A stretch of DNA of 63,995 nt, the filler included, from Circinaria calcarea (taxonomy: Eukaryota), in assembly GCA_051942165.1 (NCBI GenBank). It is 3 parts of 3 records of this genome, joined end to end, with 100 filler letters (N's around TTAATTAATTAA, not from the genome) between each part and the next. Parts side by side here need not be neighbours in the genome. Positions count along the whole stretch, not along the records: positions 22,112 to 44,121 come from JAVECS010000135.1; 2 more parts are not named here. One strand, written 5' to 3'. The notes beneath the pieces were generated by a model. That model searched no databases, was not told where the DNA came from, and saw only the letters and a list, made by a program, of their open reading frames with translations. Both the position numbers and the translations under genes were made by a program. Shown in pieces: positions 1 through 63,995 of this stretch (the stretch's first letter is position 1; every line of letters begins with the position of its first letter).

Positions 1-108
1 GGGGAAGGGCAGGTAGAGGAGTTGGCCGTAGGTGCCGGTTACGGTGGTGGTGAGGGTTGCGGTGCTGGTGGCGGCGTAGACGGTGGGATTGAGGCTGAGG
101 GCGGCCAT
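1..108 (-). CDS. 5' end of a hypothetical Thr-rich protein, truncated by the window edge (MAALSLNPTVYAATSTATLTTTVTGTYGQLLYLPFP...)
   Basis: ATG at 108 in aaaATGg context. The frame is open to the window edge with strongly C-ending codons. Confidence 0.5.
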   Translation of the reverse strand, partial: MAALSLNPTVYAATSTATLTTTVTGTYGQLLYLPFP

Positions 109-974
109 TTTTCTTTTTTTCCCTTCTTTTCTTTTTCTCGGACAGGGGGGGGGGGTGCTTGGCTCGGAGGATCTGGTTTGGGGTTTCTCAATTCTGGTTT
201 TGAAGCTCTAGTGGCGGGAGGTGCGGATGGGAATGTGAATGTAAAGGGACGAGCTGGATGGGAAACGAGTGTCTACGGGTTGAGCGGAAGACGGACGAGA
301 AATGTTACATGCCCAGAATGAAACCCAAAGGAAGAGTCTACCCGGCCACTGTGTCGTGTCGTATCTTGTCGTGTGCTGTGCGTTACAGTATACTGTGCAG
401 TGTATCTTTGACTTCTCCCTTCTGTCTGTGAAAAACTCTACGTGATGACTCTACCGACGCTCCAGACCCAGGACCCAGATCCAAACTGGTCAGACCCAGT
501 GAATGAAAGAGAGACTGCTATGGCCACAAACCGTGAATTGGGGCGGGAAAACCTAATACACCCCATTCCACACAGCCCCCATTCCACAATTCACAATCTC
601 ACAATTCACACTTGGGGCAAAAAGAGGGGAGAAACAAGAGCCTAATCATCTAGATAGACGGGTAGCGGGGGGATTTCTGTTTCTTTCAACACCTTTTCAA
701 TCATAAACTAATCGTAGTTGCCCCCCTTTGGTTTCCCCTTGGCCTTTTTCACCAGCTAGCTGTACTAGGCTTCTCCTCTCTCTCTCACGTAGCGAGCCCA
801 TAGTTATGGCCACCAGAGATAGAAAAAAGACACACACCATTACTACGAACAGGGAGAGTTTGAAGGGGAAAAGAAAGAGTCCACGCCCACGGACAGAAAC
901 GCACGCACGGGCCACACCAAACCCCCTTTGGCTTCCTTCCCTTTTCCTCCCTCCCCATCTCTATCCACGTGTAC

Positions 975-1205
975 TCAGGCAACAGCCGCTGGGGCCGGGA
1001 CAGCCGGAGCAGGAGCCACGGCCGGAGCAGGGGCAGGGGCAGCTGGAGCACGGTTCTGCAGCTCATAGGCCAGCTGGTCGGCGTAGTCGAGCTGCGAGAG
1101 GCGCAGCTCCTCCTGACAGATGTGCTTCCAGACCAGCCAGACAATGAAGACGAAGACAGGGCCGAGCAGGAAGAGGAGGAGGACGATGGTGCCGGCGGCG
1201 TTCAT
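975..1205 (-). CDS. 76-aa single-pass membrane microprotein with Ala/Pro-rich C-terminal tail
   Basis: ATG at 1205 (caacATG), hydrophobic stretch TIVLLLFLLGPVFVFIVWLVW and GC3-rich codons. A putative 5'UTR intron lies at 1333-1245 (GTAAGG...CTAAC...CAG). Confidence 0.65.
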   Translation of the reverse strand: MNAAGTIVLLLFLLGPVFVFIVWLVWKHICQEELRLSQLDYADQLAYELQNRAPAAPAPAPAVAPAPAVPAPAAVA

Positions 1206-1558
1206 GTTGAAATGGGAATTTTTGGAAGGGGAGATGTCTGCGTGCTGTGATGGTTGGAGGGTTTGGTTAGTTGTTATTATTGTGCAAATGCAGGGCGAGT
1301 AGGGTAAGGTGCCACGGGCGAGTGTCTCCTTACGTGTTGCGGTAGGTTTTGGTGGCGGATTTGGAGTGAGGAGTTTTTGGGGTGTAGAGAGTTGTCTATA
1401 CGGATGATTAGGAAATCCACAGGTGAGAGGTGTCAATCTCTTACGCTGTAGGGTGATTGCAAAGGTAAAAGTTGTGGAGAGGATGTGGTGGTTGTGGAGT
1501 GGGTAAACACCGCGTTGGATGAAGATATATACAAACCAGAAACAGTCCGCAGATCGCT

Positions 1559-4500
1559 TTAGTGCGATTTCCGTAACGTCTCCTGGATCCTGCGTAACCA
1601 GATCATATGTACTGCTGTAGCCCCTCCGACTTTGTTAAATTCCTCTAGAATATTCCGTACTTCATCATATTTAGAAATACCAACTCCATTACCTGCCCAG
1701 TGCATCACAGCCTGTGCCCCTAGGATAACACGCATTCCCAGAGTGAAAACCGCAGGCTTTGACGTCCACCCCAGTGGACCGTCAGTTTCACTGCTTGCAG
1801 CGTTAGATAGGACTTCAAGTCCATGCAGGACCCAAGCTTCGACTTGAGATGCTACCGCCGGAGGTATGGCGGTGGAAGCTAAACTTTGCAGAATCGAGGC
1901 CCATTGCTCTGCATCGTCGACGTCGTCTTTGAAGAGATTCTGCTTCTCCTCAACGAACAGAGTCGTGTCTTCCCGTCCCAGCTCTTGAAGCAGCGTGTCA
2001 ACAGGAAGGAGCTCTAGGTCTGTATCATCACCCAAAGAATCCCAGCGTCCATCTTGATTGGCAACTGATAGTGTGCCCGTCAGTCGTCGCACAGCTTCGA
2101 CACACAAAGCTACCGAGTCGGCATAATTTGATCTTATGAAGCTCAGAAGCCTAGATTTTGCTGCCAGGGGCATAATAGATAACTTCTGCATATCTTCAGT
2201 ATCAGTCCCCAACGCAGGATCTGACAAAATCCATGACACTATCGAAGCTCCGTGGTCTCGAACATCCTCGTCATCATCCACTAATACATCATAGATGGTC
2301 AAATGTACACCGAGGAGACCGGAGTCATTTGAAGGAGCTGAGCTGGGTCGCCGTAACGCTACTTGGAAGCTTGTTAGTGAAGACACTGCGGCTAAACGGG
2401 TCGACAGACTCTGATTGCTTCCGTTAGCTAACAGTCTACTCGCAAGGTCTTAAGGGAGACTCACCGCTCGTTCCCCGACAGCCAGTCTCAGCATACGAAT
2501 CCACCTTTCAACCTTCCTTCTGGTCGTCGCCTGGTATGCTTTACCGCTTTGATATTCTTGAGCAAGAGTAATGCCGTACAGCTCGAGGGCCAAGTTCATC
2601 ATTGTCAAGGATGGCATGGAACCAGTGGAATCATCTTGGACGTCAGCAAGCAGACTGGCAATCCTACCATACATTGGGGAGCCCTCTTCGAACTGGCTAT
2701 GTGGCATGTGTCGAGTTGGTAGCATGGCGAGGTGTTGAGAATTTACCATGCGGTCCATCGCGAGAGCCTTTACACGGTGATCCGATGAGCGCTTGGCAAT
2801 TGTTATTAGAGTGTCCATGCTCAATCGTGCTGAGGAATTGGCTACTATCATTGCCAAGGCAGGATCTTCACAGTCTATAAGGTCAGAAATAACCCCAGAA
2901 ATACCACTCTTATCATAGTGGGTTAAGTCACTTTCGGGTGGAAGAAGGGAGAGAATAACTGCCAGTGGTCCTATTAGGAGATCCAAGGCATCACTCCTGC
3001 AAAAAGTCCTGTGCGGATGAACCGGTTGCAGTGCCTGCTGCCATTTGTGCACAAGTTTACCGCGGAGAAGTTCCGTGTGCTCTGACAAGGTTGGGCCTTC
3101 GGAACGTTAGCACGAGTACGTTGTCCAAGGTCGGCCAACGCTATACTTCTTGGATCCACAGATGCGTCGACTACGAAGGCAAGAATATCGAGATATGTGG
3201 CAGTAGTGAAGGGACATGGATTGATCATTACCAAGTATTCGAAATGTGGTATAAGTAGGTGAAGCATAAATTCAGAGTATGCTACACAGCGTCAGCCGGT
3301 CAGTGATGAAAGCCTTGTTAGGAAGTACTTATCAACTCACCTAGATCTCGTCGATCTTTCTTAATAACCAATTGTTTCAAGCAAAGGAGCCTTCCATGCA
3401 ATGCGTTTTGAGATGGTCTATGGGACTCCGAAAGGAGCTGGATGTCCTTCACAATCGTCTGCTCGTCAACCAAGAAACTTAGCGTTACGGCAGCCTTTTC
3501 TCGTAAGGCCCAGAGAGGGCTATCAAGCTGTTTCATGAGAAGACTTATGGTGGAACTTCTGTGATCAGTCGGTAACCCGAATTTATCAATGATCTCCATA
3601 GCAGCAAACACAATTTGAAATCGCCGCGATTTGCTGATAGGTGGCGCAGGTGATGAACTCGATCTATGCCCATGAAGGTGTGGCACATCGTCACTTTGGA
3701 GCAAATGCACCACTAATTTCGACAGGCTTGGGTACTTATCATGCACCGATGACGAGAAGCAGCGACTACCTCCTTTCTTCTGACTGGGGTCTGCACCGTT
3801 TCCACGACTCAATCGGACGAGCAGTGCCTTTAGTAGCATCAAACCACAATTTCGAATCGCCCACCTATAAGGCTTAGTCGAGAAACATAACATTATCACC
3901 ACGAACCCTCGGTGGACTTACATATGGCTCTCCAAGCACTCGATCGCTATCTCCAGTGTCGTTGCTAGATGCGGCTCTGTAGCGGGGCCTAAAACTGTTG
4001 AGGTGAAAACGTCTTTCATACAGTTTAGAGCGTGGACTTGAGGCAGCCGAAGCTCTTCCGTACCCGGGGTACTGGGGACTGAAGCATCTGCGATAGCTTG
4101 AAGGTCAAGGATAGCATTTTCAAAGAACGTCCCTCCAGGATATCCTGCAAGGATGCTGGTGATTATAGCTGGCAAGCCCGCAGATCGCCGTGTAAGCGCT
4201 GAAGCTTTCTCCTGAATACACAAGAGAAATTCCTAATGCGAGTCAGCATAGGAAAGATAGCTATGAGGAAGAATTTACCATACCTCATACCAGCGTCTAG
4301 GAAGGTTTGCGATGGATGGATCGCTCGACTTAGCACAATAGACACAGCATGCGGAAAAGGTCTGCGAGACAGTGGAAAATGCACCCCGATGGCGTAGCTC
4401 TGCCAATTGATTGAAAGCAAGACCGCCTAATCTCAGAAGATCGTCATACAACAGGTTATAGCCAGGTATATTCGGAGCATAGCCTGGGCTCGTGAGAATA

Positions 4501-7113
4501 GCATGCATCAAAGAACTTGGGATCATCTATTAGCTGATAGGCACAAATATCAAGAGAGCGATTGCGAACCTTGCTTCTTTTAAAGCTCGCCACGAGAAAG
4601 AAAGAGTATCCTTGACATCGACACTCAAACCGTCATCTTCAGGATCATCCAAATCATGTCCTTCCGGAGAATCAAAGCACAGCACGTCCTTAACGACACC
4701 CCAAACCTTCTCGCAGTTGTCGAGCAGCTGATTGTGGAAGTATTTCCATTGGCCCTGATCATCAACATCGTGCCGAGCCATAGAGACTGCAAAATCCGGA
4801 CAGCTCACAATATACCTATGAATTTCGCAGCAGTCAGTAACTTTAGAAATTCTGCCGAGAGGCTACGAAGCATTGATTATACCTCAGCGCAATGAGACGC
4901 CCATGTAATGGCGCGGTAGTTACAGCCATGCGCAAATTTTCCTGTGCTATCATGATATCTTTCTCCAGTTCTGAGATCAAAGCTTTTCTAACCTCACTTC
5001 TCTGGCTGCTCACCACATTCGGATCATTGTTATCAAGAAAGTAACATCTATACGTGAGGTCATAGAGCCTACCCACACCATCCGCAAAATCTGCACGACC
5101 GGTACGATACATTAACCGCTCCGCTCGAGTCAACGCAAGGGATAGCACTTGATGATCCATGGTGATATGGGCTCTTTGGTCTGTTTCGCCAGATACCAAG
5201 TCATGTCCCCTTCTCGTTGGGTTGTTGGGACTCGATACACCCAAAGAAGGGAAATCTTTGAGTATTCCGGCGGCCATCCCCCGTACATCATCGAACGGAT
5301 CCATTACTAAGTCTAGCAACAGCCGAGCCAGATCTTTGGTTGTCTATTACGTTTAGTCGTGTTGTATATGCGATACTAGGGCCCCTTACCTGAAGATAAC
5401 TGCTTTGAGTAACTTGTTTCATGTTCTGTAGGATTTTCAATGCTGTAATATGCCTTTGATAAGAGGCAGTCGGTTGCAATTCGCCAGAAAGATATTCAAG
5501 ATACCAACTCAAGAATGATATATGCTGACTAAGATTCTCCTGATGGTCGTCATGAGAAAGATCTCCTGATTCACTGGATCCTCTAAGTTTGTCTTGACTT
5601 TGGGTAATTCCTGTGTGGGGATCTAAAAATTTACGCAAACGAAAGATTGCAGCCTGGAGGCGAGCTATCAGGGCCTTAATGCTACTTATGAACTCACCCC
5701 TGATCTTCGGATCAGACTCCCCATGGAACATCGGCAGATTCTGACGCAAACAGTGGAGGAGTTCGGGAGTGAAAGATTTAGTCGACGAGGGTGAATAGAT
5801 AAGAGTTGACAATACTGCTATCCTGACGCTCGGCGATGCATGTACAAGAAAACTCGAGGGAACAATCTGACAATGACATTGGAACAAGGTCGGATGACCA
5901 TGAGAAGCAAGCTCATCTACGCTCTTATCAGCATCTTTGAAAATGCAGAGGGTTGGAAGTACACACTAAGAACCTGGAGAAAATCTGATCCCTGAATGAG
6001 CCGAATCACTAGGAGGCACAAAAGTATATCCTTTTCTGTGAGATGACCGGTTCTTCCTGATTGTAAGGCCCCAAATGGTAAGTTTCTGATAAAATTTGAA
6101 GTGTCGGAGTAATCCAGGCGCAGCAGATCAGGGAGAACGTGATGCTGAATAGCCTCCATAAGGTTGGGATGGTCATTCAAAACCCGTTGAATCGGTGCTG
6201 CCCATAAAGGCAAACCAGCCTCCACAACGTTAGCGGACTTATCTCGATCGTCCGCTTCTTTCAAGGATTTGAATGAATAATAGAGCAAACGCCCAGCTGC
6301 CGGTGCGGCATCAGCATAATGGAGCCATTGGAGTATCTTATATACAAACCCGTCAACGCGGTTTTGCGGTAAGACCTTCGGACTTGATGAATTACCATGA
6401 GTCCACAGTTCTGCTGAGCCCAGAAGGTAGGGTCTTACATCCAGGAGTTCATCACGTCGAGGAACTAAATCAAGGAGAATGGGAAAAGTGATGATTTTCT
6501 TGCTAAGAAACATTTCGAGGAGATGCATAGCGGCTTTAACAGAGGATGATTCATTATTCAGATAGATCAGAGATAAGCATTTGGAAATTGCGTTCTTCTT
6601 GATCCTAGCATGCTCCGGCATATGATACAATGATTTGACGAGCGTTAACAAGACTTGTCTCATTGGCTTAGGCTTTGCATCTCCCGATTTTTCCAAATAA
6701 ACCGAGAGTGTTCTATTCCAAACTTCAGGACTGAAGCAAGCAGCACGAAGTTTAGGGTCCTGGGAAGCAGCCCCTTGCTCTAGGAACCCATATAAAGCAT
6801 TGCAGGATGCTGTACGATGAGTAGAGGATAATTTGGGTTCCTCAGCAGTCTGCAATATCTTACTGAGGAGCAACACCAGCTCACTACCTGCAAATCAGTA
6901 CATGTATACATCCCAAGAGCTGGCGATACGGCTGTCATACTTTAAGGCAGGCTCGCCAAGATCGGCTTGGTTCTTGGGCATCAATGCCGAAAATCCTTTG
7001 CTTAGATTTCGAAGCTCAATTTCGCTAACTATCTCCTTCTTGACCAACATCATATCCAGGTTATTCTTAACATTGCTGGCGTCTTGAGGACCGAGTTCGT
7101 CGTCCGAGGCCAT
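1559..7113 (-). CDS. TRM732: THADA/Trm732-family armadillo-repeat tRNA 2'-O-methylation cofactor (DUF2428), multi-exon
   Basis: Chain of minus-strand ORFs joined by GT-AG introns. Family motifs include ELQPTASYQRHITALK, MDPFDDVR, DSPEG, SWRALKE, LRHRGAF, TRRSAGLP, PQVHALN and WAIRNCGLML. Confidence 0.9.
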
Positions 7114-7422
7114 ATTTGCGAACGTATCGGGCCATCATCATCAACATCCAAACGCAAAGGCTACCTGAGGGCTCTAGTGATATGCAGTGCTGTAGTAGAC
7201 AAACCTATGAAGTAGACTTGAGCATGAAAACAGAATCGTCTACATCTGTTACAAATAAATCCCTTAGACGATATCCTTCCCACTACGGCCATATGTACGA
7301 CCGACACCGGCATAAATTTCGTGGCGCATTAATGATTTTCTCGACTGCTCCAAGCCCTGAATATCGAATTTCTCTCAAGGCCCTTTCTTCTGCTGACATA
7401 CTCTAATTTTCTTTAACTCACC

Positions 7423-8153
7423 ATGTCCTTCTGGGAATCACTTGTAGGACGAAAGCCATCATCTACCTCGTCTTCCCCTTCCTCCTCTGAGAACCTTCAA
7501 GACACAGCCCCATCCACCACCTTCCAAAGCTCCGCCTACGATCCATCCACCGTCCAAGACGTCTCTTCCTTTCTCGGGGGCTCCTCCCTTCCTGATCCCG
7601 CACAGCTACATCCCCTTGCCGGCCTCAACCAATCGACGTTAGACTACCTCTCCCTCGAAGAGTCCGCCCTCTCTGATCTCCCCGGTTCGCGATCTGCCTT
7701 ACCGTCACGAGGCTGGTCGGATGATCTGTGCTATGGAACCGGTGTCACATATCTGACAGCGCTGACAGTCGGCGGGGCATGGGGACTGGTAGAAGGATTG
7801 AATCGATCGCCGGCCAGCGCGCCGCCGAAGTTACGCTTGAACTCGGTGCTGAACTCGGTGACGAGAAGGGGCCCCTTCCTTGGGAACTCGGCGGGGGTCA
7901 TCGCGCTGGTATACAACGGTATCAACTCGACCATCGGCTATTACAGGGGAAAGCATGATTCGGCAAACAGTATTGCCGCAGGGGCGCTGAGTGGAATGCT
8001 GTTCAAGAGCACAAGGGGATTGAGGCCGATGATGATATCTGGGGGTTTAGTAGCCGCAACAGCTGGAGCATGGGCGGTAAGCTTCCATACTGTTATTCAA
8101 TCTGTAGCATTGCTAATAGGTAGATCTAGGTTACGAGGAGAGCACTTTTCTAA
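7423..8153 (+). CDS. TIM23: Mitochondrial inner-membrane translocase subunit Tim23
   Basis: Motifs PSRGWSDDLCYGTG, KLRLNSVLNSVTRRGPFLGNSAG and RGKHD. Intron 8077-8129 gives the C-terminus VTRRALF*. Confidence 0.95.
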
Positions 8154-8912
8154 TTCCACACCATCGAACCGCATTCGACCCCCTTCTGCATCTGAGCCTT
8201 ACAAAGTAGCCATCCTCGATGTTTCCATATGCGGAGATTATAGAGGCTCAAGGATCTTAGCTTTCTGATACTTAGCGATACTGCATCTTTGATATGCTGT
8301 GGGTTGCCCCTAGCGTGGCTTACGGGGATTTTACTCTCCTCCTGGATTTTGGTACTGTTTTTAATTTCTGTAATATATTGGGCATAGGATTAGAAAAATG
8401 CCAAGGACGAGGGCTATGTGTAACTGAATGATCCTTGGAAGCCACTCTGGATGATTGGTATTCAATTAGACACATCAATTTATCTGAATGATAGATCATT
8501 TTTACTTCGTACTGGATTATCGATGCAATGAGCGTGAACTGTAGGTGATGTTTCTCGGAACAGCACTGAAAGCAAGTATCTGCGACGACAAGAAACAATA
8601 TCTAGGTCCTGAAGATTTTGAGGCCGAGTGCAAGAATTAGATTGCCACTCCATCAGGGTAAAATGCGACTGTCGCTTCCCGATCCACTGCTGTCGTGAAT
8701 TTACGTAAAGGGTAAACCTGTGGTTATCAAACGCACTCTTCGCCGAGAATAACGCAAGCCTAGCTCGAAAAAACATTGCTTGACGGAGCATTCGCCTTCG
8801 CCTTCTGTTCCTCCAATTTCATCTTTAGTCGTGCACACGTGACTTGAGCATCCTCGATACAACAAAAATACCCTCTAAGGTCGAGAAGACTCTACAGCTT
8901 TCTCATGTCAAG

Positions 8913-10119
8913 ATGGCAACAAACGATCCACCAAAGTCTCCCGGGAGACAACTGACACCCGACGATGTCATCTCCATCTGCATTGACCAATTGATGAACA
9001 TGGGCGAGATTGGGCTCAGCACAGAATGGCAGCCGGAGGATGTTGTTGCGGCCATTACCATAGATGATGCCATCCTTTCCAGCGCATCTCCTGGAAAAGC
9101 CGCTTTGTTGATGGGCCATCAGCCTACTGTCCTCAGCGTCTTGAGGGAAGAGGTGGACGCATGGAAGCGTGAGAGAGAGCTCACAAAGTGCATGTTAGCC
9201 GACATGCCTTTGATGCAGCGCACGATGGAGGTTGTGGAGCAGAGATTGCTGGCAGCAGGGATGAGCCAGAGCGATCTCGACAAGTATGAAAAAATCGGGT
9301 TGCGGGTCAAAGTGCGCTGGCTGTACGAGCTGCAAAATCTAAGGCTGCTGGCTCCTGAATATGTCCAACTGCGACTGTATAAAAGTTCCTCAGAGGGCAG
9401 AGAAGTGTCAACAATTCACCTACCGGTCAAAGGCACTCTAGCTGAGATTACAGCCATACTTAATAACCTATCACTTGTGGTAGATGATAAAGGGGAAACT
9501 GTCAACCTTGGAAGTGGGCCCTGGGTATATCAGCTCCTAGATAAGGAAGGTCGACCAAAACCCGGTCGCGAGTCATTGCGTACTGACGCAGATTATTATA
9601 ATCTGGTGAAACGAGTGCGCATGCCTGGATCTGCTACTCCATCTGCAGCCTTTTATCAGGTAGGTTTATGTTTTTTGGTTGGCAGTACTCCATTTCTGAC
9701 AAGGTTGCTAGAGATCTACCATGATATACCACTCGAGGGCCAAAAAAGAGAAGGAAGCCGAGGAAGCTGAGTACCTTGACGAGGACGGAAACATGTGTTT
9801 TGAACCTATAAACTGGGATACACTCTTCCGTACAACGTTTGGGGAGGTTGTGAATCCAGTGCCAGAAGGAGGGTCCCCGATGATGGAAATGCCAATACGA
9901 GCGTCCCCATATACGAAAATGCCAATGCAAGTGTCCCCCATGATGGAAATTCAGGCAAACAAGGCAGAACCAAGAGAGGAACCCACCAGAAGGAAGCTCA
10001 TCAACGGCGAAGCCAGATCCAGCGAGTGCAAAGACGATACGTCCAGAGATGACCAAACCCAGCCAGGCAAGCTCCAAGAAACCATCGGGACAGGTCGAAC
10101 CATCGAGGAGAAGCGCTAG
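8913..10119 (+). CDS. Hypothetical protein, two exons
   Basis: ATG at 8913. Intron 9660-9711 (GTAGGT...CTGAC...TAG) joins ORFs 8844-9770 and 9721-10119 in frame. No family recognised. Confidence 0.7.
9871..9953 (+). repeat. Coding minisatellite, about 2.8 x 30 bp (SPMMEMPIRA-like units)
   Basis: gggtccccgatgatggaaatgccaatacga / gcgtccccatatacgaaaatgccaatgcaa / gtgtcccccatgatggaaattca. Confidence 0.8.
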
Positions 10120-10891
10120 ATTGAAGTCTAGCGTTGATGGAACGGAAAAGTGATGGAGCACGATCCGCCAAGCAAATGACTAAGTGGTAAAAGGAATAAT
10201 TAGGACGTGTTGGGGGAAGCCAAAGGAAAGAATGTGGGATAGACAGTATGCTATTCGAACAACAGTGTTCTACCAGACAAGGGCTGGATCATGGAACGGC
10301 GGTGGTTGCACATTGCTGTCAGATTAGATCAAGTAATTTGGGCCATCACCGACTGATTTGGCAGTCCTCGAGCAGGCAGGCCAGCACGGCCATGCAGAAA
10401 CCACTGAAGACAGGAACATCCCAAGGCTCCTACAAGTCATGACTTTCCACCATGCAAGAGTCGCACATGGTCTGACACGATGCGCGCAGTCTTCGTAGCC
10501 TCTCGATTGATCATCACCCAGCGTGCAATGAGAAGGTGAAGGCTTTATTAGCCATGATGGAAGTTCAGCTCCATCAAGCGAAAGGCCGCTAATTACGCGT
10601 CCTTAGCGCCTTGAAGATCAACAAGGCCAAGTATTTTAAAACGTTCATATGAGTCGAGGATCCCCCGCGCGACCCGCAGACCCAAACCACGGAACTGCAT
10701 TTTCTTTTTATGCAAGATTTGCATTACTGCATAACCCCCTGCACAACTCCACATATCACGCTTATTGCATAATTAAAGTTTGGCCTCCTTAGGGTTTCTC
10801 TATGGTGACCAGGCAATTGTTGCCGGTGAATTAGACAATATCAATAGGTGACAACCTACTAAAAACAAATCTACCGTCCGACTCATTCACA

Positions 10892-11664
10892 ATGGACGGC
10901 GACACATATGCGCCACAATCACCCGATTTATCAGGACTTCAGTCCGCATACCAACCGAGTCATACATCAGCCTACTTCAGTCAGAATCCCCCAACCCAGA
11001 ACTCATATGCGCAACCGCCAACAAGCTACGCTCCGCAATCGCCTTTTAGCAACCCTGCTCCTTCTTCATATCCATCGAGTCGTTCTGCGGTAAAAACAAT
11101 GCCTCGTCGTAGCAGGCCAGAAGCCGAACTGGATGAGGAAGAGTGGGCTCCGGAGCCATCGACGAAGAAGGGTGGTAGGAGAAGTAAGAAGCAAAAGGTC
11201 GAGGAGGATTTCGGGAAGTCGGCACCCGGAGTGGACGAAGGCATCGAGGTGAAAACCAAATTCCCTGTGGCGAGGATAAAGCGAATCATGCAGGCGGATG
11301 AAGATGTCGGCAAAGTCGCTCAAGTCACGCCGACTGCTGTTTGTAAGTTTGTCCTTGAGATGGCCCATCATACATCGTTCTGACTTGTGAAATCCCGACA
11401 GCTAAAGCACTCGAGCTTTTCATGATCTCGCTAGTCACCAAAGCGGCCAATCAAGCAAGATCCAAGTCTGCGAAGAAGGTCACAGCAGCGCATCTCAAGC
11501 AGGTAGTAGAGAGAGACGAGCAATTTGATTTCCTGGCCGAAATCATATCCAAGGTACCAGATGCGCCTGCACCAAAGAAGGATGATGACAGCGAAGAGGC
11601 AGGAGAGGGCAAGAAGAGAAGAGGCGCTACCAGAAGAAAGAAGAAGAGCGACGACGAGGAATAA
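10892..11664 (+). CDS. BUR6: Negative cofactor 2 alpha subunit (DRAP1/Bur6, histone fold)
   Basis: [27 protein letters not shown]...[11 protein letters not shown]...EQFDFL. Intron 11343-11401. Confidence 0.92.
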
Positions 11665-12089
11665 CGAATGAATGATTATTGCATTCTTTCCAGACACCTA
11701 TTCTCATTGCTGGCGTATTTTGGGGATCAGCACTAGGAGACGGAATCTGGTGTAAGCCGTGTAGTCTGTTAATTACAGCATAGTCTGCAAATCGGGACTG
11801 TTTGCTGTCACCAAAATAGACCAATCTATCTCCACTACCTACATAGGTAGTCCCACTTTTACAATATTGATTGACGGCAGATGCGTAGTCTTTTCTTCAT
11901 TCCGTGCTTGTGACCGTACGGCAGAGCAGCAGAGAAAAATGGGGGGTTTCCTCATTCCTGACCTTGTAGAATGGGGCCTAGTACATTCTAGCATTCACAT
12001 TTGAACTTTAGTACATACATTAAAAGTTTTGGTATTTAGCTTATGGCCTCATTTGGCAGAAGCTATTTGACAAACACTATGCAATCATC

Positions 12090-15052
12090 ATGTACTATGT
12101 AAGTTTGTGCTGGCCCTCTACGGCTACCTATCTGTTCTATGTTTGGTAGACTAATGGAGAAACAATTCAGGTGTCACGCCTAATCGGCGGAGCTGGTACT
12201 TCAGCATCGAAGAAGCATGCCCTCAATATCCCCCAACAACGATTGACCTCCTTCAAACGAGCCTACAATGATGTCTTGGTACTGCGAAACTGGGCTACCG
12301 GATGAGAGATGTCTAATGTTTGCTGCAGCAACTATGGCGCAATGGTGACGGCGTTTCCAAAGACGCAATCACTGCGGAGAACATACGCATTCGATTGCGG
12401 CGCCTCTTAGACCTCTTAAAGAATGATTTGAGAGGCACGACACCACATCTGTGCATCACTTTGGCAGCAACATCCCAAATCTTCATCACCATCTCCAACA
12501 TTGCCTCTTCATTTCTGAATGATGGGATCGTACATGAGGCGCTTGAGATATGCAATTTCCTCATTGACTGTGATGAAGAGGAATTTCTCAAAGAACAAAG
12601 CTTTTCCAATGCAACAACTACATTGATTGACGATGTGGTACTGTCCGGTCAGTTAGCAGGGCATACGGAAACAGAGAGCTTGATGCTTGAAGTTCTGTTC
12701 AGCGTCGCCTCAAGAATCCGGCTAGAGCCCGACATACTACCTACCTGGTTTATGCCCCGGAATCATGGCGATAGTACGGGTGATTCTAGGCACCCGGCAA
12801 GTGAGCCGGCAAGGATCACTCGCAGGCAAGACTTTCCTCTATTCTACCTGTTACTCGACCATATAGCGCATGATGGGAGAGCTGGGGAGTTTGCTCGAAT
12901 GGGAGTTTTATATGTCATAGAGACATTGTCGCGTTCCGAAGAACTTGAGCGATGGGTCGTTGAAGGCGACATGGCTATGATGATGGCGAGCGGGCTAGGA
13001 GCATTGTATAGTCAGCTTAGCCGGTAAAGTCCACTGTTGATCTGGATTTTCTTGGCTGATTGCTTACACTTACAGCAAGTTGATTCTTTCTTACGCGGAT
13101 GAAGAGTGCCCAGTAATTTTGGCATTTCCCGAAAGCCGTCAACCTCGATCGTTATCTGATGCCGACGAGACCACGTCGATGGATTATCAGGCTCCCCTTT
13201 CCACGTTTCTTGCCTACCTAGTCTTTTGGCAAGATCTTCTCGAACATTGTACCTCAGTCGAGATCAAGCATACACTGCTTGATCACTTCCAGATACTATT
13301 CCTCCAACAACTACTGTAGGTCTATACCCAAAAATAATTGACTTATACTAACTCTATCGCAGCTATCCCTCCTTGCTAGAATCATCAAACGTAGAAGGAG
13401 GATCTTCCATTGCAGTTTTTACTTATTTGCGCCACATGCTTGACTCTATCGACCAGCCTGAGCTGGTCCGGTCAATCCTCGAGTATTTATTTGGAGCACC
13501 AAAGCAGCCTATCGAATCAAAATCATCTGTGAGGCCGGTCACACTTGCGAGACGACGGAAGTCCGAGATTCTGATCAAAGTTCATGACCATCAAGCACAA
13601 ACGAATTCCCCACAACTCTTCACCCTCCTAGACCTGGTAACCATAGGTCTTCGCAGCAATAGCCAGCAGACGGTTGGTGCTATACTTCAATTGTGTTCCT
13701 CATTGCTTGGCAAACACCATCTGTATGCTTCGGGTCTAGTAAGGACAACGTTGGTTTCAATCGACAATAAGATCCCAACGCATGTTGAACACAATGGGAA
13801 GATAGATGAGTTACTATCCATGGCCGAGGGGATTTTGAGCAGCGACTCTCTCGAAGCGTCCTACGAAAATCATCTACATGACGTCCGAAATCTCTTGGAG
13901 AATCACCCTTGCACTACGTCGATCTTTGCCATACCTGAATTTATTGGATTCGAGATTGAATCTGTGGGGACTGCTGTACCCAGTGCTGATTCACAACCAA
14001 TACGGCTACGATCTATAGTAAACGGAGACCCCTTCCTTGAATCCTTACTGGCATTGATGAGATCATTCTTCTTGAACGACATTGAAACAAATCTAGCATT
14101 GACTCAGGTCTTGGTGGATCTTTCGTCTTGTGGGCTCGTGAGCCTTAGAGGCTGGCTACTTACAGAACTTAAGAATCACGAAAGCGCCAATGATAACTCG
14201 TTGTTGGCAACGGAAAAGAAACACGTGACAGCGTTGCTCGGCGCAGGCAAGTCAGAGCAATTAGGCGATAGTACTGCTCGAGATACATTGTCAGCTCGAC
14301 AAATGGTGAAGTCGACGGGGGACGATCTTTTGCCTATTTTCGCAGTGCTTCATCTGCTAGTAGGTCAAGTCGACTGGTTTCAAAAGCATATTCAAAGCTT
14401 TACAGAATATCTACAAGATCGGAGAAACGCTTTGACAATGGATGCCGTGGCTCATACTCCTGCTAATGATTATCTTACCATGCAAAGATCAAAGGATCCA
14501 AAGATATCGATCCTGTCAGGTCTTCACAAGACCGAAGACACTGGATCCATTTTCAGCCAATTACTACCTGACAAGATGGTAAAGTCCGTTTCTCCCCCTG
14601 CCTCGGTCCGAGGCAGGCAACAGTACACACCCACCTCGTCCACACCTACACTTGTCGGTCACCTTAGCCATTTAAATATCCTGCCGTCAAGAAGTCCATC
14701 TCAGAGTACTTCGAGGACCTATTCTCTCTCGCCTTTACGCAACTCCATAAAGCCATCACAAGTCCCCAAGCCTAGCGATTCTTCAGAGAACTATCCACCA
14801 GAACTGCGGCATAAGATTAAGATTCTCAATGACAGAATGCCTTTACAGAACAGTTTGTGGGAGCCGCCTGGCAGCGAGACCAGTAGCGTTCACAGTGCGT
14901 CTGTTAATGTTGAGGAAGGGATCGAAGAGACGGTAGAGGTCACTCTAGGCCATCTCCTCACGAATGTGATAATTCTACAGGAATTCATATTGGAGCTTAC
15001 AGCAGTCATACAGGTTAGGGCGACTTTGTTCCGTGAGGTTCGGCCCACATGA
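12090..15052 (+). CDS. fhipA: FHIP/FAM160 (RAI16-like) FTS-Hook-interacting protein
   Basis: Motifs DFPLFYLL, GEFARMG, MASGLGALYSQLS, LLYPSLLESS and LLTNVIILQEFILELTAVIQVRATLF. The start is inferred from a 9-nt exon at 12090-12098 plus intron 12099-12170. Confidence 0.85.
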
Positions 15053-16035
15053 TTATGTTACTTGAGCTGGTATACGCAAAGAATTACTATCAATACATGA
15101 TGATTAGATTTCCAGAGATTTTCTGACCTGGTAATATTTACTTTTTGAATGACGCCTAGCCAATCTAACAATGTCGTGGCCTTCACTGCAACCTGCCCTT
15201 CTCGATAAGCGAGCTCTCTGAGCTAATCATCACACCGGATGGAATATCTCGTTGGGTGATATTTTATGTGCTGGAATCTAGTGGAAAGTGTTGGATTCAT
15301 GCAGGAGCTCTGAGAATCAGCGTTGTCCTATGCAGAGCATTCTCGCGGGTTTTCTTTAAAATCTTTAATCACTCGCTTGCTGTTCCGCATTAAGTGGGCA
15401 AGCTGCAGGGTTATAACTACCATCAATAGGGTTATAAACCCATGGTAAATCAATAGTTTCAACCCATCCAGAATCCCTTTTCAATGCCTAGGCACAACGT
15501 GACCGTAAGCATTTCATCACTATAACATACTCGGTGCTGTCATTGCCACGTGCTCCAGGCTCCAAGTTCCAGGCTCCATTCTACGATTCTTCCTGCGAGC
15601 AGTTTTGGCTATAGTTTTTATGTGCTAACATTGTAATCGTTCAAGAATATATATCGAATCTCTACGATCTAATTGGTCAAGATATTTAGTACGCCTAAGG
15701 TTGGGTGCCTCCGAGGTTTGGCACCAGACTGGGAAACCATCCAATAGGAGGCACTTTTCATAGTAACGTGAATTTCACTCTTACCGTGCCGCCGCCGGTT
15801 CTACAATACGATGATCGGCAAAGCCACGATCAAGAAATACCACCGCCGTCGCCTGACTCTGACGATGTCGCCAATTCAGGAGCCTAATCCGCCCCAATAG
15901 CTACACATTTATGTCACGACTGGTTTGTAGTTTCCGCGCGAAATAGTCTTGGCACCCCCTTGCCATGCGCGGAGACTCGGGACTGGTTCCCTCCAAATAC
16001 GAAACTCCTCCGTATAGATAGACTATTTCACGTCA

Positions 16036-16695
16036 GTGGAGGCTCTACCCCCTCCCCTTTTAATGCAGATATGTAAGGCAACTGTCTCGGGCTTTGGTGG
16101 GATTTTGGCAGTCCTTGTAAGAGCCCGGCTAACTATAGGGATAGTGCTTATTCTGGAAGGTTGCAACTTGTCGCTCGCTTTCCTCGTGTTCCAGACACTT
16201 AGGGACTCAACAGCAAAGGGATCTCTTGCCGTGTATCCTTGCCCTACGACAATAGACGTCTCTCTTGGCAGATCTATTGGTACGCTCAATGGATTTCCAA
16301 TTAGCGGATGATCTCGATTTCCTTTGCTTATCTCCTAATAATAACCAGAGCATAATTATTGTTGTTGTCTTCAGCATGTAGATTTGGCGACGCAACAATG
16401 GACATTGATAGAAGTGGAGGGTGCACTCATTCAGGCTAGGCCTGAGGAGTAATTGCCCCATGGGTGTCCGGGAGAACTATAAAATCTTATTTATCCGGAG
16501 ACTATTCCAAGCTGCAGCTTAGGCTACAGCCCTTACGAGTTCTTTAGCCTATTTACCGCTGAGTTCTTCGAGTTACATAATAAGCACCTTGAAGAAGTTC
16601 GAAATAAGGAAATATAAAAAGAACTTCCGGTTACATTCGTTGCCACAGCCTCTCTTGGCCCATACTGGGCTTGGTTTGACAAGCTGGCCACCTGA
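16036..16695 (+). pseudogene. Possible decayed reading frame with several in-frame TAA stops (RIP-like)
   Basis: One frame reads as protein-like across about 650 nt, interrupted mainly by TAA codons (e.g. TAATAATAA at 16336-16344). Product not identifiable. Confidence 0.25.
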
Positions 16696-16999
16696 CAGAC
16701 TTTCTTGTTGCGGCAGAGTTCCACACCGCTCCATGGAGAAAGACCATTAGGTAACAAGGCATGGAATGAGGGCATGATCTGTACGGAAGAAGGGGAGCGA
16801 GATCTCTATATATACCTGCCTTTCGTCCGCTTTCTATCTGACATCTTCACCACAAGACAGCTCACAATATCTTCATCACAAGTCAGCTCACAAGAACTTT
16901 TTCCTCAAACAAGGTCGGGACTTCTGATGCTCACGGTTCCATGCTGAGCAGGCACTAAACCATCCCCTTCTCAGATCCGTCTTTACCAACGAAGTCAAC

Positions 17000-17335
17000 A
17001 TGAAGCCAGCCGCCATCCTCAGCGCTTTCGCTCTCGTCTCCCTCCCTGCCGCATCGGCCTGGCGTCTTCGGCTTTACAGGCACCCAGAATACCGTGACGA
17101 GGTCGAAGACCGCAGCGGGACCCGTTCGCAGCCGTGCAAGAACCTTCCCGCCCCCTACGACAATGCTGTCTCTTCGATGAGGTGGGACGGCGATAGCATC
17201 CTTGGCGAGCGTACAATTCGCCTCTATAACGGGTACAACTGCGTGGGCCAGATTGGTTCCTCCAAGGGCGATTGGAATATCCCCCGGTTTTCTTCAACCA
17301 ACGACAACAAACTAAGCTCCTATAAGATTGATTGA
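17000..17335 (+). CDS. Secreted beta-gamma-crystallin-like protein (111 aa)
   Basis: Signal peptide MKPAAILSAFALVSLPAASA, followed by two Greek-key repeats LYRHPEYRD...DNAVSSMRW and LYNGYNCVG...DNKLSSYKI. TATA-like element near 16808 and putative 5'UTR intron 16914-16974. Confidence 0.8.
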   Translation: MKPAAILSAFALVSLPAASAWRLRLYRHPEYRDEVEDRSGTRSQPCKNLPAPYDNAVSSMRWDGDSILGERTIRLYNGYNCVGQIGSSKGDWNIPRFSSTNDNKLSSYKID

Positions 17336-18609
17336 TGAGCTGGGGAGGCGATCATCCTGGTGGTCGAATTAGGGTCCGTTTTGAGAGACTGGGAAGGGGG
17401 TGGAATGCTCTGAAACAGAAAAGGGAAAGGAAACTGATCAACAGCGTGGCTTCTCACTCTTTTAACTCTGCAAGTTTTTGTGTTCCCCGGACTTTTTAGG
17501 TCTAGTCATTCGCTGTACCGGGTCCTAGCTTTCGGCCTTGATACGTTTGAATTGATTACTTATATTCTGGCCTTGAAAGTTATCTATACTACCGTGAGAA
17601 TCCTGTACCCTTTGTGCGGCGAAAGCGTGAAAAGCAGGGCCACGCCGAATTCTAGTGCTGAGGAATAAACGCCAAAAAAAGAAATTTATACTCCGATTCC
17701 CCCTTTTCTCACGATATACCCTAAGTTGCAGCCTCCCCAGAACAGAAATATATTAGAAAGGTGCAACCATAGCACGGAGGAATTGCATTAACATTCCATA
17801 TGAAATAGGTAGTAGAGCATATATTCTCCAAAAGAAAAAGAACAAATATACGCAATTAGCTCCTCTATATAAACTATAATCCGTAATTAACAATAATATT
17901 CATACTGTAAGGGCTCTACCCGAGAACCCTTACGAACCCTACGGGTGAACCTATACACCGAGGTCACAGGGTATTGGCTTAGCGAGAAAGGTTTTCCTCG
18001 CGAAGCGTTACACGAGAACTCTTTAGCAATAATTCATACGCTACGCGAACCCATTAAGCACATTATCACACAGTTTACCGACCCTTATTCATAAGATCAC
18101 TATACTATTTGTAGAGGATCTTTACATTCTCCAATGTCCATCTCTGCATATAAGCCTCTCTGGCTCTCTGATGCTATTCTATACCAAATAGGAAGAGCCG
18201 GGGAATGCTTGAAAACCCTCTTTTACTAATGACAACCTGCGGCAGTGTCAGCAGTATATGCTCTCGGGAATGGATTATCGGGTCTTGAGAGCTTTGGATT
18301 GTTTCATGATGCCCGCAGGTAAGCTAAAATGTTCATGCAAAGGCAGGTACAGGTTAGCTAGCTAGTCAAGGCTTTCAAAGGGGCCGTAAAGTCTGCGGTT
18401 GGGTAATAGATAGAATCAAGCAATTCCATCACCATTCTACATGACGCTTGCACTCCCGTGACACTAAATACATAAGCGCTAGTAGCGTGGCGCCAACGAA
18501 CGGCTATAACGTGGTTTCCCTCTGTCTGATGTATTTGTACATTTAATTTTACGAGTGATGCTGCCTTCTTACTTGTGATGCCCTCGATAGTACTGTGGTT
18601 CAAACTTTT

Positions 18610-20463
18610 TCAAGATTTCTTCTCTGCCACCACTTCGAGCTCCACGACCTCGCTCGAACTCTCCGTCATCACTTCCTTAACGGGACCCACGAAAATAAAC
18701 CGTCCCCTCACAAACCAGTTCGAGACGGCGAAGATCATGACGGCAATAAAGATCGGTGCCGCCCAGTTCATATTGAGGGCAGTCACCGGCAGGATTGGTG
18801 GAAATGGTAGGAAGATAATCAAAAAGGCACAAAAGGCAATAGCGACTACATTGATAGCTGCACCATATCGACCCATACTCCACGGACCATATTCGATCAT
18901 AGGGCCGTTGAAACGGCGTATGAGGAACATAAGAATGGGCAGGAGGTAGGAGGAATAAAAAGCAATGGTGGTGAGAGAAAGGAGGGCGTTGAAGGCTGTC
19001 GAACTACCAATTTCAATCAAGGAGAGAAGTACGGTCACGAAAAAGTTGAGGAAAACGGCACGAACAGGAGCACGGTAATAAGGATTGACATGAGAAAGGA
19101 AGTTCGAGAAGGGGAGACCACTAGCTATTAATCAGCGTCAAGGGTAACCATGTTATGTAACGCAAAGAAGTGTACGAGTGCTCACTTATCTCTGGCAAAG
19201 GCCCATGTTAAGCGGCTAGTCGAGGCCAAGGAAGCGACCATAGCCAAAGAAAAGATAATGATGAGACTGGATGTCATCGCTGTTGCGGCATAAGGATTTT
19301 GGGTGGCCTGGAAGAATACTTCAATAATGGGATAGCCAGTTCTTGTCCCAATAACCGCACCTGCGTCGGAAATGCTATAGAGCACAGTTATAATGAAGGC
19401 AAAGGCGCAAATTCCATTAATGATGATTGAACTGATCATGGCGCGGGGTATGTTAACGTTCGCCCTGGTAGTCTCTTCGCTCATGTGGGCGATGCTGTCA
19501 ATTCCTGGTTTTAAGATGTCAGCGTGACTTACCTGGTCGTAGGAAAGTAATGAACCGTACCAGCAAGGGAAAATGCCGGAGTTAGAAAACCAATGCAGAA
19601 GCTGATGCCATCGTTGGGCCAACCACCTCCATTCACAAACAATTTCCATACGAAGGCGTTGCTGGCCTTCTTACTCGTCACCAACAACGCGATCATAACT
19701 ATGAAGAAGAAGAGACTGAGTGGTAGGTCAATACCCAAGCTTCTAAATGTTGCACGCACACTTACATATGCAGTATTCCGGCCAGCATTTCGACTTTAGG
19801 CAAGAACCTCTTGCCTAGAGTATTAGCCAGGCAGCATAGCCCGCTGACGGCAATCATGAGAAGCGTAGCATGCCAACGTTGTGGGTTGTAGGACGAATAG
19901 TTGAAGATTACTAGCCCCTGTAACAGTGTTGCAGTGAGGAAAGCTGTGGACGAAAGACCTGCCTGCCAAGTCACAAGGGTTATCCAGCCTTGTACCCAGC
20001 TCAAAAACGCTCGAGCCTGAGGTGGTGAATGCTCAGCCGTCCAATGATATTGTGCGCCTGAAATTGGAGAACTGCATAGACAACCTCAGTTACCTGTGCA
20101 AGTCCAGGCTCTCCGATCAAAGAAACTGCTGCCAGGAAGACCGACATTGATGCCATTTCAGCGAGGGATCCGCCTATTGCCAAAATACCCAGGATGGATA
20201 CAATGAAGCCGTATACCACCGAAACCGGGCCCCCATTCAGAAAGGCACTTCCAAGGACGACCCCGATAGTTTCCCAAGTGCCTAGCGTGGTGACTGAAAA
20301 CCCAAGAATTGAAAAGAAACCCCATTCTCTCTGCATTCAGTGTTTGGTAAGTCAAGTTCGATAAAAACGGATAGTATTGCCTAACCTTCAACTGCTCTCT
20401 CTTACCCGCCCGCTCTAAAGCTGCCTGATCGGAATCAACCGTGAATCGATTATCAAAACTCAT
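18610..20463 (-). CDS. APC-superfamily amino acid/choline/GABA permease (Hnm1/Uga4-like), multi-exon
   Basis: Motifs NGGPVSVVYG, SLAEMAS, GIDSIAHMSEE, SRLTWAFARD and NMNWA, with many transmembrane segments. Confidence 0.9.
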
Positions 20464-20911
20464 CTTCTCGTTTCAACGCTATAACAAAGGTATAGAGAGA
20501 GCAAAGACAAAAGAGGAATGCAGCTCCCTTTATGTCAAAAGATGACAAGAAATAGGGATGGGTAAAGCCATACCGATAAGGGCACATCTGACTGTGCGGC
20601 AGATATGCAGGTAGCCGTATTGTTTTACTTGAGTGGTTGCTGAAGGAAGATTTATGCGCCTATCGAATCCCGGACCTCAAATATAAGGGCGGGTGTAACA
20701 TCTCCACTACGACCGATTTGCCGGAGTAACCCTGGGTCTTCATGAGATGCATAATCCAACAGCCAATCCATTGCGATGGTTTCCATGTCGTACAAGATCA
20801 TTGCGCTATTTCATGACACTAGAACAACCTACAAGGGACCAAAGGGTAATGTAGGGGGGTTAATCCTTTGCCAAAACAGGAAAAAGAGACCTACAGTACT
20901 GAGCTTTGATG

Positions 20912-21413
20912 CAAGGCCTCCAATAGTAGCTCTGCACTGCACTGTACTGGCTGCACTGCCAAGGCTTCATGTAAATAGCGTAGAAAATTCCAAACGCCCG
21001 TTCCACCTCACAGTACCTTTGTAATTGTAATCCATCTCTTCTATGGTCTATAAGACCTTGCCTTAGCCTGTGCTTCCGGACTCGGTGCGCGGAAAGAAGA
21101 GAGTCGTGGTTAATTAAATTTTACAGCATCGAGAACTAATACAGCGCTGATATTGTATTTAATTATCACGACCTTTTTAGGTGTGGTGTTTCTATATATT
21201 ACACGATATGTAGTTGAAGACTATCCAATCCGGCCTAGCTTCAGGGTTCAGGAACACTAAATTTCAAATTTCCCCCACCATTAATTTTCACTTAATAAAT
21301 CAGTACACACTGGCAGTGCAATATATTCTGCACTGATAGTACAGGCTTGGCACTGCACACTGCACCGTGAACCGCCCAGCCGCACTGCACCGGCTGCACT
21401 ATTGGAGGCCTTG
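20912..21413. mobile_element. Non-autonomous hAT-type MITE, 502 bp
   Basis: Perfect 16-bp TIRs CAAGGCCTCCAATAGT (20912-20927; reverse complement at 21398-21413). 8-bp TSD CTTTGATG (20904-20911 and 21414-21421). Subterminal TGCAC(TG) repeats and an AT-rich non-coding core. Confidence 0.85.
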
Positions 21414-22011
21414 CTTTGATGCCGATAGGCTTGAATTGAGGGAAGGCTTCACCGTTCCTTATGTGCATACCGTTTCCTTGTGTATATAATGACATTCACA
21501 ACTCGGGTGTGGAGGGATGCGTCTTGATTAGGCTTATCCAAACTCTACCAGCAGTGCCTGACTAGAATATTGCCGAGGAGTTCCGCGAGCTCCCAGAGCT
21601 CCGTCCCCTTGCCTACCTTTTCAGAATGATCCGGACTACCTCCAACAAGGCTAGTGTGACTTTCTATTAGAGAAGAACTGGGTGTCTGAGGGGCATATAT
21701 GATGCTGCCTGGTTTGGAATGTTCAAAGGATTCTGCGGGTTCGTCCGTACTGAATATCCACACAAACTTGCAGGGCATAGCTTCTTGGCTTGAGCTCCTT
21801 TCCGCCATAATTTGTTGATGATATATGAGATATATCGCCTGAAACAAGCCGCTGCAATCAGTGGCCGCCAAGAGAACCCCGTGGCCTAGACAGAGGACAT
21901 GCAAGATCGGAAAGCGAGTTAGAAACGCCGCAAACGAGGCAACATGTAACCTGCCATACAAAGAGATGTTTGCGATAGAGTCATGTTGCAGAGCAAACCC
22001 CTTGGACTTTT

Positions 22012-22111
22012 NNNNNNNNNNNNNNNNNNNNNNNNNNNNNNNNNNNNNNNNNNNNTTAATTAATTAANNNNNNNNNNNNNNNNNNNNNNNNNNNNNNNNN
22101 NNNNNNNNNNN
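22012..22111. other. Scaffold gap with artificial TTAATTAATTAA spacer
   Basis: N-run, 12-nt spacer with stops in all six frames, N-run. The same structure recurs at 44122. Confidence 0.95.
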
Positions 22112-23512
22112 GAGGAGAAGAGGAGGCAGATGGGAGAGAGGAGGGAGATGGGGAGGGCTGGTGGGCGCGAAAGGCAGCGCGAAGACGCGATACCACGCCT
22201 GCTTCGCGCGCGGCAGCTAGGATGCTGGGACTGTAGCCGCCCGAGACGTCGGTGCCAAGACCGACATCGATGCCCTGGTCGAGGTATTCGCGCACGGGGC
22301 AGATGCCACTGCCGAGGCAGGAGTTGCTGATGGGGCAGTGGGCGATTTTGGCGCCACGGCTTCGGACGAGGGCGACCTCGGTGGAGGAAAGGTGGCAGGC
22401 GTGCGCGAGGAGGGTCTTGGGCGTGAGGAGGCCGTAGGCGTCGTAGACGGCGGCGTAGGAGGCGTGGGCGGGGAAGAGGGATTTGACGAGGGCGAGCTCG
22501 GCTTTGGTCTCGGCGATGTGGGTTTGGATGGGGAGGGCGGTTTCCTGGTGGAGAGCGCCGAGGCCGGAGAGGAGGTCGGGGGTGCAGGAGGGGGCGAAGC
22601 GTGGGGTGATTATGGGAGCGAGGAGGTGGTGGAAGGGGTCAATGGTGTCGATGTGGGCGATGGTGGCTTTGGTGTCTGCGAGCGCGGAGGCGGTGGAGGC
22701 GTCCTTGTAGTAATCAGGGTTGATGTGGGAGTCCATGTTGCAGCGGCCGATGAAGGCGCGTTGGCCGAGGCTGAGGCAGATGTCGGCGAGCAGGTTGGTG
22801 GCCGGGACGTGGGTGGTGGCGTAATAGGCGGCTGTGGTGGTGCCGTGGGCGAGGGTGCGACTGACGCAGCGGGTGTAGATGCGTTTGGCGGTGGGGAGGG
22901 AGGAGAAGGTAGATTCGAGCGGGTAGGTGTAGGTCTCGAGCCAGGAGAGGAGCGTAGATTTGCCAAAAATGCCGGCGTTAGGGAACTGAGGGGCGTGGAT
23001 ATGCGTGTCTGTGCGGGAAGGGGTTGGCAAAGTTCACGGATAGCAGAGACGCTTGGGATTGTGATTTGGATGAGAAGCATTCTCTCCTATATGAGAAGCT
23101 GCGAGAATACGAAACATGTGCAACCATTCTTCGAACAGAGACGGTTGATTAGATGTAGATCGAGCAGGAGACAATCTTCAATCGGCAGCCATTGGCACAC
23201 CCAATAATTTCAACGCCGGAACAATGGGCAAGCACATCAAGAAACTCCAGTCTCACCAACGAACCCCGGAAACCAAAACCGACACCCTCCACCATCCCCT
23301 TCGATCACATCATGCTCGGTCCAACCGCGTTCTTCCGCCATGCTATCTAATTTGGCCTTAGGCCGGTTCTTTTCAACGAAGGCGATGTTTCCCATTTCGT
23401 CAACCCCGATTGCTGCATTCTCCAATATTTCAAGTTCGGTCAGAGATGTATTGTGGATGAATGTACCGTAATATATCGTTCGCCGAGGAGGCTTCGGTGA
23501 AGCCTGGGCCAT
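22112..23512 (-). CDS. GUD1: Guanine deaminase, 3' end lost in the assembly gap
   Basis: FWFPGFV|DTHIHAPQFPNAG, GTTTAAYYAT, PIITPRFAPSC, IQTHIAE, HCPISN and VGLGTDVSGGYS. Confidence 0.93.
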
Positions 23513-23992
23513 GGGAGATGCGAGTTGGTAAAACTAACCAATTTACCTATAAGCAGGTACTCGCAAGACTCAATTGTTGTATATTCAATGCAAGCGACAG
23601 GAAGAGGTTGATATATACATGAAGACCATATATCTCTAGTTGCATTGAATGGTCAAGGCTAAAATAGTTTTGGCATAGCGGCGGATGATTGGCGGCGAGC
23701 TCCGGTTAGGGTTAAGTAGACGAAAGGTTAGCGGCCTTTACTCAAAGCAAATGCAATCTAGCATAAGCTTGGGTGATAGGGCTCACGCTTTACCGCCAGG
23801 CATGCTAGTCAATTAGACGGTACAACTTGTATCAAATACATTTCAACTCGAGGGGTATCTAAGTATCACCTATGGATGCTATATCCTGACAACAAGCAAC
23901 AAATATCAAGCACCTCCTTGGGTACGGCAAAAAATATGCAATACTCCTCAAGACCCAACCCCAGCGCTATGCAGGAATAGAGCATCCATATA

Positions 23993-26900
23993 TCATACAC
24001 TTGCCCTTCTAGGCGCCATCGTCCTCCTTAGTTTCCTCTTTTCCTCGGTTTCTTCCATCACAGGCAAGACTCCTTTATCTCTTAGATTCTTCAGGAATTC
24101 TTTTCCGAACTTATATCCGACCTGGTAGATTTCTTCAAACTTAGCGAACTCGAGTGTTCCATACGCATCGATTGGAGGCCTCATATAGAGACAACCAGGT
24201 GTAGTCTTCGCTCTCTCCAGCGCGTCTACGCTACTGACATAGGCTAGTCGAGCCTGGATCTCGGAGAGGGTTGGTGGATTGGGGTAAGATGAAAATGGAT
24301 TCCAACGATTGAAAAGTGCCCACATGCCCGATAACGAGTCCCCAAACGCTTGCGGGAGATTGTCGTCTACTGAGCCAACATCAACAGCAAATATAACGTC
24401 GGCGCCCAAAGATTTCATGTGGGCCACGGTAAGATTATCGATATATCCACCGTCAAGCAACATGCTTCCCTCGTCGCAAAGTGGTGGGATCAAACCGGCA
24501 AGAGACATTGAAGCACGTACATAACGCCATACGTAACCAGAAGTGTGTATCTCAGATCTTGACTTGCTGATGTTTGTTGTATTGCAATAGAACTCGAGCC
24601 AGAAGTCTTCTATCTGAGAGTCACCAAATGTCTTAAAGATACCTCTGTTGAACTCGTGACCGGTCGTGTACGACGCAGAAGGGTAGGTAAGGTCAAGAGC
24701 GAACCGCCACATACTACCCATACGACCCGCAAACTTCTTGGCCCGGCCATACATGGGCACGACATCTGCGTCTCGAGCATAAAGAGCGCCAATGAAGGCC
24801 CCTATCGACGTGCCCCCTATGATGTCAATTGGTATACCGGCTTCCTCGAGGGCTCTGATGACGCCCACTTGCGATAACCCGCGAGCTCCACCACCACCAA
24901 GGACAAGTCCGACGGATTTTCCACAGAGACGCCGAGCTAGACGATGAAAATCACCTTTGAAAGGTGTTTCCGCAGAGTATAGCGGTGTTTGACGGATTCT
25001 TCGAGACGTGTACTTTTGAATCTCAGCCTGAAGAACCTGCACCCTTTGCTTCAAAGCTGTACCGAAACGCCTGATTTGAGGGTGTACCGGTTCGGCGTTA
25101 TTGCGAAACGCCATTTGAATATGATGATGACCGCCGTTGATCCACATACGGTTGCGGAGCCACTTCCTGGTAAGACCGGGTGACGAGTAACGTTCGACAT
25201 GAAGTAAGATCAATTCCTTTCTTGCGGTCGTTTTCATGCCTAATAGGAACCTCTCGTACTCTCCAATAGATGGTGATCCTTCCGCTAGGCCAACAAGTAG
25301 AATAGAATCGGCCTGACTGATACACGTTTGCGTCCACGGCGAATTAACGTTAGTGTCCGCAACGTACAAAAGCATACCATATCTCTCTTCCAGGTCTGCT
25401 AGATACTGAGAGAGCTTAAGCTTACCCATCCGGGAGAAGGCATGCCGGCCCAAATGATTTAGAATCACTGATTGATTCAAGGATGTCACACCGTTGACCA
25501 CGCCGATTTGTGTCAAAGCGCTCAATAACCGGCTTCCGAATTCCACCACGGGTACCCCAGCGGTGACGGGTAGGATCGCGACTGTTCGAAGGTTGAGACT
25601 GGAGGTCACAATCTTGTTAGGCGAGGAAGATTTCTTTTCCTTACTCTGCTCAAATAGTGGATCCTCAATCAATGCACGCATACGCTGCGCTATAATCTTA
25701 GATATCTTGATCGTAATGCCAGGGTGCTCGAGAGCTAGACTATTAAAAAGGCTCTTGGGAAACTTGGCCAGTTCGGTATCTCTGATAGCATGTAGAGTGG
25801 CAGGACGTTTAGATTCAGTCATTACCTCAAGCTCACCAACGCTTTCTCCTTGTCCATATTCGCCGACAACTCTCAAGTCACCATTTTCCTTTTCCAGAAT
25901 CGCACGCAGGCGTCCATTAAGCACAATGTAAATCGCATCGCTCTCGTCGCCTTGGTGATGAATTACCTCACCTGCATTGACTTGAACCCACTCCAAGGCA
26001 AAGTCTATGTGGAGGATCAGTCGAGGCAGAAGGCTTGTAAGTCGTTTGGCCATGGTCAATAGTACCACAGGATATTTTTCAACGATGCGTTCCAAGGATG
26101 CCCTCGGTAGAAAGCCAACATATACATCTGTTTTGGCTCGAACATCAACAAACGATCTGTATGATGATATAGTACCAACGTATCCGGCCAAACCTCCAGG
26201 CTTGATCATAAAGAGACTCTTGTGCTGGGATGTCTTCTTTTTACTTGTATTGGCACCAGGCACGTATGACGTTCGCGTTGAATTAGTACCTGTTCGAGAA
26301 AGCGGAGGTAGTAGATCATCATATTCATCTGTCGAGTTGTTTGAGGTAACAATGTTGCCAACGTCATTGCCCTTCTCCCCAGCGGGAATGCTGACATCTA
26401 AGAAACCGTCTATTACATAATACAATCCCGGATTTCTTTCGCCTTGTTCCACAAGGATAGAGCCTTTAGGAAAGTATACAATCTCAACATCGTCTCTCAA
26501 TTCATTACTGAGAGACGGTATTCCGAATTGAGCTCCCCCAATACTTATCCCAGATGTAGACGCTATCGACTCTGAATCTCCATCTCCAGAGGCTTCGTAT
26601 GGGTCAATGAAACCGAAGGCATTGCTGAAAGTCGCTACCTGGCGCCTCGAATCATAGGAAGTCATCCGTGGCGATTGCTCGACAGATTCCACAGACTTCC
26701 GAAATGCGTCTTTGGAATTAGTAAGCCCGATGGCTTTAGCTATGCAGGCAAAAATAGACTCTCGGAACAGACTATCCTCGTTAATTGACTCCTGGTGGTG
26801 TAATTGTAAACCGGCAGGTCTGGGAGAAGGGAAGAAGGGAGACTGTTCAAAACGACCCAGAGGACTCATGATATCTGGTACTTCGGCTGACAGGGCCTGT

Positions 26901-28580
26901 GGACTAAGATGCTTTTCAGACGACAAGGAGGGATTTCGATTTCCAAACCGTGACACCTGAATGTTGGTAAGTAGATCTCCCGGACTCACACCCGAACGGA
27001 CATCGTGTGGAGCCAGCTCACGGCCAGCAGACATTTGAAGGTTGTTTCGAGTGGCTGCTAACTTTGCCTGCGCTATCAAGTCTTTCCGTAAAAGACTACT
27101 CGACCGCCGTCTTCGTCCGACGTGAGGATTATGCAAGGCAATACCTTTCATTCCTTCTTCCTCGGAATCCAGGCGTTCTTTTTCCTTTATGAATTTATCT
27201 TTCAACCTATCCAGCGCAGAGCCCCGAAGATGATTGGGCAGATCGTATGTTGTATACCTGTTCATGTGCTTCTCAGTTCGTAGGACCTCAGAAGTCAGCC
27301 CAAGATACGAATGTGCAGTAGCTAGCGTCACACGCTGAAGTCGAGTCAGGATGACTTGAACGATATGGGCTGTTGCCTTGGGATATACTCGAGTCAGCCT
27401 CCGAAAAGCTGTTGCTGGAATTATGGCTATGGTTGTGTCGACCGTGGCTCTGGCAACGATATCGGGATGGACTGACTTTGGGACTTGAGGCCGGTGTCGA
27501 GGAAGCCGGTTCCCTTTACTAGGTCGATGGCTGTTCTGGTGGTGATTTAAGTTTGAATCTAGATAAAGCGGGGGTACATTTGGTAGCTGCTCTGAGATGT
27601 TTACAGTTGATGATTGACGAGTGTGGTGCGAAACGGGTCTGGTAGGATCTTCTGGGTTTCTCTTTGGACTACCAGGTACAGACTCGGGTGCTAGTCCAGA
27701 AGGAAACCCCGTGCTTGAAGCACTGGACGCTATCCCTACCTCCTCATCTTCATCATGCCGTAGCTTAATGTCCTCCGTGAAAAGTGACAGAATAGAAAAC
27801 ATGGATGACATTGGTGCCCCGTTCTTCACCTCGGTGAGCAACTGGTAGCCTTGGTGTTCCTCTTCTCGATGCTCTCCTTCGTCCTCGTACGATAGTTGAT
27901 CTGCTTTCATCCACGAGCCATGATCTACTGCGTGGCTCTCCCTATTCGATTTGACAAATATCTGCACAAGCCCATCAACTACCAAGCAGAACCCTTTTTC
28001 TTCCTCTAAGAGCAAAGTCTCCCCAGCAATTAGCTTCCTAGTCTGCATTGTCCTTGTCAACTCATGAAAGACCGGTCTCTCAAGATAGCCAAAAATCTTG
28101 ATTGCGCTCAGAAATTCGTCGAGGTAATTCGCTAGACCAGGTTTCGAATCGCCTTCTTGCGTGTCTGGAAATAGGTCGATTTGTGGTTCTTTACGTTGAG
28201 GTTCTGGTGGTAGACGAGCATACATGTTCAGGAAGCGGTAACGGACAACCCAACTGACGGTGGATGCGAAGGCGAGAATGATAAGCAACCTGATGCCCAT
28301 TAGCAAGGCGACATCCAAGTAATGCTCCGAGAACCTACAGGGTGGTGAAGTTCATCGTGATTGTCAAGCTCGTCGAGAAGAGCTTGAAAAGCCAGGTGGG
28401 AAGAGTAATTGAAAACCATGTTATAATCCAAAAAAGCATGCTTGGAATGGCCCTAAACAGAAGGAAGAAAAGAGAGACTGTGAATGAACCTAGCCAGCTA
28501 TTGGAGGGTTCCCCATTGCTAATTGCTGGTACAGTGGCTGATGCTTGGGCGAAGGTCGCCGAAAGACTTCTGCTAGCCAT
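23993..28580 (-). CDS. NTE1: Lysophospholipase NTE1 (cNMP-binding domains plus patatin domain)
   Basis: [17 protein letters not shown] and DGGY patatin motifs, cNMP-binding repeats and C-terminal RRASV. Intron 28338-28290. Confidence 0.96.
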
Positions 28581-29070
28581 GGTGACCACAGAAGGCTCGA
28601 GACTATGGCATCTCGATACATTCCGAAGTCGTCAGTGACTGTATTCAAGCGCATACTAGGGATCCCATCACGACATAGCCAGCTGGATCCACGAGTTTAT
28701 GAGGGTATCTTTCTACAACTTTGTAGATACACACTATGGCGCGCGTAAATATTCGGACGAGGCTAGCCGAGGCACCACGTGACGTGGGTGCATGAGGCTA
28801 GATAAATCGAACACCTAAGTAAGAGGTTGGATCTTGAGAGCTTGTCATCACGGAGGACTATGGCACAAGAACGCATAGTTCACAAGCTTCCTGTTGATTT
28901 CCACCAGCGCTGCTAACAATTGATTCGAATCCTGATCTGCAATAAGAAGACCCTCGTCGCCATCCACTCAAGAACCTTAACACCGTCAGACTACAACGGC
29001 ATACGAGATCAGCGCTACTGTCTCGGTCTTCCAGCGACAGCCAAGCCGGTAAAGGTATAAAGCTCGAAGG

Positions 29071-30054
29071 TCATTGTCTTGATAGAGCCCTCCCCCGCTC
29101 CTCTGTCCGGCCAAACATAGTCAAGCCACCGCCCCTTTCACCCGCAATGTAAAGTCCCTCAGGGTCGTCAAAGAGATCCGCATCCTCCTCCGCATCATCG
29201 TGATCGGCTTCGTTGGGAAGTATTCCGGGATTCGCGGTCTCCGGGCTGGGACTTCTTAGTGTGGCTGAATCTAGAGGTATAATCACGATCCTCCCTCGCA
29301 AGGATGCCTTCATGCGTGCTCTCCCATCCTCCAGTAAGTCTTTGGTGCTCTCGGTGATTCCCCGTGGCTTATCCGCTGGTGATGGATTGCGCCCGTCTGC
29401 TTGCCGTAGTTTGAATAACTTACTTGTTGAGACGTCCATGTCGTTCAGATCACCACAGTCACCCGGTACATCTACGCGAACCACCAGTCCCTTGGCTTTG
29501 AAGTAGTTGTCGTTCCAACGCTTAACGCAGTGGTCGAGGGCTCCACTCAACTCAGCTGTAATGAAGTTGAGTTCTTCGCGGTTCCTCCGCATCTTGTGCG
29601 CTATTGCGGCGGCAGGAAACACGCTGACCAAACCGATCATCATACTGCCAAAAACAGCCGTGCCAGCAGAGACCCCAACAGTTGTGAACCATTGCGATTT
29701 ACTCATTCGGGAGTACTGCCGTATCTCACGTGTGAAGGCCATCCATGACTGCTTGGTGACGCCGGCTCTGTGGAGAACGGAAGGGTACTTGAACCCTGAA
29801 GCCGCGTTCGAATGTTTTGTAGGGACCTGAAGACCTCGGAGGAGGACAGATTCCCTGGCGTAGCCTGGTGAATCGGCCGTAGGAGGTACGACAGAATCGT
29901 CGTCTGAGCCCATGGCAGCAGCATAATTCAGCAACTCCGTTTTTCCCTTCACCTCCTGTCGTCCTGAACAGCTGCTCATAGAATCCAGCCGTGTGTATGG
30001 GGGTAGGTCGTTGTTGTTGGGGTGAAAACCTAACTGAGTCGAACGGTGAAACAT
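29071..30054 (-). CDS. Hypothetical fungal protein with central hydrophobic segment
   Basis: Long intronless ORF with ATG at 30054. Segments GFKYPSVLHRAGVTKQSWMAF and RWNDNYFKAKGLVVRVDVPG. Function unassigned. Confidence 0.75.
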   Translation of the reverse strand: MFHRSTQLGFHPNNNDLPPYTRLDSMSSCSGRQEVKGKTELLNYAAAMGSDDDSVVPPTADSPGYARESVLLRGLQVPTKHSNAASGFKYPSVLHRAGVTKQSWMAFTREIRQYSRMSKSQWFTTVGVSAGTAVFGSMMIGLVSVFPAAAIAHKMRRNREELNFITAELSGALDHCVKRWNDNYFKAKGLVVRVDVPGDCGDLNDMDVSTSKLFKLRQADGRNPSPADKPRGITESTKDLLEDGRARMKASLRGRIVIIPLDSATLRSPSPETANPGILPNEADHDDAEEDADLFDDPEGLYIAGERGGGLTMFGRTEERGRALSRQ

Positions 30055-31027
30055 GGTGCAGTTGGAAGCGAGAATAAAGTAGAAGTGCAATGTGATGTTC
30101 TGGTGATGCTCGAAAAAAATAGAGTAGTAAGGATATAGGAATCTCAAGACTTGGAGTGCCTTGAGCAGTGTGATGCTTGGACAGGAATGGTATGGACCAC
30201 TATGAGAAGGCTATTTCTAAGAACAGCAAGATGGGAAGGGGATGCTCAATGCAGGATTGTCGAAAGGAGAAAGCACAATGGTCTCCACGGTGCACATTGT
30301 TGATGCCTAATATATAGCCTTAGAACCACAAGGTTATCCGATGGCATTTTGGAGTCAACGCGGCTGAGTATCCATGCAGTACCAGTCAGAGTGAGATGGG
30401 AAGAATTAGGAAGGCCCTATTGTCTGACACGCATCCCAAGCATGAATTCGTTGCTGCCTATCCTATGAGGAGCTTGTAAAGATAACCACAAGGGGAGAAC
30501 ACCACCTTGAACAAAAGAGAATACGTCAATTGCGCTCTCTTACCGCGTCAAGCTGAAGGTCGTACAGCATGATAGCTGAGGTGCGCTTCATCGGTGTGAG
30601 AACGATGCATATCCCGATCAATAGCGACGGGGTTAGGTGACTCATTAAGATAGCCTAAGTCATGGGCTCTCTTCCACGAACGCCCAATGCCTACCTGACC
30701 AGGACTCGATGGTGCTTACGAATAGAAACACGCCCACGGCTTGCGCGGTCCTCCTTCAGACCCCAACTTGATGTCGGCGGTGGTAGGCTAGTCACGCCAA
30801 TAAGGAACACTCTCGCCTACGAGTAGAGAGCCCTGTTCAATGCCAAGGAAGGTGTCGCTGCCCCCGCGACCTTCACCAATGACTACCTTGACAGAGAAAC
30901 TTAGCTACCCTCTCTTCATACGTGCGGGGTTCTAATGCCTATAGGCTCTTGTATTTCCCCACAATCGAGGTGAGACTAAGGAAGACAGAATCATTAGGAT
31001 TGGAGTTAGCACATTGTGATTGACACG

Positions 31028-32814
31028 ATGACTACGAGGTATCGGGTAGAGTGTAAGGTCAAACGGTTCTGTAGCGTTTGAAGACTGCCATTGTGCTGAT
31101 TTCCTTCGCAGATGCCCTCAAGGTGGACACCCCCATTTATATATTCAGTTTGGGATTGTAGACTAACATTGCCGTGCTTTTGCCTCGTATAGACTCACCG
31201 AAGGGATCAATTGGTGTGTCATACCATCAATTCCTTCTACATGCAACCGAGCACTGACAAACTCTTCATCGCCTAGATAGAATGGATCAAGGTTCGTTTT
31301 CAACGTCTCTAGGGCATTCACTGTTCAGCTCGTTCAGACTACTAGATGGCATGAATGGGAAGGGATCGAAAGCATCGAAGGCATCCAACGTTGACGTTTT
31401 ACCCACCAGGGTCTCCTTGCAGTCCCTTTTGTCTTGCATTCGCAGCCGGCTGCAGCCTATGATGAGCAGGGCGATGTTGTGGCACGCATGGCACCATCGG
31501 CTTCTCGGCGTTTCGCAGAGATCATGCACGACGTGGAAGAGTTGATCAATGACCATAGTACTGGCTACCTTTAGCTTTCTCTCGTCTGACTCAAATCTGA
31601 TGCTCATTCACTCATAGTCGCTCATCAAAAGAAGGGCACTCATGGCCGTTCAAAACTCAAGCTTCTAGTCCCGACTATAGGGGTCTTCCACACTCCACTT
31701 TTACTTGAGGAAGCCTTTAAATTCCAGGATGGCCGGCGACGTATTAGCTCCCGACGCTTCGTAGCTCCAAGCTTCAACGATGTCCGCTTGATTCTCAATA
31801 CCGCTCAGATACTGAGCCTAGTCCGCGGCGGACCCCTTCAACTTGTAACATTTGACGGTGATGTCACTCTCTATCATGATGGAGCATCGTTGACTGCCGA
31901 TAATCCAGTGATCGAAAGAATCATTCGGCTCCTCTCCCAAGGTACAAAGATTGGTATTGTAACAGCGGCAGGTTACACTGATGCCTCAAGGTATTATGGG
32001 AGGCTTTGCGGACTATTGGAAGCCGTCAAGTCTGCCGTTGAGGAAAGAACCTTGTCCAATCCTATTCTCATTGTTCTCGGGGGGGAAAGTAACTATCTCT
32101 TTACCTTTGATGCTTCCTCGACGAACCTGCTAAGGTTTATTCCACGCGAGACATGGATGCTTGACGACATGAAGCGCTGGACCGAGTTGGACGTGAATGC
32201 ACTTCTCGATGTTGCCGAAGGAGCACTCCAAGAATGCATTGATACTCTCGGACTGTCCGCAGAAATACTGAGAAAAGAACGAGCTGTTGGCATTATACCT
32301 TCCGCGAAACCGAATTCTCGTACATTCACCCGAGAACAGTTGGAAGAGACCGTATTAGTGACGCAACAGATAGTTGAGATGTCACCCGTGGTTAAGAATA
32401 TTCCCTTCTGTGCCTTCAACGGTAGGTTACTCGGCTGTTAGCAAAGAGTCTGCCGGGATTTCCTCAGAACTAGAACATATTCGTCATGACTGATGGGTTG
32501 GCAGGTGGAAACGACGTCTTTGTTGACATTGGAGACAAATCGTTGGGGGTCTTGTGCTCCCAGAAATATCTTGGTGGGATCGAAGGTGGTAAGACTTTGC
32601 ATATCGGGGACCAATTCTTATCCGCAGGCGCCAATGACTTCAAGGTATCATATTATTCCGTTTTTCTTGTAAAAGAGGGATTGTGCTAACGAATGACTAG
32701 GCAAGGCTGGCGTGCACCACAGCATGGATAGCAAATCCAGCGGAGACCGTCCAACTGCTCGATGAACTCGATTTCCATGCAAAGGCGGCTTCCCCCACCC
32801 GACGGCCAGAGTAG
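31028..32814 (+). CDS. ISN1: IMP-specific 5'-nucleotidase (HAD fold), multi-exon
   Basis: Reconstructed N-terminus MTTRYRVEYALKTHRRDQLIEWIKGLLAVPFVL. Motifs TFDGDVTLY, FCAFNGGNDVFVDIGDKS and HIGDQFLSAGANDFKAR. Confidence 0.96.
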
Positions 32815-33494
32815 CTTTGACTATTCAGTCGATCAGACTGTAGGGAACTGCTTGTTGGGAGTTACTCCGTGAGATACCAAGTTAGCGAATGAAATGTTGC
32901 CGAGGAGGAGAACCCTATTGATGTATGGTAAATGGCCAAAGTGTACGGAGAAAGCACTGTACAATCTCGCAGCGGCCCGCTTGCAAAGTCAATGTACATG
33001 TATTTTCGAGACCAGGGATGATCCCTTTGTTCAATGCGGATAAATACGACGGGTTGATGTCAGATTCTATTGTAGTTAAAAGAAGATCATCGCTGTAGAG
33101 TTACTTCTTGTCTCTCGTTGTCTCAATTCGGGCAACTGTAAACTAGATGCCTTACTCGCCTTGGTGAACAATGTGCAACATTGCTTCGATACTTCTGAGG
33201 CACTCATATTAATGTGCAAAAGGAACGAGAATAGTTCTCTGCGGTCTGGAATGAATGTTAAGCGCATTTCCGGGTGATTTTCTCTAGATGGGTAAGACGA
33301 ACCGCGCTTCACAATTCTGAGAATGTCGGCACTACTTGCCTGTCTTTAGAGACTAGGTTGGGCACGGTTCATCCCGTCTGGGTAACGCGCCAAACGAATA
33401 TATAAATATCGAACACTGATAATTAAGAGAGCTCGCAACATTTAATGGACGTCAGCCTTTTCTCGTTGTCTTTTGGTTGATCAAGTACCTGACC

Positions 33495-35612
33495 ATGCCG
33501 CCGTTTAAAGATGAGCATGTTCTCGTAAGTGATCTTTCCGGCAACAAGTGTTATCTCATGGCAAAACTCAGGTACCCATTCAGTAATTGGCGCTCACTAC
33601 TAACGTTTAATGTCTTGGTGTAGATTATAGTGCCAGGCTCCCAAACCACCCTCGCCCGGCTTGGCTTACCTGAATCTTTCACGCCTACAGGACTGCGCAT
33701 TCCCACGCGCATGTTCCCAGCTGCAACCAAGGGAGAATGGGAACCTTTCAAAGTACGCGAAAAGAAAGCTGAAGGTCTGACCATTGAGAACGGACTCGAC
33801 ATAGAGAGCGGACAGCATGGACAGGATGCTAAGATGGGAGATGCAGATACCTCCAACTTAGGGGGAGAGTCAAAATCTGCCGATCAAGAGGAGCCCCTAT
33901 ACGAAGAGGATCTTGCAAGTGAAGAGGGAGCTGTCTTCCCTCTACGCGAGGGCCGAGTTGTCAATTGGTCTTGTTTCTTCGCGCTTCTCACCCATGTCTA
34001 CAACACCCTTAGCCCCCCGTTCCATACGCCTATACTGGTTATAGCACAGCCTGCTTGGACGGAGCAAGACCATGAAACTCTTACCCAGTTCTTCTTCGAG
34101 AAATTCAAGACTCCGGCCTTTTGCTTGATGGATTCGGCGTTGGCAACGTGCTATGCTTACGGTGTGCCTACTGCTACGGTTGTTGATGTCGGCTTTGAGA
34201 AATGCGATGTAACTGCCGTCAGCGACTTTCTTGTCAATGATATCGGAAGGGGCATTGCGCTCGCTGGATGTGGCGGTGAGGGTATGACGCAGAGACTACT
34301 CGGTCTGTTACAAAACAAAGGCTTTACCAGAGACATGTGTGAACAGTTAAAGAGAAGTAGTATCTGCGAAATCTTACCACCAAATATGAGTCTACCAGTC
34401 GAAGTAGATGCAGCAAACCATGCCGTGAATCCGGCGGCTGTAGCCTCTACGGGTGCTACGGGTTCTGAACCCGGGCAAGGAACAAACATTGTAGCTCAAG
34501 GGGGAGTGCCTAGGGGCCCTGGCATCAATACATATGTCGGCGCCGAAGACCAAGATCGCGATTTGAAGGATAACGAGGATAATGAGGGCGTTCTGGATGT
34601 AGCGAGTATTGTTGCCAGTGGTAAAACGAGCGAGTTTCTGGCGAAGAAGGAAAGGGAAAAGGCGGAGAGAGCTGCTGCTAAGAAAGCTGCTGCTGATGCT
34701 GCTGCAGCGCCAAAGCCAGTAAGGTTGCCAAACTCGCAACGAGCAAAAGCTACCCTTCATTACGACGAAAGACGGCTGCTCGATGATAGCGATAGCAATG
34801 AGATGAGATCAGCTGAAACTAATGGTGTAATCGAAAACAGCGATCCGACACGACAGAAGACCCCGGAGCTAGTCCGTAAAGACATTGAGGTTGGCACTGA
34901 GCGATTCAGGGCAGCAGATAACGGTCTTATGGAGCAAATAGCCGACTCTGTCCACTGGTCAATTCTCTCAGTGCCTGAGGTCGGCAAGCGGAGCGAGCTT
35001 TGGGATTCTCTGATCATACTGGGTAACGGCAGTAAAGTCAGAGGTAGTATTCCCTTCTTCCCACAGTAAATTCTCGCCCAGCTAAAACAGTCGCCCGCAG
35101 GATTCAAGGATGCTCTCCTCGCCACCCTCATTACCAAATATCTCATCTCCCCGTCCAGCGCCACTATCTTCACATCTGAACTCCCTTCCAACTTCTCCAC
35201 CCCTGCCGCTACCGGCGCCAACACGCCTCTGCGTGAACAATCAACCAACCATCACGGTGGCGGTGTGAATCCCCTCCTGCTGGCTGCAACCACGGCTTCA
35301 AACCCTACTCTGGCCCCCCCGGGAGCTCAGCAACATCTCCAATCGCAACTCCAGCTGCAACAGTACCAGCAACAGCAACAAACGCAGCATTCCAGCCATG
35401 GACAAAGCCCTACTTCGATAAAACTCACGAAATTGCCCGAGTACTTTTCGGAGTGGAAAGATCCGGTCGGGCCGGAAGAGGCTGCGTTTCTGGGGGCTCA
35501 AGTTGCCGCCAAGGTATTGTTTGTAGTGGACCAAGGGTTAAGTAAAGGCTTCATGTCAAGGACGGAGTGGAATGAATTGGGACCACAGGGGATACATGAG
35601 TTTTGTCTTTAA
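33495..35612 (+). CDS. ARP9: Actin-related protein of the RSC/SWI-SNF complexes
   Basis: MPPFKDEHVL|IIVPGSQTTLA, FFFEKFKTPAF, ATVVDVG, LIILGNGSKVRGFK and FLGAQVAAK. Introns 33525-33623 and 35044-35100. Confidence 0.9.
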
Positions 35613-36070
35613 TATCGATTTGGGAAGGAGTCTGGTTAGACGGTTACGATGATACCCCATTGGAGCTTGAAAAGTACCCATGTAGACGGTTCCTCAAACG
35701 AGGCACGTCATGGAAGATGCATGGGCGGATGTTGTGTTTAGGTTAAAACATTTCTTTCAAGTCTGGATTTGCCTAAACAATCAATCTCTCGCCGTTCATC
35801 AGGACAACAATGGAGCTGACAACTGTGACAGTTACGCTATGAATCCGTGTCCGAAGGTTTTGTGGTAGTCTGCTAATGCTAGGCACCAGTCACTGGGACC
35901 AGCAAAGTGTCAAGTAATTTTTGGAGAAGACATAGCTACAATGCCGGCAGTGGCCCTTGAAGCAAAGTGCACAATCGCTCCTATCACCATGCTACTTCCA
36001 TCCGCAAAGGTCTCAATCCACTCCTCCCTATTCTTCCATTCATGGATGACACAGCCTTGGTAGATCGTCC

Positions 36071-36834
36071 TCAGTTCCCGCTACCCGCATTATCAGCCGT
36101 GTTTTTGACCGTATCGCGGTTTTGCTCAGCATCCTGTCCCGGCTGAGCATCAGTCGCGTTTCCGACCGTCTCACGGTTCTGCCCAGCATCCTGTCCCAGT
36201 TGAGCATCCGCAGCAGTAACGGTATCGCTCCTCTTGCGGTTAGGCAAACCAGCTCCACCTTCCTCAGACGCAGGCTGCCCCCCAGTCGACTCCACATGCT
36301 TCTCGCCCAAGGTTCCGGAAACCTGACTCCTGGAGTGGTGAGTCACCGTGACTTTCCATCCCCTCTGCTCCAGCTCGTCCCGCAGCTCGTGCATCTTCAT
36401 GAAGTTGTCCGCGTGCGTCAGTGCCTTGCCGCTGGAATCCTTGTACCCGTTCTCCTTCCACTTCTTGCCGAGCTCGCCCATGCCGTCGGCGACGAACCTG
36501 TCTCGGGTCTTGATGTCGAGCTGCTCGCACGATTCGTCGGGCTTCCCCAGCGTGTCGCGGACCTCTTTCAAGCTGTGGATGACGGCTTCCTGGGCGGCTC
36601 GGTGGGCCGTCTGGGCACCGTCAACTGGACCTTGGATGGTTGTGGTGATGCCTTCGTGACGGTTGACAATCGTTGCTTGGTAGTGGGCACCTGCCTCTGG
36701 GTCTTGATTTTTGGGTCCGTGGCCTTTGATCAAGACGTCGACCTTCTCCTTCTCACTATGGATAGGTTTTAGCTTTGCAATTTTGTGAAGCGATTCAGAT
36801 TGTGGATGACGTACTGCTCCTGAATGTCGGACAT
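36071..36834 (-). CDS. RNase HI-fold protein lacking catalytic residues, with C-terminal repeats (about 234 aa)
   Basis: Exon 1 36834-36815, intron 36814-36756 (GTACGT...GCTAA...TAG), exon 2 36755-36071, all in frame. RNase H-like segments QTAHRAAQEAV, LDIKTRDRFV and WKENGYKDSSGKALTHAD. Confidence 0.75.
36090..36230 (-). repeat. Coding tandem repeat, about 2.5 x 57 bp (19 aa)
   Basis: RSDTVTAADAQLGQDAGQN / RETVGNATDAQPGQDAEQN / RDTVKNTADNAG. Confidence 0.75.
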
Positions 36835-38989
36835 TTCGGCTGTATTGTCGAGCGTTTTGCAATGACGTGGGTATCTGGCCGTTGCTCACAGTAGTCAGTG
36901 CGTTGATGATGGCAATTGAAGGTGTAATAGCTCACAGCTTGATGTATTGATGAAGATCTACGTTGAGATGATTGGGTGGGAAGTGAAGGTTTGTAGGAAG
37001 TACGCAAGTCAAAAGACTGCTTAAATTCACCTCTCCAAATTAAGCGAAAGAATGACGATGCAACCTAGGGCTTTGTGAATTGGCTGACGTCTTTCATGTT
37101 CGCTGATGCCATGCATAGAGCAATGGAGGCAGGGTACATAAAGTCAAATTGCGGACGAGCATATCTAATACAGAAATTGCAATTGGACCGTCTCAGATTG
37201 CAGTTGTTTTGTTTATCTACTTGTTTGATGGCAATATACGCTGCGTTTTCCTGCACCTATCATCCATTCACTTTGTGTTTAGTTACACCCCACGGAAAAC
37301 ACAAACGCTACAAACCCGAAGGAGAAAAATACTAAATCTTGTTTTACAAGACGCTTCCCTTTCATTGATGTTTCGTCTCTAGTATCGCCAACAGTATCGC
37401 GATATCAGGTCAGCTGTACTCCTTAGAGTTTCCGCACCTTCTTCATCGTCGGCTCCGTGATGGTAGCTGAGGCCTTGACCATCGTGGAGGTAACAAATTA
37501 TCCTTGTAACCTTCAGAGGCGTTACTGTGCGTATCTTTGAAAGCTCCAGTCATAGTAACGCTCATGGCTGTTGGCCTCTTCTTCGTTGGCATCTCCATTG
37601 TTTCCATTGATCTCCTTCCCCTTCATCGTCATTTTTCTTGGAGTCGCAGGTTCGAATCCATGTTTGGAAGAATGCTTCGAGTAACTGCCAGAGTCCAATC
37701 TCACCTGGGTCCTAGCATGCAAGCTGGAAGACCTCCAAGAAGGCTGCGGACACTCGAGAGTTGCTCTCCGACGATACCGACTAGACTGTTATGGTAGATA
37801 AGGTGAAACACTGTTGGGGTTGAAGGAGATTGACCTGGTGGCTGAAGCAGCGTTTTGGGATTTGGCAAAATTTGCTGTCATGAAGGCGTTGTTGGGTCCG
37901 ATTGATAGCTTGTAGTACGATTGCGACCAGGCTCTCTGAATGTCACTGCTGTTGGATGGCTTGGCTGCAGTATTCTCTCTTGGCTAACAGGCGACACGAT
38001 TGAGGGACTGGTATGCTGAGCGGAACAACGGCATGGTGGAGCGGGACATTGGGTAAAAGAATCCATGATTATTTTTTGAATTAGGAGAGTGTATGATATT
38101 GGGTATAAACATATGAAGAAGGTATTAGCCGGGAGGGTACTTGAATGTGCTTTTGATTAAAGGGGTGTCTTGAACAATATCGCTGATACCGTTGTAATAA
38201 TCATAACACATAAACAGGAGCTTGTTTTTGCTATGCTATAGAAACCAAGCACATTTAAGACAGGTAGGAACCTTATTAGAATAACTCTATTAGAGTAGTC
38301 GAGATCTATATATACAAACAACGACTCGAGGAATAAACCTTCTGAATATTCCGTCTCAAAATGTCTGAGGCTATGTTAATTTTCACTTCGCCCGCCGTTG
38401 GGGCATTTATACCAACGGGTTCTCCTCTCTGATGCTACACATATGATCCTTTAGGACAGCAACGGGTTATGGATGAGAAGTGCTTAGTCAAGCTGGGGTG
38501 CCTGTTCGGCATAACAAACTTTAGCGCGAGATTTTGACAACCTTTTTAGCAAACCCAAACCACGCTTGAAACTTCTCAGTAAGATGCAAGTATACTCCAG
38601 GTCATGTGCTTGTAACAGTCCCCTGTTTTACTGTAATTTTATGCTGTGGTGGTTGAGGTTTCTGGGGGTATGAGGAAATCACGATAGGGTTTTTGTTTTG
38701 CGTGGCCACCCTGGGTATTAGAATGGACTAGGGTAATTAGCGTGGAGGAGCTTTAGCCTAACTTTTTAGGCTTGGCACCTTCCTACTGTAGCAAACGACG
38801 ATGCTAGATACATTAGCTATTTTCCCCAATAATCTATGTATATATATTTGTGATTCAGGTTATCACATTTTCAGATGTGGTTGTTCTGACTTTTAGAAAC
38901 AGTTCATCCCGAAAAGCGTGTAAATAGTTACAGGTTTAAGCACTGGTCACCATAGTTCCAACTGTTTACCTAGCCTCATAATAGCTAAG

Positions 38990-40409
38990 ATGACTCAAGC
39001 GTTTGATGTTGCAACTGCAAGAGAGCATTTCCCGGCTCTGAAACAATCTCAGGTATTCTTCGACAACGCTGGAGGGAGTCAAGTCCTCGGCGAGGTCATT
39101 GAATCGTACATGATGTCTCCCTTCCCTATCGCGAGAGCACTTATTCACTTACAGCCTCTAGAATTTCCAGGTATTTATCAGAAACAAACGTACAGCTGGG
39201 TGGGACCTATGATGTAGCAAAGCAATCGGAGAAAAAGTACAATCAAGGCATGCAAGCTGCAGCCAAGTTCATCAATGCTATACCAGGGGAGATAGGTTAG
39301 GGCTTCCGCCATCCTTACCCAACAGAATACTCATAAACCCCCCAAACAGTTCTGGGATCATCGACAACGCAGCTGATGCGAAACCTTTCTTACGCTCTCA
39401 AATTTGAAGCCGGAGATGAGTTGATCCTCTCGAAGCTCGATCATGAAGCCAATATCTCGGCTTGGGTTCAAATCGCCGACGTGCGAGGATTAGTTATCAA
39501 ATGGTGGACTTCTGAAGACAAACAGAGTCCGAAGCTGGATCCGGAAGTCCTCAAGGGCTTGTTGTCTAAGAGGACACGTTTGGTTGCTTGCACCCACACC
39601 AGCAATATCCTCGGCACGATATCCGATATCAAGAAGCTGGCGGAGACGGTTCATACCGTTCCTGGGGCTATGCTCTGTGTTGATGGTGTTGCTTTCGCGC
39701 CGCACAGACAAGTAGACGTGAAAGCCCTTAATGTGGATCTATACGCATTCTCGTGGTACAAAGTAATCCCCCCTCTACTTCACCGTGCCCTTTCCTCGTC
39801 TTCCCTAACATTCTCCTAGGTGTATGGCCCCCATCTCTCCATGCTCTACGCAGATCGCTCCATTCACCCTAGGATCGGAAGTTTAGGCCACTATTTCAAC
39901 CCCTCCAACACCTTAGAAGACAAACTCGGCCTCGCCGGATCAAGCTACGAACTTACGCAATCAATCCCTAAAGTCCTTGATTACTTCGGACCCGATCCAG
40001 CTCGCAGCTGGGCAGAAACCAGCGCCCACGAAGAAAAGCTGCAATCGATCATCCTTTCTTACCTGAACTCCAATGATAGGATAACGGTTTTCGGCGAGAC
40101 TTCAGCAAGTTCCAAGCTAAGGGTACCTGTAATCAGCTTCACTGTTGCGAGGCGGAGTTCCAAGGATATAGTGGATGCCGTGCAAGGGTGGTCGAATATC
40201 GGTTTCAAGTACGGGCATTTTTACTCCAAGCGGCTGATCGACGAGGTACTTAGTCTGGGAGGGGATGGGGTGGTTCGCATCAGCATGGTACACTATAATA
40301 CCGGTAGGTGGTCTTTCATGGCAACGCTAGGTTACGTTCTAACTGTGGCGCAGAGGATGAAGCAAAACGGTTCGTTGAGGTACTGGACGAAGTGTTGTCT
40401 AACCCATGA
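38990..40409 (+). CDS. Class V PLP-dependent enzyme (cysteine desulfurase-like, VC1184/UstD-related), multi-exon
   Basis: FFDNAGGSQV, DHEANIS, HTSNILGT, VDGVAFAPHR, PLP lysine in FSWYK|VYGPH, and VRISMVHYNT. Confidence 0.9.
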
Positions 40410-41653
40410 AGGTAAAAATGTAGAAGATCATCTCTGTACTCACGCTAATGTAGGATGGAGGGTGGTGCCCGTCAGGTATATTTCTATGTCACATATGCAT
40501 GCACGAAATTGTTGTGCGTAAGGCTACCATATGGATGCATGTACATGATCAAATAAAAACACCGACAGATTAAAATAAAACACCCGCGCCATTTGAGTCT
40601 CATCCCGTATGCTTCGGCAGCAACTGCCTATTTGAATTTTCCATTCGGTCGATAACTGATATCATTCTCATGCTGTGCCTCTTGTTGATATCCTAAACAT
40701 AGATACCGTAGATCACCCGTACTTGGCACCGGGAAGCACGTGGTACTGGTAAGGAGCGCTCGGCCCAAGATTCCAACCCCGGCTAAAGAAGCGTGAGCGA
40801 GAGACTGTTTCGGGTATGTTCCACGACGATCAACGTCCCAAACCCACGCAAACACCATCATTGCGGCGCGAGTTACAGTAAGCGTGAGGCAAACGAGGCA
40901 CAGTCGCTCTTAGTCTTTCAGCTGCGGATGTCACGAGCTTGCGATGACGAACGAAGAAGCAGGGCTGCAGTCCTTGAATGCATAGGGTCGTAGTATGGGG
41001 TGTTCCCAAGAGTGTTGTCGTCGACGGATGTGTGCCCGGTATTCGTCAATATCCGTCCTTTTCCGACTGCTTTGTATACAGCCTTGTGCGATCGGATTCT
41101 ATTTCCAGCTTCTTCGTCTGGTCGTTGTCGATGAAGGTGTGGCTGGCTAAGGTAAGCTAGAGCAAGCTTGAATGGTCTCCGAATTGGTGCATGTCTCGTG
41201 GGATTTTCATAGGGCGAGTTCATGCACAACCTTATCATTGTTTGCTCATCTGACAACCCCCCCAGCATCCTCTTATCACCCTGGGGGTTTTCGATCGTGA
41301 TGGTTCACTATAAGCGCTAGTGCGTGAAACAGCAAAGACTGATGGTGATATGATGATAATCCCGCAAGACTAATTACTGCCCATACAGATGGATCGCCAG
41401 GCAGCCATCACGGATCGCCGAAGGCAAAGGAATCTTCTGGGCTGACCTGATACTACACCGGGCAGCCAGAGATCAGCATCCACGGAATCGTCGACATCTG
41501 ATGGACTCTATTCCAAGAGGGTGCGGCTGAGGCTGAGCTATCGCAGTAACCAAAGACCCCTCCTACTATGGAATATATGTAGTACTGTGTTGAAGATCGC
41601 CATGAAAAGGCTACGTCTGCTGCTGTCGCTCTCAAATTCATCCTGTGGGAACA

Positions 41654-43778
41654 ATGGCACCAACCGACTACTCGCAAGTGGGCGAGCCTGAGCCTATATT
41701 CCATGAACCGATGCTTCCTCAGCATGAACCCGCGTTGGACGGTGCAGAAGCCCGCAAGTCCTTCCTCTCGGTCGATATCCAAGAAGTTAACAACGGGAGG
41801 ACCACTCCTGAGTTCAACTTGCCCACCGCCGAAAGCTGGAGCGAGAGCTCTAATACGACTACGCCGAAAGAAAAAAGCGTCCATTCTCAAGGTTCAATTA
41901 CGAAGACCCTTCACCTCTCAGCAAACGGTTCCTGGATCTTTGAGATTGTCAGCCTATTGGTCAGTGCTGCCGCCATAGCAGGTATCATTGGGGTACTGGC
42001 CCATTTTGACAATCGCCCCTTACCGGAATGGCCTCTGAACATTACCTTGAATACTCTGATTGCGCTGCTCTCTACTTTAGCCAATGCCAACCTAGCCATA
42101 CCGCTTCAGAGCGGCCTGAGTCAGCTAAAATGGATCAGGTTCAAAGCTGGACGGGCTCCGTTGACAGACATGGAGGCGTTTGATGATGCTAGTAGAGGGA
42201 CCTGGGGAGCAATCAACCTCTTAGTCAAAGCACGCGGAGGGTAAGTTGTTCATTATAACACTGTTTTGAGTTTGTCTGGGATTTTGTAGTTTTGCTAACA
42301 ACTTCGAATTTTAGAACCTTTGGGTCCTTCGGCGCCGCGGTCGCTATTGTAGCTCTCGCATGCTCACCGTTTGCTCAACAGACCGCGACATACCGTACTC
42401 GTCTAGTCCAAGCAGATGCTGTTGCCACCATCCCTATGGCTTTGAACTATACTGGGGTACTTCCAGGAGATAGTGTAAACAGTACGTTGCCCTTAGATCC
42501 TCAATGTAAACTGAGCAGCCATTGTCATCTGTTGAGATGAGCGCACAGACCTCACCTAGGCGTCGATTTATTGGCAGGGATATAGGCGAAACATATCACT
42601 TCGGGTAGGCTGACGTTATCTCAGATGCCTTTGTACCGATACTCCCGATGAAGTCAGCCGTATACTATGGCTTGTTCTCCGAAGGAGACCCGTCGGCCAA
42701 TCTCAAATTCACCTGCCAAACGGGTAATTGTACTTGGCCTGAATTCACGACCTTGGCAGTCTGCAGCTCATGTATCGACTTGACACCATATATGACCAGG
42801 TACTGCCCCGGTGGCATCCCAGCTGATGGTGATGTTTCGGAGTGTGGATGGCAAGTCCCTCAAGGGGCCTCGCTAAACAACAGCGCGGATGTTTTCAGCA
42901 TGACGAGCAAAACGCCGAGCAACGTTGGTGACTTGCCTTATACTGATATAATGAAACTTACCTTCATTGGTACGGAAGCCCAAAGTGGTCCACCATTAAA
43001 CAACAACCCTTGGGCTAGGCAATGTACGCTTCGGTATTGCCTCCAAACTTTCAACTCGGGCGTTGTCAATGGGAAGCTACAAGAGAATATTACCTCCACA
43101 ATATTCAACACGACCATTGTCGACATCAGCGCCAGTAATCGTGACACCCCCGTCGTCCTTCAGGCGGCCGATAATTCCACATACATGGTGGGCGAGGGCG
43201 CCATGCTCGGAATCAGATCCTGGTTCCGCGACCTCTTCGCCAGCGGCAGCGCCTCCCGCAACTCGACCTACACCAACAGTACTCGCACCGACGACACCGT
43301 TGTTGTCAACCTAACTGTCGGCATCTCCTCCGGCACTACCTACTTCGACTCCGACATCGTGCAGACCTTTTACTGGGACTACTACGAGTACCCTGCCGGC
43401 CTCGACCTGGCCATGTCCTGGCTCGCAACTTCTATGACCGTTGCTTTCCGCTCCTTCAACGGCGCCGTTCCCGTCCCCGGCCAGGCCTTTAGCTTCGAAA
43501 GCTACGTCCATGTCCGTTGGGCCTGGCTCACCCTTCCCATAACTGTTGTCGTGCTGACGGCCATGTTCCTCGCCGCGGCGATATACAGGAGTCGGCAGAG
43601 CAAAACGAAGCTGTGGAAGAGCAGCGCGCTGGCGATGCTGTTCCATGGCTTGGATCATGAGACTAGGGAGCAGTTTGCGGGACTAGGGACTCTGAACGAT
43701 CAGAAGAAGCAAGCGAGGGATGTCCGGGTACGTTTGGATGAGGGTGGGGATGAGGGGAGCTTGTTGAGGTTCTCGTAG
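41654..43778 (+). CDS. DUF3176-family membrane glycoprotein, multi-exon
   Basis: SGLSQLKW, FDDASRGTWG, PFAQQ, CQTGNCTWPEFTTLAVCSSC, YVHVRWAWL and WKSSALAML. Confidence 0.88.
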
Positions 43779-44121
43779 GGGGTTCTCCCTGAACGGTTTG
43801 GGGAACTTGGTGGCTTTTCTCCATGCGGTGACGACGGAGGTTTTGAGAAATGTCTGAGTAGGTGTCGCTGTAAAGGTAAGGCTTCTGGAACGTATTGGTT
43901 TAGATTATGAATTATGATCGGATGGATTTTCTCTCGAAACGGCTTACCGCGCGTCACAAACTATGTTGATGACCAGCCTAAAATTTCACCATTTTAAAAA
44001 AAAAAACCTTAAGTACAGCTTCCCTTGGACGTATATGTACCACATTGTGTACGCTGCACATATCAAGAGCTGTACACTCCTCCTCCCCAATTAACCAATA
44101 ACTGAGGAATCTGTAATACCC

Positions 44122-44221
44122 NNNNNNNNNNNNNNNNNNNNNNNNNNNNNNNNNNNNNNNNNNNNTTAATTAATTAANNNNNNNNNNNNNNNNNNNNNNN
44201 NNNNNNNNNNNNNNNNNNNNN
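44122..44221. other. Scaffold gap with artificial TTAATTAATTAA spacer
   Basis: Same N-spacer-N structure as 22012-22111. Confidence 0.95.
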
Positions 44222-45637
44222 TCAGCATCTTGGCTCGCAGTGACCGTGACTGAAGAAAATGACGACGGAACATTAGGCTGCATGTACAGATAGCGATGCT
44301 TATGGGGGGGCCGGGCTACGGTCCATGGTGTATCGCCATCGATATCCGCGCTGGACGTGGGCAAAGGGGTAGCCTCCTGTGAGGTCACGTAATCCCGTAG
44401 AGAAGTGGCATATTTGGGTTTCAAGAAGTTATCGAGACGAAGGACTGAGTTGTCGGCAAAGGACGACGACAGAGCGGAAAGAGTGTCGGGGGTGAGATAG
44501 CTAGGATTGAGGTAAGGAAGGAGAAAATCAATATCGGTTTCGGTAAGAACTTCGTCGTCGTCATCAAGGTCTGGGGTTGATTGCTTGGCTTTGCTATCCG
44601 AGGTAGACGAAGCCTTCGGTTCCAAAGACGGACCGTAGAGGTTGATCTGGGGTTGTGGCAAGTCATAGGCGTCCCCTTTCCCTTGCAATTGCATGAGACT
44701 GCTCTTCTCCGCCAATTTCTCCTCTAGACCTTCTTCGAACCCTTCTTCACCTTCCTGTGGTATATGATACCAACCACTTATAGCCATTCGAACTCTCCCA
44801 CCACCACCACCATCCTCCTCCCTCTCATCACCTGTTCGAGCGTAAACCTCCTCGACATCATGAAAGCTTTCTCCTGGCTGCACGGCAAAGAAGCTCAATT
44901 GATTAAAGGCTGGTGGAATTGAAACGGTGAAATCCGGGCTCGGAACTTTCGTCTCTCGCCCATGATTATCTGCATAGGTTTGTGTGGGATATAGGCGCAA
45001 GGCGCCACCCCACCCTTCTTTCCAGGGCCGCTCCGGGTCGGTCAGGTACAGGATATAGCTCACTCTCCTACTTCCAATCACATCATCATGGCACAACAAA
45101 TGGCATCCCGGCGTGTAAACATTAATTGCCATGTCAGTCTTCCGCCCCGACAATGGTCCGGCTCCGGTAACGGTAGAGAGATACTCCCGGAACGTTGACG
45201 AGTAGAGCGCATCGCGGAGGGTGAGGAGGGAAGGCAGCAACTTGAGCGAGGAATCATCGAGGCCATCGAGATTGGTGAGGTCGCCCGATTGGTGGATCCT
45301 GTAGATATCGGTTTCCTTGGGGGTGAAGGACAGATTCTCCTGGATTTCCGTGCGGACGGAGCGGAGGAGATCGGAGGCGACAAGGTTACTGATGACGCCG
45401 TGTTTGTAGCTGTATTAGAGTATAAGTCTTGTCATGATACCAATTGCATTGACCGAAAGAGGCTCACGGTTGAGATTCCGAGTAGGCTTTCTGATGGCCG
45501 TCGAGGGTGGACTGATCAAAGAGTCCGTCGCGGAACTTGGCCCAAGTGTTCTTGGTTTCAATTGCTCTTCTCTTGATGGAGTCTTGGCTGCTGTGATTCG
45601 GTGACGGTTCATCGTCGGGCTCGGCCTTCCGCTTCAT
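44222..45637 (-). CDS. TPA1: Prolyl 3,4-dihydroxylase Tpa1/Ofd1 (2OG-Fe(II) oxygenase), 3' end lost in the gap
   Basis: MKRKAEP start. Motifs LLCHDDVIGSRRVSYILYL, GGALRLYP, SFHDVEEV, RMAISGWYH and PPHKHRYLY. Confidence 0.93.
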
Positions 45638-46095
45638 TCTGGGAGAAGGAGAGGACACTCTCTCGGAGCCAATGGCAATGGCAACCGTAACAGCAACAGC
45701 AACAGCGAAATGGAGAGATGTCGACAAAGGAAACGCTTCGAGGGCTGGGGCTTGCCATTCTCGCTTACAGTTACGGAGTACGGGGATTATCTAGTGGACG
45801 GACTGTGGAGTCTCACTCAAGTGCGGGAGGTGGAGTGGTTGGAGGGAGAACTAAGGAAGTAGCGTGCGGGTCAGAAGTGGGGGATCGGGATCGACCACGT
45901 GCAATGTAATCTGTACACAGACACTTTGGCGAGGATCCGTCACATTTTGCTATGGCCTTGGTGGTTGACCTATTATATCTCCTATCAGCCATGTGTCTAC
46001 CACTCATCCCACGTCCAGTGCTAGGTCATTGGCCGGGAAGCTGTACGAGCCTGGCCAAATCCCAGCGAACATGGCGTCGATTTCCCAAGAACCGT

Positions 46096-46105
46096 GTCAC
46101 GTGAC
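46096..46105. promoter_or_regulatory. Palindromic E-box GTCACGTGAC (bHLH Cbf1/SREBP-type site)
   Basis: Perfect 10-bp palindrome about 460 bp upstream of the TPA1 ATG. Related CACGTGAC sites occur at 8836 and 28776. Confidence 0.4.
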
Positions 46106-47657
46106 TTGACCGGTGGGAATCCCGGCGGTCAGGGTGCGGTTTGGTCTGTGCTTGAGCTGTCTCTCTCTTCGGGATATACCCGCCATGTATGCTGCGTCAC
46201 ATTGGAGTAGAAGGAGTTCCCTGGCCTCATATGCAAGGGGCTGGAACCTGTCCCCTTTTGCTGTGCTGACCTGCATATTAAACCTAAACATAGGGTGCGA
46301 CCAAAATGACACGCCCTATACCATGATGCCTCCAGAGTAGCTCTCTTTTATGAGGGCTGAGCGTATGATTCCCTGAGCCATGCTTGGATTCGTCGAGGTT
46401 GAAAAGAAAAACGGACAAGTCAGAGTCATCAATAGGATTCTTGCTTAGCCCATCGTGACTGCTCACCTTTGGGAGGTTTTCGGTATTTCTGTTGGTTATC
46501 GGAGCAGATCATGTAGGCACGAAGTAACAGTGCTCCCAGCCAAAAAGTCCCCCATCTATCAAGAAGCCCCCACCTAACCCTGCATAGCTTGGTTGTGGAT
46601 TCACAGCGGAGCTATGCTATGCCGGTGGACTTCTCAGGACCTCTCAGAACCACTATGAAGCATGGTAGGCCTGCCTTCCGGTCTTTGCAATACCAGGCTT
46701 AGGGTGTCGGTGCCCGGCTGCCGTACCGTATATAACAAAAACCTTGCCGAATTCACCGAAACCTCCCAATTCTCAAGCTCCTTCTTCCCCCGGAGTTTCG
46801 CCATTCACGATACCGCCATCAGCGGAAGACTGTAGCCAAGAAGTTAGACAACTTAAAAGCCATGTCCCGAGCTCTTTCGGCCATTTCCTGGGCTCATCAC
46901 GAAAGCTAGCAACACTCCGAACTGTGACGCGTCTGGACCATGTGGCTCTGGCTTCAATGCAGGTTAGTAGTTATGCCAAGCCATATAGCCTGATTGGCCC
47001 TTTAGCCGGGGGTATGTGAATCTCAAGTGGGTAGCTCAACGTCGGAATAAACTCATTCCCATACTTCACATAAGCTGTACCGCGATAAACAAGCGTCTAA
47101 ACTTTGCTGCCAGGCTTGTAGTACCTCCGTCCAGAGGGCAAAGGGCATTGGTGTCCTAGAGACCAGATGGGTTGCCATTATCAAAACCGCTTTAGCGATA
47201 TGAAACGCAATCTCTCCTCGAAGTTTGAAATAATAGCAATTTGACCCTAGGTATGAATGCGAGAAAAGGCCTCGGTCTTACCAACAAGAGCAAGGTCATG
47301 TCGTTGTGACAAGAATAAATGCAGACAATGTCTAACCCGCATTTTTCCAGGAACAGGAATGGTAACGATGCAAAACATAATTCCACAGCTTAGCGAAAAC
47401 CGGGTCGTGCCAAAACATGGGTATCGAACGTGAGGCCTTCAAGTGAGAGCTCCAATCCGTGCCAAAACATTGAAACTATCAAAGCCCAATAAAATGCTAA
47501 TATGCAACGCTCGCATGCCCCCAGCACGCAAGACATGGCTATGCAAAAATGCACCCATGAAGCCCAATCAACGGAATCTGGCGAAAGGAGCCAACGGATA
47601 CCGAATGCTCGCTCTTATTCATGCGCAAACTTCCCTCGAGCTAACCCAAGAACCCAA

Positions 47658-48419
47658 TCACCCATATTCTTCCCTCCCGCAGCCTTCCAACCAATCCGCT
47701 ACCCTCTCCACCCTCTCCGAATACGATTCCTTTTTCTTTCTCCCTACCTCCCTATCCTCGCCATCCGCATCATCTTCATAGCAAACAAGACACCAGACCC
47801 TTCCCTCTACTCCAACCTCCACACAACATTTCCCACAGATCTTCTTGCACATTTTTTCTTTGAGGGGCTCTCCAGGATCAAAGCAGTCGTTGTGGAGGCG
47901 GTATAGATGACAACGAGGCCCTTCACAAGTCCTCATGCAGATGTAGCAGGTTCGTTCCCCACATGCTTCGCAATCAACATAAGCTGGAAGGTCTTGGACG
48001 GTGGTTGGGCGGCGGTGACATATGTGACATGAATGGAGGTTGGGAATTTGGGATTTCGGAGGGGTTGGTAGTAGTGAGGGTTGCAAGCGAGCCAAGGACG
48101 GTTTGAGAGGCGTGGTGTGGTGGATCCGTTTGGGGACTGGAAATGTACTTTTGAGGCGGAAGTGCGTTATAGTCTGGGCATCCGAGGGGGTCTTCATCTC
48201 GTGATGCTCTTGGAAGCTCGATGCTGGAGTTGCCGGTGGTGGTGAAGATGCATGATAAAAATAACTGGCTGCTAATGACGAGAGGGGACCACTATGGACC
48301 AGTAAGCAACTTGTAGGCGTCTCGGATGCAAGATGGTCCCACTTCAGTGTGCTATCACTCTCGCAAGTCCGTTTTCTCTTCTTGCTGCTTGGAACTTGAT
48401 TGCTGGTCTCGTTGGCCAT
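47658..48419 (-). CDS. Hypothetical nuclear Cys-rich zinc-binding protein
   Basis: NLS-like KKRKR and multiple CxxC pairs (CHIC, CEAC, CYIC, CGKC, CLVC). An alternative upstream ATG lies at 48464. Confidence 0.75.
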   Translation of the reverse strand: MANETSNQVPSSKKRKRTCESDSTLKWDHLASETPTSCLLVHSGPLSSLAASYFYHASSPPPATPASSFQEHHEMKTPSDAQTITHFRLKSTFPVPKRIHHTTPLKPSLARLQPSLLPTPPKSQIPNLHSCHICHRRPTTVQDLPAYVDCEACGERTCYICMRTCEGPRCHLYRLHNDCFDPGEPLKEKMCKKICGKCCVEVGVEGRVWCLVCYEDDADGEDREVGRKKKESYSERVERVADWLEGCGREEYG

Positions 48420-49089
48420 GGTTGGCGGGGAGGAAATATTGAGCAACGGAGGGAATATGAACATGGTGAAGGCAAGGCTATGTACAAGATTCGTGAAAGG
48501 GAAAGGAGGGACGGCCGAATGAGGGAAGAGGATTCTCGTGTCAATGCATACGATCCGCAGTCATCACGTCGAACGATCAGAGCTTCTGCTCCTGCGACAC
48601 GGCGTGACGGAGCCGAAAGGCCGGCGTGTGCTTCTGAATTGATGACCCTATGGTAGCCTAACGCTGCTTTGGACATGGAAAATTCGTGCTTACAACGCAT
48701 CCAAGTGTACGCTCTCAAGCTACGAAAGTACATGCAAGATAGCCTGAGTGGCAGAGGTCTATTCTACAATTGGCGTTGAGTCGTCGGGGCTTGACTAAAG
48801 ATAGGGTATTGATGGCATCGTTGATATGGTTGAGAACGCTTGTAAAAGAAAAGGGTAGATGGGGAGAGCGAGAAGTGGCACTGGGAGAAAGGGACAGCGG
48901 TCATAGTCAATATATAATAACCTTCATCTATTGCCGGGAAGAATTATGGTGCCTATCCGTGCTGCCCGTGGCCTGCCGTGGAAATGTACGAATCCGTCGA
49001 GTATGTTTCCCTTGCTTCCGAAACTAGTAGACTGCTTCATCGAGCTGCGTCCCTTAAACCATTTCTCCTTTCTTGTACTCAATTAATCA

Positions 49090-52000
49090 TCATCCCACCT
49101 TCTCCCAATTCCTCCACTGACAGGCACAACCTCCACTCCCCCCGTCAATACCCCCCGGACCTCCTTCACTCCGAGTCACATTCACGTTCCCAAACACGCC
49201 CTTTGCCGGATTGACCGGAACTCCCCCGAATGCTCTATCCTCAAGTTGGATCTTCTTTTCCTCGCTAAGTACATGCTCGCTTTCATCGAGACCGTAGCAG
49301 TAGATTTGCTTCTTGGAAATATCTCCGCCGTGCCGGTCGAGAGTAATGCTGATGGGGTAGGGGAAGGAGCCCGGGCGGGAGAAGTCATTGGCGGAAGAGG
49401 TGGTAGCGTTGTAGGTTTGCGTCGGCGCCGACGCCGACGTGGCTGTTGGAGAGGCGGAGCTATTGGGGCCGGGAAGGAGAGCAGCTGTCGGTCCCTGGTT
49501 TGTCCAAATCTGGACTAGAAATCGGGTCTGAGTCCATGTGCAACGGACAGTAGCGGCGGTTTGTTGGGAGCCACCGTTGTGGTCATCCGGTACGTCAACC
49601 ATGGATGTGAATGTGCTGTTAACAAGGTAAGTCGATTGAAGGAAGATGGAACGATCGAAGTAGGAGTAGAAGCCGTAGTGTTCTGTTTGCAACCCACGAT
49701 TGTAAATGCGGAGAGGTTGAGCAGATGGAAACGGGAGTAGGTTTGCCGCAGCCACAGTCCCATCAGGGTTGAGCGCCGGTGATGGAATAGATCCCGTGAT
49801 ATCTGGAAATTGATCCGTCGAGTTTGTGCTATGTTCGTTTTCTCGTTTCCGAAGCTTTTTTGAAATGTCTGTTGTAGGTAGAAAGCTAACAAAGAAGGGA
49901 GTGTTTTCCCCATCCGCAGGTGCGACGTTGCCGTCGGTAGTGTTTCCAAGAAAGGCTTGATCCTCTTGACTTGGTGTTGGGGGGTTTGGAGTATATAAGG
50001 CGTCTGTGAAGCTATCCCTAACACGGAGCAAACGGTTACGGATGAATCTGCCTGCAGATACAGCGTTGTGACCACGGCCGGACCTTTTACCCATGCTTGA
50101 CGAGTTAACGTTTTTGGTTGTTGTACCATTCTGGAACCGTATTTCGATGCGGAAATTTGGCTGGTCCCCATCGTTGGGCGCTACGGATGACTGCTGCTCC
50201 TTTGGCAATGCGCAACTCCACATGGTAGTCGGTTGAACGCACGCAGAAGTCTCCACGACAGCGTCGGGCCGAGCAACAGTAGATATACCGGTAGGTATCG
50301 GCGGGTATCCTGTCACATTGAGCCATTGAGATTCCACCGGCATGTCACTTCTCTTTCGTGTCAAGGTCAATGCCAGAACTAGGATGAGGACGATCATTGC
50401 CACTAGACCGATCATGATCCAGATGTATAAGCCCTTCTTCTTTCTGCCTTTCGGTTTGACCCGGCCAAAGCAATTATCAAGCTTAGATTTCCTTTTATTC
50501 TTCAGTCCGGGGGGAGGGCTGCCACTTTTTTCGCTTCTTTCCCTTCCCCCGTGTATTACACCCATTGTTCGCAGAGATGGATGACGATAAGTATCTCTTG
50601 TTACGACTGGTATGGGTGCCTGATCACTGTGCTGACGATTGAAGTATTGGTGAACATGAATGGTATTCTGCACCGGCTGCAGATTTTCATTCCTAGATAA
50701 ATCTGCCAATGGTATTGCATTTCTGGAATCCATGGTCGGCTGAGGCCTTGGCACAGTAGGTCTCAAGGAAGGAGATGGTTCGTAGACACTTTGGGGATGA
50801 TCAGGAGGTAGAACAGCTACGTTTCGCCGTGAGGATTGCTGAGCTTGTGGCGGTGAGTAAGGCGGTAGCTGCTGTGATGGGGCTTGCGTATGCCTTGTAT
50901 TTGGGTAATTGAGTTCCTTGTTCTGAGGTCTGTTCTGAGGTTCGTCATCCTGAACATCTGATTGAGCTGCGGTGGGAACCGGTAAAGCAGCCCGGACCAC
51001 AGGCGCCACATAAGCTTCTTCAACTTCAGGCGTGGTATCGGGATCTTCGTTAATTTCTGTGAAAACGCTTTCCCGTCTTTCTTGGACACCGCTTGCTTCC
51101 GCGAATGCAGCAGAGAAACGGTTGCCGGGTGCCTGATGAAAAGTACCCTTACGGCTAACGTTGGGTCTTATTTCATCCGAGCTCTCAACAAGCTCTCGTG
51201 ATGGTTCATCGAATTCACCTGGAACGTCCAGTACTACCTCGTTCGTGAAGCATTCATGGTTTTGACACTTGAAAAATGCAGTTGGGCTATTCAGATCGTG
51301 CCAGCATGCTTCGAAATACTCTGCCGCCGCGCCAAAGCCAGAAACTTCTTCGAACTCCGGACTGATTACGGCTTGAGGCTCTTGATATACATTAAAGTCC
51401 CCTATATTTTGACTGGTGACATCTCCATTTGGTACAGCAACAATTCGGCGCGCAGCATCCCAGCGACTCATGTCGGTCCAGGTGCTACTCCGACCGCTTT
51501 TCCGTGTATCTATTTCACTGTCAGAAGGAGAGGCGATAGATTTTGGATTATCTGGTGGTGGTGGTTGTTGGCGAGATTGAGCGCCCATGCGTTGGCCTGA
51601 ACTTTTTAATGGGGCAGAATATAACTCGTTGTCTGATGGACTCGACCTTGTGATTGTAGTATTCGAACGAGGTAGAAACGGAGACAAAATTTGGTTCCAC
51701 CATCCTTGAGATCGGTGGCGGGTTGCACGAGTATCGATACTTAGACGCTTGATCATTGCTTCTTGGCTCCCGTGAGATGAAGGCCGAGAACAAGACAATT
51801 CCTGCGGATTATCATCATTATCGAAATCAGTGCCCCAAGAAGTGACTCGCGAGGAGCTAGCTTCATTCTCCTTTTCATCGTACTTCTCTTTGGGTTCGTA
51901 ATGCATGGGAAGTAAAGGTGCTGGAGGCATCCGCGGTTTATCCGCCATGAAGGAGAGACCGCGAGCATACTGTGTTGCTTGTGAATAGACGCTCGAGGCA

Positions 52001-52764
52001 GCTCTTCGGCGTTTTGAAGCTGGCCCATTCTGAGGTACCGTCAGACGGGGCGCTTCGACCCTAGCCGGAGTTACCACAATATCCGGCGTTGCCTGATTGC
52101 AGCGGTCTTCAGCGTATTGTTGAACGGTCAAGCACTTTGGCTCTCCAGTGGTCCATTCAGATTCTGCGAGCCTGGAAGAGGGGATGGATATGCCGATAAC
52201 TAGCGTTCTGTCTGATGGTGATAATTCTGTCACTTGAGTATCTGATCGTTTAAGACTCCCTATTGGCCCCTTCATGCCATCTCCCATTCTTTCTTTTCTG
52301 CCGAGCGATCGTTTGGCTCGGGATGACTCTTCACAAGGCTTTTCACCACGAAATGTGACACCATTTTTGCTTGACTGATATACGGAGCCTTGTGATGGTT
52401 TTCCTACCTTTCCTGGATGCCGCATAACTCTGTTCGTAGACTCTGCAACTCTAGTAGTCGGTTTTGTGAAGTCGGTCAGTAGATTCAACCCCGGCGGCTT
52501 TGGCCGAGGATAGCTCTTGTCTCGTCCTCCAGGGACCCCTTGTTTCTCGGCGTTTTTCCCAACGACGGGTGCTCGCCGTCCAGCTTCATCGTAGTGATCC
52601 ATGATATTTGGTATTCCCTTTGCTCCATCTCGAGGTACTGCATTTGGGATGATGATGGGTTCCAAAGAGGCTGATAAGGTAGGTGATAGGTTGACCGTAG
52701 GTATCGGAGAGGAGAAAGGCATCCGTGGTAAGATTGGCCGACGAAGCCGGTTCTCGGAAGGCAT
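49090..52764 (-). CDS. 1224-aa type II single-pass membrane protein of unknown function
   Basis: Intronless ORF. Disordered N-terminal half, basic patch then TM LYIWIMIGLVAMIVLILVLAL, and a Cys-containing N-glycosylatable C-terminal domain ending GGCACQWRNW. Confidence 0.85.
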   Translation of the reverse strand: MPSENRLRRPILPRMPFSSPIPTVNLSPTLSASLEPIIIPNAVPRDGAKGIPNIMDHYDEAGRRAPVVGKNAEKQGVPGGRDKSYPRPKPPGLNLLTDFTKPTTRVAESTNRVMRHPGKVGKPSQGSVYQSSKNGVTFRGEKPCEESSRAKRSLGRKERMGDGMKGPIGSLKRSDTQVTELSPSDRTLVIGISIPSSRLAESEWTTGEPKCLTVQQYAEDRCNQATPDIVVTPARVEAPRLTVPQNGPASKRRRAASSVYSQATQYARGLSFMADKPRMPPAPLLPMHYEPKEKYDEKENEASSSRVTSWGTDFDNDDNPQELSCSRPSSHGSQEAMIKRLSIDTRATRHRSQGWWNQILSPFLPRSNTTITRSSPSDNELYSAPLKSSGQRMGAQSRQQPPPPDNPKSIASPSDSEIDTRKSGRSSTWTDMSRWDAARRIVAVPNGDVTSQNIGDFNVYQEPQAVISPEFEEVSGFGAAAEYFEACWHDLNSPTAFFKCQNHECFTNEVVLDVPGEFDEPSRELVESSDEIRPNVSRKGTFHQAPGNRFSAAFAEASGVQERRESVFTEINEDPDTTPEVEEAYVAPVVRAALPVPTAAQSDVQDDEPQNRPQNKELNYPNTRHTQAPSQQLPPYSPPQAQQSSRRNVAVLPPDHPQSVYEPSPSLRPTVPRPQPTMDSRNAIPLADLSRNENLQPVQNTIHVHQYFNRQHSDQAPIPVVTRDTYRHPSLRTMGVIHGGRERSEKSGSPPPGLKNKRKSKLDNCFGRVKPKGRKKKGLYIWIMIGLVAMIVLILVLALTLTRKRSDMPVESQWLNVTGYPPIPTGISTVARPDAVVETSACVQPTTMWSCALPKEQQSSVAPNDGDQPNFRIEIRFQNGTTTKNVNSSSMGKRSGRGHNAVSAGRFIRNRLLRVRDSFTDALYTPNPPTPSQEDQAFLGNTTDGNVAPADGENTPFFVSFLPTTDISKKLRKRENEHSTNSTDQFPDITGSIPSPALNPDGTVAAANLLPFPSAQPLRIYNRGLQTEHYGFYSYFDRSIFLQSTYLVNSTFTSMVDVPDDHNGGSQQTAATVRCTWTQTRFLVQIWTNQGPTAALLPGPNSSASPTATSASAPTQTYNATTSSANDFSRPGSFPYPISITLDRHGGDISKKQIYCYGLDESEHVLSEEKKIQLEDRAFGGVPVNPAKGVFGNVNVTRSEGGPGGIDGGSGGCACQWRNWEKVG

Positions 52765-53932
52765 CGTCTTCTGTCGACCTACAAGAAATTGGATTCAAGA
52801 ATGACTAGATCTATCCGGTCAGCTTTCCAACGTCACTAGTCGCAGATAAAGGTGCTTACCACACGTGAATGTCTGGACGCCCAGCATCAAGACCGCAAAG
52901 CAGGGAACGGTGAGTGTGAAATGATAGCCTTTAAGGGTACAGGACTATGAGTCCAAGGACACCACGGCAATTGCGCCAGGTGAAGATGCGGCTTAACAAT
53001 ACAACAACGATATATACCATTCACAATATAAACAATACGCACGAGCCACAGATCTGCTAGTCTTCGCTACCAATCTTCACCAAAGAGCTACCTTCGCTAC
53101 CCACCGTGGATTGGAGATTCGAGATGTAGAAGGCAGAGGAGACAAGTGAACACCAAAGGTTCATTGTCGAAGCTAGCCAGACTGATAGCAAGACATGACT
53201 CAAACCTGACCTCAGGCCGTGAAGAATCTGAAAATGAGGTTCCATCCACCCCCATCCATAGCGACAGCGACCAGGTAGGCCACCCGGGTAGTCGGGCGCC
53301 TAGAATGCTGCATTTATGGGTATGCAATCTCAATGGTTGAGCTTTGCATTCGCACAATCGCCAATGATCAAGCGGCCTGTTCAGAGGTGCTATAATTAAT
53401 TGAAGTCTTTGAGAGGCGTAACCGCCGAACATCAGGCAGGGCTCACACCCCCCCGGTCATAATCTAAGATGTCTGACCAACCACACGAAAGTGACTCGAG
53501 GTCATGTGCCAGTTTTAGCGCTCGTTGGAATTCGTGGGTGCTATTTTTATCATCACAGAAGCACTTTTCTTACCTTAAGCAGGGGATTCAAGCTATGATC
53601 CATATGCGAACAGAAAGGTGCCTTCAAAACCATGGAATCGTCTATGGATATACGTGATTGCCGCCGATGTCAATCGTTGTGAATACCATTACTTCTAAAT
53701 GGGTATGAGGTATCATACACTCTCCAGTTTCCCCCTGACAGTGCAAAGAGAATCAACCATATCGGACGCCGCACCACAAGAACGATTTCGCTCTCCTTTG
53801 GTGGCTAGGATGTCTTCGATATGACCACAAATATCGGGACCAGAGTGCCTATGCCAAGTGCCTATTACAGCTTTGCTGCTTTGGGCAGAGTTCAGCTTCG
53901 GGCCTGATGTTACTCAGAGTCATACTATACTC

Positions 53933-55493
53933 TCAACCGCTCTTCTTCTCGTCCTTCTTCTCGTTCTTCTTTTCTTCCTCCTTCTCCTTCCTCGCCGCCT
54001 TCACCTTCGCACTGATCGCGTCCTTGAATTTCTCCCATCGCGACCGATTCAGCTTGTTGCTCAATTCGCGGAAGTTATACATTTCTCCCCAGCAGTCACG
54101 CCCCCATTCGCACCCGGCCATATTCACGACGAAGTCCCGGTCCGCCTCCTTGTAGTGAAAACGGGGGTCCTCCCCTTTGTCTCCACAAGCACCGGTCGGG
54201 AAACTGTTGATCTTCCTTTGGGGAATAAATGCAGTATGCGACCGGATCCATGGCTGCGATCGATAAAGATGCTCTAGTGCATCTTGTTCTTTATGTTCCC
54301 ATTCCATGTGCTTTTGCTCATACGCGACTGGATCCCACCATATATCCAACAATCGGTCTGTCCAAGCGCTACGACGCAGGAAAAAAGAACCCAGATTGAA
54401 TCCCCCACAATCTTGGGGGACTATGAGATCAATGGAGTTAGGATTGCCGTCGCCATTGACAGAACGCGATATGGGATCGAGGTACGGGTCGGTAAAGGGG
54501 TGGCTAATATTTAGAGGGTTGTATATATTGATATCTCGGTAGGTGTTCTTGGCGATACTGTTGAATATGTGTGATTGGAGCGAGTACGAGGGCTCCATTA
54601 TGAAGGTGTTGAGATCGAGCCACCAGAACCTAAGACGTGTATTTTAGCAGTGACGTTTCGATAGTAAAACAGACATGGACCGAAGGCAATTACCATTCTG
54701 CTTTGGGGTATTTCCGCATGCAATTCCTCATCGTATCAACCTTCTCCCAGCTTTCCCTCCACTCATGGGCATACCTTTTCTTAGTGCTCATATCAACGAT
54801 TTCTAGGTCGTAGCCCCATTTCCTGGCATACTTCTTCTTGTTCTTGACGCTGTCCCGTTCAATAGCCCATTCTCGGGCCCCCTTCCATTCCATGACACCT
54901 CCACCTTGGTTTGCTGCTAGAACAATGACAAACTTACTCCCTCCGCCTAGGAGGGATGCTCTTCGATACATGCGATGCACAGCTATCAACCAATTAGCTG
55001 TCGTGACTTGCAGTTACTAGTCTGCACGGCACTGACGGGTGGTGAGGAATAACACAGCAGCCAGCACAAGCCCAATGACAACCAAAAGCCGTATTCTCAT
55101 ACGTCGTAGAATCGACCCAAGACATGTCCTCAATCTGTTCATCTTCCCTCCATGAGTAAGGTGCCACCGGCCTCTGCCTAGTTTTTCCTTCTCGGCGTAG
55201 TTCTTGCGTCCACCCATGTGGAAGTTGGGTAAGCTACTTGAAATTTTCCGCGCGTGTCTAGAGAAGAAGCCATTATTCCTGGTGGAGAACGAAGGATACC
55301 CATTGACTTCTTGACTTCTTGCTTTGGCCGATGCCCATGTGACTCCGGTCCCGTTGGTATTTCCATTCGTGTATATGTCTCCGTACCCCTTCCTTGGGGA
55401 TGATGTTCCCCCCAAGGTATCGAAGGGGCTCGTTAACCCCGGACTTGACCAGCCGCCGTCTAGATTTGGAGAGGGTGATCGTGAAAGGGACAT
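53933..55493 (-). CDS. MNN10: GT34 alpha-1,6-mannosyltransferase subunit Mnn10, multi-exon
   Basis: MSLSRSPSP start. Motifs ANQGGGVMEWKG, KRYAHEWRESWEK, QDCGGFNLGSF, WEHKEQDALE and NMAGCEWGRDCW. Confidence 0.94.
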
Positions 55494-56760
55494 ATCAAAG
55501 GCCGGAGTGCCCGGAATGGACGGTAAGGGCTGGGCAGAGCCAGGCGCCGTAAGCCCGGACGTGGCTCCAGACTCGTGCTTCGCCGCAGTAGATTGGTGTG
55601 ATGTCGATTTCACCGGCGATTTGGTACTCGACGATCGCCGCCGTCGTTGCGACTCGATTGCTGGATGGGCTGTGAGGGACTGGGCCGCCAGCGTGACCAG
55701 CCTGATCCTTTTCGTTGTTCTGAGTAAGCTTAGATAGCTGCCAGGTATTCTTTAGCTATTCGTCAATGCCAGGGTGACGAGCAACAAATGATGTGAGGGT
55801 AGCAGTATCATCCCCAAACCGAGCTATCCCGGGTGAGGACTCTGTGGATATTGGGAAGGCGTAGAGGGCTTAGAGGGCTTCTCTTCTCTGCTCCTTCGGT
55901 GTGCGATGCAAGATGGCGGATTGTAATCTCCAGGTGGACCGTGCGCAAGCCCGACTAATGGTGGATTGCCATCCCTACTCGTCCGCAATGAATACGAGCA
56001 ATCACATTGGCGTTTGAATCGAGGACCAGGAATGCGATACTGCCCTGCTAAGTTCCGGCTTCAAATTGGAAAATGCAATCCGAGGATGCGAAGCAGAACA
56101 GGAGGGCGAACTGTTCCTACAGACACCAAAGATAAGGGGAGTCCCTTCCCCCTTCTTTCAGAGTACCTTAGCGCGACGGGTGCATCTGCAGCATGGATTG
56201 GATGATCTGCAGTTTGATCCATCAACCAATTATTATCCGGCAGCGAATGTGGGAGCCAGCCAGGGTGCTGTCGCTACTCTCTACACATTGTAACTGGAAA
56301 CGCTTAGGGAGACCCTGTTTCTCAGAGCAATACTCACCGAGAACTGGACTGGAGGGAGTTCGGACACTTTCGAGGCTACCTAAAGAATCTCAAAGTATAC
56401 GAGTACCGGGGCGATAAAATACCTCGACCAATCAACTGTGACCGTAGGAGGCCATTCTTGAGCACGATGGTCAAAGCTAACAAAATGTCCATCTAGAGGC
56501 CATAGGTAAAGTAAAGAGCTCGATACTAAGGCATGCCCACCTTATAATACATTTGCCACCTAGTAGGATGCCATTGTTGCTCCCGCTTTCTGTGAGCTGT
56601 CTGAGGTTGCCATGCTTGAGACTTCCAACGAGGTCTCTAGCCTCCGGTCCTTCTACCAGAAATTCTTCTTTGCTGCAAGAGTAGCCACCCTTGCCTCTTT
56701 AGAGTAATCAGTCGAGCCGAAACGAAAAGTTTGATGCCACATAAAGGCATTGTTCGAGCC

Positions 56761-59070
56761 TCAATCTTCCGTCTTAACAACAGCATCCTTGTCAACCACA
56801 GATTTTCGCCGTTCAGGAAATATTTGCCCCATCAGCTTTTCATGAGAGCGGGAATGAGTCGCTGCTACAGTCGCTTTCTGACTCGGGCTTTTCGCAAGAC
56901 CGCCACGGCCCCGCAATGAACGCCTGTCCCGTTGCCCATCCCATCGAAGGAGGTAGCCCTCCTCGTCCCGCTGTCTTCCATCTTCTGTATATTCTTCGGA
57001 TGAGATCTTCCGCCTTTTGGTTGCTGACCCCTTGGATAGGCCACCACTCAGACCTCTTCGTAAGATGTTTCGACCGCGTGAGCTGAAAGGTGATGAACGA
57101 TATCCTGTGTTTTTGGGCGTTTGAAGGTCTTCCGGTCCATTCCAATCCGGCTTCTCCCATGGCGGCGTAGCGAGACGAAGTTTTTTATGTCGTGGCCGAC
57201 CGCCTCTGTTTCGACCACGGGTCGACAACTCACCACGCCCCCGTGGGGAGCTCGGGGAGCGCCTGCGTGGTCGGTAGTCTGTGTCTTCGGAATCGTCAAA
57301 GCCGTCTGCAGTCAAAATGGCAAGCTCCTGCTGCAGCTTCGATACTTCACTCTTCCTAACGGATTGACGTGTTCTTCGTAGGGTAGAGTGTTTTATATTC
57401 GGCTCATCTGTCATGTTCTCATCTTGTGACTGATCGACGATATTTGCTATAGTGCCTAACTCCAAGTCCTCAGTAGAGGTATCATGGCCGTTTCCAGCAT
57501 CTCCAATACGGTCTTCTATTCGAATTCCCTCCCTATTTAGCTTGTCGGAAGACGGATCCCTATGGCGTGTAGATATATGCAACTCTTCTCCACTCGAGTC
57601 ACTCTGATCTGAAGGTTGACTCGAAGGTATTATGGTCGCAGGATACCTGTCGAGGTCGTGAATCTTAGTATAAGATAACCCGACTTCTGCGACCGGTGCC
57701 GAAGGTAATGGACTCTTTGCAATCAACGGCTCTCCTTGTGCTAATGAACCTGTTCTTCTGGCCGTCTGTACTGACTTGGGTTTGGAATTGGGCAAATGGG
57801 GTAAGTCGGGTGTGCTGTGGGTAGAGTGAGTCGAGTTAGTTTCTTCAAGGCGCGCGATTCGACGTTTCACTGATTCCAACTCTGCTTTCAATTCATCTAT
57901 CTCGCTAGCTTTATTGCCGGCTCGTGTAACTTGCTCGTTGGATATCCTGAGATCCTCGTCACCATTTCGGGAAGCTTCAGGTCTTGTTTCTCCCATTGGC
58001 GCACTCTCGTTCTTCTGCGCTGCAGCCTGGTTTTCTTGTATTTCTGCAACAACATTATGAAGTGCAGTCACTTCCACTTGAAGCGAAGTCACACTCTTTA
58101 GTATACGGTCTATATCAGTTCTCTGATGTAAATTGTGATCTCGCGTAGTGAGAGGTGTTTTTGGTTGCACTTTGTCATGCGAGCCGTCTTGGGGACGAGG
58201 AGGTGATCCTACAGCGTTGTTGGTGCCAAGCCGAGGACTAGAGCCTGAGGAATTGGTTGTAGCTCCCAAGCTCGTTTTCTTACCAGGGTTCGTCCCGGGT
58301 AAGTTTGTTATGATATTTGCCTTGACCGTTTCCCCAGTTGTTGCGGACTTGAGCGTCAGTTTTGCTAGCTTGATAAAGATTCGACCTCTGCAAACAGTCA
58401 GTGAGATGTAGAAGCCGCTACTCAGACAATTTCTATCCACAGGAACGAAATTTCAGGAAAACAACGACTGTGTATGTTTGTAGCATAATGTCGGGCTGCA
58501 TCCATTGTACAGGAGGCTATTACAATTCGAAATCCTTCGACGTGGTAACTTCTTTTGCCAGATAATCGTAGGTTAGGATCATAACGAATATCACAGAATA
58601 CGTCGATTACAAAATGCAACCTTCTGGATACAGCCTGGTTTACATAAAGTAGAATAATTGCAAGTAGCGAATCTGGTATTAACAACACCAAAGCGCCCAG
58701 AGTCATCGCCGTTAACAACTTTTTAGCAGCCATGCTTCGCGTGACAATAGAAATACAATGTGTCTCATTAATGGTTAAGTACATACCTGTGTCTGGCTTT
58801 TTCAGGTGAAGTCTCAACACACTCGCCTCCCCTCAAAGCAGTGCAGCCCTTACAGCGTAGCGGCCGCAGCGTGCATCCTTCCAACTCGGTGGTACCTGGT
58901 ACTGTCGTGGCAAAAGCCAACAATCCAGATGGATGTGTAGCCTTTGGATATTGAGTCGAATAGAGATAGTATGACCTTGTGATCTGCGTCCAGGAGTTGG
59001 TGCATGAGAAAAGATACCCACCGCACTTTGAGCAATCACATTTGACGAAATTCTGTGCTGTAGAGTCCAT
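56761..59070 (-). CDS. Hypothetical protein: N-terminal Yippee/Mis18-like zinc-binding domain, coiled coil and basic disordered tail
   Basis: Exon 1 59070-58787 (CSKC...LEGCTLRPLRCKGC). Intron 58786-58388 splices in frame to the 559-aa ORF. Confidence 0.7.
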
Positions 59071-59464
59071 CTCGACTCATGGTAAGAAATAACGTAGCGA
59101 AGATGTATAGGCTTAATTGGATACCTGAGGCAATACCATGGAAATTTCAAATTGATTGGCAAAACTGGCTCATTCCCAATTGCAGATAACTCCAGTACTA
59201 TAGCGAATAATTCTAGGATAGCCGGACGAGAACAGGGCGAAAAGATCGAGTAGGTGCTGAACTTGGGACAGATGTATAGCAGTGAATGAAAATGAAGAAA
59301 AAGTTGGAAATGACCATGTGGAGTTCACGATGGGGTGGGTTTGATCGGCCCACACCGCATAATCTTATTCTCACTCGCAGTTTACTAAACCGACGCTGAC
59401 TTGGCAAGGCGTAGACATAAAACAGCCCTCCTCGCTCGACTATGCTATTGTTCTCAAAAACATC

Positions 59465-60962
59465 ATGCCCTATCCATTTCAGTTATCGACAACCTCTTCG
59501 ATTTCTTACTCGTTGTTTTTGGACTGTAGTACGCATCCATCGTTGGTACTCGCTGCATCTACCTATCGAAGTGTACTCCGTGATGTCTTGAAGCAGCATA
59601 AGCGTCTACCAATTCAATCACAAGCTGCTAACTTGAGTGTCGTTGTCTCCGCGATCAATGAATATCTACCATGTCTCTTTGCCTTCGACTCAGGCCTCGG
59701 CGGAAAGCCCGTTAGTGGTGAAGAAGTCGATCTCATCTTGAAAAAGGAGATCGAGGTTGAATGGAGACCCTGCTTAGCTGCAGCTATCCCCGGACGAAAG
59801 CCATCAAGGGCCAAGGGCAAGGGCTTGGACTACGAGATCTTTTTCGTCTTGACCACCCTCGCGTTTACCTACAGTCTACTTGCACGTGCTCAACTACGTT
59901 CGCTGTATGCAGCTGCTACGCCTCTAGCTGAGCAGCGAACCGGAGCAATCACAGCTGCGACAAAGTACTTCCTGTCAGCAAACTCCATTCATGAATTCCT
60001 TGCTGCCCGCATCCTCGATAGTCCATCACCCCACACGGTGGCCGAGGCTTCTACTACGATACAACGCGCCTTAGCAGCATTAGCCCTCGCCGAGGCAACC
60101 CTACTCGCAGTTTTAAAGGATGACCCGTACCCAGGGCTCGTAGCACGGGACCGTAACGGCAATGACAAAGAATGGATGTTCAAGGCCCCGGATATACCTA
60201 AGGTGCGGACACATTTATTCGCAAGGCTCTGCCTTGCCGCGGCAGAACATGCCGGACGCGCTCATGCATTGCTCAGTAGTTCAACTGACGCAAAGGGAAG
60301 TAGTATAAGTAGCACGATTCTTGACTTCACCAGAGATCTTCGAAGGACCTCCAGGGCCAAAGCCTGTAGGTTCTTTGGAATTGACGCCGAATTAAGCGGA
60401 AAGACTGGAGAAGCTATCGCCTGGCTTGAAGGTGGAAGCAAAGAGCTCGGGTTCAAGTCAAGCGCTGACGAAGGTTCAAGTAAAATGTCGAAAGCCTTCA
60501 CAAAATTGAAGAAGGACTTGACCGAGCGAAAAGAAGATGAGAGAATTAAGAAAGGAGGTGAATGGGGTAGCGATGCTGGCAGGTTTGAAGAAGCAAGAGT
60601 GATTCAGACGCTAGAAAGCCGATGGAACAAGATCAATGATACCGCAAGTCGTCCATATATGTGGCTTATATGCTAGACAACGGTCACTAATTATCACACA
60701 GATCAACACGCAGCTTGTGCCTCCATCAGATGCACTAATAGCTGGAATACCGTTAGGCAGGGAGATACATACGCCTAAACCATATGTACCACCTAGTCTT
60801 GATGAGGTTCTATTGACAAGGATGAGAGCACCACCAGACGGCGATGATCGAATGCTGTTAGCCAATAGCGATGATAGTGATGACGAAGTGGAGGAAAGTA
60901 AAATAAATCCCCCTGGGGCGTTTCTCGGATCATCTGTCGCAAGCGAAGGCTCCTATTATTGA
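59465..60962 (+). CDS. palC: pH-response regulator PalC (Bro1-domain)
   Basis: MPYPFQLSTTS, KDDPYP, PDIPKVRTHLFARLCLAA, WGSDAG, KINDT|INTQ and C-terminal YY. GC-AG intron 60644-60701. Confidence 0.93.
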
Positions 60963-61141
60963 TACCCAAGTTCGATGGGAGCGGCCATTTCGGTTTGACT
61001 TGAGCACAACCACAGTTGATACACTAGTCCATATATCTGAGATTGTTCGTAGCTCTTCTCTATCATCAAACCGTGAAACTTCCAACTCCAATGCTTCTGT
61101 ACACAATATGTCTTGTCCGCCCCTTGTGCCACCACTCTTGT

Positions 61142-61601
61142 CTACGACTCTTTTGGCACATAATTCTGCTGCGCAAACAAATATCCCCTCACTTTGCTCT
61201 CGTTCAGTAGCTCCAAATAGCGATCTATTCCAATCCCAGGTACGAATCAGCAAACTACCCATTGACATCCTATCTTCCAGCTCCATGTACAAACGAACAA
61301 ACTTCCCATTGAACCGCCAGTCCCCCCACATCCGCTTGAAAAACCACCGAGACCGGGAAAAGAAAAAATCCCTACCTCTCAACCTCCCACACTTCTCAAA
61401 ATGATTCACCCCCTCCCGATAGTAACACCTCCCTAACTCCTCCCTCACCAACCGCGCCATCATACTGCGCACCCACTGCTCGCGGATGATCGCATCCTGG
61501 GCCTGCTTCAGCCGCGACGTGTCGTCGTAGTCGACCCCATCAAACGTAGGGGGTACGGTTGGCTTTCGCGCGAGGAAGAGAGAGGACTCGGGGGTGGGCA
61601 T
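61142..61601 (-). CDS. NDUFB10: NADH:ubiquinone oxidoreductase 12-kDa accessory subunit (NDUFB10/PDSW)
   Basis: QDAIIREQWVRSMMARLVREELGRCYYREGVNHFEKC. The second exon DRYLELLNESKVRGYLFAQQNYVPKES* follows an intron. Confidence 0.92.
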
Positions 61602-61674
61602 TTTTGGGTTACTCTGTTGTGGTAGGACCGGAGAGGTAAAACTGGGGTGAGGGCGAGGGGAGCTGCTTGGCCAA

Positions 61675-62253
61675 TCAAGGGCTAGCTGGTGGCAGCGGTT
61701 GCGAATGCGGAACCGTCTTCGTCGGCCGTGGGATCATCGACGTGCGGTCTGCAATGACGGTTCTGATATTAAAAATCGGGTTTACTCGTCCTGATACGCC
61801 CTCGTCCGATTCCGAATCTCCAAGTCCGAGCTCGGAAGAATTGCTCCGCCGCTCCGAAGAAGCCCCGACCTCTGATGATCCCTTGTCACTGTTACTGGTG
61901 TTTCCACCCAACAGTTCCTTCACCTTCAAGCCCGCCTCCCGGTCTGCCAACCGTTTCCATCCCGCTCTCTCCTCCCGCACCGCAAAGTCCCACTTTCCAT
62001 TCTCGCACTTCTCCATTTCCAGCGCGCGCAAGTTCCGTTCCTGTTCGCGCCGGCAAGCTTTGCAGAGGCTGTCAAGCTTGATGGTTTGATAGGGGTGATA
62101 TTGCCGGTCCGGGCAGGTGAAGTCTGTTTGGAGAGAGGGATGAGGGACTAAAGGGGTCGGGGTCGAGGGGCCGAGGAGGGAGCAAGCGCGGAGGAGGGGA
62201 CCCCAGACGGGGTGGCCACATTGTGTGTGGATGAAGAGGCGGTGGTAGCACAT
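61675..62253 (-). CDS. Hypothetical protein with N-terminal Cys/His putative zinc-binding motif
   Basis: MCYH...CGH...C...CP...HP...CKAC followed by a charged helix and a Ser-rich tail. Confidence 0.6.
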   Translation of the reverse strand: MCYHRLFIHTQCGHPVWGPLLRACSLLGPSTPTPLVPHPSLQTDFTCPDRQYHPYQTIKLDSLCKACRREQERNLRALEMEKCENGKWDFAVREERAGWKRLADREAGLKVKELLGGNTSNSDKGSSEVGASSERRSNSSELGLGDSESDEGVSGRVNPIFNIRTVIADRTSMIPRPTKTVPHSQPLPPASP

Positions 62254-63057
62254 GCTTCGGAAGAGTTCTATCAGCGGTTTCGAGGCTTGATCTACGGGGT
62301 ATTGAACTATGCAAGGTAGCGTTTAGAGGGGTTCATGTTGTGGCAGACTAAGTATATATGTATGTCGCTGTTCTTTGTTCTGGGTTACGGATTAATGTCA
62401 TTTGTTGCCTACATCAAGCTGTGGCCGCTTGCGGACTCTGGACAAGAGGTTAAACTATAGTCGAGCATGAAATACAGCCTCTGAAAAGGGCCCCTTGTTC
62501 TCGGAAGCCCAAGACAAGCGTAAAACTCAGTAAAGAGCTTAAAGTGCAAGGTGGAAGATGTACCTATCCCAAATCTATTGCTCGGGAAAACTGAGCTATA
62601 CATTTTCCTGCAGAGATATTCGTACCAGCTTTAAATAAATCACAATCTGCCATGTTGCTTCCCTTAAAACTCCCTTGAAGCGTCAAGATGTCGTCCCTTG
62701 GTGCCAATGCGAAGATTGAATAATATGTTGAACATGATGGTCTTTAATAACTCTAAAGAATCAAGGCTCGGAAAATCCCAAGGTTTTACATTGGTCAAGC
62801 ACTAGGCGTTGCTCGCTCGGGATCACCCACTATTTTCCTTTGACATGCAGTACTTTGCCAGGGGCGTTCCTGCGATTCACTCGATAGGATGCGTGTTCGT
62901 TGGCTTAGTTTGATTCACTCGGTAGGAGGATGTTTCTTCACCTGTTGCACTCTAGACGCCCCAGCCCAGCAGGAAACCCCTCCCCAACTTCTTCCACCCT
63001 AAGATTAGTATATCTTGTATCTCCCCGTCATCACACCGGATTTTTAGAATTAGGCTT

Positions 63058-63086
63058 CTTCGAGCTCCTTCGAGCTCCTTCGAGCT
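63058..63086 (+). repeat. Tandem repeat of about 3 x 10 bp (CTTCGAGCTC)
   Basis: cttcgagctc cttcgagctc cttcgagct. Confidence 0.8.
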
Positions 63087-63995
63087 GAAAACTGAGAACT
63101 GGGACAAACTGGAGGTATGCTACGGGAATGGCGCAGACTTGGGAGTTGCTAAATTCGCGGGTGACGAGTCCGGGGGTGAGAATTCAGAATAAATGGGAAT
63201 GGGAATGAGATCGATGGGAACAGGATCAATAGATATTTCGTAAGCTGCCACGACACCTCGTACCGAAAAAGACGCAGGTCACTCCTTTCCCCCTCCGGAA
63301 ACCCCCCCAAAAACGAAAGAAAATAAGAGAGAAATAAGATGAGTACATTAGCGTCTCATTTCAGAACAGTTAAATCTGTTGGCAAAATACAATGCAGAAT
63401 TCCCAACCGCCCCAGCTCGCGTGGCTCGCGTTCACAAGATTCATATCAGCAGCGTGAAACTCACCGTCACATCTCGAATCGAGAATCTAGCAAAATGAAC
63501 GCAAAGATTAGCTTGGGCACAGTCTATATACATGCGTGCATGCAAAAAAGGGGGGACATGAGCGAAGTGCTTATACGCCGAGGTTGTGGCGGGATTTGAA
63601 GTCGTCTTCTCTACCGCTAGGCTGGGCGCGGTCATGAGCTTGATGCTTGTGGGGTTTGGGTCTGGGTGTCGTTGTGCAAGAGAGAGGAAGAGAAGAAGAA
63701 GAATAAGTGGTAGTGATTACTTGGAAGGAAAAGTGCGGTAAACCCCTCAGTCTTGTAGTGGTACAGTATCAAACAATTTTCGTTCGAGCATAGGGACTTC
63801 CGGATCAGATAACATTGACTCCTTACCATGTACATACACACGTAATGCTCGTGGCTGCCAGCAATACCGAGTGAAAGCAGAAGGTTTTGGAATTGTTCAT
63901 TATCCATGGCGAACTTCCGTTGTGATCTTTCAACAGAGTGGTGGATCAGATCCCTCGTCTCCTGATTCTCCATCACCATTGGCATTTGCACCCGG

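Follow-up and report, generated by a model that had tools for sequence, protein, structure and literature searches.

The window, by which we mean the whole 63,995-nucleotide stretch of DNA analysed here, joins parts of three records of the lichen-forming ascomycete Circinaria calcarea, with positions 22,112 to 44,121 coming from JAVECS010000135.1. A nuclear gene of two exons occupies positions 36071-36834 on the minus strand, the strand of every feature described below. Exon 1 (36815-36834) is 20 nt long and consists of the ATG (36834-36832) plus 17 nt that end two bases into codon 7. The 59-nt phase 2 intron that follows (36756-36814; GTACGT ... GCTAAAAC ... TAG) is required in the model because it is the only way from the sole ATG into the long frame. 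Exon 2 (36071-36755) carries a 227-residue open frame whose translation has no internal stop before the stop codon at 36073-36071. The preliminary description had proposed an intact spliced gene of about 234 aa, and this was borne out: the spliced product, here called P0002, has 234 aa and matches in full (identity and coverage both 100%) the GenBank entry 'hypothetical protein Q9187_001328 [Circinaria calcarea]', which comes from a MAG and has no precomputed Pfam domain. A candidate 5'UTR intron (36875-36935), put forward in the preliminary description, has the signals GTGAGC, CTGAC and CAG; the window contains 25 instances of this triple, compared with 29.6 +/- 6.6 in shuffles, and it is not informative for the candidate.

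Residues ~10-150 of P0002 (36326-36748) are predicted to adopt the type 1 RNase H fold, with beta1-3, helix A, beta4, helices B-D and beta5. The AlphaFold2 model has pLDDT values of 83-95 across the domain and a secondary-structure order of E-E-E-H-E-H-H-H-E, and in it the five-stranded mixed sheet, helices A-D and basic protrusion of a type 1 RNase H can be recognised. When this model was run through Foldseek it matched with a probability of 1.00 and a TM of ~0.70 to E. coli RNase HI, and VIA aligned it with human RNase H1 (2qkk) at Z 14.5 over 143 residues (rmsd 3.0 A, 22% identity), in agreement with the RNase HI fold first suggested by eye. The Pfam RNase_H profile (PF00075) gave P0002 20.3-20.4 bits (E = 6e-4), which is below the gathering cut-off of 25.8 bits that is passed by the relatives P0004 (27.4), P0022 (34.7) and L001 (31.4). 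Despite this low score the homology to RNase H is beyond doubt, because a profile built from eight active relatives matches P0002 at E = 1e-23 to 7e-23. Human RNase H1 chains match at E = 1e-3, and the top match in the ESM Atlas (0.92) is an RNase H cluster. The NCBIfam ribonuclease HI model (NF001236) gave 18 bits against a threshold of 160 bits. Eukaryotic RNase H1 is marked by PF01693 (Cauli_VI), the N-terminal hybrid-binding domain, ahead of the catalytic domain; P0002 has only ~9 residues upstream of beta1, and PF01693 was found neither in P0002, P0003 and P0004 (E <= 0.01) nor in the exon-2 product (E <= 10). PF01693 was found in P0007 and P0009.

Type 1 RNases H are defined by the DEDD carboxylates, the set that binds two metal ions (PMC9719913, in the part available). 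Substitutions at these positions were called from a MAFFT alignment of 15 proteins, a MAFFT L-INS-i alignment of 25 domains, and the profile of eight active relatives. The three independent alignments agree on K17 (codon 36725-36727) at the D10 position, A61 (36593-36595) at E48 and R91 (36503-36505), followed by D92, at D70, as the preliminary description had read them. P0002 thus departs from the DEDD set, with K, A and R at the first three positions and the D134 helix unmatched. The further claim, that D134 has no equivalent, stood in part. Every profile match stops before that helix: in P0002 the Pfam match ends at 110/141 and the match to the active-relative profile at 171/187, and in L001 and P0022 the latter ends at hmm 166/187. 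But residues 156-165 of P0002 are modelled as a low-confidence helix (pLDDT ~40-48), carrying E158 and E162, which untrimmed structural alignments place over the final helix of E. coli RNase HI. A hidden exon coding the D134 helix was not found in six frames of positions 35000-39000. A 56-aa ORF at 35913-36080, which looked RNase H-like by eye from its 'FADGS' string, gave nothing relevant in Pfam and a profile E of 6.4, and was rejected. Judged from these alignments, the two-metal site is lost and the D134 helix is missing or degenerate. Among the relatives that share the loss, the position of E48 is Ala in 5/5, while that of D10 is K, L (P0022) or R (L001) and that of D70 is R, K (P0004), N (P0022) or S (L001). 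Since the replacements at D10 and D70 vary within the clade, no single new chemistry has been selected there.

P0002 might nevertheless be a working nuclease with a site rebuilt from other residues, such as E63, D92, E158/E162 or the 11 His of the domain. E63 is the invariant Glu at +2 from the E48 position throughout the clade, the Circinaria trio has D92 right after R91, and the helix with E158 and E162 lies over the D134 helix as described. E63, however, comes two residues after the E48 position in helix A and should face away, as inferred from helix geometry, and D92 is not conserved, being S in P0022 and N in L001. The last helix, moreover, is absent from the L001 model and lies beyond the profile matches of both L001 and P0022. 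The metal sites themselves are taken by the cationic K17 and R91, and according to the available part of PMC3985635 all active RNase H-like enzymes have kept the first Asp, on beta1. We therefore consider a rebuilt active site to be highly improbable.

Five protein clusters (P0002, P0003, P0004, P0005/P0022 and P0006/L001) make up the catalytically dead clade, and in a tree of 25 domains they form one starred branch with a support of 99/100. The same tree leaves the sister group of the clade unsettled. All members have Ala at the E48 position and Glu at +2 (5/5), and with this signature go non-acidic residues at D10 and D70, lack of the NxxADxLA helix, and a low-complexity tail. A profile search of 7741 candidates for further members gave only the same five clusters. 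Fused or longer forms were sought among 7999 scored candidates of 707-2015 aa and none was found at E <= 0.001 (0/7999), a result that is weak as evidence. In a metagenome scan, at least three loci were confirmed among the 594 pattern matches listed: L002 and L003, which are canonical marine RNase HI loci, and L001. The RNase H part of L001 is 33% identical to P0002, and the locus shares with that of P0002 a convergent actin-related neighbour gene, 63% identical between the two. A 58-nt phase 2 intron (3732-3789) lies just ahead of the L001 domain and resembles the first intron of P0002. The L001 model (pLDDT 84.5, pTM 0.82) aligns with 2qk9 at Z 15.8 over 137 residues (rmsd 2.3 A), and the alignment runs only as far as residue 272 of the human protein, short of the last helix. 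The loss of the carboxylates is old, being common to a clade that has diverged to ~33% identity with frame, fold, genome position and a similar intron kept. To date, the Circinaria MAG and other assemblies are the only sources of clade members. In a six-row alignment of the clade 20 domain columns are invariant, 11 of them within residues 95-128; because this stretch also belongs to the core of the fold, its conservation may be structural rather than functional.

The C-terminal tail, residues 151-234 (36074-36325), is of low complexity and predicted to be disordered (pLDDT 34-52). It includes a 57-nt tandem repeat (36092-36208; 2.1 copies, 83% matches, Tandem Repeats Finder score 164) that encodes a 19-aa repeat, and P0004 lacks 19 residues at this position. 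Every clade member has a low-complexity tail, though the compositions are unrelated, with Q/D/N repeats in P0002 and G/Y-rich and acidic sequences in P0022 and P0006. Between P0002 and P0003, 131/136 domain residues are identical, compared to 66/84 in the tail (Fisher p = 5e-5); between P0002 and P0004 the counts are 101/136 and 45/65, and the difference is not significant (p = 0.5).

These observations bear on whether the gene is a decaying relic or a mis-annotated ORF, that is, a former RNase H gene in neutral drift and without function. All catalytic residues are lost, as might be the case in a relic, the clade has long stem branches, of 1.26 and 1.32 substitutions per column, and relatives are few, with only 18 hits at E <= 0.001 in a search of 1.84 billion representatives. 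Yet the frame is open and the fold confidently predicted in lineages that are only 33% identical, synteny and a similar intron are retained between the P0002 locus and L001, and the domain is better conserved than the tail in the comparison with P0003. Base composition argues in the same direction. The domain had been described as GC3-richer than its surroundings, which proved correct, its GC3 being 0.79 versus 0.47-0.67 in 10 neighbouring ORFs; the flanking non-coding DNA has a GC content of 0.44-0.47, unlike the domain. Neutral decay is thus very unlikely.

A different origin would be domestication, in which a non-LTR or LTR element supplied the RNase H domain, which then lost its activity. 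Retroviral and foamy-virus structures do score near the cellular ones (7o0g, Z 14.2; 2lsn, Z 12.9), and RVT_3 is also present in some ESM Atlas clusters. A retroelement RNase H is expected to have a reverse transcriptase or integrase fused or adjacent to it, and the P0002 gene has neither. The preliminary description had noted none nearby, and this held for the 10 neighbouring long ORFs (23996-45414), all of which are of housekeeping type or without a Pfam match (10/10). Of the 1604 six-frame pieces of the window one, the P0002 ORF itself, matches the RNase H profile. Given a window without reverse transcriptase, integrase or second RNase H piece, housekeeping-gene surroundings in two lineages, and RNase H1 together with stand-alone RNase H proteins of fungi as the closest relatives by sequence, we regard capture from a retroelement as highly improbable.

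The basic protrusion (36413-36466) extends from K104 to H121, includes the invariant residues K105, W106, N109, G110 and Y111, and aligns to residues 221-240 of human RNase H1 through its motif KKWKENGYK...GK. The available part of PMC5363678 names R179, T181, N240, F213, W221, W225 and S233 as the human residues that touch the DNA strand. On that list, P0002 retains four of the seven contacts (T56, F94, W106 and S114) and has three altered: A54 for R179 and H121 for N240, which changes two of the three residues of the phosphate pocket, and L102 for the channel residue W221. The earlier reading, that P0002 retains the protrusion for substrate binding, is correct for the motif and the four retained contacts and fails for the other three, and these three changes weigh against hybrid binding. 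P0022 and L001 retain the complete R/T/N phosphate pocket. The P0002 domain has a slightly negative net charge of -4; values for active relatives range from -18 to +7, and charge is not informative about binding.

The possibility was considered that the dead fold has also lost nucleic-acid binding and has become a protein-interaction module, a handle for a partner or for self-assembly, with the tail carrying the function. The eroded phosphate pocket of the Circinaria lineage, gauged against the contacts in the available text of PMC5363678, is in keeping with such a module, as are the negative net charge of the domain and the presence of low-complexity tails in all clade members, though their compositions differ. 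On the other side, the invariant W106, the K105-W-x-x-N-G-Y motif and T56 correspond, on the same partial source, to DNA-contacting residues of human RNase H1, and the pocket is complete in P0022 and L001. We find a purely protein-binding role doubtful, though serious enough to be kept in mind.

In sum, the locus very probably holds a conserved gene for a catalytically dead RNase H fold. Because the residues needed for cutting are absent and the fold is kept, the protein probably binds something and cleaves nothing, and the best overall explanation, which we favour with some reserve, is that of a two-exon gene whose product, a non-cleaving RNase H domain with a disordered repeat tail, works as a non-catalytic binder. 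If the gene is indeed dead and conserved, binding of nucleic acid is a substantial possibility about which we remain slightly sceptical; specific binding of RNA:DNA hybrids is distinctly less probable and is put forward tentatively. As such a binder, P0002 would dock on duplex nucleic acid, with an RNA:DNA hybrid as the most plausible target, without cutting it, using the retained surface of helix A, beta4 and basic protrusion (T56, F94, W106, S114 and the Lys-rich loop), and the disordered tail would bring in other factors or set their spacing. K17 and R91, the cationic residues that in the Circinaria lineage would lie at the former metal-ion positions, could touch a backbone phosphate directly. 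In its fullest form, which we think rather unlikely, the proposal is of a small family of natural dead RNase H1 proteins that read RNA:DNA hybrids, whether R-loops or retroelement replication intermediates, and leave them uncut, with a variable tail that recruits partners or drives clustering. A family of this kind would be the cellular counterpart of the engineered D210N probe, and may have arisen as protection from active RNase H or reverse transcriptases, or as a rival to them.

A cellular, stand-alone type 1 RNase H that is conserved despite the loss of every core catalytic residue would be a natural experiment on the non-cutting roles of the fold. If hybrid binding is true, P0002 would be a native R-loop reader, compact at ~140 folded residues and usable as a probe; if the protein is not a hybrid binder, it would be a case of a nuclease fold put to new use as a scaffold, joined to a disordered tail that changes fast. 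A practical gain is a better annotation for a GenBank 'hypothetical protein' that has no precomputed Pfam domain.

Like the type 1 enzymes E. coli RNase HI and human RNase H1 (PDB 2qk9, 2qkk and 6vrd), P0002 has the beta1-beta5 fold with its basic protrusion; unlike them, it has K, A and R for D10, E48 and D70 and a lost or degenerate D134 helix. It shares with human RNase H1 the W-K-x-N-G-(W/Y)-K motif and, as far as the available part of PMC5363678 allows the contacts to be listed, equivalents of T181, F213, W225 and S233, while those of R179, N240 and W221 are altered; it also differs in lacking the N-terminal hybrid-binding domain and adding the disordered repeat tail. Among active proteins, P0002 is closest to stand-alone RNase H proteins of two fungal groups, Basidiomycota (Serendipita, Athelia) and Ascomycota (ESM Atlas clusters), which fits the resemblance to a Dikarya RNase H group noted at the outset. 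A group of that name was not found in the literature searched, which took in few subscription papers, and 'Dikarya' has 0 occurrences in the available text of PMC4408406; nor does the same literature describe any fungal family of dead, stand-alone type 1 RNase H proteins. The closest of the active relatives, P0016-P0020 (Serendipita hypothetical proteins and an Athelia 'ribonuclease H-like protein'), are 30-34% identical to P0002 and, like it, are single-domain fungal proteins with KW(K/R)xNGY and the helix D-beta5 ELE..G..V; most of them retain D-E-D-D and score 66-84 bits in Pfam, whereas the clade found from the window is a separate, long-stemmed branch.

Engineered D210N RNase H1 serves as an R-loop probe. 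Seen with hybrids in PDB 2qk9, 2qkb and 2qkk, this dead enzyme binds hybrids without cutting them, and it is our working model for what P0002 might do, with the difference that D210N has one altered residue and all binding contacts intact, while P0002 has lost all core carboxylates and three of seven DNA contacts. Natural degenerate type 1 RNase H domains like that of P0002 are found in domains 2-3 of P0008 and domain 2 of P0010 (E48 to K, D70 to E or N), but these have an intact domain next to them within one polypeptide and retain the last helix, whereas P0002 stands alone. Other non-catalytic RNase H-like domains are known from large proteins: the retroviral RT connection or tether domain and the Prp8 RNase H-like domain have incomplete or absent active sites and are kept for binding or scaffolding (PMC4408406 and PMC3985635, in the parts available), and the TEFM pseudonuclease has a non-catalytic RNase H-like fold (PMC9950373, likewise in part). 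The latter domains lie within multidomain proteins or on other branches of the superfamily; P0002 is a stand-alone cellular protein of type 1 with a basic protrusion.

The gene lies on the minus strand and, as read from the sequence, has two exons running from 36834 to 36071. The start ATG is at 36834-36832, exon 1 spans 36834-36815, a 59-nt intron occupies 36814-36756 (5' GTACGT, a branch-like GCTAAAAC and 3' TAG), and exon 2, at 36755-36071, translates into 227 open codons before the stop at 36073-36071. In the stop-to-stop frame 36071-36931 no ATG precedes the RNase H domain, so the 59-nt intron is required for a start codon. The 234-aa spliced product is 100% identical over 100% of its length to P0002, for which NCBI gives the name 'MAG: hypothetical protein Q9187_001328 [Circinaria calcarea]' and no precomputed Pfam domain. 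The intact spliced gene of the preliminary description therefore holds. Circinaria is a lichen-forming ascomycete. A second intron, in the 5'UTR at 36935-36875 (-) with GTGAGC, CTGAC and CAG rightly placed, is conjecture and would be without consequence for the protein; that triple occurs 25 times over the two strands of the window and 29.6 +/- 6.6 times in shuffles. Just after the stop, a 56-aa frame (35913-36080, -) contains a beta1-like 'FADGS', but it gets no support from Pfam or the profile and is probably due to chance.

Taken alone, the window protein gives consistent though weak sequence support for RNase H homology: Pfam RNase_H scores 20.4 bits (E = 6e-4; cut-off 25.8), human RNase H1 chains match at E = 1e-3, and NCBIfam ribonuclease HI reaches 18 bits (cut-off 160). 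Through its relatives the homology is solid. Pfam RNase_H gives 27.4 bits for P0004, a protein 66% identical to the window protein, 34.7 bits for P0022, and 31.4 bits for the product of the distant orthologue on contig L001. A profile of eight active relatives matches the window protein at E = 1e-23, a consistency check rather than an independent discovery because all eight were first found as matches to that protein. Its ESM Atlas neighbours are Ascomycota RNase H clusters (first match 0.92, 177/256 features in common). An AlphaFold2 model built from a 15-row alignment has pLDDT 83-95 over residues 10-150, except for the beta1-beta2 loop at residues 21-30 (mean 64), and places three strands, helix A, strand 4, helices B, C and D, and strand 5 in that order. 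Foldseek, the comparison initially suggested for this model, returned E. coli RNase HI and human RNase H1 at probability 1.00 and target TM ~0.70, and VIA-align to human 2qkk gave Z 14.5 over 143 residues (rmsd 3.0 A, 22% identity).

Type 1 enzymes are defined by the metal-binding set DEDD (PMC9719913), i.e., D10, E48, D70 and D134 in E. coli numbering, and the beta1 Asp is described as kept in all active superfamily members (PMC3985635). Catalytic positions were placed by MAFFT (15 proteins), L-INS-i (25 domains) and profile alignment, and all three concurred on the D10 to K, E48 to A and D70 to R replacements first read by eye. D10, in the 'DGAC' of active relatives, is K17 in the window protein, L in P0022 and R in L001; E48 ('RAEL') is A61, with A in all five clade members; and D70 ('DSEY') is R91, K in P0004, N in P0022 and S in L001. 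For D134, in the 'NxxADxLA' helix of active relatives, neither the window protein nor any other clade member has a counterpart. Profile matches end ahead of that helix (Pfam at 110/141, the active-relative profile at 171/187), and comparison of the frames in 35000-39000 with Pfam and the profile found no separate exon for it. The proposed lack of a D134 equivalent stands as far as alignment goes, qualified by a low-pLDDT helix bearing E158 and E162 that overlies the position in untrimmed alignments. The metal site is thus destroyed and the active site gone. Could other acidic residues rebuild it? None of the candidates was convincing. E63 is invariant in the clade, yet in helix A it is offset by two residues from the E48 position; D92 occurs in the Circinaria trio alone; and the E158/E162 helix has pLDDT ~40-48 and overlies the last E. 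coli RNase HI helix in untrimmed alignments only. The L001 model stops at strand 5 without such a helix, its alignment to human RNase H1 ending at residue 272.

An exhaustive search of 1.84 billion representatives gave 18 proteins at E <= 0.001, two of them at E <= 1e-10; word-indexed searches matched 3 of 544 candidates and, with the profile, 5 of 7741. Five dead clusters were found: the window protein P0002; P0003, 90% identical to it; P0004; P0005/P0022, in which P0022 has 403 aa and a G/Y-rich, acidic tail; and P0006, with 8 members. P0006 seemed to be truncated at its N-terminus, but on L001 the rest of the domain was found upstream in the same frame, and from an ATG at 3703 a 58-nt phase-2 intron (3732-3789) leads to this upstream half. 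The tree comprised 25 domain rows from 20 proteins. It left out P0005 and P0006 (both fragments, from clusters already represented by P0022 and L001), P0012 (4374 aa, with a match of 30 residues), the near-copies P0023-P0032, and L003, a near-copy of L002. The metagenome loci L002 and L003 (each 3752-4255) encode near-identical canonical RNase HI with intact DEDD (L002, 116.9 bits in Pfam) and served as outgroup only. The five dead rows formed one starred branch (99/100, stem 1.26), with no resolved sister group among the active RNase H proteins in this tree.

At L001, as in the window, the C-terminus of a convergent actin-related gene lies just downstream; the actin-related parts are 63% identical over 144 residues and the RNase H parts 33% over 138. 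Neighbour, frame, fold and intron being alike, the gene has held its place while changing two residues in three, and on this sequence evidence it appears to be conserved and not a relic. Between the window protein and P0003 the domain is the better conserved part, with identity of 131/136 against 66/84 in the tail (Fisher p = 5e-5); with P0004 it is not, at 101/136 and 45/65 (p = 0.5), and P0004 has lost one tail repeat of 19 residues. With the fold kept, D10, E48 and D70 replaced, and orthologues retained at 33% identity, the idea of a dead, repurposed RNase H gains support.

Ten long ORFs between 23996 and 45414 were scanned with Pfam: an NTE-type lysophospholipase, a DUF4646 protein, IMP 5'-nucleotidase (ISN1), an actin-related protein in two pieces (matched in the first only), a class V aminotransferase in two pieces, a DUF3176 protein, an Ofd1/Tpa1-type oxygenase, and a 389-aa open frame at 42609-43778 (+; GC3 0.67) with no match at E <= 0.001. 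None of the ten is a reverse transcriptase or integrase, in keeping with the original reading, and of the 1604 pieces from a six-frame translation of the window, the RNase H profile matched this gene's ORF alone. The actin-related gene spans 33624-35612 (+), convergent with the RNase H gene; its long, Q/A/S-rich C-terminal part (35070-35612) has no Pfam match and is the segment that shares 63% identity with the gene next to the L001 orthologue. The GC3 enrichment noted earlier was also recovered: the RNase H domain (36326-36748, -) stands at 0.79, above every other ORF measured; its own tail has 0.56 and the neighbours 0.47-0.67. The domain of the L001 orthologue is not raised (0.59). In filamentous ascomycetes, strong bias to C/G-ending codons often accompanies high expression.

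Seven DNA-strand contacts are listed for human RNase H1 in PMC5363678: R179, T181 and N240 in the phosphate pocket, F213, W221 and W225 in the channel, and S233; the channel of the basic protrusion is described as lined by tryptophans (PMC4132731). We mapped these on the alignment to human RNase H1 with an offset of 132, set by the D210N residue, which recovers all but R179, placed by ungapped extension; other clade members were read from the L-INS-i columns. The pocket residues R179, T181 and N240 correspond to A54, T56 and H121 in the window protein, to L, T and N in P0004, and to R, T and N in both P0022 and L001. At F213, W221 and W225 stand F94, L102 and W106 in the window protein, Y, A and W in P0004, Y, Y and W in P0022, and Y, H and W in L001; S233 is S114, S, A and A, respectively. 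Thus P0022 and L001 retain the entire pocket plus the invariant Trp, P0004 retains T, N, W and S, and the window protein 4 of 7. The substrate-binding protrusion, at first taken as kept, is so for T56, F94, W106 and S114 and not at R179, N240 and W221. Of 20 domain columns invariant in the clade, 11 fall at residues 95-128, a stretch that begins in helix B, takes in the protrusion and reaches helix D. The pattern is consistent with a surface that may still dock on a duplex backbone, and we therefore favour a non-cleaving nucleic-acid binder over the main rival, a pure protein scaffold. Against a binder are the erosion of the phosphate pocket in the window copy itself, the variation of the dead-site replacements across the clade, the doubling of the conserved segment as structural core, and a domain net charge of -4. 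As a nucleic-acid binder, the protein would bind without cleaving, most plausibly preferring RNA:DNA hybrids; K17 and R91 (K in P0004) would place positive charge at the former metal positions in the Circinaria lineage, and the disordered tail might recruit or space partners. In sum, the evidence supports a dead RNase H put to a new use, with hybrid binding or a decoy role as candidate functions.

Among known systems, the window protein descends from, and would work like, type 1 RNase H. It is not filed as an RNase H enzyme because it lacks both the defining DEDD and the hybrid-binding domain of RNase H1. Non-catalytic RNase H-like domains are described for the retroviral tether, or connection, domain (PMC4408406), for Prp8, in an account that also treats incomplete active sites in general (PMC3985635), and for the TEFM pseudonuclease. 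Degenerate repeats also occur within the tandem RNase H proteins P0008 (509 aa, three domains) and P0010 (379 aa, two), whose later copies have K at E48 and E or N at D70, dead domains beside an intact copy. Among fungal or metagenomic single-domain proteins, P0013 (Athelia, 154 aa) has partly lost its site, with V at E48, and in P0015 (114 aa) A replaces E48 and G replaces D134, with D70 retained. The active stand-alone fungal proteins P0016, P0017 and P0019 carry a Cys-rich CxxC-like motif shortly before the domain, which the dead clade lacks. The literature searched, mostly outside subscription journals, held no description of a dead stand-alone type 1 RNase H family; to date its only known members come from the Circinaria MAG and a few other assemblies. 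New here is a cellular gene family whose type 1 RNase H domains are fully dead and stand alone, whose genes are syntenic and carry introns, and whose low-complexity tails vary.
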